A stretch of DNA of 64,000 nt from Pocillopora verrucosa (lineage: Eukaryota): positions 5,177,331 to 5,241,330 of the forward strand of contig NC_089313.1 of assembly GCF_036669915.1 (NCBI RefSeq), read 5' to 3'. The translations under genes and the position numbers were made by a program. Positions 1-64,000 of the stretch are shown here, one piece after another; position 1 is the stretch's first letter; every line of letters starts with the position of its first letter. The notes below the pieces were generated by a model, which made no database searches, was not told the DNA's origin, and saw only the letters and a list, made by a program, of their open reading frames with translations.

Positions 1-1789
1 ACCATACTTACCCTGCCGAATGAAACAGCCCAGTTGCCTAAATCACATGAAAATAACCTGTATTCCCCCCCTAGTTAAACAGTTGAATGTATTCACTGAC
101 TTTTAGAGAACACCAGGGCCTGTTTTACTCTTCTAAACCCACTACTGTTCAAAGGTGAGTTAAATATAAATGACACTTATGCACTTTCAAGGTAGAACTC
201 ATTATTTCAGTAGTAGGCTGCACTCTCTACTGGTTTATTAGCATAATGACCAATGTGGAATGTTGAGAGAACACAAAACTTTTCAAGTGTTCTCCCAACA
301 TTCCAATCGCCCATTACGATGGTAAATCAATAGAAAATGCAGTCTATTCCTTTTGTAAAATAACTATTAGTTTACCAGTGCAATGAATGAAAGGTTTTTG
401 ACCAATCAGTGAGGTTGTAGTATTTAAGTTATTTTATTACACACCATAACTGACCAATCAGGGAGGTTTTAGTATCTCAGTTATTTAACAAAACATAAAA
501 ACTGGCCAATCAGGGGGCTTATAGTATCCCAGTTATTGTATGAAACAGCATAACTAGGCCCACCTTTGCCTGTGCAAGATCTTCTGTCAGCCTGCCAATC
601 TGGACTTGAGCTTCAGCTGAGGAAGATTTAAATTTATCCAAAGTCCTACAGAGAAAACATTCTGATCTAAACCACTTCACCACAAAAAAAATTATGTATA
701 TTTTTCATATGCAGTTTGTTCAAAAATTCATTCCAAAAGAAAATAAGAACTGATTTCCAAGATGGATACATGCAAGGGTAAGGAAGATTGATGACAAGTG
801 AATCAAAATTACAACAGATATTCCAGTGAACATCACTCAGAAAAACTAGAGATTACAAACCAGAAAAATTGTTAAAAGTATTAAGCATGTGCCCAGCACT
901 GGTAAAACTAACATTTATAACTTCCATGTTTCTGATGTAGCCAAGCAAGTACAGAGACAGGCCAAAAGAATTCATCCAAGTATGCAATAGCAAATGAAAG
1001 TGCACTAGAAATTCTGATGTGGTGCTAAAAAGGCTGACATATTTTGACTGAATGTTTGACCAAACGACAAACACAAACAGACAGAAGGACTGACATACAG
1101 AGAGTCTGACGGATTGATGCTTAAAAGGGGTCAGTTTCCAAAGAAATAACAGGGGTGGCCGTGAAGCAATTTCTTCATATTCCTATGTTATCCAAATATT
1201 GCCAATTAGAAAGGTAAACCAAATACAAAAAATGATATTATAGTGGAAACTGTTTGATTTAACTCCACATATAAGGAGAATTAGTTTTGCAATCTTAAAA
1301 GTGAAAGGGTTAAATAAATGACGATAAATTAACAGAATAACTGATTCAGTGATTGTTTTAAGTGCATTTGAAAGACTGCATTTATCATTCTTTTCCACCA
1401 AATGCTTTCTGAACAAACTTATAACTAACAAAAACTGGCCTTGAGCTGACTTGGATAAACATGTCTCAGTATATGCAGTGCATTTGTGATCTGATGTAAT
1501 AATTTTCTACAGAAATAAGCAGATACATTTCTGTTGAAAAGAGAAGTTTTACTTTGCTTCATATTGAAAAACTATAAAGTTTTTGAAAAGGAAATAGGAC
1601 AAACATAGCAGACAGGTACTGCATACCACAATGACATCACAAAACTGAAATACACCAAACAAAACAACTTGGCACTGCAGGTAATCTTAAACTTTTGGAC
1701 AAAATGGGATGGAAACTAGACTCTTGGCAAGCTGTGAAGAGCAAATTCTTCACAAGCCTTAGGTAAGAGATCCAGTCTGGTTTGCGAGC

Positions 1790-1878
1790 CGACATGTTAC
1801 CTGTCCTTTTCTCTGAGTTGTTCATTGAGGTAAACCAGCTTTTGTGAACTATCACCGGAATTCTTTGCCAATTCAGCA
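1790..1878 (-). CDS. CLIP1: CLIP1-like coiled-coil exon (approx.). The gene continues past the window start.
   Basis: Acceptor tcctacag|, donor acag|gtaaca. Encodes ESQIAELAKNSGDSSQKLVYLNEQLREKDR. Confidence 0.5.
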
Positions 1879-3239
1879 ATTTGGGACTCCTGTAGGAGAA
1901 TTTGAAATGAAACACTCAGGTGATATTTAATTTTGCTAATTAACTGTTTGAAAATAGTTCTGGCTTTTCATATTACTCCTTCAGAAGTGTCATTTCAACA
2001 GAAAAAAAATGTTTAATCGCAAGCAGAAAACAACAAAGATTGCACGACAAACAAAATATTTTCTTTCTCCATCTGAGTGGGTTGTAGCTCTCAGCATTTG
2101 AATCTGAAGGGACACAGAAACCTACATAATTTAAAGAACAGAGTTCTTTAAAAGCACAAGAAAGAACTGAATTTGAATTCCTACTAAACCAAGGTTGTTT
2201 GCTTACTGTGGTGAGACCACACAAAGGAGTACAAACCACACCTAGTTCCTAGATTTTCTGGGTGAAAAGTGGGCCATTATGAAGTGATCATAAATTATGC
2301 ATTACAAGATTGACGAAGTCATAAAGTGACTTATTGTTGCTACATTAGAACTTCAGAAGGTGCAGAATTAGAAAACACAAATATAGTGTAACATTGTTAT
2401 AAAATGCTGGGCACTTCATTAAAAGACAAATTAAAAGACTTATTAAAAATTTGATGCAATGAATTTAAGAATACCACTTTTTAACCTTTTAACTTCCAGA
2501 AGTGATTAACATGCAAGTTCTCCCTATAATATCCAAACATTATCTAACAAACTGGTAAATGTTATTTTAATCCATAACCAAATTCTCATAACTAATTTAA
2601 AAGGAGATTTGTAGCAGCTGGAAGGGAGAATTAACAATCAGATCTTGAATTCAAAGGGTTGAATTTACAAAAGAACCCAGCCATCAGCAGAAGGATATCA
2701 GGTATTGTAAACTTAATTAATATGGCCACTTCTGAATCAAGAAAGACTGTGGACAAAATGGAAAGATTTTGATGACTCGATAACTTCCATAACAATAGAC
2801 TGGCCATTTGTTTTCAAACACTTACAAGACCTGAATATTGTACATATAAAATCAGGCTGAACTCTCTTAATACAAAACTCCTGTGTGTAAGCCCTTTTCA
2901 TCAGCCCAGAAATGATCAACATGTACCTTCTCTCAATAATACCCATACACTATCCAGCAAACAAGTAATGAGAATACTTAAACTAACTGACACCAGCCTC
3001 TTGTAACTGATTAACAAGGAAATGTGTAGCAGCTACAGGAAGAATCAACAGTCAGATATTGGAGTGAACCAAATACAAGGGAACCAATGGTGATAAAAGG
3101 GTTCTCCACAAAATAGGAAGAACAAGGACAAAAACGTGGGGAACTCAAAAAGGTATTGAGTGCCTTTTCATGTGGCACAGATTAATTCCATGATAAAAAA
3201 GTATAAACCTTAATAACAGAAATAATACTTTGGAGAAAC

Positions 3240-3478
3240 CTCAACCCTCTAACTCCCAGAAGTGATTAACAAGTAACTTCTCCCTACAATATTTATGCAT
3301 TGTACAGCAAACAGGTCAATGGTAATGAGGTAATGAGAATACTCAAATGTATCAGGTAAAAGTTGTCATCTGGATCTAACACCAAGTTCTCGTAACTTAT
3401 TTACAAGGAAATGATTAGCAGCTGGAGGGGAGAATCAACAATCAGATCTTGGAGAGATCTGGGAGTTAAAAGGTTAAT
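3240..3478 (+). mobile_element. piggyBac-like MITE, subfamily A, full copy with TTAA ends and about 20-bp TIRs
   Basis: Starts TTAACCCTCTAACTCCCAGAAGTGATTAAC… and ends …TCTGGGAGTTAAAAGGTTAA. Other subfamily A copies are at about 2481-2674, 2895-3070, 6068-6264, 17630-17836, 33935-34145 (rev), 37080-37300 (rev), 39785-39905, 44055-44235, 48290-48375 and 51860-52000. Confidence 0.75.
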
Positions 3479-4393
3479 CCATATCAAATGAACAGAATAT
3501 TGCAGGGGTTCTTTGGTGACATGATAACGATGGCAATCTCATCCCAAAGCATTATGAGAGAAAGCAGAAAGCTGTGAGTTACAAAAACAGCCTAGAAAAG
3601 AAGTTAAAGTAATGGAAAGTAATTTGACAGGAACCTAAAGATATACTAACATAACACTCTCAAACATTCCCTCAAGCACCCAAGCCATATTACATCGGAG
3701 TGGTATTACCATCAATACTACATGTAGAATCAAAAGAGAATGCAATCAAATGTATACTAACCAATTTAGCTTTGTCTGCAGCAAGATTCTCTGATCTGAC
3801 TTCACTTAAATGAAGCTGTTTTTGAAGTTCTTTACAACCATGAAGAAGAAGACAAATAAACATTATTTGCATGGTTTATTCCACACCTCAACATTGGCAG
3901 CTGCTTATGAAAAAAGCTAGTGAAATCCCTGTAATATCATGCTCAACTCCTTCTGGCACTGCTCACATTGGTTGAAATTTACTTCAAATATTTCTTGAGT
4001 ATTCACAGTGTCCTAAATTTACCCAGTGGTGTTATGTACACCAACACAACATTTTTCTCCTTTTTCTATTTTCTGCTCTAGATAAAAATATCTAAATTTA
4101 TCATTATTTACCAAGTGTTGTGTCCTTGATCACTTGAAGCTCACTGCATAGGGAAGAAAATTCATCTTCCTTGTGGTGGAGCTTTTCTGTAAGATCTACA
4201 ATTTGATTCGAAGATGTGAGAAAATGCTGACCTGAGACCTTGGAAATAAATGAAGATTTCACATTTACCTACACTGGATGGGTTTGCCCTTTTCCAATGC
4301 ACCTATCACTTCCCATACATATGTTGGGAAACATACTTCACTTTTGATATTTAATAAAAAAAAATAAAAAAAATAAAAAAAGAAGCACTTCTT

Positions 4394-4455
4394 ACCATTG
4401 ATCTCTTTTTGCAAAGTTTCATTCTCTTCCTTTGACCTCACAAGTTCTGATTTCT
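4394..4455 (-). CDS. CLIP1: CLIP1-like coiled-coil exon (approx.)
   Basis: Acceptor ttgcag|, donor aatg|gtaaga. Encodes KSELVRSKEENETLQKEIN. Confidence 0.5.
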
Positions 4456-4745
4456 GCAACAAAAATAATGTTGTCAAAACAAACCGATATCTGTCTTCTT
4501 GTTCATTCATAGAAAGAAATTGGCCAGCATTTACTTAACAAGCTATCAGAGGAGTATTTTTCACAGCTTCCACTTTTGGTGCTCAACACTGTTTACTCAG
4601 AAGGCTAAACCACACAAAGATGATTTCTGTTTAAAGAATTATTTAGGTACATTTATGCACAAATCTAACCACACTGTTTTTAAAACATATTACACTATAC
4701 TGAGCATATGATAATTTATAAGATGAAACAAAAGCTACACCTACC

Positions 4746-5026
4746 AGGATTTTAATCTCACTATCAAGACCCGTCTTGATCTTAGCATGTTCCTCTATAT
4801 CCTTTGCCAAAGCACTGATCCTTTCAGAATTCTCTCTGAGCTGCTGTTCTCTTATGCTGGCATCACTGGAATGCTCCTCTTGCTTTGCAAACAGTGTTGC
4901 CTCCAGTTCTCTGATCTTGCTATCAGAATCACTGACTGATGTCCGCAAATTTGAAACTAAAGTATTTGATTCAGACAAAGTACTCTCTAATTCTGTAATT
5001 TTTGATAATGCTGTGCTTTTTTCAGT
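4746..5026 (-). CDS. CLIP1: CLIP1-like coiled-coil exon (large; part of the ORF 4643..5104)
   Basis: Acceptor ttttccag|, donor cctg|gtaggt. Encodes TEKSTALSKITELESTLSESNTLVSNLRTSVSDSDSKIRELEATLFAKQEEHSSDASIREQQLRENSERISALAKDIEEHAKIKTGLDSEIKI. Confidence 0.6.
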
Positions 5027-5440
5027 CTGGAAAAAAAAATGTGGAAACTGATCATCAACAAATGCATGCAAGTGTATCATAGGCCACTTAACCATATTCC
5101 ACATGGAGCCATTTTCAATTGGGTGTCAAAAGCAGTTCTGGATTGCATTGGTCTTGCTTTACTGCTCTCAGTGATTGGTCCAAAAATCTTGCACCACTAT
5201 ATCAATCAATCAGATACAAAACTAAAACCAGTCATAACTTTGTTACCTGCATTTTCCCAGTTTTTACTTGTTTTTACTTTGAGCTCTCAATGGCTACTCT
5301 GTGTATTTTCCTTTCCTCCGATAGGCTGATGCAATTACTCTGGGTTTGGTTGTTATGACACTCAATAGAAGATTGCTCTGAACATAACTCCAACATTATT
5401 TCAACATAAGTTCACAACTGTGAAAGAATTAACCATACCT

Positions 5441-5523
5441 GTGTTGTTTCGAGCTCTTCCTTTAGTCTGGAAAGTGAGGCAACCTTTTCTTTTAGTTCAA
5501 TCTCAAGTGTTTCAATTTCTTTC
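5441..5523 (-). CDS. CLIP1: CLIP1-like coiled-coil exon (approx.)
   Basis: Acceptor ttgttag|, donor acag|gtatgg. Encodes IEQKEIETLEIELKEKVASLSRLKEELETTQ. Confidence 0.55.
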
Positions 5524-5921
5524 TGCTCAATCTAACAACCAGAAAAATTCAATACATGATTTTACAGTACTCTGCATAAGATGATATCATTCATGATACA
5601 ATCAGTCCTGATAAAACTAAAAGACATAAATGTTTTAAGGCAGGTAACTTGGAGGGCACTACTTTCATGGAAGATTTTAAGACCTAGTAAGCACTACAAA
5701 CTTCTGAGACAACAGCTCTCAGACTTTCTCTTTTTCAGGCCTGGTGATTCTTTGTAAGAGCACAGCTTTGCTAACTTACATAACAAATAGATCAGAACCT
5801 CAGATGTTCTATGATTGTGACTATTGGTAATCACCTTTCTAAAACTTCAAGGGAAAGGCAAAAAAAGGATCCTGAAAATTTCTCAGCAAATACCATGTTT
5901 AAATCACAAAGAAGGTGATAT

Positions 5922-5990
5922 ACCTTAAGTTCATCTCCAAGAGTAATCTCCTCCTCCTCCAATTTAAATTGTAAATCTTCCACCTTCCTG
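5922..5990 (-). CDS. CLIP1: CLIP1-like coiled-coil exon (KVEDLQFKLEEEEITLGDELK)
   Basis: Acceptor tatacag|, donor aag|gtatat. Matches human CLIP-170 [20 protein letters not shown]. Confidence 0.75.
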
Positions 5991-6281
5991 TATAAACATG
6001 AATAACAGTAAATAACTTAATTTCAGCCAATGATCCTATACTAATTAGTGATAAGCTTTCCTGGTCAACCTTTAAACTCTCAGAAGTGGTTAAAATGCAA
6101 CTTCTCCATACATTATCCAGCAAACTGGTCATGAGAATACTCAACTTATCAGGTAGAAGTTGTTATCTTGATCAGACACTGATTCTCATAACTAAATTAC
6201 AAGGAAATGTGTAGCAATTTGATGGGAGAATTAATAATCAGACCTCTGACATTGAAGGGTTAATTGATCAAACAGTATCCA

Positions 6282-7081
6282 GTCAAGTCGCCGACGGTTC
6301 AACTTGCCAACGCCAAGCGTTTAGAAAATGTTTTTTGTTCACCAGCATAGCCTGGTATTAAGATGGACCAAATGTAGACACCTTCAAAAGTGAGCTACCT
6401 AAGTGTGAATCTAGAATGACACTGGTTGTGACACAATAACTTGTTCACGTTCAAAGATATTGGTCATTGGTGATGTTCACCTTACTTTCTTCACCTTACT
6501 TTCTTCACCTTGAGATCCTTATAAGCTTTGTTGGAAATAAAAAGAATTTTTTTTTTTACTAAAGATCTTGTTTAGAAAGCCAATTTTTTTTTCAATCTGA
6601 CAGATTATGATGAGTCTTTAAAGAGTTGTTGTCACACAATAACTAAATCGTTCGTGTCTAAAGCTTTTTTGGTCATTGGCAATGTTCACCTTGCTTTATT
6701 TGCCTTGAGATCCTAATAAAATTTGTTGGAAATAAAAAGAATTGTTTTTTACTAAATATCTTGTCTAGAAAGCCAAGTTTTCTTAAAAAATCTGATTGAT
6801 TGACAAGATGAGTCTTTACAGTGTTGTTGTCAAACAATAACTTGTTCATGGCTGAATCTTTTATAGTCATTGGCAATGTTTACCTTGCTTTATTCACCAT
6901 TAGATCCTTATAAACTTTGTTGGAAGAAAAAAAATAGTTTTTTTACGAAAGATCTTTTACTTTTCTACATGTTTAACTTCTCTTGAGTTGTACTGGATTG
7001 AAGACCAACTCGCCAATGTCTCTACTCGATTTTATACGTTGGTGAGTTGGCATTGGCAAGTTAAACCATCAGCGACTTGAC
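6282..7081. mobile_element. Non-autonomous TIR DNA element (about 800 bp), roughly 36-bp TIRs flanking three internal tandem repeats of about 205 bp
   Basis: Left end GTCAAGTCGCCGACGGTTCAACTTGCCAACGCCAA. Right end is the reverse complement of …TTGGCATTGGCAAGTTAAACCATCAGCGACTTGAC. Three internal units at about 6425-6640, 6640-6845 and 6845-7000 share tgtYacacaataactNNttcRtg…ttggtcattggcaatgttcaccttgctttattcacc…tccttataaRctttgttggaaataaaaagaat. The TSD is not clear. The insertion abuts a subfamily A MITE. Confidence 0.6.
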
Positions 7082-7126
7082 CATAATTCGATCAAACACA
7101 GTTGAACTCCTGAATTCGACTTTTAC

Positions 7127-7232
7127 CTTTTCTCTTCTTCCAGCTGTGACTGGAGGTCATCTTTTTCTTTATTTGATGTTTCAAGCAAGCTCTGAAGTTC
7201 GCTGATGCTCTTTTCTTTCTCAAGAATAGCCT
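7127..7232 (-). CDS. CLIP1: CLIP1-like coiled-coil exon (approx.)
   Basis: Acceptor tatacag|, donor aaaag|gtaaaa. Heptad-rich AILEKEKSISELQSLLETSNKEKDDLQSQLEEEK. Confidence 0.6.
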
Positions 7233-7920
7233 GTATACATGCAAGTCAAACATGTTTTAATGTTCTTTAAGATCACTAAACAAAATACCTTGATAATACC
7301 ATTCAAGTCACTTGACTTGAAATTTCTGCCAGCAGTCTAATTTCTAAGCAGCAACCCTGCTATAAACAAGCATTCACCATGTACTGTACAATACCTCATT
7401 GTGTTTTTCCTTTAGTTTGCCAACTTCTTCCTCAACCTGCAATTATTCAAAGCATTAGCTTAGAGTTGAAATTTTCAAGGAATACGATTAAATTTCTCCC
7501 ATTTCACATTCAAGAGCTTGAATCATGAAATTTAAGTTAACTAAGTCTGTCAACATGAAGTGTGCAGTTAATAAAGAAATGATGTTAATAAAATGAACAA
7601 TCATTTCAGGGGAAAAGGGGTTAAAATCTTTTAAAAAATTCAACAAAGTTTGCACAGAATTGCATTAATAGCACCACACCAAAACCAGCAATTTAAGGAA
7701 TATTGAAAAGAATTTTGCTCACAAAGAACAGTTGCTGAAATTATACCATAATCAATAAAAAGCTTTGAAATTTTTGTAAAGAGACGTTAAAACAGAAGAG
7801 CCTTGCACAGTTGTCAAGTCCTGAAAACAAGACCAGAGACCTCTCAAACAGGACACACAAGACAAGAAAGAACACTGTTAATTGAGATACAACTGAGAAA
7901 TTACCACCACTGCACAATAC

Positions 7921-8019
7921 CTTAGTAACTTGACTTGTAGCATTAGCAACTTCTGCTCGTTCAAACTCTCTATCTGCCAGAAGGGACTGGATTTGCTTCT
8001 CTCTATCCTCCAGTGCTTC
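7921..8019 (-). CDS. CLIP1: CLIP1-like coiled-coil exon (EALEDREKQIQSLLADREFERAEVANATSQVTK)
   Basis: 99 nt, phase 0. Acceptor taatag|, donor aag|gtattg. Aligns to human CLIP-170 [31 protein letters not shown]. Confidence 0.85.
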
Positions 8020-9860
8020 CTATTAGTTAGTTAAATCCAATTTCAGGTCACAAATTTACTCACTTTGTTTCACACTGTCACTTAATTCTTTTCACCCCTA
8101 TATCAGTCTACATATTCTCTATACTGTTCACCATACATTTCCTAATAAACTGACAAGGAGAATTTGTTTAACAATCAAGAGCTTAGTTGATGATCATTTC
8201 CTTTATTCTCACGACCTTAATGTTTGATTCAGTGGTGATCTTGTGAGGAGAAATTAAATGCTGGTCACTTTTAGGGGTCAAAAGGTTTATAAACAATCAT
8301 TTAGTCCAGGAAGCATTAGCATGAAAAAAAAAATTGATATTTAGTGGATTTTTTTCCACTTTTGATTAATACCCATTTGTTAAAAAAAATTCATTTTAGC
8401 CATTATAAATTGCCCATAATTTTTTCAGCAAGATACATCAACAATTTGAAGGATTTTTTATATTTCATTTACATTTCTAAATTCAGTGATACTGTTTCAA
8501 AAGAACAGTATCGTGCATTTATCATTTATATATTACAGCCATTGATAAATGACCAGTAACTACTACATGAATAAATTTTAATTTCAACATGAGTGTTTAT
8601 GTTGGCCCTCTAGTAAGTAAATTTATGTATTTTTACCAAATATGAATGCTAACCCTTTCACTTGCTATGATCTCATTAGTAATTCTCTTTACTGTCTGCA
8701 ATAATTTTCTTATAATATTAGTTGGGAGAATTTGGCATTAGATTGACTAATAATCCCCTCTTTGATATCTATTCTCATCACTTCTCTGCTCAATATTGTC
8801 TTGGTATTGTACAGAGAAATTCTGTCTTGGTCACCCATAGGAGTTGAAGACAGACTTCTGGCACAAATTTCACCTATCACATGATCGTCAGTCAGAGTAA
8901 ATTTTTTCTGCACAAGCTTAGTTAAGCTTTAACCATTAAAATTTAGATTTTAACAGCCCATTGTTTGACTGGTCACCAAGAACATGTTCTTACCACACAG
9001 TTTATTATTACATTTATTATTAACAGTAGGTAAAATTTTTCTATTAAGTTTATTTACCTTTTTAGAGTTTCTCTTACCTCCTTTTTTTTAACAATATAAC
9101 CTGAAATATCTCTCATTACGGTAGATGTCTGAAAAACAACATGCTGTTAAGTTTTTATCCCATGTATAAGAATTAAAAAGTCTTAAGTTCATCAAAGTTA
9201 ACTCAGGTATGCTAACATTTAAAAGTGACACTTTTCTTTGTGTGCAAAATATTTTAGGTTAGGCTGTACAAACCATTACACAGACTTAGTAAAAAACAGT
9301 TCTTAGGAGCTTGCTTGGGTAATTCAAAGCAAATATGTGCTGATTTCATTTCAGAAAATCAGAAAAGTAATCAAAAGCTCTTGTTGTTTTGTACACAAAT
9401 GGTGCACCCATTGTTCACTAGCATGTGTTTTTTTCCTAAGGTGAAGTGCATTAATTTTATACTTAGCAATACTTTATGTTAATAATGGTCTCACAGTCTG
9501 GCCACTGCAACTGCAGATAGTGGTAGTTCCCAACACTGCTAGTCTCCATCAGTTACCAAGTGTTACTGGTTATTTGTCAATTGATAAAGGAATGTTTCAT
9601 TTTAATAAGACTACCTCTAACAACTGTGATGGGCACAATTTGATCCTTGATTGAGAAAATCTCTTTAGAGCCGAGAAAAGATTAAAATTGTTGTGGTTTA
9701 TGTTTTCACCAGTTTGTTGTTATCTATTTATTCTTAAAGGTGAAGAGCAGTCCTCTAAGATCCAAGCCCTCTTTGTTCCCAGTCCACAGCACTAAACATT
9801 AAACCACTGTCTCTGCTAGTTATCAAACAAGCAAATTGAGCAAATAAGAAAGTTAATAAC

Positions 9861-9977
9861 CTGCAAAGCCACCAATTGTGATGTCACCACACCAGATGAT
9901 GCAGGAGACTGGGTGAGCCCTGATGGGGGTGGTGATGATTTAACTTCAGACACCTCTGGTTCAGGGCTTGAGATAAT
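9861..9977 (-). CDS. CLIP1: CLIP1-like exon 3 (Ser/Pro-rich linker)
   Basis: Acceptor gcaacag| and donor ttgcag|gttatt. Encodes IISSPEPEVSEVKSSPPPSGLTQSPASSGVVTSQLVALQ. Confidence 0.7.
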
Positions 9978-10443
9978 CTGTTGCAAACAAAATATAAACG
10001 GTATCATAATTTGTTGATTGCAAAAAGGTAGCCAGAATGGTTAAATATTGCTTTTAGATTTTGTTTCCAGGTGAATAAAAGGGCAAAGTTTCTGAAGAAA
10101 CTCTTATGGTGGTGCATCTGTTCAGGAAATTACAAGATAATTTGGTATTATGAACTGATCTTATGATGTAAATTGGCTCTAGTAAAGAGTCAGTTCTAAA
10201 GCTGACATTTCAAGCATTAGTCCTTTGTCAGAGGGAAACATCAGCATTAGAAACTCTCAAGGGTGGCCAATCTACATTATCAATCTAATTGATAAAACCA
10301 AATTATCTTTTATTTCCAGATGGTTTTTTTTATGTTCATCATTTGTTCCCTTCTCTTTTCTTGTCCTTTCTCTTATGTAATGACTTAACAATTCACATCA
10401 AAATGAATTATTGCCTTTAGTGTCAGTAAAACTCAATTATTAC

Positions 10444-10666
10444 CTGTGAGGTACTTAATGTAGATGGCTTAGGGGTAGAGGAGGATTCACTGAGGGTTGA
10501 AGAAACTGAATTAATAGAACTGTTACTTCCAAGTGCACCCAAGGAGTTCTGTACATCATTTCCTTGAGGAGGTTGCGGTTGAAGTCTTGGTGGTAGAGGT
10601 AAACTTGAAATAGCAACTTTATGTAGTGGAGCAAACAGTCCAAAGTTAGGCTCACACTGGAAATAT
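10444..10666 (-). CDS. CLIP1: CLIP1-like exon 2 (end of second CAP-Gly, YFQCEPNFGLFAPLHKV)
   Basis: Acceptor ttccttcaag| and donor cacag|gtaata. Translation (R)YFQCEPNFGLFAPLHKVAISSLPLPP… continues the CAP-Gly domain in frame (human TRYFQCQPKYGLFAPVHKV). Confidence 0.85.
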
Positions 10667-12247
10667 CTTGAAGGAAACAGAAGAGCAGTTAGCCACAAGT
10701 ACAACAAATCCTTTGTGCATAAAATGGAACATCAGTGTCAGACTTAAATGGAAACAAAAGTTTGAAGATTAAATCTCTTTTCTTTTCTTTTTTTTAATTA
10801 TTCTAGAATCACCAATGATCAAAACAAAATAAAATAAAAACTTAAACTGTAAAATGGATGGGTTGAATTTGATAAATTAAAAATAAATGGCTTTTTGTAT
10901 TTGGATTTTTTTAACTGGAAGAGAACATTGCATGAAAGTAATCAAAGGATGGATATAAAGAAAGAAAAAAAAGATGATTGAGTGAAATCTCAATATCAAA
11001 AGGGGTTCCTATACTCATTTACTTTTAAATTACGTATTCATTCACTGACAAGATGTCACCTAAACTTATTTACTGCATTAAGTTTGATGCACTATAAAGA
11101 AATGCCAGATAACCCAAGAAATCAGCAACATTCCAGATTAAAACTATTCAAATGATAAAGAGGAAAGGGACCTCCTTCCTTTATTTAAAAATTTATACTT
11201 CTATTACATAACCACAAAAGCCTCAGTTTGACAAACATCTGAGTGCAGGTTCAATATCAGATTAATGTTCTTGATGTTTTAACAAAGACAACGTCCTCCA
11301 AAATTACTACTATATTAAAAAACTGGCTGATGAAATATTCACAGCCCAATTTTATTTTTTGTGTCATGATATCTAATCTATGCTGCAGGTAATCTGGCTG
11401 TGCTGCATGTTGCCATTTGCAGCACCATATTGTAAGAAAAAACCCACCATTTTTTTGTTTTGTTTTTTTTTTCCCACTGATTCTGGCACACTTAAAGGCT
11501 GTATCTGTGCCTTTCAAAAAATAACACTGAAATGACCTTAGTAATTCCCTTCATCAACATTTTCCACATGTCAGTGATAAATATAATTATGGGAGATCCA
11601 AATGTGCTTATAATTTACCCAAAGATTTCGAAAAATGTTCTCCTGGTGCTCTGCCAAATTTTCAGACAACATGCTATACCGTACTCTATACCTTATGTGT
11701 CGCACATATAGACGAAAATAAAATTTCTAAATGTCTTTCTACTAATCATGAATTAGTTTATAAATGGGCAATTATAAACAACTAGCTTCTAGTAAAAATG
11801 ATGCGCTTAGAAACAATTATAATTTTAAATTCAAACTCAATTCAATGCCTGAGGGAATGTTTCAAAAATTAAGTATTCAACCGGTAATATAAAAGCCATC
11901 ATTCCAAAATGATAAAGTCACCGCGTTCCACATATAACTATGATAAATTTTTGCTCACGAAAGTGAAATGCCAAACGTAGCTGTAATTTCAGCCGACGTG
12001 GCATCAGTAACAAACACGTGATGTATTGAACTAATGATGCATCGTTTGAAAACCAAGAAGTTTCCAAGAGGCATCATTTAAATCTAAAATTAACCACAAT
12101 TGTATTAAACATTTATTGTGCTATAGAATTCAATATCAACATCTATACAAAATTCTGCGAGTTTAAAACTATCCGTCTTTAGTCATCTGTAGAAAAGACA
12201 CACCTGTTTAGTTTTGATTTCCAAACATTAAACAGAACACATTTTAC

Positions 12248-13188
12248 CTTGTTCCAGCGACAGCACCATCGTTTTTCCCCAGTGGCTCGTCTAGTTCAAT
12301 ACCAGCCCATTCTCCCTTAGCAAATCCAGTTTCTCCAAGATACCGAACTACACCATGTTTCGAACCGCTTACAACGACACGGTCGCCAATTTCTAAGTTA
12401 GCTTTCTTTTTCTCAACTTTAACATCACTCGATGAAGTTCTCCTACCGTCGATTTGGTTAATTTTAGTGAGTTTCTCAAGCTTTGTAAATATCCCATGAC
12501 CCGCATCGCATTCAAAATAACGCACCCCTTGAACACTTCCATTATTTTTGCCGACGCACTCGTCAAGAACTACTCCAGCCCAATCACCCTTGGCAAATTT
12601 TGTCTGTCCAATAAAAGCTATAGAGCCAGGATTCGAGTTTCCTACTAACACCCGATCTCCGAGTTTGAACAAGCTGAGTAGATTTGAATTCGACGGGTCA
12701 ACAGGCGCAGTTTGACTTTGACTTTCCGAAGGCGCTCGAGAAATTTCGCCACGTCTTCTTATAGCGGGAGCACCATTAGCTCTAGATGAAGCTCCGCGTA
12801 AACTAGAACTAGAACTCTCTCTTCTGTACTGCAGTCTTGTTTGAGAATTCTCTCTTGAAGGAAGTCTCGGTTGAGCAACTTCTGCTCCAGTTAGAGATCC
12901 CCGTGGACTCACCAAGCGCTCACGGCTTGCGCTCAATTTGCCATTGTCGCTGGTTGGCATTCCTCGTCGAGTTACTCCACTTGAAGTCTGGCCAAGTTTA
13001 GCCCCCGTAGGACTAGTTCTTGGTTGTACTGTAGACGATCCTGCCTGAGAAGAATTAGAAACAGATCCACGTGGTTTTACTGAAGGAGCTGAAGGTTGAG
13101 ATCCGGCACCTACACCGCCACCTTGAACCGGTTTAACAATTCTACTTGGGGTTTTAAGACGCGACAGTCCTGACGGAATCTGGCTCAT
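12248..13188 (-). CDS. CLIP1: CLIP-170/CLIP1-like cytoplasmic linker protein, exon 1 (start codon, Ser-rich region, two CAP-Gly domains)
   Basis: ORF-track 314 aa has two GKNDG CAP-Gly cores (…GSIAFIGQTKFAKGDWAGVVLDE…GKNNGSVQGVRYFECD… and …GVVRYLGETGFAKGEWAGIELDEPLGKNDGAVAGTR). Donor ag|gtaaaatg at 12247. Closely matches the human CLIP1 N-terminus. Confidence 0.88.
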
Positions 13189-16100
13189 TTTGAAGCGGGA
13201 TTAATATGCTTTCTATTCTGTATTCTTCTAAGTCAGAAATAGTGAGATTTTCAGTCTTACATGGCCAAAGATAGCGAAATTGCAACCAATATATATAAAT
13301 AGTTCTAGATGGTACTACGACAGGTTATATTCTCGTTCTTAAGGCGCTCTCGGATGTTTTAAATGGGAAGGACCTGGTGCGAGTACCATGATCATAGTTG
13401 TATTTGAAATAATACTTATTTGAATAACTTTAATTGAAACTTGTACAACGAATCAAATCGTCTTGTCGTTGCAACTTGAAACAAGTTAAAAAACCAGTTT
13501 ATTAAAAGCAATGCAACTTCGAATCACCAGTTCTTCTCATGAGTAACCCATCAATTTACCTTAAGAGTCATGAGACTCTTAGATGCGATGTTTCGTTGTT
13601 TCCTCATCCTTAATTTTTCCATTCTACCCAAGGTAAAATTTCATTCCCTCAGATACCCGGACCCACAAACAATTGCATCTCCTCAAGTTGCTTCAGAGAG
13701 ACGGAAATAAAGTAGGGCAGTAGTCAGTGAGGCGGGCACTCCGGTCAGACTGGAAGTTTCACCTCATCGAAAGTTCGCCTCCTACCACTTATGTAATTCC
13801 CTCCCTAACGTAAAACGAGTTCACCTCAATTTTTCAAGTTCGTCCCCAAATCATCGAAAGTTAGTAACTTGTTTTATTTTAGGCGGCGAACTCGTGAAGG
13901 TGATAGGGGCCTGTGGGCGAACTTGTGATGGGGCGAAACCACCATAAACTATAAGCGTCTAACCCTATAGCTATCTTTGGATCTGTCTTTTCACACAAAT
14001 TAATACGTACATGAAACATCCGGTGTGCCTCCAGACTATAGCACTGAGTATTAATGCAGAAAAGATAGAAATATTAAATTAATTCATAACTGAGCATAGC
14101 AAATGGAACCACATCCTGACGGATATTCAGGATGATGATTGGCCCTAATAAGAGACGACATACTGAACGAGAGAAATGTGCCACTTCCCCTCCAACCCCG
14201 CATAGAACACTAAAATAAAAACAGGCTACGATAAACAGCTTGTACAAGTATGGATTTCTCTATATAGAGAAGGTATCGTTATGTAGAAGAGTGAAACTAA
14301 CCACCCTAAAAAAAAGTTAAGAAATGAGAATTTACCGCTTAAAGCAAGATGATCACGAAATTTTGACAGCCGGAGAATAAATGTGCTAAGTCAGTCACTA
14401 TTTTAATATCACTTCTGTTGTTGTGATGACCAGTTCAGCCGAGTGTTATATATACGCAAGTGCAATTCGCATTCCGAAGTTCCTTGTCTCATCGTAATGG
14501 TGTTTATACCATGCTCTCAATGAGGTAACTTGCATGCATATAGGACCACACCCAACGCACTAAGCTGAGGGTCGTCTTTCACCCGGGCAGGTCCGACCAT
14601 GTCACTTCTAACCATGCTGGACGGTAATCGATCAAGTCGCCAGAAAATCATCTCACCCGAAGTTATGTGTTTTACAGGTGATAAAAAAGTTGGATGACTT
14701 AATTCTGGTTTTGAGCGATCAGAGCACCAAGAGCATGAAGTTTACGGCAAGAACTTAGCGGTTAAAATAGAACTTCTTGTCGTCTGATCTCCGCAGTTCC
14801 AATACCGAAGTGAAGGTATTTGCACTATCTGCAAAAATGAGTGTTTGTTTTGCCATTTGCTATAGTATCAAAGAGTATAGCTCATACGAAATTTAAGTAA
14901 AATCGAAGTTCATCCTCGCTGTTTGCCATTGCCATAAACGTCGGGCGCAAAGAAGTTCAAGTCTCTATTGAAGGGAAAGGACAAATGAGCATTAGGACTT
15001 GTCGTCACATAGAGGATTTGACTGATCATGACGATATGTTCTTGCTGTTAACCAGTCATGTAATTTCACAAACAAGGGTTTTGATAACGTTTTCCATAAG
15101 CAGCTGCCGATGGTGAGATGGGGGGAGGGGGTGCTGTGCCCGAAGGAGGGCTCGTAAGGGAAAACCCAAAGACGAGAGCCTGCTCGCAAGCTGAACAGAC
15201 GCCAGCAAGGTCTTACAAACCTCGTTTTCCCAGTTTGTACTGCTTGTTACAAACCTCGTTTTTTCCGAAGTTCTGAAAGATTTCAATCGATACAAATTCT
15301 TTTAATGGGCCGTGCAGTGGGATACGGCCCATTGAATTGAATGATCATGGTGCACGTTTCAGTGCCGCGGAAATTGCAAGTATAGCCTGAAATTAGTAAA
15401 GGGGGTATTTTTCTAAAGAAACTGTGGTGCTACATCGGTGGGGTGTATAACGAGATAATTTGGTTTTATCAACTGGCTGACTTTCCGAGCGATTACCCCT
15501 TTTCAGAGCGATGACAAAGAGCTAACGCTCAAAACGTCAGCTTTGGAACTCTTTATGGTACGGTTGTCAAGTTACATTATCACCTCATTTGATTGAAACC
15601 AAATTATCGCAGTATAAAATTTGTTTGGTAAAATATTCATTCTCCTAATCCTTTCAAATCTTTTCATCAAAATTGGGTCAAGTTGGCGAACTCAGATGTA
15701 GAAAGACTCTTTTCATTTGAACAGCTCGGCCCTGTGTTCAGGAAGCGGATACTCTATTCGAAAATTTGAGTATGGGTTTGCACTTTGTTTAGTATTAATG
15801 GCGATATTTTATGTTCACTAATAGTGACATGCGCACTTACTAGTTGGCGAGTACCAGCTGTAAACATAGGGGATACGCCAACCCATAATTCATAGCACTC
15901 CGTCGCTTCCGTACACGAATACGCGTGTAAGAATTTGAGAGAGTGAGGTGATAAATTCGTATTGCCAATAATGGAAGAAGAAAACTAAAGAGGTCATCCC
16001 CTTTAATTCCCTGACGAAAAAAAGACGCTTTTGAAAACAAAAATCATTACAAATCAAGTAAATTCGATACGAAAAAATTTTAAATAATTTCACAGAAATC

Positions 16101-16299
16101 GTTATCATAAAGAGACCAATGAAATTGGTTAAAGATTGTAGCAGCTTCCCAAGGTGTAAATAAGATATTTTAGGATGGGGAGCATACTTCAAATGTAATC
16201 CAGTTTGACGATCTGTAGAAAAAGCGAATTGCAATTGACATCCAGTCCATTCGTAGCGATAAGGCTGATCGCAACACAGAATTTAAGTCAGTTCTTCAG

Positions 16300-16610
16300 T
16301 CACCTGACTATTCAGGGTTACCGGTCACTTTGCCGACATGCCAACTCGCCGACACCATTGGTCACCTCGCCGACACTACTTAGTCAGTTCCTCATGGAAA
16401 ACAAGGTTAAATCGGGGCCTTTTATAACAAAGTTAACAGTTTCGAATGAAAACTAGCCGATACAAACACAACAATAAATACTTTAGACTACAAGAAATTT
16501 TTTAACCGACAAAACGTTGGTTAGGGTTAGCGAGCTGACGAGTTGGCCATTAGTGTCGGCGAGTTGCTTGCCAGTGAGTTTACATGTCGGCGAAGAGACC
16601 TTGTATCCTA
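16300..16610. repeat. Inverted-repeat pair (…ttgccgacatgccaactcgccgacaccattggtcacctcgccgacac… and …gtgtcggcgagttgcttgccagtgagtttacatgtcggcgaa…) in the KMT5A 3' flank
   Basis: Arms of about 50 bp are imperfectly complementary. They share the tcgccgac motif with the TIR of the 6282-7081 element. Possibly a related MITE. Confidence 0.4.
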
Positions 16611-16622
16611 CTAAGAATATCT

Positions 16623-16839
16623 GCACTAGCTCTTTAACCATTCATGAAATTGAAGGATGTCTTTGCTTCTTTCTCCATAATCGTAGAGAAGTTCTTCTCC
16701 CACTTTGACGTCTCTGTTTGTTTCCAGTATTAGGTAAGGTCTGTCTTTGATTGACACCAGCCTTGTTACACAATTGGCTTCCGTTCTGCTGTGATTCAAA
16801 AGCCGACCCAGTCTGCCGCTTTCTTTCGTGGCATCAACA
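16623..16839 (-). CDS. KMT5A: KMT5A-like last exon, SET domain C-half with stop
   Basis: ORF track 16626..16847. Encodes VDATKESGRLGRLLNHSRTEANCVTRLVSIKDRPYLILETNRDVKVGEELLYDYGERSKDILQFHEWLKS*. Human: VDATRETNRLGRLINHSKCGNCQTKLHDIDGVPHLILIASRDIAAGEELLYDYGDRSKASIEAHPWLKH. Confidence 0.92.
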
Positions 16840-17219
16840 CTAACCAATTGAAATAATGATAAAAAAAAAATTAAAAAATATCTACGCTGCTTTTTCCTGT
16901 GAATTGCATTAGGTTTCGTTTTCGTAAATAAAAACTCCTAAAGTAAAGGAAATACCGCTCTAAAGTTTTGCTAAGTGGGAGAGGAGTGGGGATCATTGTG
17001 TAATTTTACTCCAAAGTGTTGCTAAGTAGGAGAGGGGTAGAGAGTCCTTGATCTCTTCTATGTCAAAAAAGTGATAGGTCATTAAAACAAAACAACCAGG
17101 CATAACCAAATTAGTGGTACAACTCTAATGAAGGACCCTATGATAGAAAACTCTGCCAATGCTGCTGCTCAAAGGAAGACACTATTAGATGTTACAAAAT
17201 ACTTTTTTACAGGGCTTAC

Positions 17220-17410
17220 CAGTACTTTTTGTCCTTGAAGTTGAAATAATACATATAACATCCAAATTCTGTCTTTCCTTCATAGAATTTCTCTCGTTCC
17301 TTTGCAGTTTCATAATTAATAAGTTCACCAGCATATTCGCACACAAATTGTCCTCTTGTGAAGTCTATTTTGGCAAAAACACCTCTTCCTTTACCCTCTA
17401 CCTCTTGTAC
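17220..17410 (-). CDS. KMT5A: KMT5A-like exon 6, SET domain N-half
   Basis: Acceptor aaaccag|, donor tactg|gtaagc. Encodes VQEVEGKGRGVFAKIDFTRGQFVCEYAGELINYETAKEREKFYEGKTEFGCYMYYFNFKDKKYC. Human: KIDLIDGKGRGVIATKQFSRGDFVVEYHGDLIEITDAKKREALYAQDPSTGCYMYYFQYLSKTYC. Confidence 0.9.
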
Positions 17411-17931
17411 CTGGTTTGAGAATTATGACAAACCTCTTAGTTTCTCTTTGCAATCAAAATGGGTACATAATTCAGCTTATCATAGATTCAATTGTTGTAC
17501 ATCTTCAGATTCAACCTTTTAACACCTAAGAGTGATTAGTAACTATTTTCTCAAATCAGTATTACCCTTAAACAAACATGGAAGTCATGAGAATAAAGGA
17601 AATGATCACCAACTAAAGAAGCTCTTGATTTAGCTCCCAGAAGTGATTAACATAAAACTTCTCCCTACAATATCCATACATTCTTCAGCAAACAGCTAAT
17701 GAGAATATTCAAACTTATCAGGTAGAAGCTGCTATCTTGCTCTAGCACCAAGTTCTCATAACTAATTTACAAGGAAATGTGTAGCAGCTACAGGGGAGAA
17801 TTAACAATCAGATCTTGGGAGTTAAAGGGTTAAACAAATTCTCTTTGTCAGTCCCATAAGAAATGTATCAAGAACAGTATGAAGATAATGTATACTGTTG
17901 TTGGGGTGTAAAGGGTTAATATCTGCCTTAC

Positions 17932-17991
17932 CTCTAGACCTTCCTCTTTGCCTGATAACAAGGCCTCCTCCAAAGCTTTTTGTTTTTCATT
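17932..17991 (-). CDS. KMT5A: KMT5A-like exon 5 (NEKQKALEEALLSGKEEGLE)
   Basis: Acceptor gattgtag|, donor tagag|gtaagg. Matches human ERKRIDELIESGKEEGMK. Confidence 0.85.
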
Positions 17992-18131
17992 CTACAATCA
18001 AAATACATTTCCTTAAACAATTAAAAAGTGAGACTGATGTTAGTCAGGAAAAAGGAAAGACATGCAGAAACTAAGGAGTGTTATGGAAATTTAGGAAAGC
18101 TAATTTGTTGTATGAACAAATAAGTTACTAC

Positions 18132-18225
18132 CTCTAGAACTGATTTGCTCTTGCGACCACTTCTCCTAACAGGAAAATATTCAGACACCTCAGTTTGTCG
18201 TGACTGCTTCACTTCTTTTTTCTTG
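18132..18225 (-). CDS. KMT5A: KMT5A-like exon 4 (…EYFPVRRSGRKSKSVLE)
   Basis: Acceptor tttttcag|, donor ctagag|gtagta. Matches human KMT5A TDFYPVRRSSRKSKAELQ. Confidence 0.85.
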
Positions 18226-19204
18226 CTGAAAAATTTAAAAGCAAAGAAGATAAAGGACATAAAAAATCTTTGGTTGAAAACCAACTTGCGAGTTCTTTAA
18301 CCCTTTAACCCCTAAAAGAGTCCAGCATCTAATTTCTCCTTACAATATCACCCTTGAATCAAACATTAAAGTCATGAGAATAGAGGAAATGATCACCAAC
18401 TAAAGAAGCTCTTGATTGTTGAACAAATTCTCCTTGTCAGAACCCTAAGAAATGTCTAGGGAGTAGTAAGGAGAGTATGCATACTGATGTTAGGGAGTAA
18501 AGGGTTAAGGAATGTCTCCTGCAAGCTACAATGGTGAGAATAGAGTGTCTTACTTAAGAGCATAACACAATCATCCAGCACAATCTCAGGCCCAGACCTC
18601 TTGACCCACACTGAGCTAACCTCTAGGTTACCATATCTTCCACACTATAACTTTGTATTAAATCATTTCTATAACTATCCTAACTATAACCATCACAATT
18701 TCTTCAAATGTGCGTTAGCTGCTTTATCTTTCTCTTATTATTCTGTAGAGTTGTAATCAGACAGTGTAATCAGACAGCTGACTGTAATCAGACAGCTAAA
18801 TTAGCCAATTATACTAGGCCCACTCAGCCAAATCCACTAAACAGATAATTGCTTACAATAGCCATAGCAACAACCTCCTCCCTACAAAACTGGGGAATTT
18901 CCAACTTCAGACAATGTGTATACCTTTCGTCAATTTTGACTTTTTTCCAGTTTTTCTTTTTCTTTTGAAATTTTAAGTTATGATTTCTTGGTAATAGGAC
19001 TTTGTGTTGACCAATTCTGTCTTTAATCATACTCGTAATTAATAGATTGGACTCCTTCTTTGCTGTTGTCTGATTCTGTTAATTACTCATTTGATCACAG
19101 ATTGAGTTGGATTCCTTTCAGTCCTATTACCATTATTAATAAATACTTTTAATAACTACTTGTGGCAAACATGATTCTAAGTAATTACTAATCACAAAAC
19201 TAAC

Positions 19205-19587
19205 ATTCTTTTCTTTTTCTCCTTGGCTTGTGTAGGTGAACTATTTTTCCATTTTAATAGATCAAATGCCTGCTGCTTTGTTCTTTCCTCAATTTCAATG
19301 GATTTATTGCATTTCTCATTTTCTGTAGGTGATTTCTTAGAATCTTTAGGCAAAGCTTTGTTCTCTTCATCAACTGTACTTTCTCCTGGCTTTACTGGGT
19401 CACTTTCTGTAAGTTCATAGTTTTGTGAATTTGTTGCTGTCTCATGTGATTTTTGGTGATCATCCTTGCTCTGTAAGTTCTGTTCTGTATTATCAGTATC
19501 TGTAGGTATTCCTTGTGTGGCTGGTGGAGATGAATTACTTTTATTTCCCTTTTCTGGCTTGGTTGGTGACTTGTCATCCATATTTTC
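19205..19587 (-). CDS. KMT5A: KMT5A-like exon 3 (acidic/Ser-rich N-terminal region, ORF 19192..19581)
   Basis: Acceptor ttcacag|gaaaatATGGAT. 129-aa low-complexity ORF. Donor aagaat|gttagt at 19204. Confidence 0.65.
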
Positions 19588-19654
19588 CTGTGAATGCAGT
19601 AAAGAAAGGTTAATGCCTTTACTGAATGTTATGCATTTCTTAGTTAAACACTGG

Positions 19655-19990
19655 AAATACTATAGGGCTGAATTTTTTACAGGCCTTTTTTTCATTCTTG
19701 CTTAAGTAGAATTCATTGATGTGAAGATTGCTTCCATGTTCATTTCTTAAACTCCAGTTCATAGAAATGATTTTCATAAATTCACAGTCATTGATTCATC
19801 TCTTCCTGGGTTTATTACGAACCAACAAAATGACTAGCTCCCAGTTGGCTTGTTAGCTCAGTTGGTAGAGCTCTGCACTGGTATTGCAGACGTCATGGGT
19901 TCAAATCCTGCACTAGCCTGAGTTTTTTCAGGCCTTTTTATCTCTACTACCTAAGAAGTGTTCATTACTGCAAAGATTGCTTTCATATTC
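19655..19990 (+). mobile_element. tRNA-derived SINE-like unit(s), tandem partial duplication, in KMT5A intron 2
   Basis: The string …ctgaRtttttt(a)caggcctttttt…aagattgcttYcatRttcatttcttaaact… occurs twice (19661-19770 and 19918-19990). The second copy is preceded by the tRNA-like head. Confidence 0.5.
19847..19918 (+). tRNA. tRNA-like sequence (anticodon loop CTGGTAT, i.e. GGT/Thr-like). Probably a pseudo-tRNA or SINE head rather than a working tRNA.
   Basis: GGCTTGTTAGCTCAGTTGGTAGAGC…GGTTCAAATCC has Pol III A box (TAGCTCAGTTGG) and B box (GGTTCAAATCC). The anticodon stem is perfect (CTGCA/TGCAG). The acceptor stem has a T-T mismatch and the T-stem is poor (ATGGG/CCTGC). A TTTTTT tract follows immediately. 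The 3' flank is duplicated upstream at about 19661-19770. Confidence 0.4.
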
Positions 19991-20377
19991 ATTTCTTAAA
20001 CTAGAAACCACAATTACACAGGCTGACAGCATCTTGTTCCAAGACAGGATCTGATTTTTGTGTGGGTAATGAAAATGGTTACTAATAAATCCATTATTAT
20101 TTCACTAAAACACCACTTTGCTATATTTAAGCAACAGGGTGTGCAAAATATGTTACACTACTGCTGTACACACTTGGCTATGCCTTGTGCTCCACTTTCT
20201 TGTTCTTACCACATTTTGATGTAAACTGTGATCTGTTACTGAACAGACACATGGCAATATTGAATCTATTTGTTGACAAGCACTCCAAATTATTAGTGAG
20301 TGTATAGCTAGAGTTATTTTGGTTTAGATATTATAAAATATGTTCAAACCATTTTCATTAACTATGCTCACTATTAC

Positions 20378-20475
20378 CTGAACACCAGCAACCACTGATT
20401 TATGTTTACTGGATTCTTCGAGCAGTTCACTGCTCACTGTCTCTGTTTGAACTTTCTCAGAACCTTGCCTACTAC
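20378..20475 (-). CDS. KMT5A: KMT5A-like exon 2 (low-complexity N-terminus)
   Basis: Acceptor ttctag|, donor tcag|gtaata. Encodes SRQGSEKVQTETVSSELLEESSKHKSVVAGVQ and joins in phase 0 to the exon at 19587. Confidence 0.5.
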
Positions 20476-21120
20476 CTAGAATGAACAAATTTGTATCCAG
20501 AGAGTTAACCAGATGAAACACAACTTTTCAAAATTGTTGCATTGCCTTGAATTTTTAAGTCAACGATGGTAAAATGTAAGTCTTATTTGTGGGTGCAAGT
20601 GCTGATTCTTTCGGATTTAGGTTACATACTTTTTCTTAAGTTAGTTTGTAGGCTCAATCAATGCTGCTCTTGTGGCAGGCATGTCTCTGATTGATTGAAA
20701 TTAAAAATGCTGTCCACACAGCAGTTGGTTATTAAGTCTGGCCTGTTTGTACCGAGATCCAGTTGATTTTTCCAACATAGACTGAGCTTGCCAAATGCCA
20801 AAGAAGAAACATTCCACCACAATCCTTAATGTTACCTTTAATTGCAAATTGATATTTCTTTTTATACCTTTGATGCTACCACAGTTTTGCGAGTAAGAAA
20901 GGAATCAACAATATTTTTCACACACTGTTGATCGATAACGGCCCATAAACTCGTTTTACACCGATTCATTTAATTTCCAAAACCGGCTAAGGCACTCCTC
21001 GTATTCATCTCTTCACAGCTGCACACAGTTGAAACTCACACATGTTGTTAGCACTCCAAAAAGATTCTATTCAGCTCTTATAGTTGGATCCTAAAATATC
21101 GGAGAAAAAAGATAATTTAC

Positions 21121-21133
21121 CTTTACGCGACAT
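21121..21133 (-). CDS. KMT5A: KMT5A/SET8-like, putative 13-nt first coding exon (MSRK + phase 1)
   Basis: ATG followed by donor aaag|gtaaat. Joins in frame to the next exon at 20475 (G|SRQGSEKV…). Confidence 0.35.
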
Positions 21134-21804
21134 GTCTTCTCTGTTGCGACGAAAACGGAGAAACCTTGCTTGAAGGCGAATATGATTTGCTCAACAATAA
21201 CATGGACTCCTTCCGTTTAGCGTTTGTATTTTGTATCATTAATTTTGATTGGTCAATGTATTTGTCCAATGAGAATTCTAAAAATTAGGGAGTCATGGTA
21301 GGTAAGGATCATATACTCTTAGGAGTAGGGGAGGGGAAGAAATGTTTTCAATAACGAGGCGCGGAGGGAGGAGGGTACCGGGGACCTGTATCTTCCTAGA
21401 CTTGAGGAGCCTTTGAGGAAGCCAAGAACGGTGGCCTGGAAGGGATAGCGACTTCTTTTGGAGAATTCGCGGAAGTGAAATAAAAAATTCGCAGAGGGAA
21501 AATACGATTGGGAAAAAAAAGTCTCGGAAGTCGATGTCTCTTTTAAGCCATCGTACTTCAAGGACATTGACGCTTTAATTAGATAAACTAACGTAAATTT
21601 CAGCAACCTATGCGTTAACTTACTTCGTAAAGACCATATAATGTCTTTGAAAAATTTATTAGATTGATTTTAAATTAAAATCCCATGACCATATTTTTCT
21701 CTCGAATATCTAAAAATATATTTAGAACAAAAACATCCGCGAAGGAAGATCGCTGTAAGAGCATACCATTCCTCCTTTGATGAAGCTCTTAGTGAAAGTG
21801 AGTT

Positions 21805-21823
21805 CGTGGCGCCTTTTGATTGG
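21805..21823 (-). promoter_or_regulatory. ERSE (CCAAT-N9-CCACG) in the KMT5A-XBP1 divergent promoter, about 170 bp upstream of the XBP1 ATG
   Basis: Plus strand reads cgtgg-cgccttttg-attgg. The minus strand therefore reads CCAAT caaaaggcg CCACG, an exact ERSE with 9-nt spacer. The human XBP1 promoter is known to carry an ERSE bound by NF-Y/ATF6. Confidence 0.55.
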
Positions 21824-21991
21824 CTGACCCTTACATATTTATTCTATTTTGGGAAACAGGCTTACCATATTTGGGATGTCTGATGAAACTTTCCGTAAAA
21901 TTTCCTTGTTTGTAATTGTACACAAAAGGCCTTAGTTATTAGTTTTCTGGAGGAGAAGAGACTTACCTTTGAATTAGTCGTTGAAGGTAAA

Positions 21992-22122
21992 ATGGAATCG
22001 AAAAGCATCGACAGAGAAGCCGTCTTAAAATCACTTGTCCTGAACAATTCAACCACAGATGGCCAGCCTAGAAAGAGAAAAAGACTTGACAATTTATCTG
22101 CCGAAGAAAGGGCTCTTCGAAG
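21992..22122 (+). CDS. XBP1: XBP1 exon 1
   Basis: Encodes MESKSIDREAVLKSLVLNNSTTDGQPRKRKRLDNLSAEERALR(R). Donor ag|gtgggc. Human: …KRQRLTHLSPEEKALRR. Confidence 0.88.
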
Positions 22123-22240
22123 GTGGGCGATCCTTTGTGAACGAAGCAGTGAATCGAACCTTCTATCAAGTGCGATGTATCTCGAAGAAGGTTTCTGTTT
22201 TTGTGTAGGCTCAATGAAATTTCATTTTTGTGTTATCTAG

Positions 22241-22337
22241 AAAACTGAAGAACCGAGTCGCAGCTCAAACTGCTCGTGACAGAAAGAAAGCACGAATGAC
22301 AGAACTAGAAGAACTGGTTGCGCAGTTAGAGAAAGAG
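22241..22337 (+). CDS. XBP1: XBP1 exon 2 (bZIP basic region)
   Basis: Acceptor tctag|, donor gag|gtaata. Encodes KLKNRVAAQTARDRKKARMTELEELVAQLEKE, near-identical to human KLKNRVAAQTARDRKKARMSELEQQVVDLEEE. Confidence 0.93.
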
Positions 22338-22924
22338 GTAATAGTCAAAAAAAAATCTTCCCAAGTCTTCCCTATTTTTAATCTTATACTTTATTAACCT
22401 GACTTAGCGATAAACAGATAATTTCTCGCGATTGATAGAAATTCACTCGAATTTCAACTGAGAAACGTTTTGATACACTTCCTTCGTTAGTTGTGTGAGC
22501 AGAACTGTTTTCATTCTCCCCTGTTTCATCGCAAGCGGTTTTGAGTTTTTAGTTTCGAATCAGTGTTTCGTTTTTGTTTAAGTTGTCGTTGAAAGACTTT
22601 CGTTGAAGAAGTTGTTTTTATGTCTTTCGCCACTAAAATTATCTCAAAATGGAAGCGTAATGCTTCTCGATGTTGGCCCCTCTCGAGATCATTATTGATC
22701 GTAACTAATAATAAATCTTTTGAACTCGGTATATTTTTCCAATATTAGATTTTTTTAATGCGTCATCCACTCCGGGTAGGCGGAAATTATAAAGGAAATG
22801 TACCAAAAGTTTTGTTTATATGATTGTGCAATGATACACCAAGACCAGTAACGTAGTTATTCCTCAATACAATGCCTTGTTGTGTTTTAAGACCGCCCAA
22901 TTTCTATTCTTTGTGTTCTTACAG

Positions 22925-23217
22925 AACAGAACCCTTCGCTTGGATAATGAAAGTTTGAGGAAACACTCGGAAGCTGTAACAATCGAAAACTCGGAGTTAA
23001 GAGTCCGACTTGGTCTTACACCCCCCGTGTCACCAGCTCCAGTGTCTACAAATTACACACCAACCTCAGAAGCCAGTCCAGATACTAAATACAGTCCAGT
23101 TGTGATCAAGAAAGAAGCAGAATATAACGAGTATGCATCACTCTCAGTTTCTCAGCAGCAGGAACGCCTGATTCTGTTTCTTTCTCTGATCACGACTTGG
23201 ATGATGATCAACAACAG
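22925..23217 (+). CDS. XBP1: XBP1 exon 3 (leucine zipper). Holds the IRE1-spliced unconventional intron and the XBP1u hydrophobic tail in the unspliced frame.
   Basis: Acceptor cttacag|. Encodes NRTLRLDNESLRKHSEAVTIENSELRVRLGL… (human ENQKLLLENQLLREKTHGLVVENQELRQRLGM). The unspliced frame ends …SQQQERLILFLSLITTWMMINNR and then a stop in the intron. The +1 frame from about 23156 reads (S)AAGTPDSVSFSDHDLDDDQQQ and ends in phase 0 at the donor cag|gtaatg. Confidence 0.85.
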
Positions 23218-23891
23218 GTAATGGTGATATTTTTTTGATTTTGTGGGTAAAATTTATTTTTAAACCTTAAGAGAGTGAAAGACTTGATAGTGAAATTAGT
23301 GGGATAATGTCTGAGGTGCTGAACTTTTTACTCACTTAGTTGTTATCCACTGAAAATTCACTTTAACTTAGAAATGTGGCAATATCCTCATTTGACGTTA
23401 CTAGGTAACGCTGGTCATGTAATGGATTTTTGTTGATGAGCAGAACAGCTGGTCCATCACTGGTGGGATTTGAAGATGTCTGTTCAGCTGTTTGAATTTA
23501 TTATCAGTAATTCTGTAAATTTTTTACACCAATTTTTTTTTCATTATGAATGGCTTTCTAAATGGTCTTCTACCCTTTCACTCCCAAGAGTGACCAAAAA
23601 ATACTTTCTCCTCACAACATCAATACAACATCAAACAGACGAGAAACGGGAATATGAAATGATATCAATTAGGGGGTTGTCATTTGTTTCAACACTTAAT
23701 TATCAAAACCAAACCTATAAATATTTTCTGGCAGACAGTAAGTATAATTACTAAAGAAATCTTGGGAGTGAATGGGTCAAGAGTATGGGAGGTTGAATTA
23801 AAAAAACAATGAGATGGAATGTGTATCATAAGCATGATAAAAGTAACCTTTGATAGGCATGATTTTAACCCATGATTTGGTGTCTTTTCAG

Positions 23892-24251
23892 CATGACATG
23901 GATTTTGGCCTTTTTGAACTTGATGGGGAAGGAGACTGCCTCACACTTATTCAGCCCAAACAAGAAGCCACAGCAGCCCCAACCTGCTGTCAACTCAACA
24001 CCAACCCAGATGCAAAAGAGGAAGTCAGAACCACAGATGGCACAGTCCCAGAATCAAGCAGCAGTGACATAACAGTAGCAGACTTAGTTGGAATGGAATG
24101 CGAGTCTTTGGACTCTTTGGATGATCTCTGGAACCTGAAAGATTTCTCCAAGGAGTTCAAAGACCTAAATGCGGAACCTGAAATGTTAGGGTGTGAAATG
24201 TGGGAGGAGACCTTCACAGAAGTATTGTTCCCATCACTTTTGGTTGTCTGA
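23892..24251 (+). CDS. XBP1: XBP1 exon 4, XBP1s-frame C-terminal activation domain with stop
   Basis: Acceptor ttttcag|. Ends …CEMWEETFTEVLFPSLLVV*, matching human XBP1s …HSWEDTFANELFPQLISV*. It is in frame with exon 3 only after removing an intron whose length is 2 mod 3 (for example 26 nt). Confidence 0.85.
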   Translation, partial: HDMDFGLFELDGEGDCLTLIQPKQEATAAPTCCQLNTNPDAKEEVRTTDGTVPESSSSDITVADLVGMECESLDSLDDLWNLKDFSKEFKDLNAEPEMLGCEMWEETFTEVLFPSLLVV

Positions 24252-26024
24252 ACATGTTGTGTTAAGTCAGACTGTTGAGGAGTAGATAAGACAAATGTAA
24301 TCTGCACCCACTGTCAATAGATAATGAGCACTACATTATTCCAGTAAGCAGCACAATAACTAGCTGCTATTTAGGAAAGGAGTCAAGAGAAAGAATGTGC
24401 TGGCTCAGTAGGGTGGCCAAAAGCAAGGCCACTCAGCACCATGCTTAGTGCAGGTGAAGGTGAACGACAACTTATGTTGTGAGATGGTCAGTAATCATCA
24501 GACCATCAAAGACCATCCAGTTATAGAAAGAGCTACAGAATTCCTCTAAAACACCTTTCAACTCCTATTACAAGGACTAGTGGGTTTTTCTTAAGAGAAG
24601 AAATATTTCCTTTGTATTTACACTCACTAGTTAGAACATTTTTGTAGTTATCCAAGATGTTCAATTAATTACAAGAGTGGTCTTACAGTTGTAGGCAAAA
24701 TAATTTGTTATGACCTCTGTTATGAATAGATTTTTGTATATAAAATAAGAACACAATTCTGTGAAGGTTTCCTCATAGGTTACTATTACTGTTAAATAGT
24801 AGTAGTCTGGCACTAAGTCATTAAAAAAGAATTGGGTGACATTGGAGTTTTTCTGTTTCTCAGCCATAACAAAAGTTTTGGAATGATTTACCACAACCGT
24901 ACCCTTGATTAGGCACCACCCCTTAACTTAGGTAAGCATACAATAGAGAGACATCCCAAGTGAGCATTGCATTTCAAAATGCAAGTCATATCGACAAAAA
25001 AACAACCTTTAAAACTTATGATCCTCCAAAGTTTTTCAGTCTGTAACAGAAGTAGTTCCCTTCACCTCTACTTAATGTCTGGGGTCTGATCATGAAGGGG
25101 GGTAATGACATTGACATCTTTGCCAATGTGAAGGAAGCCAACATAAATTTCCACAACACTCAAAGTTGGAAATGCAAAACATTTCGTATCAAGCTAATGG
25201 CAATTTTATTCATTATTGTAAGAAATCAGTTGCATTATAAATTAATTCACTAAGGAATGTTATCACATCCAGAGAAAACAAAGTGCATCAAATGGAAATC
25301 TTTTCAAAAGGTTCTTGGCCACTTTACATTCGGTTTGTTAGATGATTCTTGTTTAACAGATTAACAGCACCCTTCATCTAAGCATTACCACATGCATCAG
25401 AATATTGGGAATTCATTGCACTGAGGAGCCTACAGGAAAACAACAGTTAAAAGGTGTGTGAAAGGTTGCCATAAGAGAGAATCTTACCAGACTGTCTTAT
25501 TGTGCAATTAAAGCACATAACCTCCTCTTTTTTTTACTTGAAAATAATTTGTGGCATGTTTAGTGTTTCAGAGTTAGAGCTACTGGATTCATAGTTCCAA
25601 GGTGTAAAACAAAGCCCAACTTTGACTTTGTAAAGGAACTACACACAAAGCAAGAAACATGTCAAATTAGAGCTGAATTTTTTTCAAGTTTGTCATTGGT
25701 AATTCAAGTCCATCTCCTGCATTTTTTTCCCTTAATTTTGTTTTAAGTGATTCCTCCAGTTTAAATCAAGTGTAAATCTTTTCAATGATGGAATTAGGCA
25801 TAATTATAGCAAGAAAAATTACTTTTAAAATTGCCAGTGCAATTGTTATTGGCTATTAATGGTATGCAAACTACAGTTATATTAATTTTTCTAAAACTAT
25901 GATAACAATTCTTGATCGCTACACTAATATTAAAGTATGAGATTGAAAATTTTAAATTAATTGCATTTGAAGCATTCAATTATGCAAACAATTAGGTTGC
26001 TACATGTCAGTCAATCATGATGCA

Positions 26025-26157
26025 TCAGAAGTCCTCGGAGGAGCCAGGCTGTTGAAGGGCACCAATCAAGCCTTGTGCTGTGCTGAACAAATTGATAGGT
26101 GAGCTACCATCTGTTATCAGAGTAGACTTCAGTCCCAATGACTGTAGAAGTTTCACC
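26025..26157 (-). CDS. MVP: MVP last exon ([43 protein letters not shown])
   Basis: Acceptor attgtag|. Human MVP: [32 protein letters not shown]. Confidence 0.85.
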
Positions 26158-26666
26158 TACAATGTAATGACCAGAAATCAGCCACTGACCCATTTCCCTT
26201 CCATTAAACTCAGGTTCATTTATCAAATAATTTTCAAACCCCTCTTTCCTCACTCCCAACAACATAAGGAAATAAACAAAGTGTAGTAAATATAGTAAAC
26301 AGAACCATAATCAAGGTTTATCACTTGTAGATTTTGGCAAAAACAAAGCACATTTCCACTGAGTCTTGTAAAATCAAAACAAAAGCAATGGTGTCAGGCA
26401 ATCAGGACAAATAATTAAAATCACCTGAAGCTGATGAGGAGAGAAAAGAACTAGAAGTTTAAGGAAATGATGTCAATCAGGTTTTCATTTTCCATCTAAT
26501 CAGTTGAGAGGATGATGTAAATTTCCAAGAACAATCACTCATCAAAAAGAAGACAACCCAATGCAACCCTTTTCTGGGAGATAATCTGCTTATCACAGCC
26601 CTGGATTATTTTTGATACTTAGTTGAAAACAAATCTGGAAAGCAACAAGTTACTGCAGCACATACC

Positions 26667-26863
26667 TGCATCTCTGGTCCAGCTGTAGCTATTGCCTGAA
26701 TTGTATCAGAACCAATGGATGAAACCATGTTTTTGAATTTGTCAGTTTCGATGCTGGACATTTCTTTGGCCTTGGTGACATCTAAAGTATTCTGTTCATG
26801 CTGGTACTTCAACTCGGCCTCTCGAGTTTTACTCAGACGCTGTAGTTCTGATTCCTTAAAGAG
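26667..26863 (-). CDS. MVP: MVP exon (C-terminal coiled coil, …FKNMVSSIGSDTIQAIATAGPEMQ)
   Basis: Part of the ORF 26606..26968. Acceptor ctttaag|, donor gcag|gtatgt. Human: [26 protein letters not shown]. Confidence 0.85.
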
Positions 26864-27044
26864 GTTGTTGTAATAAGACAAAACATGAACATACATAATA
26901 ATGGTACATACATTTAGCAAGATCATTGCAGTTCTGATAACAACAGCCTGCTCACAGGCTTTTTCCAAGGAAGATTTCTTTTCTCCAAGGAAAACAATTA
27001 CTATGGCATGAGAAAGTACCAGGATAGGAAAATGCTTACAGCCT

Positions 27045-27287
27045 CAATCTTTGCTGCCTCTGCCTTCAACTTTGCCTGCTGAACTGCAGCCTCCCCTTCA
27101 ATGCGAGCTGCCTCTGCTCGTGACTGAGCTTCAGCTTTGGCTTGTCCTGTTGACTCCACTGCAGCACTTTGGGCTTGGAGTTCTAACAGGTCCTTCCTGG
27201 CACGTTCTGCTTCAGCCTCATCTGTGATCTTCTGTCTCTCCAGGCGACCTTTGGCTTCTTGTTCAAGTCTCTCTGCTTCATGCCTAA
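27045..27287 (-). CDS. MVP: MVP exon ([19 protein letters not shown]…[12 protein letters not shown])
   Basis: ORF 27001..27342. Human: [80 protein letters not shown]. Confidence 0.9.
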
Positions 27288-27349
27288 AACAAACACAATA
27301 ATCCATCAGATCATTGCTGTCTCGCAACAGGTTCATGTTCATAACTCTT

Positions 27350-27520
27350 TACACCCTAGCACCAGTATGCTTCTTCTCCATACTGTTCTCTATACATTTA
27401 TTAAGGCACTGATAAGTGCTTCTTTAGTTGGTGATCATTTCCTTATTTCTCGTGACTTAACTGTTTGATTCAAGGGTGACATTGTGAGGAGAAATTAGAT
27501 GCTAATCACTCTTAGGGGTC
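27350..27520 (+). mobile_element. MITE subfamily B, related to A (shared TAACCCTTTAA…ttctcc…acaat terminus), one of many copies
   Basis: Core …ctgataagtgcttctttagttggtgatcatttccttatttctcgtgac…gtgaggagaaattagatgctaatcactcttaggggt… recurs at about 8090-8280, 18290-18500, 29560-29700, 30380-30560, 32230-32460, 44830-45010, 46030-46210 (rev), 58390-58610 and 17520-17630. Confidence 0.7.
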
Positions 27521-27669
27521 CAAATGCTAAATTTGCCTTTACTAAGATTACTCCACGTCTTTGTATTTTGATTATTTTCTTTGTGTGAAAATGATAAATG
27601 ATATGCTAAAACCAAGGCATATGTCCCTTAAATACTTCTGCAGTCTGCACAACACAACAGTTCTGCTCA

Positions 27670-27850
27670 AATGAATAAAGGGGGTAAATTTCTAAAGAAA
27701 CTGTGGTGCTGAACTGGTGGGAGAGTACAACAGGACAATTAAGTTTTATCAACTGAGTTGAAAATGTAAATGGGCCACTGTAAAGAGTTTTAAAGCTGAC
27801 ATTGCCAGTGGTAGCCCTTTTGTCAGAGCCACAGGGTTTGTATGTTTACA
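27670..27850 (+). mobile_element. MITE/SINE family C (aaagggggtaRRtttctMaagaaactgtggtgct…ttatcaactSagttgata…), one of 6 or more copies
   Basis: Copies at about 10080-10300, 15400-15560, 27670-27850, 33120-33340, 35180-35400 (rev) and 53560-53760 (rev). They have inverted termini (…gataaaacNaaattatc…). Confidence 0.6.
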
Positions 27851-28033
27851 TGCAGAAAATGAAGTTATGGTATTGGTGTAAATAGGTGACAGGAAAAGAA
27901 TAAATCAGTTGAATGAAAAGTGCTTGTTGATACCAAGGGAATTAAGAGTGCCGTTTGAAAGATAAATTTTTTCCTTAGGCTAGAGGTTAATGGCTTTAGT
28001 TCCGTTCAAAGCTTCAAGCTAATGACCCATACC

Positions 28034-28248
28034 TTGCTGTGGCTTCCTGAGAGTTGGTTGTTATCTCAATGGCCAACTGAACAGACTTCTGCAAAGCATC
28101 TCGTGTGCGTTGATCGACTGGCTCCACTGATTGGATGTCAATACTAGTGATGTTTAGATTATTGGCTGGGAAAGTAAACTTATTTCGGATTTTGTGGTTG
28201 TCATCTATGCCAAACACTGAAGTGCGAATTATCTTTGCTGAGTTCTGC
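28034..28248 (-). CDS. MVP: MVP exon (…[37 protein letters not shown])
   Basis: ORF 28014..28217 plus upstream extension. Human: [38 protein letters not shown]. Confidence 0.88.
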
Positions 28249-28713
28249 AGGGGAAATTGATTTTAGCAAATATTTTAGTTATCCCCTCAAGAACCTAAGC
28301 TTTAATTTTGCCACCTTTTTTGAGGGGGGTGGCAGCTGATTTAAAAGCAAGTTTGTCAATCAACTCCTTTAAAATTCAACATTGTAAATAGTGGGTAACA
28401 TATCCTTTTTCAAATTTTTTTAAAGCAAAATTAAGAAAAAATTTAACTCAGTCTGTCACCCTTAATAGCAACAAATAATATCCAGTGAAACTGAAATAAA
28501 AACAGAATCTACTTATTACTTTCTGTGTTCAACAGAAAGGATCTGGTTTAGCTTCTAAATCTTTTTTTTGGCCTAAAATGTCTTGATCTTGCTTAAAGTA
28601 GACATCAGATCTTTTTTACAATTTCAAAAACTTTGGTGACTGTCTCCCCAAAAAATATATAATCAATGCAGTTTAGCTCGCACCAACTAAGCTTAATTTG
28701 CTTAATATCTGCA

Positions 28714-28852
28714 CCTTGTGAAAGTCATCAAACTGGACACCCGCTACTGCACCACGGATTCTTGAAGCAATTGCTTTGCATGCATCTCCAACAAAGTCAG
28801 GAACTGAAAACAACTTGGCTGCATCTTTTGCCTTCCTCTCTCCAGCATCAAA
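28714..28852 (-). CDS. MVP: MVP exon ([47 protein letters not shown]), approx.
   Basis: Human: …[34 protein letters not shown]. Confidence 0.8.
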
Positions 28853-29235
28853 ATGCCTGTTAAGTAAGGTTAACGTATGGCCATTGCATGATTTTCTTTT
28901 TCAGAACTGAATGATCTATGTCAGTCAATAAATAGTCAGTATTTAGTTGATTTATTATAGTCATGAATAATCACCAAAAAGTATAATGAAAGGGCTCAAG
29001 TCTGGACCTTTTGATTCAGGATCCAGTGCATTATATACATAACTAGGCCAACATGACTCTCCCTCAGAATAAAAATCAAAACAAGGTTGAATGACATTGG
29101 AAATTTAAGTGACATTGTGCTGCTATAATTTTTAAAAGCCTTCACCTATAAAGATCTAAGACCCATCACAAAGTTAAACTAATGACTGTCAACAATCTAT
29201 CATAAGAAAAGTAAAATTCCAATTACCAGTTGTAA

Positions 29236-29414
29236 GAAAGCTGTAGCTGCAGTCTTGCATGGTCAGCAGTCTCCACAGTGATGATATCAGTACAGAAGTC
29301 TGGGCCAAGGAGAAGACACAATGCCTTAATAACATTGGGTTTCTTTGGTTTTCCACCTGACAGACTGAGCTGAGTAAATTGTTCATCTGGGCACAACATA
29401 ACCAACTCAGGACC
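29236..29414 (-). CDS. MVP: MVP exon ([66 protein letters not shown]), approx.
   Basis: ORF 29223..29441. Human: [66 protein letters not shown]. Confidence 0.88.
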
Positions 29415-30176
29415 AAACACAACCCTGTGGAGAGGTACCAAAACTATCAGGACTTAAAATGCTACTCAAGTCTGTAATGTGTCACAGAGTTAGAAGAATT
29501 TTCCATGGGGAGGGGTGGGAGAGTTTCCTGCCATACATTACCATACACCTGTATATTTAAAGTAAGGTTAAGCTGCATCCTATAGCCTAACCCTTTAATT
29601 CCTTTAAGTGACCAAAGCAGAATTTCTCCTCACAATTTCGATACAATATCATGCAGACAATACATGAGAATAAAGGAAAATATCAATTAGGGGATTATCA
29701 GTTGATCCAATACCAAATCATCCAAACTCACAACATAAGAATTGTCTAGCAGACAATAAAGAGAGTTACCTTGGGAATGAAAGAATAAACCCTTTCAACA
29801 CCCTCAAGATCTAAATATTGGTAAGTCCTCCACCTTCTATTAACTTCCATAAATTAGATCTCTGGAAATGTCTAAGTTTGGAAATTGTTTTGTTAACAAG
29901 GAAGATAGTTTCCTAGATTATATTTTTCTTTATTTTCATCACCTTCCTGCATGTGCTTAAAAATATCTTGATACTGGGAGAAGAAATTACATAATATATT
30001 AACTCCTGAAAGCAATAAGATTTAAGAGCACCTGTGAGTTCTGGTTTGCTAATAACAGGAATTCAAACACAATTCTGCCACAGATTTCCAACATAATTAC
30101 ATGAAACTCAAGTTAATTAGTCTAATGAAGTTCCTAGATAAACTACATGTATGATGTTCACCCTTGCATATTACCT

Positions 30177-30289
30177 GGCAGTCTTCTCTTTATAATCATA
30201 AATCTGTACTGCTGCATTATGAGGGACTCTAAAAGTCACTACTCTGGTTTTATTCCTACCAGTGCTGCTTTTTGGCTCTCTTTGTGCTG
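30177..30289 (-). CDS. MVP: MVP exon (…[29 protein letters not shown]), approx.
   Basis: Human: [29 protein letters not shown]. Confidence 0.85.
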
Positions 30290-31175
30290 CAAGTCAAAAA
30301 ATGATTAAAATTGTTATATAGTTGTTAAATTTTAAGACAAAAAAAATTGAAGTAAATTATGACTTAATTTTAAAACCCTATTCTCCATACTGTTCTCTAT
30401 ACATTAACAAAGGTGCTGACAAGGAGAATTTGTTTAACAATCAGGGGCCTCTTTTCAAGACTGGTTATCATTTTCTTTATTCTCGTGACCCTAATGTGTG
30501 ATTCAGGGGTGATATTGTAAGGAGAAATTAGATGTTAGTCACTCTTAGGGTTCAGAGGGTTAATGTTGAATAATGTTAATGGTTAGTACTGATTTCAAGC
30601 ATCGCTAAAATGGCAGGAATGTTAGATTTTTAAAAGAGTGCATAACTTAAACATGAATACTCTTCCAACTATCATAAAAATCAGCTTTCTATCAAGGGCT
30701 TTTAGTAATGACCGAGCTGAAAGCATTGCTGTTTGTTCACCTCTTTGTCCAGGCCTTCTTGATGAAGTTTGATTTAGTTCCATCTTGGAACTTTCATCCC
30801 AGTGGGTGGAAAGAGACTGATAACCTAGAGAGATTTTAGAACACGATTTACCCTAGCCTTTTCTGAAGTATGTCCAGAAATGCATGCAGTAACAAAAAAA
30901 TAGCAAAAAATTCATCAAAATCATCAAATCCACCCAGCTGATTTCCCTTTTGATGAATTTGACTTAAATTACTCAAAATTGTCAAATCTGCCACGCTGAT
31001 TGCACATATACTATAATATTAGTTTAGTAATTAGGAATTATTATGATCATAGATTTGAAACAATTATAGTACCAAAGAAAATGTATAGAGGAAAGTATAG
31101 AGTATATGGATACTGATAAAAATACAGATAAAATGTGCGAGGCCCCAGTCACCCTTAAAAAGGCCTTACTCAATT

Positions 31176-31478
31176 CAGGTGGTAAAAATGTATTCCTTGT
31201 GCCACGGTCAGCCAGTGGATCCTTCCCCCCAGTAAGAAGTTGCTCAACTGTCGGAGGCAGATCTTTCTCCCAGAGTTCTTCATCATGGGTCAACATGTAG
31301 GTTTGACCACACACAGCTCTCACCCGTCCAGTCTTGATATCCCTCACATAGATTCCTTCATTTTCATCCAGAGGAATAGCTTTCCGTCGTGCAACAACTT
31401 CTACCTCTACTGGTGGAACATATTCACTGGGTCCACGGATCATCCAGCGATCACCAGGCCGTCTTGGTATCTCTTTCT
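31176..31478 (-). CDS. MVP: MVP exon (…[43 protein letters not shown]…[13 protein letters not shown]…), approx.
   Basis: ORF 31024..31443. Confidence 0.8.
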
Positions 31479-34400
31479 ACACAAAAATTAAAAAATACTT
31501 ATTAAAAGCTTACTGAGATGAATGTACATTTCCTGAATTTCCTTGAATAAGCAACAATACTCTTAAAAGTGCCCTCTCTTGGAAAGCGCTTATCCCCTAA
31601 GCCATAATATCAAATAAATGCCCTCTTGAATAGATACGCCCCCTTTTCTCCTTCTCTTACTTTGTCTATTAGAGGGGATACAAGGAAAAACTGTTTCTAT
31701 TGTCACTTAATTTGAAACTTTTTTTAAGCTTCAACCACAGCAGAATCAGTGTAGGTTAATAGTTTAATTCTTAAAAAGTGCTCCATGATTAAGTGCCCTC
31801 CTTCCAATAAGCACCCCTCCTTTTAGCCAGACACTTATCCGAGGAAATAAAGTAATTCCATTTTATCAAAGACCCACCATGCCACAAGAAGGCAAGGAAG
31901 AGGATGGACCCCCATGATGAGATTTATCTCTTGAAATATTTTGAACCTACATCTTCCTCATGATGGAGTAATCAAGCTTGTGTATATATGTCCCAAATGA
32001 AAACATCTATGATATGTCACTATTTTCAACTGTAAAAAACTGTAAGAGGTAAAGTCTGCATTCCAGCCAAGTACCCAATCCAGGTTACCCTTTTTCCATT
32101 ACAAATCGCTGGTACCCATTTATACTCCTGGGTGGAGAGCGAGGCACTGTGAAAGTAAAGTGTTTTGCCCAAGAACACAACACATTATGACCTCAATATG
32201 TCTACCCCCAGACTTCTCAAACTAGGACTTAGAGCATCTCTACTCTTAACCCTTTAACTCCCAGACCAAATTTGTAATTCTCCTAAATGTCAACCATACA
32301 ATTCTTATAATGTTAGTTCAGAGAAGTTAGTATTGGATCAACTTATCATCCCCAAATTGATATTTTTCTGTATTCTCATCGCTTGTCTGGTTGACATTGT
32401 ATTGATATTGTAAGGAGAAATTCTGTCTTGGTCACTCATGGGAGTTAAAGGGTTAACTGTTAAAGTTACCATTTATCCTGGAAAAAAGTTCTGTTGTATT
32501 TGTTTATTTACCTCCTTTTCATTAGCATCAAGAAAGGCCTCATTTGCTTTCAGAATCAGCCCCTCATCCTCACCAAGAATAAACACATCTTGGATACCTT
32601 GCTCAAGCTTTTCACCAGGCAACAGGAAGAATGACTTCTCTCCCTGAAAGACAGGAACAAATTCAAGTTATCTTTTAGTAATCTCAATATAATGAAATAA
32701 ATAATATTTTAATGTGCGGGCGACATATACATTATGAACATGATAAGATGATCCTTGCAGGTGTCCTGCACTTTATTTAATTTAATCACCAGTTCCATGC
32801 CATTCCCATTTTAACTTGGTAAGCTTGTTCAGAACCAAGATTTTGAATTATTTTGTTCATCGGAAAAAGTTTTGATTTTCCTTTTACATTCAATCCACAT
32901 TGGAGTGAAATTGTCTTCACGTCATCAGCTTTCTTTAGCATCTTTAAGGACATATCTATCCTTGAAGGAATATGCTGAAGAGATTGAAGAATGAGTTTGC
33001 ACTTGTTCTGCATGTCTTAAGTGACCTTATAACTTGCAAACTTGTAAAATAAGTTTTTCTGTGTATTTTATTTTGCTCTTTGTATAGTCACCTTGTGTTC
33101 AAAGGTGCAATTCATATCATAAAGGGGGTAGGTTTCTCAAGAAACTGTGGTGCTGTGTCAGTGAGAAAGTGTATCAGGGTAATTTAGTATTATCCGCTGA
33201 GTTGATAATGTAAATTGGCCACCATAAAGAGTGAAAAGCGAAGGGCTATAATGCTTGAAACATCAGCTTTTAAACTCTTTATAGTGGTCAGTTTAAGTTA
33301 TCAACTCAGTTGATAAAACAAATAAAATTATCCAATTCATATCATACTCCTTAAAAAAGGTTGTTTTATCGATTGACAAGTAGGTACCAGTACCTTCACT
33401 AGCCTCTTTTGTCCCAACTGGGGCCTCCCATCTTTATCAACAGGATCTAGAATGACACAGTACTGCCTGTTGTTTAGTGTTGTGATATCAACAACTCCTA
33501 CAACCTACAAGATGGAACAGGTAAGATTTGATGTATTAAATTGTAATTGTTTTACTCAAACTGTTACCAGTTAATGCATCAATAAACTACAGGGTTGGCA
33601 TAATTCTCCTCATCATCTATGGCTGCCTTCATATTCTGGATGATCAATTGAATAATATTACCTCTTCATAGACATTTGGAATATGTGCCTCTGTGTCTGC
33701 CATGGTAATTAACCACTCCTCCCCATTCTTTCGTAAAACACCTGTATCATCTTTGAATGTGCGTGTGGATTGCAGATGTAAAGCTTTCTATAATATGAAA
33801 AAATAAAAGAGGCTCAAAAGAGGCACTAGAATAATGGAATATTGACAATTCATGAGGCATTTTTCATGGATCCTCTAAAGTACTGGCTAATGCCATAGAT
33901 TTACATATGGTGTTTGAACATATTTTGCAGCACATAACCCTAATTAACTCCCAAGATGTGATTGTTTATTCTCCCCTCTAGCTGCACACTCATTTCCTTG
34001 TAAATAAGTTCAATAATTTGGCATTAGATCAAGATAACAACTCCTACCCGATAAGTTTGAGTATTCTTGTTACCTGTTTTCTGAATAATGTACAGATATT
34101 AAAGGGAGAAGTTACTTGTTGGTCACTTCTGGGAGTTTAAGGGTAAGCTTAAGGGTTGTTTAGTTCTTAACCAAAGTACAGATGCAAAGGTTGGAGAAAA
34201 TTTTTTACTTTAACTACATACCATAATTGTAGTTTACCATTATTGATTAGCATTCAAATGAGCCAGGGAAAGCTTAAACTTTGCTTTCTTTTGACTGGTC
34301 TTCACATCAGAAAGTTAACTCCACTGATTCTACAAACACCTATGGCTAAGGTGTAACTCCTTAAAAGTTCATCTTCTCACTCCCTTATTCTTAATCTTCA

Positions 34401-34709
34401 AAGAATGCAGTCAGATGACCAAAGATTTTGAAGAACTGTCACAAACATTTCCTTTCTCCATGCACAGCACAGAGGGCCTACGCTAGTACTTCTTAGTCTT
34501 TTTAAACTCTTCACTTAGAAACAACTTCAAAGAACACTCAGAAAAAAATTAAAAACTCACTTAAAGTCAAACAAAGAATTTTAAAAAAATATTTTATAAA
34601 ATAATTCAAATAGTACGCACGCTCTGATTGGCCATAAAACCATTTTACATGAGCGTATATAAACACGGTTTTCATTCCTCTTTCATTAGTTATTTTATAA
34701 AAGAAAAGT

Positions 34710-34858
34710 AAAATGGTTTCCATGTTTACATAGCCTGATGTAAACACGCGGGAGGTTGGGAGAACACTCGATAAGATACAAGATAAGATACGCTTATCTC
34801 GTGTTCTCCCAACCTCCCGCGTGTTTACATCAGGCTATGTAAACACGGAAACCATTTT
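34710..34858. repeat. Near-perfect inverted repeat (about 66-bp arms, 17-nt loop), a long hairpin, in an MVP intron
   Basis: Left arm aaaatggtttccatgtttacatagcctgatgtaaacacgcgggaggttgggagaacactcgataag. The right arm is its reverse complement with 3 mismatches. A partial third copy lies at 34636-34680. Confidence 0.8.
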
Positions 34859-36308
34859 ACATTTCTTCAATAGCATCTAGTTCCTACCCAATCAAATTCC
34901 ATGAAGTAGTTGTCCTCTGCACTATATATCTATCTTTCTTTGTCAATCAAATATGATATGTTTTTAATACATTCTTGCACCCACCTTCTCAGTCAATACA
35001 TAGGCATTTACAACATCAACCACTTCCTCATAAGCACCAGGAAGATAAGCACCAATCTTTTGAACAAGCCACTCTTCCCCAGCAACACGCAAGTTATCAT
35101 CACGATCCTGTTTGAAGATTAATTTTCAAATAATGAGAAAAAGAAGAAGTAAGATGAGGTTGCAAATTTACCTCAAAACTGTCCTTTACTTTTAAGGTAA
35201 TTTAGTATTATCAACTGTGTTCATTCTGTAAACTGACCACCATAATGAGTTTTAGAGCTGTATGTTGTTTCAAGCATTAGCCCTTCATCTTTCATTCTAA
35301 CAGAGGGTTAACACTGGCCAATTTAGTGATCAACTCAGTTGATAATAATGAATTACCTTGTTGTATTCTCCTACTGATGTAGAACCACAGTTTCCTGTGA
35401 CACTTATCCCCTTTATTCTGGATTAAGTCTCACTTCCTTTGATAAAAGGTAACAAATTAAGAATCTGGATGTTTCAAACAGAACCACCAATCTGTCTCTA
35501 GTTCAGTTTGGTCCTTGCATGTACATGTACCAAATATTATTATTCCTATACATGATAAATTAAAAAATTCCTGTCTTTAACGTCCTTACTTTAGTTTCTT
35601 TTCTTGCCCTCAGTCTGATGGCTTGGTTTGGCTGGATAATGGTGGCAAGGATGTTTTCTACCACTTCAACCTCTTTCTTTGGTATATATGTACCTGTAGA
35701 AAATATTAATAATTGTTTTTATCTAAGATTGTACTGATTAATTAAGAATTACTCATTTCTATATGCCACATCTACTACAATGCAATGAATTTCCCCAAAG
35801 ATCACTACTACAGTTGAGTAGAAAAGCATGAAACTAATTCAACAAGCTATCTAGCTGATATCATATATGATTCACCACATTCTCAGTTTCAAGTTCACAA
35901 TTCTCTTGAAGGATACCCCCTTATTACAGGAAAAGTTAGACAGCAAAATGCTCAGAAACATATAAGTATAACCTAAAAATTAAAACTAAATAATTATCAT
36001 GTTATAATTAAAAAAGAATGGCTCTCTTGAGACCCTTGCTTGATAGATTAACCTGTTAGTTCTCATTTAGATCCAACTAGTATTTCTTCCTACTGACTGT
36101 CACAGAGTTTCTTAAAATTAGACAGGAGAATGTGTATTATATCGAGTGATCAAAAGAAGAAGTTACAAGCTAATCAATACTGAAGATTAAAGACCTTAAA
36201 GGCTCTTTCAGCAAGGGTTTTTATATCACTGTACACTTTTAGCATAGCTTATCATTATAAATCATACTATTTCCTCTCAATAAGATATGAATCAACATGA
36301 GTATTACC

Positions 36309-36486
36309 TGGCCCTTCAAACAACCACTCATCCCCAGCCACTCTCTTCTCTCCTGATTCAGACTCATAGTCCAGCATTGCACGGAGTCGTATGGCAGAGT
36401 TAGCCATAACCACCCTTAGACCAGTAACACCTTGCTTCAAAACTTCACCAGGATACAAAGGGAATGGGTCTTGAGCAAGACGAATA
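36309..36486 (-). CDS. MVP: MVP exon 3 ([60 protein letters not shown]), approx.
   Basis: ORF 36267..36458 plus the acceptor ttttag|. Typical MVP repeat region. Confidence 0.8.
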
Positions 36487-37372
36487 TCCTAAAATACATG
36501 GCAAATTGTATATTTCATCATCCACCACAGGGTCCTTAGTTTTGATCACTCCTCTCCTCCCTTCCCTATTTTCTTTTCCCTAATTTTCCCTTCCCTCTTC
36601 CGCTGTCCAAAATTTAATTCTCAGGTTTTTTTTCAAACCTCCAGTCTTCTGGAATATTTGCTATGAACAACCACTGATTGGTTATTTTTTCTGGAGTACG
36701 GGTCTGTTATCAACTTGTTACAACCTTACATCCAAGACCAAGCAAAGAAAGCTGTATTTTGATATTTTCTAAAATGCTTGTTTAAAGTATCAAAATGCTG
36801 TGTGTTTATTTTTTCTTCAAACAAAGTCCATACTTGTCTTAATTTACACATAACATTCAGAACATAACAGTATTGTCTTAAATAAGCATTTTTATGTAGA
36901 CCATATGGCTGACATATCTTTCTAAAAGCAAGGTTAATTGAGCATTCCTCTAATAAATGAAACATTAACAACCTTTCAGACAAGCTTGAATATTCTCACC
37001 ACAGTGAATGCAAGAAATACACTCATTGACCAATATTAATCTTAAATTCTACTGTTTGCCTTATAATAACATCAGATTTTGCATTCCTCCCTTAACCTTT
37101 CAACTCCAAAGTCTGATTTTTGATGCTCTCCTCTTGTTGCTAATCATTTCCTAATAACTTATTTATTAGAATTTGGTGTTAGATCGAGATAACAACTTCT
37201 ATCAGATAAGTTTGAGTATTCTTGTCACCTGTTTGCTGTATAATTTATGAATATTATTGGGAGAAGTTACGTGTTAATCACTTCTGGGAGTTAAAGGAAT
37301 AATTCACTTTCAAAAATTGGTTTTATGTTGAATTAACAGCACTATGTAAAACTGCTATGTTACCTGATCGGC

Positions 37373-37504
37373 ATGACCCAGTTTGATCTGTCCATTGGAA
37401 TCTATAACGACACGCCCATCCTTATCCCTAAGAACTGGATTTTCCACAACAGAGTAATGCCGAGGAGGAATTGTAATCATTCTTTCTGGACCAAGAATAA
37501 CCTG
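37373..37504 (-). CDS. MVP: MVP exon 2 (VILGPERMITIPPRHYSVVENPVLRDKDGRVVIDSNGQIKLGHADQ)
   Basis: ORF 37355..37555. Acceptor cacag|, donor atcag|gtaaca. Confidence 0.85.
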
Positions 37505-37828
37505 TGTGAATGGAACAGAAAATAAATCAGAATTATTACTGTATAACATATACATACTATTCTAAAACAAAGCCCTAGTTCCAAAGGCAATCTATTGTTT
37601 TCACTATTGTTTCCTTAATAACAGAACTGTATGCATAATGAAGCATGGAACCGTGCGTAAATCTTGCCAATATGTTAATGTCAAAGTGTTTCTGTTTTGC
37701 AAAATAAAATCTTAACTGCAGACTGACGTTAATTTAATTTTAAACTAGATCCATTCGTCCACCTGTCAGAGAAAATTCACCTTAAATTATCCTATACTTG
37801 TCCAACTGAAAGATTCACTAGCACTTAC

Positions 37829-37981
37829 CTTTTCGTTATCTTGACGGATGAAGGTTTTCGGACCAACTTCCACCTTGGTGACATTCGTGTTCTGATCCAA
37901 AACATGAATGTAATAATATGGTGGAATACGATAAATACTCTCCTCATCATGAGGGGCAGAACGTCCGCGTCCACTACTCAT
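37829..37981 (-). CDS. MVP: MVP exon 1 with start codon ([51 protein letters not shown])
   Basis: ORF 37787..37981. Donor gaaaag|gtaagt. Human MVP: [43 protein letters not shown]. Further MVP repeat exons lie at about 32513-32645, 33395-33508, 33662-33785, 34975-35103 and 35588-35696. Confidence 0.92.
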
Positions 37982-40552
37982 GGCTCAGTCTAAAGTTTAA
38001 GAAACAAGGAAACTTCATTCATTCTCGTACATTTTTCCATCTCTATTTACATTAAAAGCAACCACTGTTATTTTAACTCTGCTGACAGATTACCGAGAAC
38101 TGACAAGCTGACTAAATGGGTTGGGGACATTTCGCAACTTGGTAAGCAGGTCATTTCAATTTCAAACCTTTACATGACGAAAGTTGGGCCTGCACAGGCC
38201 CTTCGAACAAAGAACTTCAAATTCTGCTTCGCACGGGTTAGGTTACCTTTGTAAATACATGTGTTATCGGCTTACAAACTAATTTATCCAAGAACGTTAC
38301 CTCGTAAAAGCAGGCGAATTACCTGAATCACTTGCTTTCAAAGTAAGAGGGAAGGTTTGAGTAACTGAAATATTATGCATGTCTCAAAATTTGCAAGGCC
38401 TGCAGTTTAGGAAAGGCTTAGTCCCATTTAGGAAACATTCTCGAGTATCTTTATGTTTCAAAGCTGCACACCGACCGAAGATTAACTAAAAAATCCACAG
38501 TTACGACTGCATTTTTAACTTTTAACAGACTTGTAGAAAACTCTTAAGTGAAAGGAGTGTCTTGCACCGACTAACACAAGGGAGATCAAGCTCACAGGCA
38601 TAATATTTAGCTGAGGTAAACAAATTCGATCAACAAAATTGAAGTGTTAAAATAGTTGACCATAGAGGGGTATACGAACCGTTGTAATAGGATGTATCTC
38701 TCCGATCTTCACTAACCTTTAAATTGTTCTGTACGAAAGCAAGACACCGAATGTTTCACTTTCTACCGCTTGCGAAGTCGAACGCAACCTGCAGAAAGTT
38801 CTTTGTTTTGCTTTCCATTGTAACGCCAGCCTAGCACCCAGGTCATTTCTGCGCCTATTTAAACGGCGCCGCCCACCTACCGCCCAGAACAGCGCGAAAG
38901 GGGTCAGTTCTTCAGGTCAGAAGGTCTCTTTTGTTCGAAAAAGGTTTGTGTGCCGGCTTTAGTCTGTTCCAGGTCTGGTCATTCAGTGAGTAAAACGAAT
39001 TGTGATAGCAAACGGCCCAATATCCAACACGACATGGCCTAAGTTTGAGATTTTCCCGAAAACTCAGTTCGCTTTGCTATAAGTGACCAGAATTGACTTA
39101 GTGTCTAACTATAACACATAGTTTTCTGAATACAGTACAATATAATATTTAAGGAAAATATTGAAAAAAAAATAAAACGATGTGAAGCAGTTGTAACACA
39201 TCATCTCGCAATAACTGTTCCATGAACGGCGACAAGGCGACACCCGAATTATTTGCGCAACATTCTGATGCGCTAATCGATTGGGTGTTATAAAAAACCA
39301 AAAACAAATCAATGGTTAATCAGAACAAAGGGAAAAATCAAAGGGAGCCAAAAACAACTCATCGTAAGAACAAGCAGACTTCTTTATAGGTAGAAATGTG
39401 AACAGACGATATTGGTTTTAGTTTAGCTCTTCAAGTTTTGTTTCAGACGATGGCGCAAGTTTCCTCGACAAATTATGGAGCGTGGTAAGGCAAACCCAAT
39501 CGGCAATCTTATATGACTTTCGAAGTTAATTCGGAATTAGCGTTAACTGGGTGTTCAGTTCAGTTCAGTTCAGTTTTGTACTTTGTTTGTTGCAGTACTA
39601 GCATGAGATTTCTCCAGTAACGGTTTATCCCCTCTGTCCAAAATTTATGGTAAACTTTTCAAATTTTTTTAAGTCTTCTTCGGCAACTGTGCTTGTATTG
39701 TGCGACAACACTTTCAAGAAATCATCAAGTCTGACAAAACGAGGTTGAATCTAGATGGAAGTGATAGAGAAAACAACTTCATCAATTAATCTTCAATGAA
39801 GAGATCACAACTGATCCAACACCAAATTCTCGTAACTAATATACAAGGAAATCTGTAGCAGCTATAGGGGAGAATTGACAATCAGATCTTGGGGTATAAA
39901 AGGGTTTAAGTTACAGGACTTAATACCCTCAACGTTATTTTTAAAGACACAGGTAAAGTAAAAGGTTTAAGGCAACTTCTGAATGATAAAAAAGGACATA
40001 AAACATACTTTTTGAGATGGAAGATCCCTCATGGATGAGTGTATGACGTCTTCTTCAATTTCAGAGCACGGCACATAAAACAAATCTGATAGAAGGAGAG
40101 GTGTCAACTAAAGGCCACGTAAGACAACAAATAGATCAATTACAAAAATAGATCAAATAGATCAAATACAAATCAATGTAATCAAACGGCACTACTAGGT
40201 TTGGAATCATATGGTTTAGGGCCACCTTCTTACCTTCCACTTGTCCCATGTTTCAGTAACATAGTTCGAGCGTTTTTTTATTAGGTGCCAAAACCAAAGA
40301 AATCATAAAAGCCAATCAGACGACTAGAAAGGTCAAGAGCGGCCAATGAGAACTCAGAGTAGCAACGCGCAAACCGCCTGAAGCGCGGGAAAACGCAGGT
40401 GACCAAGTCGTGGTTTTAATTTTAAATCTGATTGGTTGGAAAATGGAGCGAATCTTCTGGACCAATGTTTTCCGTTCCTCTCATTAGCAGTTGTGTTTAC
40501 TTTGATTTCAACCTCAAAGGGCTCTCACTGTAGAATACAATCTCCTGCATTT

Positions 40553-40749
40553 TACCTTTGTTCATCTTCCAGCGAGAGGTGTTTTCAAGTTCACGTAACG
40601 GCTCAAACATGGCATCTGAGGTGCAGTTTGACAAGTCGCTACCCGAGAAGCCCTCTGTCCTGTCACCAAGTAGGTACCAATCTTCCGCTGTGAGTGATGA
40701 AGGAGTGACTCCCAAGTGTATTTTCATTAACGTGATGCGTGCAGCTCTA
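40553..40749 (-). CDS. VPS4-like AAA ATPase, C-terminal region exon (…MKIHLGVTPSSLTAEDWYLLGDRTEGFSGSDLSNCTSDAMFEPLRELENTSRWKMNK)
   Basis: ORF 40497..40727 plus acceptor tttcatag|. VPS4B: [58 protein letters not shown]. A possible donor aaag|gtaaaatg at about 40553. Otherwise the ORF runs on to a stop at 40497. Confidence 0.75.
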
Positions 40750-41431
40750 TGAAATAAAAATACCGCTGGCCTTTAGAAATTGAAATTTACTTCATTGAAA
40801 ATTATGAAATGTAAAATGCTCGTAGACAAATAGAGACAAATACACTTCTCAGATCATTCTTTTTATCATACATCAGTGACTATCGCAAGTAACCTCGTCC
40901 ACGGGCAGTTAAGAGTCAATTAATAAAACAGTGAAATTATGAGTTCCGTAAATTCGACAAAAAGTTACATCTTATTATTTGCGAATTTTGACAGTCTATC
41001 AAACATGGCAATTTTTTATCAATTTAGAGGTATTTCGTACAGCCAAATCGATGCATTTCCGACCCAGACATACACACACACACAAAAAAAAATCCAAAAG
41101 CAGTGGTTAGTTATATTCCCGTTCTGTTCGGGATACGATCGTTTTTTTTTTTTGGAGTTAGAAGATGTCTTTAGAAAGTTTCGCTTTCGAGCTCGTGGTT
41201 CTTCGTTTTTGACCGACTTCGGGGTACTTCATACCTCGTGGTTCGGCTTCGCTTTTGATCGATTTACGAGCTCGGGGTTCTCCGTTTTCGATTGAGTTAC
41301 GGGTATTTCGTTTTCGACCTCGTGGTTCATCGCTTTCCGCGAGTTCGAGTACTTGGTTCCTTATAAATTAGAATGCTTCTTGCTCAAGTCTCTGCTTTTG
41401 AGTGCTTCGTTTCAGAATAACCAAAATCTTA

Positions 41432-41566
41432 CTTATCTGGTAATGGAATGTATATTCTTTTCTGGAATCTTCTCAGGAAGGCGGAGTCTAGTTCCCAGGG
41501 ACAGTTGGTAGCACAGAGCAAGATGAAATGGTTCATTGACGCAGGGTTATCAGCCTCTTCCATCTT
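41432..41566 (-). CDS. VPS4-like exon, second region of homology/arginine fingers (…[24 protein letters not shown])
   Basis: ORF 41429..41731. VPS4: [24 protein letters not shown]. Confidence 0.85.
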
Positions 41567-42565
41567 TAATAGAAATAAGAAAAAAAAAACAGAATTTAGA
41601 AATAAATATAGAAGAACACTTGGGTCGCGCATAGATATAAAATTTCTCTTCGAGTGTTCAACCCGATAACTGAGCACAGCGAACGAGCTCGCAGATATTG
41701 AGCTGAACACGACTGGGAAGAGAAATTCCATAGCTACAAAGTGTTACTCTGTTTATTATATAAACACTATAGGCCTTTACTGACAAGAAAAGTCAACAGA
41801 GTGGTTCGAAAGGCGAGTGACATGTCAGCAGCTGATTAGTAGATAAGTAACCTAAATACACGAAGATCTATTTCCAAAATCTACCGACCTGTTTTAATAA
41901 CTCAGTCTTAATTCTTCGAGTGTACTCTTCTTCCCGCGAACTTCTTTTCCTACAGATGCTATCAATTTCGTCTATAAAAATTACCTGGAAAATATAAAGA
42001 GAGTAAAGCAAATACTTGAAAAGGCTTTTGATGTGAACAAAAATGAGTGCCGCATCGAACAGTTCTACTTTGATTTGAAAGGGAACAAATTAGCCAATGA
42101 TAGCGGAGTTAAAGATGCAGAAACCATGAGAAAAATCCGCGCTTTCGGCGTGTGAATGGCATCCCTGGTCAGTTTTTTCCAATGGAAACCTTGGTAATAT
42201 TTCTGTTTGGCAAATATAGTTCAATACGTTCGTTAAAAAGTCCAAGGAACACACAAGTGGTTCAGAGCAGTAATTGATATTAGTAAGAAAAATTTAATAA
42301 GGACTTCACCTGTGCAACTTAAAGTACACCTAACTGTGCCTAAATTGGTCTTAGTTTTTTTTTTTTTTTATCAAGTTTAAACTTCGCTTAAAAAATAATC
42401 TTTGATTCACCTCCGTTCGTAGATAAGACTTAGTTAAAAACGAAGCTTACAGAAAATCTGAAAACTCTCTACTTCAGGACTGAGATTCCATCGGCTTGAA
42501 TAGTATGAAGAAGGTCGCACAAGTTTAGAAGCAGATTCCTTGTACTGACTCGCGCGCTACAAAAA

Positions 42566-42625
42566 TAAGTTTTATACTTACTGATTGAACCTGTTGGCCT
42601 CTTGCATTTTGGAATAGCTCCTTGA
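42566..42625 (-). CDS. VPS4-like exon (LIKELFQNARGQQVQS), approx.
   Basis: VPS4: LVKNLFQLARENKPS. Joins the previous exon in phase (…GESEK|LIKELF). Confidence 0.6.
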
Positions 42626-42782
42626 TAAGCCTTACAAATAAAAAAACAAACAAACAAAAAAATACAAGAAAACATTGTAAGGAAATTCTGCCTTGGTCAC
42701 TCACGAGAGTTATGGGGTTTAGGAGAACATTGCATCCATCCAAATAGCAACATATGCTGTACGTACTTTTCACTCTCTCCGA

Positions 42783-42868
42783 CCCAACTGGACACTAGAT
42801 CAGAACTGGACACACTGTAAAATACAGAGTTGATCTCTGAAGCCACAGCCTGCGCGAGCCTTGTTTTA
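42783..42868 (-). CDS. VPS4-like exon, Walker A end and sensor ([34 protein letters not shown])
   Basis: VPS4B: [35 protein letters not shown]. The SSSDLVS-W-GESEK string is diagnostic of VPS4 versus katanin or spastin. Confidence 0.85.
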
Positions 42869-43254
42869 CCTATTAAACAAAAACAGAAGCAGTAACTCTC
42901 AGTTATGACGATATGAATAAACTACAATGACTACCTATTTTAATGAAAATGTGACAATGACTTCAAACAAATCTTAAAACTAGTGCAACTTTTTCTAATC
43001 GTTGTACTCAGGCCCTAGCGCTTTTCGACTTAATCAAGTTAAGCCAAGCCTTAAGTATGAGGACATTGGCTAGTCACGCGAGATAGTGCAAAGAAGATCT
43101 CAAAGAAAAACCAAGCACACCGCCTGAAGCACGGGAAAATACGTGAGAACAAATTACAGTTTTTTTCAGTTTTGCACCTAACTGGTCGAGAGAGTGGTGC
43201 AATTTTCCTGGACCAACTAAGACGTGTAGTAGAGCGCTTTTCAATGAGTGTTGC

Positions 43255-43450
43255 AAAACCAAACCAAAGTTGTCACAACGGCCAATCAGAAGAAAGGAAA
43301 ATACCCTTAAAGAACCAATGAAAACTCAAAGTAAAAAGCGCGGGAAAACGCGGGTGACCAAGATTTAATCGGTTTTAGTTTTGCATCTGATTGGTTGACA
43401 GGACCAATCACAGAGCGGAGTAAAGCGAAACCAATCCATATCGGATAACT
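43255..43450 (+). repeat. CCAAT-box-rich interspersed repeat (…ggccaatcagaagaaaggaa…gcgcgggaaaacgcgggtgaccaag…gcatctgattggttg…gaccaatcacagagc…), one copy
   Basis: Related copies at about 40300-40470, 43080-43230, 59450-59650, 60030-60520 and 61080-61270. All are intronic or intergenic near the VPS4-like and DRC2 genes. Confidence 0.65.
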
Positions 43451-43682
43451 TTCGACACTCAATGGAATATCGCTCCAAAGAACACCAATTTAATCGCAGA
43501 TTACTTTCGATTCTCAGTTGAAAAGTGTTCATAATCTTAGAGAGCCAGCACGTAAATCAAGGTTATTGGTGTGGAATGCTATCACATTTTTTTTTTATCT
43601 TTTGTCTCCTTAGAATAGATATTATTTTTGGTCTATTGGTGGCAAACGATGAACTAGTAGTGACGTAGATTAAACCGGAGTA

Positions 43683-43737
43683 CCTGTTCCTGGTGGTCCA
43701 TACAGCAGTATTCGCCTCCATGGCTGTCGACCCCCTA
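43683..43737 (-). CDS. VPS4-like exon, P-loop (GRQPWRRILLYGPPGTG)
   Basis: Acceptor tttgtag|, donor acag|gtactc. VPS4: KRTPWRGILLFGPPGTGK. Confidence 0.8.
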
Positions 43738-43918
43738 CAAAACGTCACAATTTCAAAACATTTTAACTCTTTACACCCTAACATCAATATGCATATATTT
43801 ATGGCCACTGTGTCAAATGCTTAACCCCAAAATAGCAATATTCACTAACCATTCCCTATGTTTCTAGATTGATTGTGCAATTTACATATCTGAGACATTT
43901 AAATAAGTAAGTTCTTAC

Positions 43919-44057
43919 CTGTAAAGAAGTGTGGAAATTGTAGTGGTGTAACAACAGCTTCTTTCAGTGCTTGCTTAGCATCATTAAGGCCAACAACATC
44001 ACAGAATTTAATAAGACCATGGGAAACAATTGTGTCTTGAATTGCAATTTTTCGCCT
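43919..44057 (-). CDS. VPS4-like exon ([47 protein letters not shown])
   Basis: ORF 43899..44102. VPS4B: [50 protein letters not shown]. Confidence 0.85.
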
Positions 44058-45047
44058 GCAAGAGATGAAAGTGATTAACTTCTCTCTATTATATCCATGC
44101 ATTATCCAGCAAACAGGTAATGAGAATACTGGAACTTATCAGGCAGAAGTTGTCTTCTTGATCTAACACCAAATTCCCATAACTAATTTACAAGGAAATG
44201 CATAGTAGCTAGAAAGGAGAATTAACAATCAGGCTCTGGTTGTTCAAAAGCTGATTAGTGCTAACCCATGATTAAATCACTCTAAACCAAGATTAAAATT
44301 TAACCAATGATTATGGGCTCAAGGGTTAAGGCACCAGGGCTGTCTTTGAGTTTTTGGGATTGTAAGATAAAAGTAAGAAAAAAGGTTAATACAATTGGCC
44401 TGTTTATCCTGACTAAATTCGCTCACCTTCTACAATCATTATTTTCACTTTTTACTGGATTCATTTCTAGAGGGTAAAAACAATTGACAAATGGATTCCA
44501 TGTTGCTGTGGGTGTGTCTAGTAAAATATCATAAATGACCTCAAAACATGTAAGAAAAAATAAAATGGCACAGCAAGGGTAGCTGAGAGGTAGATGAGGA
44601 AACCTTTGCCAGGGAAACCACTTCCTTTCATCATACAAGTATTAAAACCGATGGGTTTTTTTGCAAGGGATTGTTAAGGCATTTTACAGATCTCGTAAAC
44701 TGGACATCATGAATAGATGTTGATTTATTGTGGTTTTGTGTCTGTGAAAACATGAGAAATGCCTCATACTGTTTGACATCAGTCTTCAGAGCTGAAGCCT
44801 GAAGCCATCTTAACCATCTACACCATAACATCAGTATGCATATTCTCCATACTCTTCTCTATACATTCCTATGGCATTGACAAGGAGAATGTGCTTTATC
44901 ATCAAAAGCCTTTTTGTCTAGTGATCATTTTCTGTATTCTCTTGACCTTAATGTCTGATTCAGCAGTGAAACTGTTTGGAAAAGTTTGAGGCTAGTCACT
45001 CTTTGGAGTTAAAGGTGAAAGGGGTTAGTGTTTAAGTTATGAAGAAT

Positions 45048-45146
45048 ACCTGAGTCTGATGTGTATCCATAGTCAAGCAGCCTCTTTTTCTTGTGAAGAA
45101 TCTCAAGATAACTTTCCAGTGAGATAGAAATTTCATCAAGGGCATT
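45048..45146 (-). CDS. VPS4-like upstream exon (NALDEISISLESYLEILHKKKRLLDYGYTSDS), approx.
   Basis: Acceptor cccttag|, donor tcag|gtattc. Only weak similarity to the VPS4 linker (LDRAEKLKEYLKNKEKK). The N-terminal exons of this gene are not resolved. Confidence 0.4.
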
Positions 45147-48100
45147 CTAAGGGTCAAAATTATAACGATTAAGATTTGAAGCTAGCTTAATTGCATGGTC
45201 ATAATACTACATGCCATTTTTCAAATTTGATGCAAAAAAAAAAAAAGACAAAAAAACCAGTGAAATAAATTCCAAATAAGGAACTATAGCCTGTTCCAGG
45301 CATTCAATTAAAAAACAAAACAAAACAGTGAATGTCCCAGAAGTAGAAACAGAACAAAAACAAGGAAAGATTGGGTTGGGTCGTGTAGATGTGATGTTGC
45401 ATGACCTGACCCAAGCCTCCCTAATTTTTCCACTCCTCAGCCAGTATATCGCACCATTTACTGTCGCACTTTGTTTTACTAGCTGAAGGAAATTAAACTA
45501 CAGTACTTATTACCCGTATAAGTGAATCCTCCTCTATTGGTAAAAGCATCTGAACACACTGGGATGCATTCTTACAGTCGCTTATTAATGCATCAAGATT
45601 AACATGACCCATTTTCTGACTTTCAAAAACAGCTCCCTCTAACCTACAAAGAAGAAAAAAAAATTTAATAGTAAAAATCTTGGAGTCTAACATGTTATCT
45701 AAAGGATGAGCATGTCTATAAGTCAGCTCACTCTACACTAGGTCAAGAGGCTCCCTAGTCTTGAGAAAGATATATTAGTCACACAGTTCTTCTTTCCTTT
45801 CAGGAATACAAATGGTTAGAGACAAAATACCCTGTCATATTTCCATGACAGGTGAGAAGTATCCATTGATACTCCTGGGTAGAGAGAAGCACTGTGAGAG
45901 AACAGTGACTGGCTGAAGAACGAAACAGAATGGCCCTGTCAGGTTTAGATCCCAAACCACTATGAGCTCAGTCCATCATGCCAATCGGTGAGCCAGTAAG
46001 TCTACCACGCAGGTATTTGACTCTTAATATAACCCCTGGGAGTGACTGGCATCTAATCTCTCTATACATGACCACCACTGAATCAAACAGTAAGGTTGTG
46101 AGAATACAGAAGATGATCACCAACTCAAGAAACTCTTGACTGTTCTACACAACTTCCTTGTCAATACCATTTCAGATGTACAGAGAACAGTATGAAGAAT
46201 ATGCATACTGATCTTAGGCTGCAAAAAGTTAATGCTGTTGAAACTAGACAAAGCATCCACCAAATAATTAGGCTACTTGGGTCAGTTGTAGACTTCATGT
46301 ACCTGTTAATTAACATCACTGGACAGTCTACAATGGCTCTTGTTTTTTAGAAATACCTTTATGCCTATTTCTCTCAGCCTAACAAAGGTAAGGTTATAAA
46401 TTGATCATGAAGGTTTACTTGGAGATATTTGTTAAAAGGAATTTAACATTACAAACAAAATGCTACATACCATGTTACAGCATCTGTTGATCAGATAAGA
46501 AAATGAAATAAAAAAGCATCATGTTAAAAAGGATTAAAATTGGTCCTCTATAATGTTTCCTATCCCTGCTTTTACAATCACTTTCACCTTTTATTCCGAG
46601 CAACTGTCACTGAACCTTTTAAGTCATAGTTAAAGCTACAATGATACAATGTATTGAATACTTTTTCATTGGCTTCATACTTTACCATATCAATTGTCAA
46701 ATCTCAGCAGTGAGCTGGATGGTTGTCTTAATAACCTTGTTAAATGGGTCAAATAAGCCTCCAAAAAACTCCATAATGACTTCAGTTAAAGGACATCTCT
46801 ATTCCAGTCTGGTATCATTCAAGCCACACAAAATTTTATTTGAAATTTGAAAAACATTTCACACATTTGTATGGTTGAGGGTGTATGCCAAACCCAAAGG
46901 TATGCAAATATGACCAAATTTGAAACAGTTATTTTAATAATAAGCTGGATTGAACTGACTTGGCATTTTCCATAGTTTCTATATGAACCATGCATTTATT
47001 TGCTATGTGAGTTGTGTTTCCATAAAGTCAATTTCAATTTTGGTCGCCATTTTGGCAGAGGATTTATTTTCCAGTTCAACACACACTCTCAGAGATTAAA
47101 CTGTTTTGTTTCGGTTTAGCAGACTGTGAGAACTACAAACTAATGAACTTAGGGAGACATTTATTTTAAAAAAGGTATGGCAGTAGCTGAATATAAAGAA
47201 ATTTCAAAAGGAAGGAAAAAATTCTTATCGAAGCCAAACTAATCTTGAGAGGAACCCTAATGATTTGGACTTTTTCTTCTTGCCTTACAACCTCAGATTT
47301 GAAATATTGGTCGATTTTAAATAATTAGCTGATTGGTGACATCATTGACGAAACTAACTTTGATTCCCTTATTTGGTTCGGAGGCGAATTATCTTTCTCC
47401 ATAACTTGAAACTCTGCCAGTTCAACAGCTGTCGACTCCGAGTTTATCAACATTTTTCGAAACTTTGTCATCACCACGCGCCATTTTTGAGCCCAAATTA
47501 GTTATTCCTTAGTTAACCAGTTAACTACTGTTTACAGCGACGAGACCTCTCACCTGCATAGATGTCCAACTTACTCATATTATCGATGAATTATTCAAGA
47601 CATCCTGAAAAGTTTCCGCCTGTGCCCAGGATTTCGTGAAACCTCGTTCCCAGGGCATTCTTTCGATAATAGATAACAGGCACGAAAAGCCCGAGTAACC
47701 AGTAATAATGCTATCCAACGGATAAACCGCTATCCGGCGTATAAGTGATAGCAAAACGTATGGCGTTATCTACCGGATAGAGTTTTATCCAGTGGATAGC
47801 GTTATCCAATCTTCAAACAACTGGGGCTAAGGGGTTGCCCGAGGGTTCACAGGGAGCGCATTCTTCTTCCCACACTGGGTAGAAACGAGCCCAAAGTTAC
47901 TTCCGGTACGCATTTCTCAGGTGTCCTGTACTCAATTGACACCACAAATGTTATGGCTCATTTAACAAGTTCTACAGAGTTTGGAGTCTAGCCTCTTTTT
48001 TTGTAAATGGATAATTGACAATATCCAATCACATGGTATATTTGAGCCAATAGAGCACAAGCAAAAAATATTGAGTAGATAAAATCTATTTCTTCAAAAT

Positions 48101-48499
48101 GTTTTGAAGAAGGCATCAGATTCTGCAAAAGTAGGGGAATTGAAAAGTTGATTAAAGACCACAAGGTAATTATTTTGACCAGTGAAACTGACAACTTATT
48201 ATCAAGGAGCTGGTAGAACTCTGGCAGTTGCCAGCTTGTTTTGAAACCCCAGTATCTGGAGCATAACTCTCCTCTAATCAGCCCAAAGGACTCTTATTCT
48301 CTCAACTAATATCATAGGAATTGTATGGCAGACACTAAGGAGAATTACTAATGAGATCTTGAGAGTGGAAGGATTAACCTCTCTATCCACTCACTTGAAC
48401 ACTTCCTGATATGTGTACATACCAAAAGGTGTTTTTATTTGGGATCCATTTTTTCGAAAAAGAAAAATTCTTAAAAATACAAATTTTTTGAAAGCTAAT

Positions 48500-48537
48500 T
48501 CAACAAAGATGAAGTCCAGGTCCCTGACTGTGGGCTC
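48500..48537 (-). CDS. ASPDH: ASPDH-like last exon ((G)AHSQGPGLHLC*)
   Basis: Acceptor ttttttcag|. Human ASPDH C-terminus: QLPSRPGIHLC*. Confidence 0.75.
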
Positions 48538-48794
48538 CTGAAAAAAAAGAGAAAGATTTTGTTTGAAAATATCAGCATGAGCTAGTCTTTGGAAAGCAAG
48601 GTAACAGTCTAGAACAGTCTAAATAATTAATTCATATCCTATTTATAAACTGATATGCTTGACTAAGCACACAACTTTAGAGTTACAATGTAAAAAATGG
48701 AACGTTCTGGAATGTACTATAATATTCCTCTACACTCCTAATGCCTTCTGTTCTGCTGTCCATATCACAAACTCTTTAAAAGTGTAAGTTCTTA

Positions 48795-48954
48795 CCCAGC
48801 ATACTACAAAGAAATGATGCATATGTTGCATTGCCAGTGATGGCTCCAGATCCTGCTGGATTATGGCGCACAGTCTTGACTGTGAACTGGTTTTGTTCAT
48901 CACCGGGTCCAAAGACATCAACTTGCACAATATGAGCATTTAGACTAAGTAATA
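48795..48954 (-). CDS. ASPDH: ASPDH-like exon (SLNAHIVQVDVFGPGDEQNQFTVKTVRHNPAGSGAITGNATYASFLCSMLG)
   Basis: Acceptor acttag|, donor ctgg|gtaaga. Human: [54 protein letters not shown]. Confidence 0.88.
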
Positions 48955-49754
48955 GAACATCATAATTAAAAAAGAGATTTCAGGAAACAGGATTTCTTAA
49001 TAAGCATTGCACTCCTGATTATCTAGTTGGGCAAAACACCTTACTCTCACAGAGTCTCTCTCTAGGCAGGAGAAAAATGGGTACCAGGAAAATGTCAGGG
49101 AAGCATAGTTAATTTCTTTTTTTGGGGGGAGGGGGGGGGTAAAATTGCGATCATCTAGGGGGGGAGTAGTGATATTCCATGTCGTTTCGCTAAAGAATGA
49201 GGAACAAGCTCTGATTGGATGAGCCACTTAACTCGAGTACAGAGTTAACTTATCTTTCTTGATTACCCATTGCTTACCCAGTTTATCCTGGTTTCCATAG
49301 CAAAGAGCTTATAGTTTCTGAGACTGGACTCGAATGTAGCTGAGTTTTGATTGACACTTTGCATGAGTGCAGTCATGCATGTCGCTTTTGAGAGAGTTTT
49401 TCTTAGAAAAAGTGTGAGAGAATAAAAAAATGGCTCTGCTTATAGAAAGAAAACCAGTGATTGTGACTTGAGGATACTAAACTTCTATTGCCACAGAGGC
49501 ATTTCTGAGACTAATAGAATTATAATTGGAATGTTCGAAAGATTTCAGAACAAAAGTATGTTGCATTTTTTAAAAAGAGTATTCAAATGGACTGAGCTTG
49601 CCACATATTAAATCAATGATTTTCAAAGTGGAGCTGCCTTTGGATGGAAAATCTGAAACTCTTTTCAGGCCTGAAATATTTAGGACAGAGGCAAAGTGTA
49701 TTCAATCAAATTTGCAAACAAAATTTGCAAAACGAATTTAATCTGTCAGTCTTA

Positions 49755-49958
<204 letters not shown>

Positions 49959-50501
49959 TCATATTGTTACCATCCCCCTAGCTCAGACAAGTTCACCCCT
50001 GGCAACCAATTTCTCTAGCCTACAAGTAGGCTTTCATTAATAGTACTGCAGGATGTGTTTCTCCACCCTCAGGAAGATCTAAGACAAGTGAGGAGAAGCT
50101 TCCATGGGGTCTGACACCAATTATCAGTGCTTACCCCTTGAAGAACTCTTGCTGGCTCACATTTCTAAAGGCCGTATACTTCCTTGTGGGTAAAAAAACA
50201 CTTGTGCCAGAATGCTAATAATGAAGACCGCACATGCTGCCAATTTTTCATGCCCACCTACAAAAAATTTGGCTTTTTTAAGCCTTTCAGGAGTATTCTT
50301 TTAATAAGGGAAAGCACCCTCATGAAATCAAGAATTTATTAACTTCTCAATACACCTTAGGAAATCTTCATGGAAGGTCTTGGAATATAATCAGGGTGAA
50401 AAAAATCATGGCTTTGATTTGAAAGAAAATGAGAGCTATATTATTTTCAATAACAATTAGACAGAGGTTATTCTTTGGGTAATTTATGAAACAAAAAATC
50501 T

Positions 50502-50626
50502 TTTAAAACCTACCATCATACAGTACAACAGGTTCTGTGTTCACTTGCTCATTCCTTGACTTAAGAGGTTCATTCAATTTAAAACAAGATGGGTGCTTTT
50601 TCATTGTTACTTTCAGTCCCTAAAAT
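50502..50626 (-). CDS. ASPDH: ASPDH-like exon (GLKVTMKKHPSCFKLNEPLKSRNEQVNTEPVVLYDG)
   Basis: Acceptor attttag|, donor gatg|gtaggt. Human: [33 protein letters not shown]. Confidence 0.8.
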
Positions 50627-51165
50627 TGCAATTAAAATTTACTAGTAAATGTAATCATAACAAATGAATAACTGTATCTATAACTCCAAAGTTCACAGTT
50701 TTCCCCAAGCTTTGCTCTCACAAAACTGTCCTCACCTTGGAACAGATAATGTCCACAAACAAATATCCATGTATACTTCTGCGCCAAATACAAGCTATTT
50801 TTTATATATTTTTGTGCAAAATAGAGGCTACTGTGTTTCTTATATCCTTCAAATATTTTGCAACATGCACAAAAAATGTTTAAGAACAGCTTACTGTTTG
50901 CTGTGGATATTTTTTCTTTTGAGTTTTCTCTGGTATGACTTTATAAACAAACAAAAATTTCCCTTCCTTTGTAACAACCATAAAATGTTATCTTGTCTTG
51001 AATTAAATTTTGAACAAAGATTTATGGTAGTAGACATGAGGTTTGAAAATTGAGGAATGTTACTTTGGTGGTATCTTCAGATATCACCCAACTTATTTTG
51101 TAGGCTAGCACAAAAATTAATATTTTATGAATCATAAATAATAATACATCTTGTAGATACACACC

Positions 51166-51312
51166 TTTAGAGTCCCTATATCTGCCATTTTCTTGATATC
51201 AGCACCACCCCAAAGAGCACCACTGGGTATATAAATTCCATGGCTACCACTAGAAGCCTTCCACCTCAAACGGTTTTCAACATCTGAGTTTGCCAGAGCA
51301 GTTGGAGAACCC
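51166..51312 (-). CDS. ASPDH: ASPDH-like exon (VGSPTALANSDVENRLRWKASSGSHGIYIPSGALWGGADIKKMADIGTLK), approx.
   Basis: ORF 51132..51314. Human: [54 protein letters not shown]. Confidence 0.82.
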
Positions 51313-51623
51313 ACCTACCAAAAAATTAAGGAGAAAATATTAATACTAATTTTGTTCTATACAGAATACATATCTAATGTTAGACTGTTTAACTTCCCTC
51401 AATTTCTCTCTGCTTAACTCTTTACACCCTAACATCAGTATGCATAGTCGAAACCATTTAAATAGCTGGGCTTTCATCTTTTCTGAGAAAATTAGAGAGA
51501 GTTAAAAACTGCTCCTGATGCAGGGTAGGGCATCAAAATATAGCTGCATTAAGTGAAAGACAAAACATTATAAATATTTAGAGGTGACAAAAATTTAATA
51601 ATGTTAAAAGATCAGTTCCATAC

Positions 51624-51708
51624 CATGTAATCAGCAACATCAAGGAATGATTCACCAAACTCTACTGTGATTGAAGGATGTGCAACCTCAACAATCAAAT
51701 CTGAAGTC
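51624..51708 (-). CDS. ASPDH: ASPDH-like exon (RTSDLIVEVAHPSITVEFGESFLDVADYM)
   Basis: Acceptor tttacag|, donor acatg|gtatgg. Human: [28 protein letters not shown]. Confidence 0.85.
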
Positions 51709-52096
51709 CTGTAAAACCACCATTTAAAAAAAAAACCAGTTATTTTAAATCAAAATATGTATCAGGATCTGATACATGTTATGTAGAAATATTAGAAGTA
51801 TTTGATTAAAAAAATATGCTAGAGCATCAAAAATATCTGAAATGAAAAATCTTCAGCCTGAAGCTATGCCCCTTTGTGTTAGATCAAGATAACAACTTCT
51901 ACCTGATAAGTTTGAGTATTCTCATTACCTGTTTGTTGTATAACGTATAAATATTTGAGGGAGAAGTTATACGTTAATCACTTCTAGGTGTAAATGGGTT
52001 AAAACAAGATTCTGGTATCCTTTAAAGGTATTTTCACTTTTATAAGTTAAGTATTATCTCTTTTCAAACAATATAAACTTAATTTACCAAGAATAC

Positions 52097-52232
52097 CTTT
52101 CTGCAAAGGACGATAAATCTTCCAGAATGTAGCGATCATCTATTTTGTTCCGGAGAGCTTCAGAAGTTCTGTTCCAAACAAAACTGAGCTCAAGATCATC
52201 TCTCTTTAATATTTCCTCAACTAAATATTTTC
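52097..52232 (-). CDS. ASPDH: ASPDH-like exon ((G)KYLVEEILKRDDLELSFVWNRTSEALRNKIDDRYILEDLSSFAE)
   Basis: ORF 52084..52275. Acceptor ttcggtag|, donor gaaag|gtattc. Human: [48 protein letters not shown]. Confidence 0.85.
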
Positions 52233-52636
52233 CTACCGAAAAAAAAATGGAAAAAATTGTAGGTCTGTTAATCAATTACTCGACATTGAAAGCACTACAC
52301 TGTTCTCAAAGGACTTGCACGTGGTATTGTTATATTGCATATATAGCTTAGCAGTTTCTGTGCACAGTTAGGCAGAATGCACTTTAAAGCACCACTGATC
52401 ATGATCTGGTGACGATGAGATATCCTTTATGAGAAGAAAAAACTCCAAAATGAGTCGTATAAGAAAGACCTAGTGTCACTTCTATTGAAGCCTGTTGGTT
52501 CGAATTTCGTGGGTGTACGACGTTCCAGCCTAAACTACTAAAAAGAGCTCGTAGTACCTTGGAAATTAGCTGAAGTTTTAATCATTAGTTAAGATCTAAT
52601 GGTGGTAAAATCGAGTGGATATGTTAACTATCCTAC

Positions 52637-52651
52637 CTATATGTCCATATC
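52637..52651 (-). CDS. ASPDH: ASPDH-like putative 15-nt micro-exon encoding GYGHI(G), the NAD(P)-binding GxGxxG core
   Basis: cattgtag|GATATGGACATATAG|gtagga. It keeps phase 1 between exon 1 (…RRE g) and the exon at 52232 (ga aaa…). The result is …VIIVAWRRE-GYGHI-GKYLVEEIL, restoring GYGHIG against human GYGRLG. Without it the product has no GxGxxG motif. Confidence 0.5.
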   Translation of the reverse strand, partial: DMDI

Positions 52652-52783
52652 CTACAATGCCAACTCGTCTTTTCTTCTTAATGGTACAATTCATACTTTT
52701 TAAAAATTATTTTGCCAGACATTGGTCTGATGCGCTCGTTTTTGTATTTTTAAGTATGCTCTAGGATACCATATATGATGTAC

Positions 52784-52829
52784 CTTCCCGTCGCCAAGCA
52801 ACGATGATCACTCTTTTAGGGTCAGCCAT
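52784..52829 (-). CDS. ASPDH: ASPDH-like exon 1 with start codon (MADPKRVIIVAWRRE)
   Basis: ATG at 52829..52827. Donor gaag|gtacat. Human ASPDH begins MADRGPWRVGVVG…. Confidence 0.8.
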
Positions 52830-52881
52830 TTGAGTCAGGATTTGTGTCGTTTTTCTTGTTTCGACATATTCCGGAGGAAAA

Positions 52882-53025
52882 ATGCCTCCCAAGAAAAAGA
52901 AATCAGGTAAAAAGAAACTTGCAAAGATGACTGAGGAAGAGAGGCTTCTATACATGGAACAGAAAAGATTGGCAGAAGAAGAAATGAAGAAGAAAAAGGA
53001 GGACATGTTGACACAATTTTTGAAG
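52882..53025 (+). CDS. CCDC65: DRC2/CCDC65 exon 1 (MPPKKKKSGKKKLAKMTEEERLLYMEQKRLAEEEMKKKKEDMLTQFLK)
   Basis: Human CCDC65: [44 protein letters not shown]. Donor aag|gtaaat. Confidence 0.92.
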
Positions 53026-53380
53026 GTAAATCGCACAAATTGTACGTTGTATTTTTTATTCAACCTCGACATAAGTTCGCGAAACTCAGTGGCAGTTATA
53101 TTACCAGGATCTCATATATTGAAATGAATTGACGCAGTTGCAAAGTTAATCATGACAGACTGGATAATGCTACAAATTTCAACCTTACAAATTGCCAACC
53201 GTACCGATCTTTCAAATACATATTTTGAAGAAGTTTTAAAAACTTAAGTGGAGTTTACATAATTTGCTCACGCTTTCGCTCATCTCCGGAGCGTGTATCA
53301 CTGAATTAAATTGTATATTACTCTTTATGATAAATAGGATTCCGAGCAGTTTACTTGCCTCTCATGAAATAGCTTCCCCC

Positions 53381-53450
53381 CTCTCCCTCTCCCTCTCCCT
53401 CTCTCCCCCTCTCCTCCTCCCCCTCATCTCCACTTTGTTCTTTTGAGTCT
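53381..53450. repeat. CT-rich microsatellite (ctctccctctccctctccctctctccccctctcctcctccccctc) in DRC2 intron 1
   Basis: Direct reading. Confidence 0.9.
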
Positions 53451-53865
53451 TGCATTGTGATTGGTATATCAGTTCACAGGACCCCTTTATGGAAACGTCA
53501 GTCACTGCCACGGACAACAGTCTTTGTCTTGACTAACCTTAAAACCATTACTTCTACATTGAAATAATTTACTTTTAATTGAGAGATAATTTGGTTTTCT
53601 ATCAACTAACCCTAACCACAAACAGCCTGCAATTCCTTTACTTGCTCTAGTAAAGTTCTAATGCTAAAAAAGTCAGCTTAAGAAACTCTTAAGCTAAATT
53701 GTCTCGTAAAACCCCCCATCATTCAGCACCACAGTTTCCTCAGAAACTTAAGCCCCCCCTACATTTAATTAATTTTCATGTAGTTCACTTTGTTTGATAT
53801 TCCCTTACTGGTTCTACACTGTGAACAATGTCTGATAGGGGAATTTTCTTTTGTTGTTATGCTAG

Positions 53866-53947
53866 GATAAATTGATTAAAGAAGAAAAGAGCACAAAATT
53901 CAATTTGAACAAACTACAAAACCAATGGAGAGTTATCATGAGAGAAG
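53866..53947 (+). CDS. CCDC65: DRC2 exon 2 (DKLIKEEKSTKFNLNKLQNQWRVIMRE)
   Basis: Human: [27 protein letters not shown]. Acceptor gctag|, donor gaag|gtatga. Confidence 0.9.
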
Positions 53948-54681
53948 GTATGAATAAGTCATTATGACACCTTAATCAAGATATCAAAGGGAATAAAATG
54001 CTGATGGAGAATAATACAGTAACAAGGATGGGTCAAAACTTTCTAATGCACATTTCTAATATGTACTTATCTACCCAGTGATAAGGATGGAAAGGAAAAT
54101 ATTTCATTCAAGGTCATGATGTACAGACCAAGTACATGACCAAGAGACATATATTTTCCTGTCACACCTAAACAAACTCAGTCTACAGGCATCTTATCAT
54201 GTGACCACTTTTTGTTGAAGATTTCAACAAATTTTTGCAATTTAGATAGGACATGTTAAGAAACTCATAACTGTATGAAAAGCACAACTTATTTTCTTGT
54301 TTCAATGTTGGTTTTTTTTTTTGCAATGAAGCCCCACAAGGGCAGAGCTAGACAGCTTTATGCAGACTGGATAACATGCAGGACTGGACTGGTCATATGG
54401 TCATAAATTTCATTTTGTTGCATATTTACTAAGGATGCAAAACATCTCAGTAGGAGGATGGAATTCTTGTCATGCTCCTGGCAACATACTAAGATTCCAT
54501 TCATTTTAATGAAGTGACAGTTATTCATCAGTTATAATGATATCACTGATTATTTCCTTTTATTAAGCAGGTGTATATGTATACTAGATAAAAAAAGTCA
54601 CTTTGAGAATGTACAAATAAATTTAAATCATCTTTATTTTGACAATTTTGTTAAGTCTACATTTTATCATTTCTTTTTCAG

Positions 54682-54852
54682 CCAAATCACAGGAATTGAA
54701 AAAGGATATAGAGATTCTGAGTCAGACTTTTGAACGAGTGATAGATAGAAAGGAAGCAATAATCAAGTCTTTAGTAAAAGATATTGAAGAAGCTGAGGAA
54801 CAATACCAGATGGCCCTCAGAAGTCACTTGCAAAATGTTGATAGGCTTATAG
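54682..54852 (+). CDS. CCDC65: DRC2 exon 3 ([57 protein letters not shown])
   Basis: Human: …[52 protein letters not shown]. Confidence 0.92.
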
Positions 54853-55381
54853 GTAATCTGTTAACTGTAAGATTTGATAGAATAATTTTCTATTAGATCT
54901 TAAAAGTAACTAGTGTTTTAAACACGAGAGGTTAAAGAAATTTTCAGATGGGTAGAGAAATATTCTTTTACCTGTTGAATTTTTAAGAGATTGCAGGAAT
55001 AAGAGGTGCTACAGGCAGTAAATTTTACCAGTTACTACCGAGGATTGCATTAGTTTTGGTAACATGTGTGTTGCTCTCAGATTGGTTCAGAAAATTTGTG
55101 CCAACTCCTCAACCAATCAGATATAAAACTAAAACAATCATAACTTAGTATTTTGCATTTTCCCATGCATTAGGCATTTTTCTTGTTTTTACCTCAGACT
55201 TTGATTGGCCCTTCGTGATATTTCCCCCAACTTTGATTGGCTATTGCTTTGGGTTAAAGACACCACTGATCTGAAAAGGGCTCACATTCTTTTGTGAGGG
55301 GGATTTGCCTAATGCACTGATTTGCCTGTTTAGATTTGTAGACTGAATTAACATTTGGTTATCAATTTTCTGCATGTGTAG

Positions 55382-55466
55382 ACTTGCAACAGAGAAGGTT
55401 AGAAGAAGCTCAATCTGAGTATGATCAAGAGCAAGAGATCCTTAAAGAAGAATTTGATACAGAAAG
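55382..55466 (+). CDS. CCDC65: DRC2 exon 4 (DLQQRRLEEAQSEYDQEQEILKEEFDTER)
   Basis: Acceptor tgtag|, donor gaaag|gtgagt. In frame with flanking exons. Confidence 0.88.
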
Positions 55467-55833
55467 GTGAGTTAATTAAGAAATGATGACTGTTGATAAG
55501 AATTTCACCTAACTTGCATGCAACACTGTAACTAAAGCATGAAATTAAACTGATTTGTTGTGCCAAAAATAAGATGGACTGTATATCAAATCTTTGAGAC
55601 TTAAAGCACAAGTTTAAGGTTGGATAAAAGTTTGTTAGACCCACAAGATATAATTTAACACCTCTATTTTTATTATAGCCATTTCATTCTCTGTCTTTTA
55701 CTTGTTTTAATCATAACTATTTCAATTTCCTCAAATGTGATTGGTGCATTAGCTGCTTTATTTTTCACTAATTGTGCTATAGAGTCATAGGATAGTTGAC
55801 TGTAATTAAACCCTTTAATTTGACATTTAAGTC

Positions 55834-56290
55834 CAGGGCGTGAAATTTTGCCTAATACAGGCACCAATACGACTAAATTTTTCACTTTGGCGACCAAATC
55901 CTGAAAATTAGTTGCCAAATTGGCGACTAGAATGTTTCGTCATAACCTCACTTAGCGATATAGTGAATTAAAAAGATTTGCAAAGATAAATCCGCAACAA
56001 ACTTCCTCGTCAAGTTTGTTTCCAAAACGCAGCACATGCGTCTCAATCGATAACTAGACGCCATCTTAGATTTAGGTGAGCTTGAACGTTGCATATCGTT
56101 CATCCTAGTGTCCACTTTGTAGCATGTTAAAGATCTTTTCCCTAACACAATTTCTAGTACGATGACAGCGTAAAAAAAAAGGTTTTGTTTGTCTTTGAAA
56201 ATGGTGACCAACTTTTTTTTAATTGGCTACCACTTTGAAGAATTTAGGAGCCAATTGGCTATCAGAAAAAAAAATTAATTTCACGCCCTG
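55834..56290. mobile_element. hAT-like small TIR element (TIR CAGGGCGTGAAATT) nested inside another interspersed repeat, DRC2 intron 4
   Basis: 5' cagggcgtgaaattttgcc … aattaatttcacgccctg 3', flanked by direct aagtc/aagtc. It interrupts a roughly 400-bp repeat whose other copy is at about 18700-19160. The flanks 55690-55833 and 56291-56660 together match that copy. Confidence 0.55.
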
Positions 56291-56683
56291 AAGTCAGCCA
56301 ATCATACATGTACTAGGTCCACTCAGCTTAATCCACCAACCACAGTATTGATTACAATAACCATAGCAACAACCACTTACCCTACAAAACTGAGGAATTT
56401 GCTAAAATGGAGGAGTTTTTGCTTTCAACAGTGTCTCCATCAGATATATTTTCTCATCTGTGGAAATTTGGAAATTGCAGTGGTTATGATTTATTGGTAA
56501 CTGTACTTTGTGTCATCCAATTTGGTCTTTAATCATACTTGCGATTAACAAATCAGACGCCCACTTAGAGGACATCCAATTTTATTAATCACTCGTATGA
56601 TTACAGAATGAATTGGACTCCACTCAGTCACACAACCATTATTACTACATACTACTTGTTAAGTAAACAATGTGTTTCCTTAG

Positions 56684-56822
56684 AATGAAGATCATAAGCC
56701 AACAGAGAAGGGAGATGCATGACATTCAGGACATCATGTTTGCAATGGAGGAAGAGTGGAATGAACTGGAAAATGAGGCTAAGCAAGATTTTCAAAGTCT
56801 TAGAGATGAAATAAAAAACAAA
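56684..56822 (+). CDS. CCDC65: DRC2 exon 5 (MKIISQQRREMHDIQDIMFAMEEEWNELENEAKQDFQSLRDEIKNK)
   Basis: Human: [25 protein letters not shown]…LEFQSMWNDLKNM. Confidence 0.88.
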
Positions 56823-57030
56823 GTAATGCATTACATGTACTATTAATTAACTTCTATTTGCATGTTGGCATACCTTAGCATATTTTTCATTTAGTGCATA
56901 AATCAGATTACCTTGATCTGATGTGCACAGTCAGTAGCACTATACATGTATTAAGTATACCCTATTGCTACTTTTGTTTGAAATGATTTAAAAGCAGTGT
57001 ATAATAATTATTCTGGTCTTGGTTTGCTAG

Positions 57031-57105
57031 AACCTGGAGGAGAAGCATGCTCTGAGAATACAACTGGAAGGAACAGTGGAGGATTTATGGAGACAATTTC
57101 AACAG
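57031..57105 (+). CDS. CCDC65: DRC2 exon 6 (NLEEKHALRIQLEGTVEDLWRQFQQ)
   Basis: Human: [25 protein letters not shown]. Confidence 0.9.
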
Positions 57106-57464
57106 GTAAGTTTATAATTATTTCATCTTACCTCGAGTACAATTGATTGACAAATGTAAAGAAAACTTTCTTGGTCATATCCATTTTGTAACCAGTTTGA
57201 AGTGTGTTAGTGTTTTTCTTTGCTACTTTCTTGACTGTAACCTGTTCACAAAAGGTTTTTTCTCTTGAATAATATCACAGAGAAAAAGCAAATTTTAAAA
57301 GAGCTGTGGCTTCTCTCCATTTGGAGCACTTACACTCTCTGTTTGCCCTTGCATACTTATTTACTAGCACCAAAAAAAAAACAAAGAAAAACATGGATGT
57401 TGACATATTGTGTTTATTTAAAATTGTATGTACCTAGATCTTATGTGAGTTTTTGGTTTTAAAG

Positions 57465-57587
57465 GCACTCAAGAATTACAATGAAACAACAGAGGAGAGA
57501 AAATTGGCTTTTGAAAATCTCAAAGCTAAAGATGAGAAGAGTTCTTATGAAATAGAAACTCAAATGAGAAAACTGCAAAGAATACAG
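57465..57587 (+). CDS. CCDC65: DRC2 exon 7 ([41 protein letters not shown])
   Basis: Human: [41 protein letters not shown]. Confidence 0.92.
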
Positions 57588-57693
57588 GTGATTAATAATA
57601 TATTATCTTGCTGTAAAAATTTGATGGCCTCATGCTTGAATATCTACACATTTCCACAAACTATACACTTCAAAACTGACATTTGCCTTTCAG

Positions 57694-57771
57694 GACAACA
57701 TTTCTCAGCTTAAAAGTAAAATGGCAACAAATGCTAAAGAATGCGATGAAAGGAACAGACTCATAAAAGAG
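57694..57771 (+). CDS. CCDC65: DRC2 exon 8 ([26 protein letters not shown])
   Basis: Acceptor tttcag|, donor agag|gtgagt. In frame. Confidence 0.85.
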
Positions 57772-58055
57772 GTGAGTCTAAAAAAGAGTCTCAGGTACCT
57801 TGTTTTATTACCTAATTTGTGGGAATAACTTGTCAGTGTAGCTGCATAAACAGAGGAGCACTTCAGCTGTAGACCGAAACCATGATTGAAACCATGATAA
57901 TAATTATCTTTTTTTTCCATTTTTGCCCAAATATTCAAAAACTGTGCTGCTCTACAATGAGGATCAACTTGATAACATGGTTTAAGTCTTGCAGCTTATA
58001 CATCTATATTTAAACCTTGGATTAATAGTTTGTAAAAATTCTTATCTTTTCCAAG

Positions 58056-58126
58056 CAAAGAGAAGTAGTTGCTACTCAGTTCCATGAACTCAAAGCAGAA
58101 ATGAACAAAATGAGGGATTCAGAAAG
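58056..58126 (+). CDS. CCDC65: DRC2 exon 9 (QREVVATQFHELKAEMNKMRDSE(R))
   Basis: Acceptor ttccaag|, donor gaaag|gtttgt. Phase-consistent with neighbours. Confidence 0.75.
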
Positions 58127-58708
58127 GTTTGTATTCTTTCCAGTATGTGCAATAATAATTTATAAGTGGTGCTTGACATAAATAGGGAGTCAAGTATACA
58201 TGAGATAAAGATATCAAAAATGTGAATGCAACTATGAAATTGGCAGTTTGGCTGAGAATTGCAGAAGGAAGGAATTGTAATTTACACTTCTGCCGCCCTT
58301 CTTTCAGGCGTACTTACCTTTGATTTAAATGAGCACCCAAAAGCTGGCCAATTTCATCAGGGATACCAATATGAGCCCTAGATATGGGTTGATTTTAACC
58401 CTCTACGCCCTAACATCAGTATGCATATTCTCTATACTGCTCTCAGTACATTTCCTAAGGTGCTGACAAGGAGAATTTTGTCGTCAGTCAAGAGCTTCTT
58501 TAGTTAGTGATCATTTCCTTTATTCTCATGACTTTGATGTCTGATTCAAGGGTGATATCGTAAGGAGAAATTAGTTGCTAATCACTCTTAATGGTCAAAG
58601 GGTTAAAGACACAATGTAGAGTGAAAAACCCAGATTCAGATCATGATGTAGGCTTGGCCAGAAACTTGGTAATTGAGTTCTTCTAAATTTGTTCCGTTTT
58701 TCCCGTAG

Positions 58709-58779
58709 ATCACGTTTGACCCAGCTGACACTTCAAAGCAATGCAGCCATAAAAGAACTTACAAAGACCAAAGAAAGGG
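58709..58779 (+). CDS. CCDC65: DRC2 exon 10 (SRLTQLTLQSNAAIKELTKTKER)
   Basis: Human: …[24 protein letters not shown]. Confidence 0.85.
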
Positions 58780-59234
58780 TAAATATCTTACCTTTTTGTA
58801 AGGGGGCGGGGGGCGGGGGGGGAAGGGGGTTGAGAGCCCTTTTTGGGTCTTGAGACATTACTGATCTTGGCAGTTGGTATTTCTTTTTTACTCATGTAAG
58901 TTCCAAATTTGCCATATATCAAGTTCTATTTGCTCATACGATACTTTCGATATCGGTGATCCTTGATGTTTGTCACAGATGAAACTAGTAATCACTTAAG
59001 TCACTCAATCGTCTCTTAAGCTCAGTGACAGAGTATCGGAGCGCGGAATCTAAAAGTCTTGGGTTCGACTCCTCATGGAAACCCGTCCCAAGCTCATGAC
59101 AACACAAACAGCGTCTTTCTTTCCTTCGCCATCTTTCTTTCTGTAGTATAAATTTAATTAAAACTGGCGAATACCCGATGAGTCTTAAATTTAACTGTTT
59201 AGAATACAGATTAAAGTCCCCTTCACGTTTCTAG

Positions 59235-59387
59235 GGTGAATTTATCCTAAAGCTGGCTGAAATGTGCCGGAAACTGGAAACAGAGGCCGAGAAGGTGTTG
59301 CCTTTCTATGTGTCATCACTTTTACCAGAAGAGGAAGATGACGTGGCCGCTGCTATGCAGGAAGCACCCTCTGAACCACTTGCCGAG
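59235..59387 (+). CDS. CCDC65: DRC2 exon 11 (GEFILKLAEMCRKLETEAEKVLPFYVSSLLPEEEDDVAAAMQEAPSEPLAE)
   Basis: Human: [36 protein letters not shown]…. Confidence 0.9.
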
Positions 59388-59875
59388 GTAACAAAATACG
59401 CAGTTTGAACATTCATCTGTCCTATTGTTCAATTGTTGTTTAAAAAAAAAGTTAGGCTTGTACAATGGCCAATCAGAAGAACAAACTCAAAAGTAAACAC
59501 AGGCACACTTCCTCAAACGCGGGAGAACGTGGGTGACCAAGTCATGATGTTTTTTTTTTTTAAATTTTGCGTCTGATTGATTGAGAGGGTTGCGCGAGTT
59601 TTTTTAGATCAATCGCAGAGCAGAGTGTAGCAAAACCAATGTAAATCTAGATTACTTATTAATTACTAGATTCACATTTATCGTGTGTCTTTTCAGTCCA
59701 AGATCTTAGATGAAGTCAAAATGTGGTGAGAACAAAACTGAGGCACGTGAGCCACTGGGGATTGTGTCACGGTTGTTTTATCGCATTTGGACGGTGCCCA
59801 TTTAATAACGGCAAAATTAAACTGGATGGCTCTCTTCTGTTTAAGTTCTAACTATATTGAATGATTCTTTATCAG

Positions 59876-59926
59876 ATTCTACATGAGTATTCTGCATTAG
59901 AGAACTTTTGGAAGAGGTACAACAAG
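59876..59926 (+). CDS. CCDC65: DRC2 exon 12 (ILHEYSALENFWKRYNK)
   Basis: Human: …MVDYIGMENFWKRYNK. Confidence 0.9.
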
Positions 59927-60594
59927 GTAAGAAATTGATCTTCGCCCTACCAATTTGTAATGCCCAAAAAGAGGCCTCAGGCTGGAATCAAAAGTCAAGC
60001 AGTACCTAGAGCGCTTTTTTATAAGGTGTCGGTGAACTAAAACGAAAGCAATTCCCACAGCAAATCATAGCAAGAGAGAATAATGGAGCGCTTTTCGATT
60101 ACGTGTCGTCAAACCAAAACCAAAGTAATAACGACAACCAATCAGAAGAAAGGAAGATACCTTAAAGAGCCAATGAGAACTCAAAGTTAAAACAACCAAA
60201 CTGCCTATAGCGCGGGAAAACGCGGGCGACCAGGTCTTGATTAATCTTAGTTTTGAATCTCATTGGTGGAGTTAGTGACGCAAGCCCCGGACGCAAGTTT
60301 TCGAACCTAGTCAGAGCGAAGTAAAGCAAACTCAATGCAATGTCGGATTGCCTTTGACACTCAATTGAAAATTTCTTTGAAGCGCAGGACAACGCGGCAC
60401 ACCGAGTCGGGATTGGTGAAGTTTTGTTTCTGATTGGTTAAAGATAGCACGAATTTTCAGGAACTGCGGAGAAAATTACAACCAATGCAATCTCAGATTG
60501 TTTTGGATACAAATGAAAATTGTACTAATGTTTGAAATTAGAGGTTGAATTTGTTGCAGTATCAGTTACTTATCATCAGTCATGTTATTTTTAG

Positions 60595-60688
60595 GTTTTA
60601 CTTGATAAGTTAGCTCTTGATAAAGAGAAGCACACCCTTCTCCAAGAAAATCAGCAACTCAGGGCTGTCCTCAAACAGTACTTAGATG
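60595..60688 (+). CDS. CCDC65: DRC2 exon 13 (VLLDKLALDKEKHTLLQENQQLRAVLKQYLD)
   Basis: Human: [32 protein letters not shown]. Confidence 0.9.
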
Positions 60689-60923
60689 GTGAGTGTTCGT
60701 CTTTGAAAAAGCTCTAATTTTGCGTTTGATCCAGAAGTATCAACATGCTGAGTTGTCGAGAACACGCTGGTTCTCACGCAATCCTATCTTGTACAAATAT
60801 TTAGAGTAAACTCTTGATATTTTATTCAGGGACCGAGTTTACAGAGTTAGAAATCTATTCCTATTTTCACATATATAGATCATGGACCGTGTATTGATAT
60901 GGGCGTTTTGTCTTCATTTTCAG

Positions 60924-60996
60924 GAATTTCCGTGAACGACGAGATACTTAGTCAATACAACCCGCTTTTTATTGTCAATAGCAAAACCAACGTCAG
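60924..60996 (+). CDS. CCDC65: DRC2 exon 14 (GISVNDEILSQYNPLFIVNSKTNV)
   Basis: Human: [24 protein letters not shown]. Confidence 0.92.
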
Positions 60997-61329
60997 GTAT
61001 GTTTTTGTTTTTGCTTTTTATGTGTATGTGTAAGTGTGTGTGGCATTAAATCATACCAAAGTAAACGGAAGAAAACGTATTTTGGATGAATGTTTTCGAC
61101 TTAGGCCAAAGTAATCCCAAGGGTCAATCACGAGATAGGAAAATATGGCAAGCAGCCGATGAGAACTCTGGTATGAGTTGCGGCTGGATTTAGTTTTGCA
61201 TCTGATTGGTTGGACGGGTGGTACGATTTTCTTCGACCAATCATAGGGCAGAGGAAAACCAATAAATTTCCAGGCTACTTCTAACACATCATTGAAATTA
61301 CAGTCATCCTTCCCCGCTCTCTTTTACAG

Positions 61330-61417
61330 GCTGGCCATACCGGTAACTGACCCCCGCATCAAAAGATCAGGTCCTACTGTGGTGGAAGCGGCCCATGTCG
61401 TTAAGCATTCCATGTAA
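61330..61417 (+). CDS. CCDC65: DRC2 last exon ((R)LAIPVTDPRIKRSGPTVVEAAHVVKHSM*)
   Basis: Human C-terminus: …PLSIPIAHPGDKQHPTTYNIIEAAHVVSHTL*. Stop TAA at 61415-61417. Confidence 0.9.
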
Positions 61418-62739
61418 ATCTTCATGAAAAAAAATTAATATCACGCACTGTAAAAATGTAAAAAAGTATTTTATCTTCCTCGAAGATTTCCAAGCATCGT
61501 GGAAATCGTTTGACTGTGTGTTATTTGTGACCAAATAAAATTGTTTACCCTATTATCAGAAAGTTCTATTATCACTTGAAATCGGGAAATGGAAAATAGA
61601 GAATGAAATCGGAAGCGGCAAAGGTCTTTGAAGGATGATAACAGATGTTACTATACTTTTGTGTTTTTTAACGCGTGAAATCCGTATCTTCTAAATCTTA
61701 AATACTTTAAACGTAACATAGGCATGCTACATATGCAAGAGTAATTTGCAACTGAGCACCTACCCTTCCCCTAACCCAACAACAGCGAACTGGTTGGGGG
61801 AGGAGTAGGTGCGCAGTTGATCAGATACTGACATTGATCCTGTAACCTTTTTGGGATGGGTGGGTTGGAATGGCCTACTGTGTAACGAATGTTTTCATTT
61901 TTGGAAAAGAAAAAGGGCTTTGGCTTTCAAAGTATTCTAAAGAAAACAAAAATCGCGTTACTTCAAAATAAAAGAGGGAGAAAATTTCTCCAAATTTATT
62001 TGAAAATAACCTCGGACAGAAGGTATTGCGTGGCCTATCGACTCTGTTATTTGTAGAACCATGATAGAAACAACCTGCAAATGTGCCATGCCTTCCACCG
62101 TTCTTTCAAAGAAGGGCAAAGCATCATATCTCAAAGGCTTTTACATGGAATAACCACGTGGGCTTTATGATTGGTTGTTGTCTTTCTGGACTTTGCCCTC
62201 TGCGTAGGGAATACGTAATAAAATTCAGGTTGTTTACAAGGAATTGACGCGTGATGGAGTAACTTCCAAGATCGCTAAAAGCTAATTTGATTGTAGGAAA
62301 CGTCAAAGCGCGTGAGGATTGAGTTGAAAACTGACAGTAGCATTTTGGGCCATGTGAATTTTTTCCAGTAGGGCTAGATTATGCTGTTGAGGTTAGGTCG
62401 TTTGCTGTAAATTGGTCACTTTTAGCGAAAAGCCTAATTTAGAGTGATCAACTTTGGAAAAATAATGTTTAAACTTCCAAAAGCAAAGAGACGGGTATTT
62501 AATGCGGCCGCTGATGCGGAAAGTAAATATTACCTTACTGATTTTTTCAACCTTCTCCAAAATGGGCAACAACAAGGCTAAATAAATAACCCTGCCATTA
62601 ATCGTGAAGTAGCGTTGTCACCCAACAGGTATCACTGCATTTCAATTTAATACTCGGGAGACAAAAGTTATCTTCGAACGTTGGCAGCAATTTGTTTTAT
62701 ACTTTACAAATTACAACAGGCCCCAGTGCTGAGAGCGAC

Positions 62740-63370
62740 ATAATTTTTTGTTGTAATCTGATCGGTGCGAGCAACTTACGGTGCAATCTGATTGATACGG
62801 GCTACATATCCGGCGCATGTCACAAGTGCAGGCAACATACATTACGTAATCTTATTGGTGCGAGCAGAATATCTGCGCAGTTTGATCGGTGCGAGTAGCA
62901 TACCCGGAGCAATCTGATTGGTACGAGTAACTTGCCCGGCGCAATCTAATCGGTACTAACAGCATACCCTGCACAATCTGATTGGTGTGAGCAGCATACA
63001 CAGCGCAACCTGATTGGTGCGAGCAGAATATCTGCGCAGTTTGATCGTGCGAGTAGCATACCCGGAGCAATCTGATTGGTACTAACAGCATACCCTGCGC
63101 AATCTAATTGGTGCGAGCAGCATACACGGCGCAACCTAATTGGTTCCAATAGCATATCTAGCGCAATCTAATTGGTGCGAGTGGCATACACGGCGCGATA
63201 TGATTGGTGTCAGGAGCATACCCAGCGCAATCTGATTGGTGAAAGCAACATACCCTGAGAAATTTGATTGGAACAAGCAGCATACCCGACGTTACATATT
63301 GGTGCCATCAGCATACCTGGCGCAATCTGATTGGCGCGAGCTACATACGCCACTGAATCTTATTGGTGAC
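62740..63370. repeat. Minisatellite, about 20 tandem units of 31-32 bp (consensus caatctgattggtgcgagcagcatacMcggcg), about 400 bp upstream of the FKBP2-like gene
   Basis: Direct reading. Each unit has ATTGG (CCAAT on the other strand). On the minus strand CCAAT is followed 9 nt later by CCGKG. Confidence 0.9.
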
Positions 63371-63763
63371 AGCGATACCGCCTTCGACAACTGCATTGTT
63401 GTTATCGTTTACCTTGTTTTTGTTTTCAAAAATTGCCTCTTTGAGGTGGGAAATTATGACAGGTACCACGGAATTGCAGGAAGCAAAATCGAACGTACTT
63501 AAAGATAAATGCACATAAGGGGAAAAATTCCCGCGTCTGAAAATTTTGTACAGGTTCTCCAATTGAGTATACTCCCGTCTAACGCTGACTACCACAGCGG
63601 TGCCTTAATTTTAAACATCCACCCGCTTAAAATAGTTAGGTTTGATCCCGGGGCCATGTACCCGGCCAAGTCATGACTAGGGAAACTGGGACCGAAGCAT
63701 ATAAAAATCAAAGTTGAACAATAATTTCGAATTATTTGCGGTAGTGTCGATCAGTATTTCCTC

Positions 63764-64000
63764 ATGATGTGGTTCACGGAGTGGATTAACCTGCTGGTGT
63801 TGCTTGCTTTTGTTTCCACACTGTGCAGTGGGGAAGAGAACGGAGTGACAATCGAAGTCGTATACAAACCAGAGGAATGCACGCGTAAAACAAAGGATGG
63901 TGACTATCTTGCGATGGAATACACAGGCCGCCTTGAGAAAGATGGGTCAGTGTTTGACTCCAGCCACAAACGCCAACGAACCTTTGATTTCATCTTGGGA
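63764..64000 (+). CDS. FKBP2: FKBP2/FKBP13-like ER peptidyl-prolyl isomerase, 5' part, running off the window end
   Basis: MMWFTEWINLLVLLAFVSTLCSGEENGVTIEVVYKPEECTRKTKDGDYLAMEYTGRLEKDGSVFDSSHKRQRTFDFILG has a hydrophobic signal peptide followed by an FKBP domain start. Human FKBP2: …[45 protein letters not shown]. A TATA-like catataaaaa sits about 60 bp upstream. Confidence 0.8.
   Translation, partial: MMWFTEWINLLVLLAFVSTLCSGEENGVTIEVVYKPEECTRKTKDGDYLAMEYTGRLEKDGSVFDSSHKRQRTFDFILG

Follow-up and report, generated by a model that had tools for sequence, protein, structure and literature searches.

A predicted 20-nt IRE1-excised intron with an off-consensus donor loop in XBP1 of the coral Pocillopora verrucosa

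The 64-kb window, by which we mean the whole stretch of Pocillopora verrucosa DNA that was analysed, has a G+C content of about 36% and short GT-AG introns. It contains a gene of four coding exons (Table 1). The product of the four-exon model is identical (100%, full length) to the P. verrucosa protein LOC131776066 (233 aa, P0001). The title of this record is 'uncharacterized protein', and its next matches are XBP1 of Oculina, Montipora, Acropora, Nematostella, Exaiptasia, Hydra and vertebrates. XBP1 homologues of the model protein retrieved by homology search ranged from corals to mammals, and the Pfam domains bZIP_1 and bZIP_2 were detected on P0001. Given the complete identity to LOC131776066 and the XBP1 homologues that follow it, the gene is P. 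verrucosa XBP1, and the annotated protein is its unspliced form, XBP1u.

Table 1. Coding exons of P. verrucosa XBP1 and elements of its predicted unconventional intron; positions are those of the 64-kb window
Feature	Position	Strand	Description and basis
XBP1 coding exon 1	21992..22122	+	ATG at 21992; MESKSIDREAV...ERALRR; concatenated model equals P0001
XBP1 coding exon 2	22241..22337	+	bZIP basic region RKLKNRVAAQTARDRKKARM...; Pfam bZIP_1/bZIP_2
XBP1 coding exon 3	22925..23217	+	End of leucine zipper, IRE1 bifurcated stem-loop, start of HR2-like segment (unspliced) or acidic region (spliced)
Outer closing stem S1, 5' strand	23109..23123	+	AGAAAGAAGCAGAAU; MFE fold, pair probabilities 0.87-1.0
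Donor hairpin S2	23129..23143	+	GAGU[AUGCAUC]ACUC; loop 23133-23139, predicted cut after G23135; MFE fold, RF04247 alignment
Predicted IRE1-excised unconventional intron	23136..23155	+	CAUCACUCUCAGUUUCUCAG; frame restoration, homologous 20-nt interval in 10 other cnidarian loci, transcript pair, spliced anemone transcript
Acceptor hairpin S3	23147..23165	+	GUUUCU[CAGCAGC]AGGAAC; loop 23153-23159, predicted cut after G23155
Outer closing stem S1, 3' strand	23171..23185	+	AUUCUGUUUCUUUCU; MFE fold, cnidarian alignment
Conventional GT-AG intron, exons 3-4	23218..23891	+	At its start lies AGG TAA, read as R and a stop in the earlier note
XBP1 coding exon 4	23892..24251	+	XBP1u stop TAA 24070-24072; XBP1s stop TGA 24249-24251 (...WEETFTEVLFPSLLVV)

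Exon 3 is open in two overlapping frames. The bZIP frame gives ...SQQQERLILFLSLITTWMMINN and the +2 frame ...SAAGTPDSVSFSDHDLDDDQQQ, both of which had been translated correctly in an earlier note on this DNA. The +2 frame reaches the last base of exon 3, 23217, and exon 4 carries it on in phase 0 to ...WEETFTEVLFPSLLVV and a stop, as that note had also described. The XBP1s-frame ORF of exon 4 is conserved in many corals. The end given there for XBP1u (...MMINNR) has to be replaced, as its stop (AGG TAA in cag↓gtaa; arrows mark cut positions here and below) lies inside the GT-AG intron. Under normal splicing, XBP1u reads ...INNSMTWILAFLNLMGKET...AAVT (233 aa). The frame algebra of exon 3 requires an unconventional intron with a length of 2 mod 3, in agreement with the note. 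Since the +2 frame has a stop at 23125-23127, the acceptor cut is confined to 23128-23217. Removal of 23136-23155 from the model yields an XBP1s of 286 aa ending in ...WEETFTEVLFPSLLVV.

It is highly probable that this 20-nt interval is the intron that IRE1 excises from P. verrucosa XBP1. With a length of 20 nt and CA as its first bases, where GT-AG or AT-AC termini would be expected, it does not qualify as a spliceosomal intron. The 15-bp outer stem S1 closes both hairpins, the donor GAGU[AUG↓CAUC]ACUC and the acceptor GUUUCU[CAG↓CAGC]AGGAAC. The minimum free energy (MFE) fold of 23105-23185 comprises the 15-bp outer stem and the donor hairpin (z = -3.4), and the complete bifurcated fold of the single sequence lies 3.1 kcal/mol above it. 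In the single-sequence ensemble, the acceptor hairpin S3 has a probability of only about 0.17, so its support is mainly comparative. The earlier note had proposed folding the flanks to find twin 7-nt loops, and such loops are present at 23133-23139 and 23153-23159.

The acceptor loop CAG↓CAGC agrees with the canonical CNG↓CNGN (CxGxxG). The donor loop AUG↓CAUC is closed by four pairs and departs from CNG↓CNGN at A(-3) and U(+3), with only G(-1) and C(+1) retained. By convention, IRE1 cuts after the third base of a 7-nt loop, and by this analogy the exact scissile bonds of the coral element would lie after G23135 and G23155. The two junctions both contain GCA, so moving the two cuts jointly by -1 to +2 would leave the product unchanged. 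The predicted spliced junction reads ...GAGUAUG↓CAGCAGGAAC, which can also be written ...AACGAGUAUG↓CAGCAGGAACGCC with 23136-23155 lost, and the XBP1s protein across it would be ...KKEAEYNEY-AAG-TPDSVSFSDHDLDDDQQQHDMDFG... (EY-AAG-TPDSVSF). The EY-AAG-TP of the coral parallels the junctions of the anemone protein P0018 (ES-AA-EEL) and of pig XBP1(S). The predicted fold of the spliced coral RNA keeps S1, and no convincing extension into an exon 'zipper' of the type described by Peschek was seen in it.

Rfam 15 includes the family RF04247, 'bZIP non canonical Hac1/Xbp1 intron' (PMC11701678). This family is the best Rfam match in 23095-23200, aligning to 23112-23182 with 19.8 bits (E = 0.11), below its gathering score of 41. 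In the alignment, its consensus loops (CuGCAGC and CUGCAGc) fall on AUGCAUC and CAGCAGC, and the outer stem is matched too. The match was missed when 600 nt were searched at E≤10 and when the whole window was searched at the gathering score, and emerged only when about 100 nt were searched. Nematostella XBP1 is likewise under the gathering threshold of 41, with 36.2 bits. Considering that the architecture and function of the family are kept while the donor-loop consensus and the Rfam threshold are failed, the coral element is best described as a variant of RF04247 and not as a plain member.

A loose scan for twin hairpins (two NNG↓CNNN 7-nt loops, 15-30 nt apart, on stems of at least 4 bp each) returned exactly one match on both strands of the 64 kb (128 kb in all), at the XBP1 exon 3 site. 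We rejected this uniqueness as an argument for significance, since 68% of mononucleotide-shuffled windows held one or more twin hairpins. Shuffled windows contained about 1.2 each (0.5 with a length of 2 mod 3), so the motif carries no significance by itself. Significance comes from its position within the roughly 90 nt to which the frame switch is confined, past the stop at 23125-23127 and ahead of 23217, and from the comparison with other cnidarians given below.

XBP1 DNA or transcripts were compared from a pocilloporid-like coral (L003/L004), Montipora (L005), Acropora (L006), two hexacoral-like transcripts (L007, L009), Nematostella (L008), Actinostola (L002), the octocoral Dendronephthya (L010), Hydra (L011) and the scyphozoan Rhopilema (L012). 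In each of 11 loci, the twin-hairpin scan retrieved a single site, which lay at the homologous place; the comparison with related species had been suggested in the earlier note. The same architecture with compensatory base changes is found in eleven other cnidarian loci, including a hydrozoan-like one (L013). The intron is 20 nt long in every anthozoan and Hydra locus examined and 23 nt long in Rhopilema.

In 12 of 12 cnidarian sequences, the acceptor loop follows the consensus (C[AU]G↓C[AC]G[CA]). The donor loop is CAG↓CAGC in Nematostella, UUG↓CAGC in Actinostola, AUG↓CAGA in Dendronephthya, AUG↓CCUC in L009 and AUG↓CAUU in Hydra; AUG↓CAUC is shared by Pocillopora, L003, Montipora, Acropora, L007 and Rhopilema. 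Donor loops without C(-3) and G(+3) thus occur in Pocillopora, Montipora, Acropora, L003, L007, L009, Hydra, Rhopilema and L013. In these sequences, the off-consensus donor loop is common to most cnidarians (scleractinians, hydrozoans and a scyphozoan).

The stems vary in sequence and still pair. This is clearest in the donor hairpin (GAGU/ACUC, GAGC/GCUC, UAAGC/GCUUA, CUGAAU/AUUCAG and CUGAGC/GCUUAG), where all cells of stem S2 are paired across 11 sequences and three of its four pairs are compensatory. In the outer stem S1, 92% of cells are paired and 7 of 15 pairs show two-sided changes; in the acceptor stem S3, 97% of cells are paired. Over the whole 11-sequence alignment, 94.5% of cells are paired and two-sided changes affect 11 of 25 pairs, against 50-57% and 0-4 pairs in controls in which the partners were slid by 1-3 columns. 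It could be argued that the RNA structure is a by-product of dual coding and shared ancestry, with no selected fold. The region does code in two frames, from which much of the nucleotide conservation could stem, the 11 aligned sequences are related, and the shuffle control for covariation takes no account of phylogeny. However, the slid-partner controls retain that relatedness, the stems alter their sequence with pairing kept, and the architecture agrees with that of the independently curated RF04247. A by-product is therefore very unlikely.

A covariance model built from seven non-scleractinian cnidarians finds 23105-23191 with 94.9 bits (E about 5e-21, a rough value), much of this score being sequence homology; the next unrelated match has 15.5 bits. 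The element is the most conserved stretch of exon 3, with 95-99% identity to Acropora and Montipora versus 69-72% upstream, and identical runs of 51-67 nt between Pocillopora and these two corals cover both loops. Removal of the predicted intron restores the ...WEE[ST]F..LFPSLL C-terminus in 10 of 10 species tested.

These comparisons also bear on the boundaries proposed in the earlier note. Its acceptor, cag↓cagcagg at 23153-23162 with cleavage after 23155, is retained here. It had dismissed acg↓agta, 26 nt upstream, and this sequence indeed has two closing pairs and no G↓C. The true donor, aug↓cauc with cleavage after 23135, was missed, and with it the 20-nt intron; the puzzle arose because the vertebrate-specific length of 26 nt was assumed. 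The alternatives put forward were a 38-nt intron (23118-23155) with the donor aag↓caga and a 56-nt intron (23100-23155) with the donor cag↓ttgt. Both lengths are 2 mod 3. Nevertheless, AAGCAGA has no closing pairs and forms no closed 7-nt loop, CAGUUGU has only three closing pairs and no G↓C, and both donors are inside or upstream of the conserved outer stem. Either excision would take out part of the covarying stem S1 along with the residues VVIKKEAEYNEY, which are present in the spliced products of all homologues, and the AAGCAGA motif is not conserved (AAAUAGA in Actinostola). We regard both introns as extremely unlikely. The suspicion that the intron is non-canonical in length or sequence was well founded, as it is so in both (20 nt and not 26, AUG↓CAUC and not CNG↓CNGN). 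The gene, frames, fold and cnidarian comparison also agree with the overall reading of an IRE1/XBP1 frame-switch site that is conserved with a twist.

Spliced transcripts were retrieved from other cnidarians. A Nematostella-like anemone transcript (L001, protein P0018) is already spliced, ...GAGUCAG↓CAGCAGAAGAAC..., and aligns without gaps to the coral sequence minus 23136-23155, as well as to Nematostella and Actinostola genomic DNA minus 20 nt. Two further proteins, P0030 (262 aa) and P0121 (336 aa), have the same first 156 residues and diverge thereafter, and their N-terminus groups with XBP1 of Hydra and Clytia. The unspliced transcript L013, from a JGI metatranscriptome, reads CUGAGC[ACG↓CAUC]GCUUAGAGUUUCU[CUG↓CCGC]AGAAAC, with its donor stem closed by GCUUAG. 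Minus exactly 20 nt, L013 equals the independently assembled P0121 over its whole length, bar four substitutions at other places in the protein. Other deletion lengths do not convert L013 into P0121, and the possible start positions of the deletion span 5 nt, the predicted bonds among them. In a hydrozoan-like cnidarian, a donor loop with A(-3) and U(+3) is therefore spliced in vivo, and the donor loop of Pocillopora deviates from it at the free -2 position alone.

This transcript pair also speaks against other registers of the coral intron. Introns of 23 or 26 nt at 23136-23158 (AUG↓CAUC...CAGCAG↓CAGG), 23133-23155 or 23130-23155 all keep the frame and give plausible proteins, and a second CAG↓CAG register is available in the CAG repeat at 23153-23161. 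The shifted loops, however, are not closed (no closing pairs for agt↓atgc and two for acg↓agta), and CAGCAGG is outside any 7-nt loop. The G↓C sites are 20 nt apart in all anthozoan homologues, the L013/P0121 pair demands exactly 20 nt, and the spliced anemone mRNA is gap-free only against the coral sequence with 20 nt deleted. We consider these registers highly improbable, and the 20-nt intron remains the preferred reading.

No XBP1s of P. verrucosa was found in the protein collection by exact look-ups of eight hypothetical sequences (20-, 23-, 26-, 38- and 56-nt introns in several registers), and the predicted XBP1s of seven other cnidarians were not found by such look-ups either. A homology search with the C-terminal half of XBP1s for junction-spanning scleractinian ORFs retrieved last-exon ORFs only. 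One reading of this is that scleractinians have a weakened or defunct switch, in which the donor is cut poorly or never and XBP1s is rare or made by another route, such as frameshifting or a different nuclease. It would fit with the lack of a spliced scleractinian transcript in very large collections, with the off-consensus -3 and +3 positions of the donor and with the loss of the arrest peptide from scleractinian XBP1u (see below). Since assemblers usually retain the major, unspliced isoform only, the absence of XBP1s from assemblies is weak evidence. Moreover, purifying selection on the C-terminal frame used only by XBP1s is clear across corals, the element hardly varies between robust and complex corals, and the A-N-G↓C-A-U-C type of loop is demonstrably spliced in a hydrozoan-like species. 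A weakened or defunct switch is thus improbable, and we retain a functional site with a 20-nt intron.

For metazoan XBP1, junctions of the form C(C/U)G↓CAGC within a bifurcated stem-loop have been described (Peschek et al. 2015, PMC4687415), and the CxGxxG motif has been stated to be conserved in animals (PMC11077094). Sites of mammalian IRE1alpha follow CUG↓CAG, with a strictly conserved G before the cut and some sites one base off (PMC2952871). Yeast Ire1 is reported to require CNG↓CNGN or CNG↓ANGN in a strict 7-nt loop, whereas UG↓C suffices for S. pombe Ire1 (PMC6037481). Of the three positions that yeast Ire1 is reported to need (PMC6037481), the coral donor loop breaks two, and it departs from the metazoan C(C/U)G↓CAGC (PMC4687415). 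As only G(-1) and C(+1) are retained in the donor, cnidarian IRE1 most likely accepts U(+3) and either A or U at -3 there, with a strictly canonical acceptor. U at -2 is dispensable, as the hydrozoan-like donor has CG↓C. The coral donor does hold UG↓C, the minimal motif that is enough for the promiscuous S. pombe enzyme; unlike sites of this S. pombe or RIDD type (PMC6037481), it is in a strict 7-nt loop, is accompanied by a canonical acceptor and would be followed by ligation, not decay.

Intron lengths of 23 nt in Arabidopsis and 26 nt in human are known (PMC11077094). The coral element shares with the 26-nt intron of vertebrate XBP1 its host gene, the twin 7-nt loops on a closing stem, cleavage between G and C, and a frame shift by which a hydrophobic tail is exchanged for an activation C-terminus, and its junction reads Ala-Ala-Gly as in mammals. 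It differs in length (20 versus 26 nt), in its donor (AUG↓CAUC versus C(C/U)G↓CAGC) and in lacking a clear exon 'zipper' extension in the predicted spliced fold. With the sea anemones (Nematostella L008, Actinostola L002 and L001/P0018) it shares a 20-nt intron, the same outer stem, the acceptor CAG↓CAGC and collinear exons. In contrast to the coral, anemone donors keep G(+3) (CAG↓CAGC and UUG↓CAGC), match RF04247 with 34-36 bits, and belong to genes whose XBP1u has kept the arrest peptide.

Short introns of the HAC1/bZIP60 type are known from other lineages, with loops reported as canonical: 20 nt in hacA/hac1 of filamentous fungi and in rice OsbZIP50, and 23 nt in Drosophila and C. elegans. 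Cnidaria have both spacing classes as well, with 20 nt in Hydra and the anthozoans and 23 nt in Rhopilema. An incomplete CxGxxG in the donor-side loop, together with twin stem-loops and a long flanking stem (15 bp in the coral), is also found in CrbZIP1 of Chlamydomonas (PMC11077094). That case concerns a green alga and a different bZIP gene, and its donor keeps CxG, whereas the coral loses the C too. No account of cnidarian or coral XBP1 splice sites was found in the literature searched; an earlier description is possible, Hooks & Griffiths-Jones 2011 being outside the search.

The co-translational ER-targeting module of XBP1u consists of HR2 and a C-terminal arrest peptide, W-G-R/K-H-Q-x-x-W-x-P-L-M, and ribosome arrest by human XBP1u depends critically on W249-H252, W256 and P258 (PMC6624018). 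Coral XBP1u keeps a hydrophobic HR2-like segment, ERLILFLSLITTWMMINNSMTWILAFLNLM, downstream of the splice site, recognised by inspection and aligned with bovine and chicken HR2. An end resembling W-G-[KR]-x-Q-x-x-W-x-P-L-M is present in XBP1u of vertebrates, anemones, L009, an octocoral and medusozoans. It is absent from all seven scleractinian XBP1u proteins (7/7), which stop earlier at ...AAVT. In P. verrucosa, three in-frame stops (TAA 24070-24072, TAG 24076-24078 and TAG 24085-24087) precede a decayed remnant, LEWNASLWTLWMISGT, whose Nematostella counterpart is TWWGKHQNTWNPLMRS, each ending at a stop; Montipora and Acropora show the same pattern. This suggests that pausing-assisted ER targeting of XBP1u mRNA may have been lost in scleractinians.

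The gene, its exons, both frames, the RNA architecture with its covariation across Cnidaria, the restoration of the C-terminus in 10 species and, in one hydrozoan-like organism, the in vivo excision of 20 nt at an equivalent A-N-G↓C-A-U-C donor loop are established. In the proposed mechanism, the P. verrucosa XBP1 mRNA would present IRE1 with a substrate of an outer stem of about 15 bp bearing two hairpins, each with a 7-nt loop. Upon ER stress, IRE1 would cut after G23135 (AUG↓CAUC) and after G23155 (CAG↓CAGC). The 20-nt intron 23136-23155 would be released while the outer stem holds the exons together for ligation, a step that falls to a tRNA ligase (RtcB) in introns of this family. The frame would thereby move by +2, converting XBP1u (233 aa, with a hydrophobic HR2-like tail) into XBP1s (286 aa), the active transcription factor. 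We infer that IRE1 is the nuclease, that stress triggers the splicing and that Pocillopora itself carries it out.

Of the arms of the unfolded protein response, the IRE1-XBP1 switch is the most conserved, and this response is central to coral heat-stress biology. Exact coordinates for the deletion (20 nt, 23136-23155) make XBP1 splicing readable as a stress marker in existing coral RNA-seq. Pipelines set for 26 nt or for CNG↓CNG would miss the coral site, and the RF04247 model leaves it under threshold. A donor loop with A(-3) and U(+3) on covarying stems in most cnidarians contradicts the statement that CxGxxG is conserved in animals (PMC11077094), and cnidarian donor loops form a natural substrate set for defining the true requirements of IRE1. 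Should the scleractinian loss of the arrest peptide be confirmed, the question would arise of how coral XBP1u mRNA gets to the ER.

A wider reading is possible, though we hold it to be doubtful: that cnidarian IRE1 needs only G↓C in a 7-nt donor loop along with a canonical acceptor, and that the switch of reef corals has been rewired again through the loss of the XBP1u arrest peptide. If this were true, substrate recognition and ER recruitment of coral XBP1 mRNA would depart from the vertebrate paradigm. Recruitment might then use HR2 alone or the long outer stem, or slow cleavage of the donor might set the threshold of the response, with a direct bearing on how corals sense heat and ER stress.

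All four cnidarian XBP1 elements tested score below the gathering score (41 bits) of RF04247, the Rfam family 'bZIP non canonical Hac1/Xbp1 intron': Nematostella at 36.2 bits, Actinostola at 33.8, the octocoral Dendronephthya at 24.1 and Pocillopora (window 23105-23191) at 19.8. The family model is built on spacings of 23 and 26 nt and therefore under-detects 20-nt animal introns.

In some deposited gene models, the C-terminus of XBP1s, the product of IRE1 splicing, is reached without the IRE1 intron. This is the case in P0014, from Actinostola (DNA record L002), and in P0066, a Rhopilema-like EukProt model, both of which appear to arrive there through invented conventional introns. The two proteins are hybrids of the unspliced (XBP1u) and spliced forms. 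In P0014, translation passes through the hydrophobic segment HR2 before the frame jumps, and in P0066 the junction reads EYASFRN|SEDINII. Both hybrids look like annotation artefacts caused by the unconventional intron.

The conserved C-terminal ribosome-arrest peptide W-G-K/R-H-Q-x-x-W-x-P-L-M is absent from scleractinian XBP1u in our alignment (A3), where it is kept in XBP1u of vertebrates, sea anemones, an octocoral and medusozoans. In P. verrucosa, a decayed remnant of it, LEWNASLWTLWMISGT*, lies 3' of three stops in the XBP1u frame of exon 4 (window 24070-24135). Montipora and Acropora show the same pattern, with in-frame stops preceding a decayed remnant. An HR2-like hydrophobic stretch is still present in scleractinian XBP1u.

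Features of the window, with positions in window coordinates
Feature	Position	Strand	Details
Stop, XBP1u frame, exon 4	24070-24072	+	TAA
Stop, XBP1u frame, exon 4	24076-24078	+	TAG
Stop, XBP1u frame, exon 4	24085-24087	+	TAG
tRNA-Thr gene	19847-19919	+	anticodon GGT; Rfam tRNA 52.4 bits; ARAGORN
Tandem repeat	62755-63348		32-nt unit x 18.8 copies; higher-order periods 126 and 158 nt
Tandem repeat	6490-6956		194-nt unit x 2.4
Tandem repeat	399-555		52-nt unit x 3

The XBP1 start codon follows the tRNA-Thr gene at a distance of about 2 kb. To our knowledge, GGU is not among the usual eukaryotic threonine anticodons, so this locus may be a repeat of tRNA origin, or its isotype may have been wrongly assigned. 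Three tandem repeats were noted in the window, the 32-nt one near its G+C-richer end.

Hydrozoan XBP1 appears to form two paralogue groups on different Hydra chromosomes, as seen from two Hydra vulgaris proteins (P0028 and P0055) and the related P0033, P0040, P0061 and P0092. P0061 (341 aa), with the junction NEHA|VESH, looks like a product of splicing in the second group, which suggests that both hydrozoan paralogues carry an IRE1 intron.

Follow-up and report, generated by a model that had tools for sequence, protein, structure and literature searches.

The hairpin and its host gene

The question raised by this locus is whether a long, nearly perfect hairpin within an intron of MVP in the coral Pocillopora verrucosa is a source of small RNAs in its own right or part of something that moves. 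Our results strongly favour the latter. The hairpin is a palindrome at the 3' end of a single copy of a non-coding Pocillopora mobile element, whose family is young and dispersed and may be copied in a Helitron2/Helentron-like manner. The locus was analysed within a stretch of 64,000 nucleotides, here called the window, and coordinates refer to its positions unless a scaffold is named.

By local alignment the hairpin has arms of 75 nt each (34701-34775 and 34793-34867), complementary at 71 of 75 positions and separated by a 17-nt spacer, and a repeat search lengthened the arms to 80 nt at 93%. An earlier sequence-only reading of this DNA had described arms of about 66 nt around a 17-nt loop; the inverted repeat lies where that reading had placed it and is slightly longer. 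The predicted RNA fold of 34600-34900 reached -134.6 kcal/mol compared with -51.7 +/- 4.4 for shuffled sequences (z = -18.7), and the minus strand, which is the sense strand of the MVP intron, folded at -151.1 kcal/mol (z = -20.9). Each arm contains one small internal palindrome, CGTGTTTACAT-N6-ATGTAAACACG, of which a degenerate version is found upstream at 34637-34671. There, positions 34644-34668 show 72-84% agreement with the sub-palindrome of the arm, and an exact 14-mer is shared between 34637-34650 and 34849-34862, bearing out the partial third copy that had been reported upstream of the arms. No tandem repeat was found by Tandem Repeats Finder between 33000 and 36500.

When four named MVP proteins were compared with the window (tblastn), 17 exons were matched, all on the minus strand and spanning 37981 to 26028, with the best agreement to the MVP of P. 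verrucosa, for which many exons matched at 100%. Single-exon ORFs, when looked up exactly, clustered with Pocillopora and Stylophora MVP, and a search with the concatenated-exon MVP protein had a top match of only 62%, to Desmophyllum, with the close relative not listed. Intron 5, bounded by exon 5 (35110-34985) and exon 6 (33805-33656), holds the hairpin about 115 nt in from the end of exon 5, an intronic location as given by the sequence-only reading; the element to which the hairpin belongs is oriented antisense to MVP. That reading had also held the arm to be unlike the MITE families abundant in the window, and no second arm copy was found in the 64 kb by exact or 3-mismatch pattern searches or by word-7 blastn. 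Because the window contains no further arm copies, the repeated nature of the sequence is invisible from the window alone.

An insertion polymorphism in MVP intron 5

Scaffolds carrying the locus were fetched via two versions of the short exon-1 ORF, which yielded 20 sequences, namely 19 Tara Pacific coral metagenome scaffolds and one contig of assembly ERZ25067899; none of the scaffolds retrieved through the 139-aa exon ORF reached the hairpin. In nine of the 20 (L012, L013, L014, L043, L044, L045, L047, L048, and L050) the site was empty, with 34594-34869 missing and the same junction, AAATATT/ATAGCAT, in all nine (a slash marks the insertion point here and below). The element was present in 11 scaffolds; it was read across fully or nearly so in L011, L015, L046, and L049, and the scaffold stopped within the hairpin in L016-L020, L051, and L052, as short-read assemblers commonly do when they meet a repeated palindrome. 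At MVP, the one locus from which our empty-site evidence comes, comparison of filled and empty alleles has a sole substitution-free solution, an insertion (probably not a precise loss) of 276 nt between T and A with no target bases duplicated. Among Pacific Pocillopora the intron 5 insertion still segregates for presence and absence and, lying in a single-copy gene, could serve as a lineage or population marker.

The filled alleles differ slightly from one another. The left arm of the window allele reads CGCG at a position where the other six aligned copies, including L046 from the MVP locus, read CTTG, as do the MVP-locus alleles L049 and L011. The CGCG version agrees with the right arm of the window copy, which looks like arm-to-arm conversion. 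The L011 allele (scaffold positions 7974-8110) has a 30-nt deletion in one arm, with ATGTAAACACGCGGGAGGTTGGGAGAACAC missing, and either the palindrome is genuinely unstable here or the assembly is at fault.

Organisation of the element

The empty alleles define both ends of the inserted segment, within which we recognised the following parts:

34594-34869, plus strand: complete mobile-element copy of 276 bp, TTATAAAATAATTC...CATTTCTTCA, equal to the segment absent from the nine empty-site scaffolds
34594-34604, plus strand: 5' terminal inverted repeat TTATAAAATAA, which is palindromic on a small scale (TTAT-AAA-ATAA) and is the perfect reverse complement of 34690-34700
34624-34633, minus strand: putative CCAAT-box-like motif GGCCAATCAG in the 5' module, from direct sequence inspection
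34637-34671, plus strand: small imperfect palindrome AAACCATTTTACAT-GAGCGT-ATATAAACACGGTTT, the third copy of the sequence-only reading, from its direct-repeat family and exact 14-mer
34690-34700, plus strand: 3' subterminal inverted repeat TTATTTTATAA, abutting the long hairpin, from the inverted-match search
34701-34775, plus strand: left arm of the long hairpin, from local alignment, repeat search, and fold
34776-34792, no strand: spacer or loop, shortened and rearranged relative to the 37-nt tip of L022, L029, L036, and L042, from the copy alignment
34793-34867, plus strand: right arm of the long hairpin; the CA that ends the element at 34868-34869 is unpaired

The element is therefore composed of a 107-nt non-palindromic 5' module followed by a palindrome that occupies the 3' two-thirds and ends 2 nt before the 3' terminus, the inverted copy of the 11-nt repeat lying about 96 nt downstream of the 5' repeat. 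The 5' repeat TTATAAAATAA was unchanged in 6 of 7 aligned copies, L021 differing at the first base only (CTATAAAATAA), and the CCAAT-box-like motif was likewise unchanged in 6 of 7. In the predicted single-stranded DNA fold both 11-nt repeats pair with each other and close off the 5' module beside the long hairpin, and in the corresponding prediction for L022 the palindrome at 34637-34671 folds as a small hairpin. Besides the element and its hairpin, inverted matches of 11 nt at comparable spacing occur in only two places in the window; the inverted 11-nt matches about 100 nt apart in MVP introns, at 32286 and 33197-33198, may be the ends of other small elements.

Two further sequence features were noted within the element. 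Its start, TTATAAAA (34594-34601), includes a TATA-like heptamer (TATAAAA, 34595-34601) that is near-invariant among the aligned copies. Eight sites of a motif GTAAA[C]A[CT]GG or GTAAAATGG occur in alternating orientation between 34640 and 34860; five of the six matches to RTAAAMAYGS in the window fall inside the element, which also holds three copies of GTAAAATGG, one base shorter than RTAAAMAYGS. GTAAACA is a forkhead-type core, and the alternating copies may mark protein-binding half-sites.

A young, dispersed family

As a query for the family we used the translation of an open minus-strand frame that runs through the element and had been called as a gene on one scaffold. This translated search against the protein collection returned 423 clusters at E <= 0.01, all of them ENA records, and every contig fetched for these hits was a Tara Pacific scaffold or an ERZ25067899 contig. 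Query residues 21-80 were covered by all of the best 120 of the 423 clusters; by coordinate conversion these residues represent 34595-34774, that is, the 5' module and the left arm. Among the same best 120 there were at least 79 different flank-derived tails, which shows that the family has a minimum of about 80 insertion sites and probably several hundred. The sequence-only reading had held that a lack of mapped small RNAs together with hundreds of copies with target-site duplications would make the hairpin an ordinary MITE; the copy number agrees with this, and the duplications were not seen in the exact empty-site comparison.

Full-length copies, with the 5' module and both arms set in unrelated flanks, were found at five or more loci, in L021, L022-L028/L031-L035 (a single locus), L029, L036-L038, L042, and L053, and the copies at L021, L022, L029, L036, L042, and L053 have the same two ends as those fixed by the empty site at MVP. 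The element measures about 276-297 bp across the family. Four loci (L022, L029, L036, and L042) have a 37-nt tip with an extra stem formed by GGAAACCA and TGGTTTCC, and the tips of the MVP copy and of L021 are shortened. Excluding the tip, the copies diverge from the 7-copy consensus by 2.3-4.6%, and in that consensus the arms already mismatch at four of 75 pairs. Given a consensus that is already near-perfect and copies that have diverged so little from it, the near-perfect stem is a property of a young family rather than of the locus.

Several element copies are in or near genes. The L022 copy is adjoined by a RAMP4-like ORF (L022 3220-3546, a weak match to Pfam PF06624) and the L021 copy by a fragment of a dynamin-family GTPase (L021 3-713). 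A second large ORF beside the L021 copy had a weak DUF match only, and no transposase was found by Pfam in the two large ORFs beside that copy.

Some copies depart from the simple pattern. At L053 (2411-2813) two copies follow one another directly in head-to-tail order (...TTTTTTCA/CTATACAATAATTC...), without a spacer, and as the scaffold begins inside the first copy the array may be longer than two. In L039/L040 (1737-1917) and L041 (1635-1815) the 5' module and left arm are kept, the copies end at differing points in the loop, and unrelated sequence follows, which reflects either instability of the palindrome centre or assembly error. Scaffold breaks also fall inside element copies in L026-L028 (5' ends) and L053 (start), as a rule within the loop or one of the arms. 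Short-read metagenome assemblies thus break systematically at members of the family, which explains scaffold ends in these data.

Searches at the DNA level and in the literature were less productive. A 21-mer scan of JGI metagenome DNA gave one match (L030) with just 21 element bases, which we rejected as a family copy because it falls by chance within what looks like a bacterial coding sequence, presumably purA-like, and a scan of viral contigs gave 0 matches. Published full texts searched for arm 15-mers did not contain them, and a literature search on Pocillopora and miniature inverted-repeat elements found nothing.

Small-RNA gene or transposon-borne stem

The sequence-only reading had proposed a candidate hairpin-RNA, miRNA-like or endo-siRNA locus, and in its strict form this would be a dedicated gene, an miRNA-like or endo-siRNA precursor whose stem is under selection and which regulates targets. 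The stem is indeed highly stable on both strands, it would be transcribed within the MVP intron to judge from the gene match, and matches to miRNA covariance models were obtained below threshold. At gathering thresholds, however, Rfam had no match at the hairpin, its only match in the window being a distant tRNA, and the permissive scan returned only sub-threshold generic miRNA hairpins, which is what any long perfect hairpin gives. The best of these reached 46 bits against a gathering score of 87 (MIR1509), the miRNA models standing at about half of the gathering score or below. Perfect stems of 75-95 bp are, moreover, unlike cnidarian pre-miRNAs, the hairpin is not locus-specific, since the same sequence occurs at many other loci, and at MVP it is missing from the nine empty alleles. 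The covariation test, based on seven aligned copies and 86 pairs (75 in the stem and 11 in the terminal repeats), found 93.8% of cells paired, equal to the shuffle mean, with a two-sided change in 1 of 86 pairs and unpairing-only variation in 11 long-stem pairs (14 of 86 overall); the substitutions in the stem break pairs and are not compensated. Nothing in these counts points to selection for the RNA structure. We consider a dedicated small-RNA gene highly unlikely and, the hairpin being a transposon copy, have removed the locus from the list of candidate regulatory RNA loci.

Dicing of such a stem is a separate matter. In non-bilaterian animals, multi-mapping endo-siRNA clusters tend to fall on transposons (PMC6211395), and by this association repeat-derived small RNAs from the stem are plausible; if there are any, we would predict them to be a property of the whole family. 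The element resembles transposon-derived hairpin RNA or proto-miRNA loci, such as those from plant MITEs, in having an intronic, transposon-borne stem of Dicer-substrate length, and differs from them in that its pairing is not conserved and its presence at the locus is polymorphic. The hairpin at MVP needs no function of its own: the intron of the MVP pre-mRNA simply carries a double-stranded stem of about 80 bp, from which dicing might incidentally yield repeat-derived siRNAs. A bolder proposal, in which a rolling-circle element whose 3' palindrome has grown to about 170-190 nt seeds coral introns with long near-perfect dsRNA hairpins that serve as insertion-polymorphic sources of endo-siRNAs or as raw material for new miRNAs, strikes us as rather doubtful.

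Mode of movement

Our preferred reading is that of an element copied from a single strand. A Rep/helicase supplied in trans would copy the family through a single-stranded rolling-circle intermediate, with the terminal repeats and the 3' palindrome marking start and stop. Helitron2/Helentron elements and their non-autonomous derivatives (HINEs such as Drosophila DINE-1) have a short inverted repeat (about 8-18 nt), with the left copy within 0-4 nt of the 5' end and the right copy subterminal, directly upstream of a 3' stem-loop; their 5' end starts with T, they insert between T and T and leave the target site unmodified, and the described stems are of 5-10 bp within about 20-60 nt of the 3' end (PMC3627910, PMC4067079, PMC11417382). 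Helitron-like elements have been reported in Cnidaria (PMC11417382). In our element the left repeat TTATAAAATAA lies 0 nt from the 5' boundary defined by the empty site, and the right repeat TTATTTTATAA abuts the start of the arm at 34701; the latter is about 170 nt from the 3' end, compared with the 20-60 nt described. The 3' palindrome ends 2 nt short of the terminus with a stem of 75-95 bp, far beyond the described size.

Like Helitron2/HINE elements, the family is short, non-coding, and of high copy number, its first base is T, and its flanks are AT- and T-rich; exact comparison reveals no change at the target site, where a TA duplication with one substitution would also fit. As in mite HINEs, the repeat itself is palindromic. 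It also shares with them one head-to-tail dimer, and the L053 dimer could have arisen from failure of rolling-circle termination or from chance insertion next to another copy. In contrast to HLE2/HINE elements, the palindrome, at 170-190 nt, is about ten times longer than the described stem-loops, the empty site is T/A and not T/T, and there is no central microsatellite. The 64-kb window, in which no ORF exceeds 314 aa, yielded no autonomous Rep/helicase element with these ends. On balance, comparison of these features leads us to lean towards assignment of the family to the non-autonomous Helitron2/Helentron (HLE2/HINE) type. A canonical Helitron (Helitron1), which has 5' TC, 3' CTRR after a short hairpin, and insertion between A and T, was rejected, since our element begins with TTATAA..., finishes with ...TTCTTCA, and has T/A as its empty site.

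The alternative that deserves most attention is a Tc1/mariner-type cut-and-paste element with TA duplication, which we regard as unlikely. It would see two small inverted-repeat units, one at 34597-34697 with TAAAATAA and TTATTTTA as its ends and the other the palindrome from about 34700, moved together by a DDE transposase. TA does stand on both flanks in 6 of 7 full copies (TA...TG in the seventh) and at the junction of the two modules, and the empty site at MVP is one base away from the AAATATTTTAGCATC predicted for a TA duplication; in the comparison with the nine empty MVP alleles, an insertion free of duplication is the exact solution, and a TA duplication plus one substitution fits the same data. 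The base before the left TA, however, was T in 116 of the best 120 listed copies and in all filled MVP alleles and A in all nine empty alleles, a pattern that fits better with a base owned by the element than with an independent linked substitution. As for the T-T target of Helitron2 elements, when the element is read as TATAAAAT...TTCAA, a T stands at the 5' flank in 116 of 120 copies and at the 3' flank in 7 of 7 loci, but the empty site at MVP is ATATT/ATAGC. The two modules occur together, joined identically, in every full copy. Nor do the outer ends form an inverted repeat, TAAAATAATTCAAATAG at the 5' end and TTGAAGAAATGTAAAATGG as the reverse complement of the 3' end matching at about half of their bases in an AT-rich context, and on this account the element is not a classical MITE and not a foldback element either. 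With TA-duplicating MITEs (Stowaway/Tc1-mariner-derived) it has in common its small size, lack of coding capacity, many copies, AT-rich sites, strong secondary structure, TA at both flanks, and the often intronic position; it differs from them in its asymmetry (the 107-nt 5' module plus palindrome) and in showing no duplication in the exact empty-site comparison. With foldback elements it shares a long near-perfect inverted repeat, partly made of short internal repeats, and a variable, deletion-prone centre, but its palindrome begins 107 nt inside the 5' end, filling only the 3' two-thirds without forming both termini, and the 5' module has no inverted partner. Where the sequence-only reading had suggested a recent palindromic insertion or foldback transposon, insertion and transposon were right, and the symmetrical foldback or MITE form was not, given the 107-nt 5' module. 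What probability remains beyond the Helitron2/Helentron and TA cut-and-paste readings goes to something else. A SINE or retroposon was rejected for want of variable-length target duplications, of a tail, and of any tRNA, 5S or 7SL match in Rfam, and a 3-bp TWA duplication (PIF/Harbinger) because the left and right trinucleotides are never equal.

We give almost no credence to a local palindromic duplication, replication error or assembly artefact confined to the MVP locus. Template switching does generate palindromes, the hairpin is where many scaffolds break off, and the L011 allele lacks 30 nt of one arm, all of which could be read in that way. The whole structure was nevertheless read through in independent assemblies of the locus (L046, L049, and L015) and, at other loci, in the ERZ25067899 contigs L033 and L036, and the identical architecture at unrelated loci refutes a purely local origin.

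The finding of a transposon copy in an intron is an ordinary one, and the architecture of the element is somewhat unusual. What seem to be Helitron2-type ends occur in this family together with a terminal palindrome of exceptional length, which may be of interest to transposon curators.

Other features of the window

Three features outside the element may be recorded. A neighbouring MVP intron holds a second inverted repeat (35194-35224 and 35329-35359), with 31-nt arms that are 87% complementary and 104 nt apart, possibly a different small transposon. A tRNA gene on the plus strand at 19847-19919 (Rfam RF00005, 52.4 bits) was the sole match in the window at the Rfam gathering threshold. Convergent with MVP and just past its final exon (26028), ORFs on the opposite (plus) strand at about 21990-24250 carry a basic-leucine-zipper stretch (RKRKRLDNLSAEERALRR...LKNRVAAQTARDRKKARMTELEELVAQLEKE) and resemble what we take to be an XBP1-type gene.
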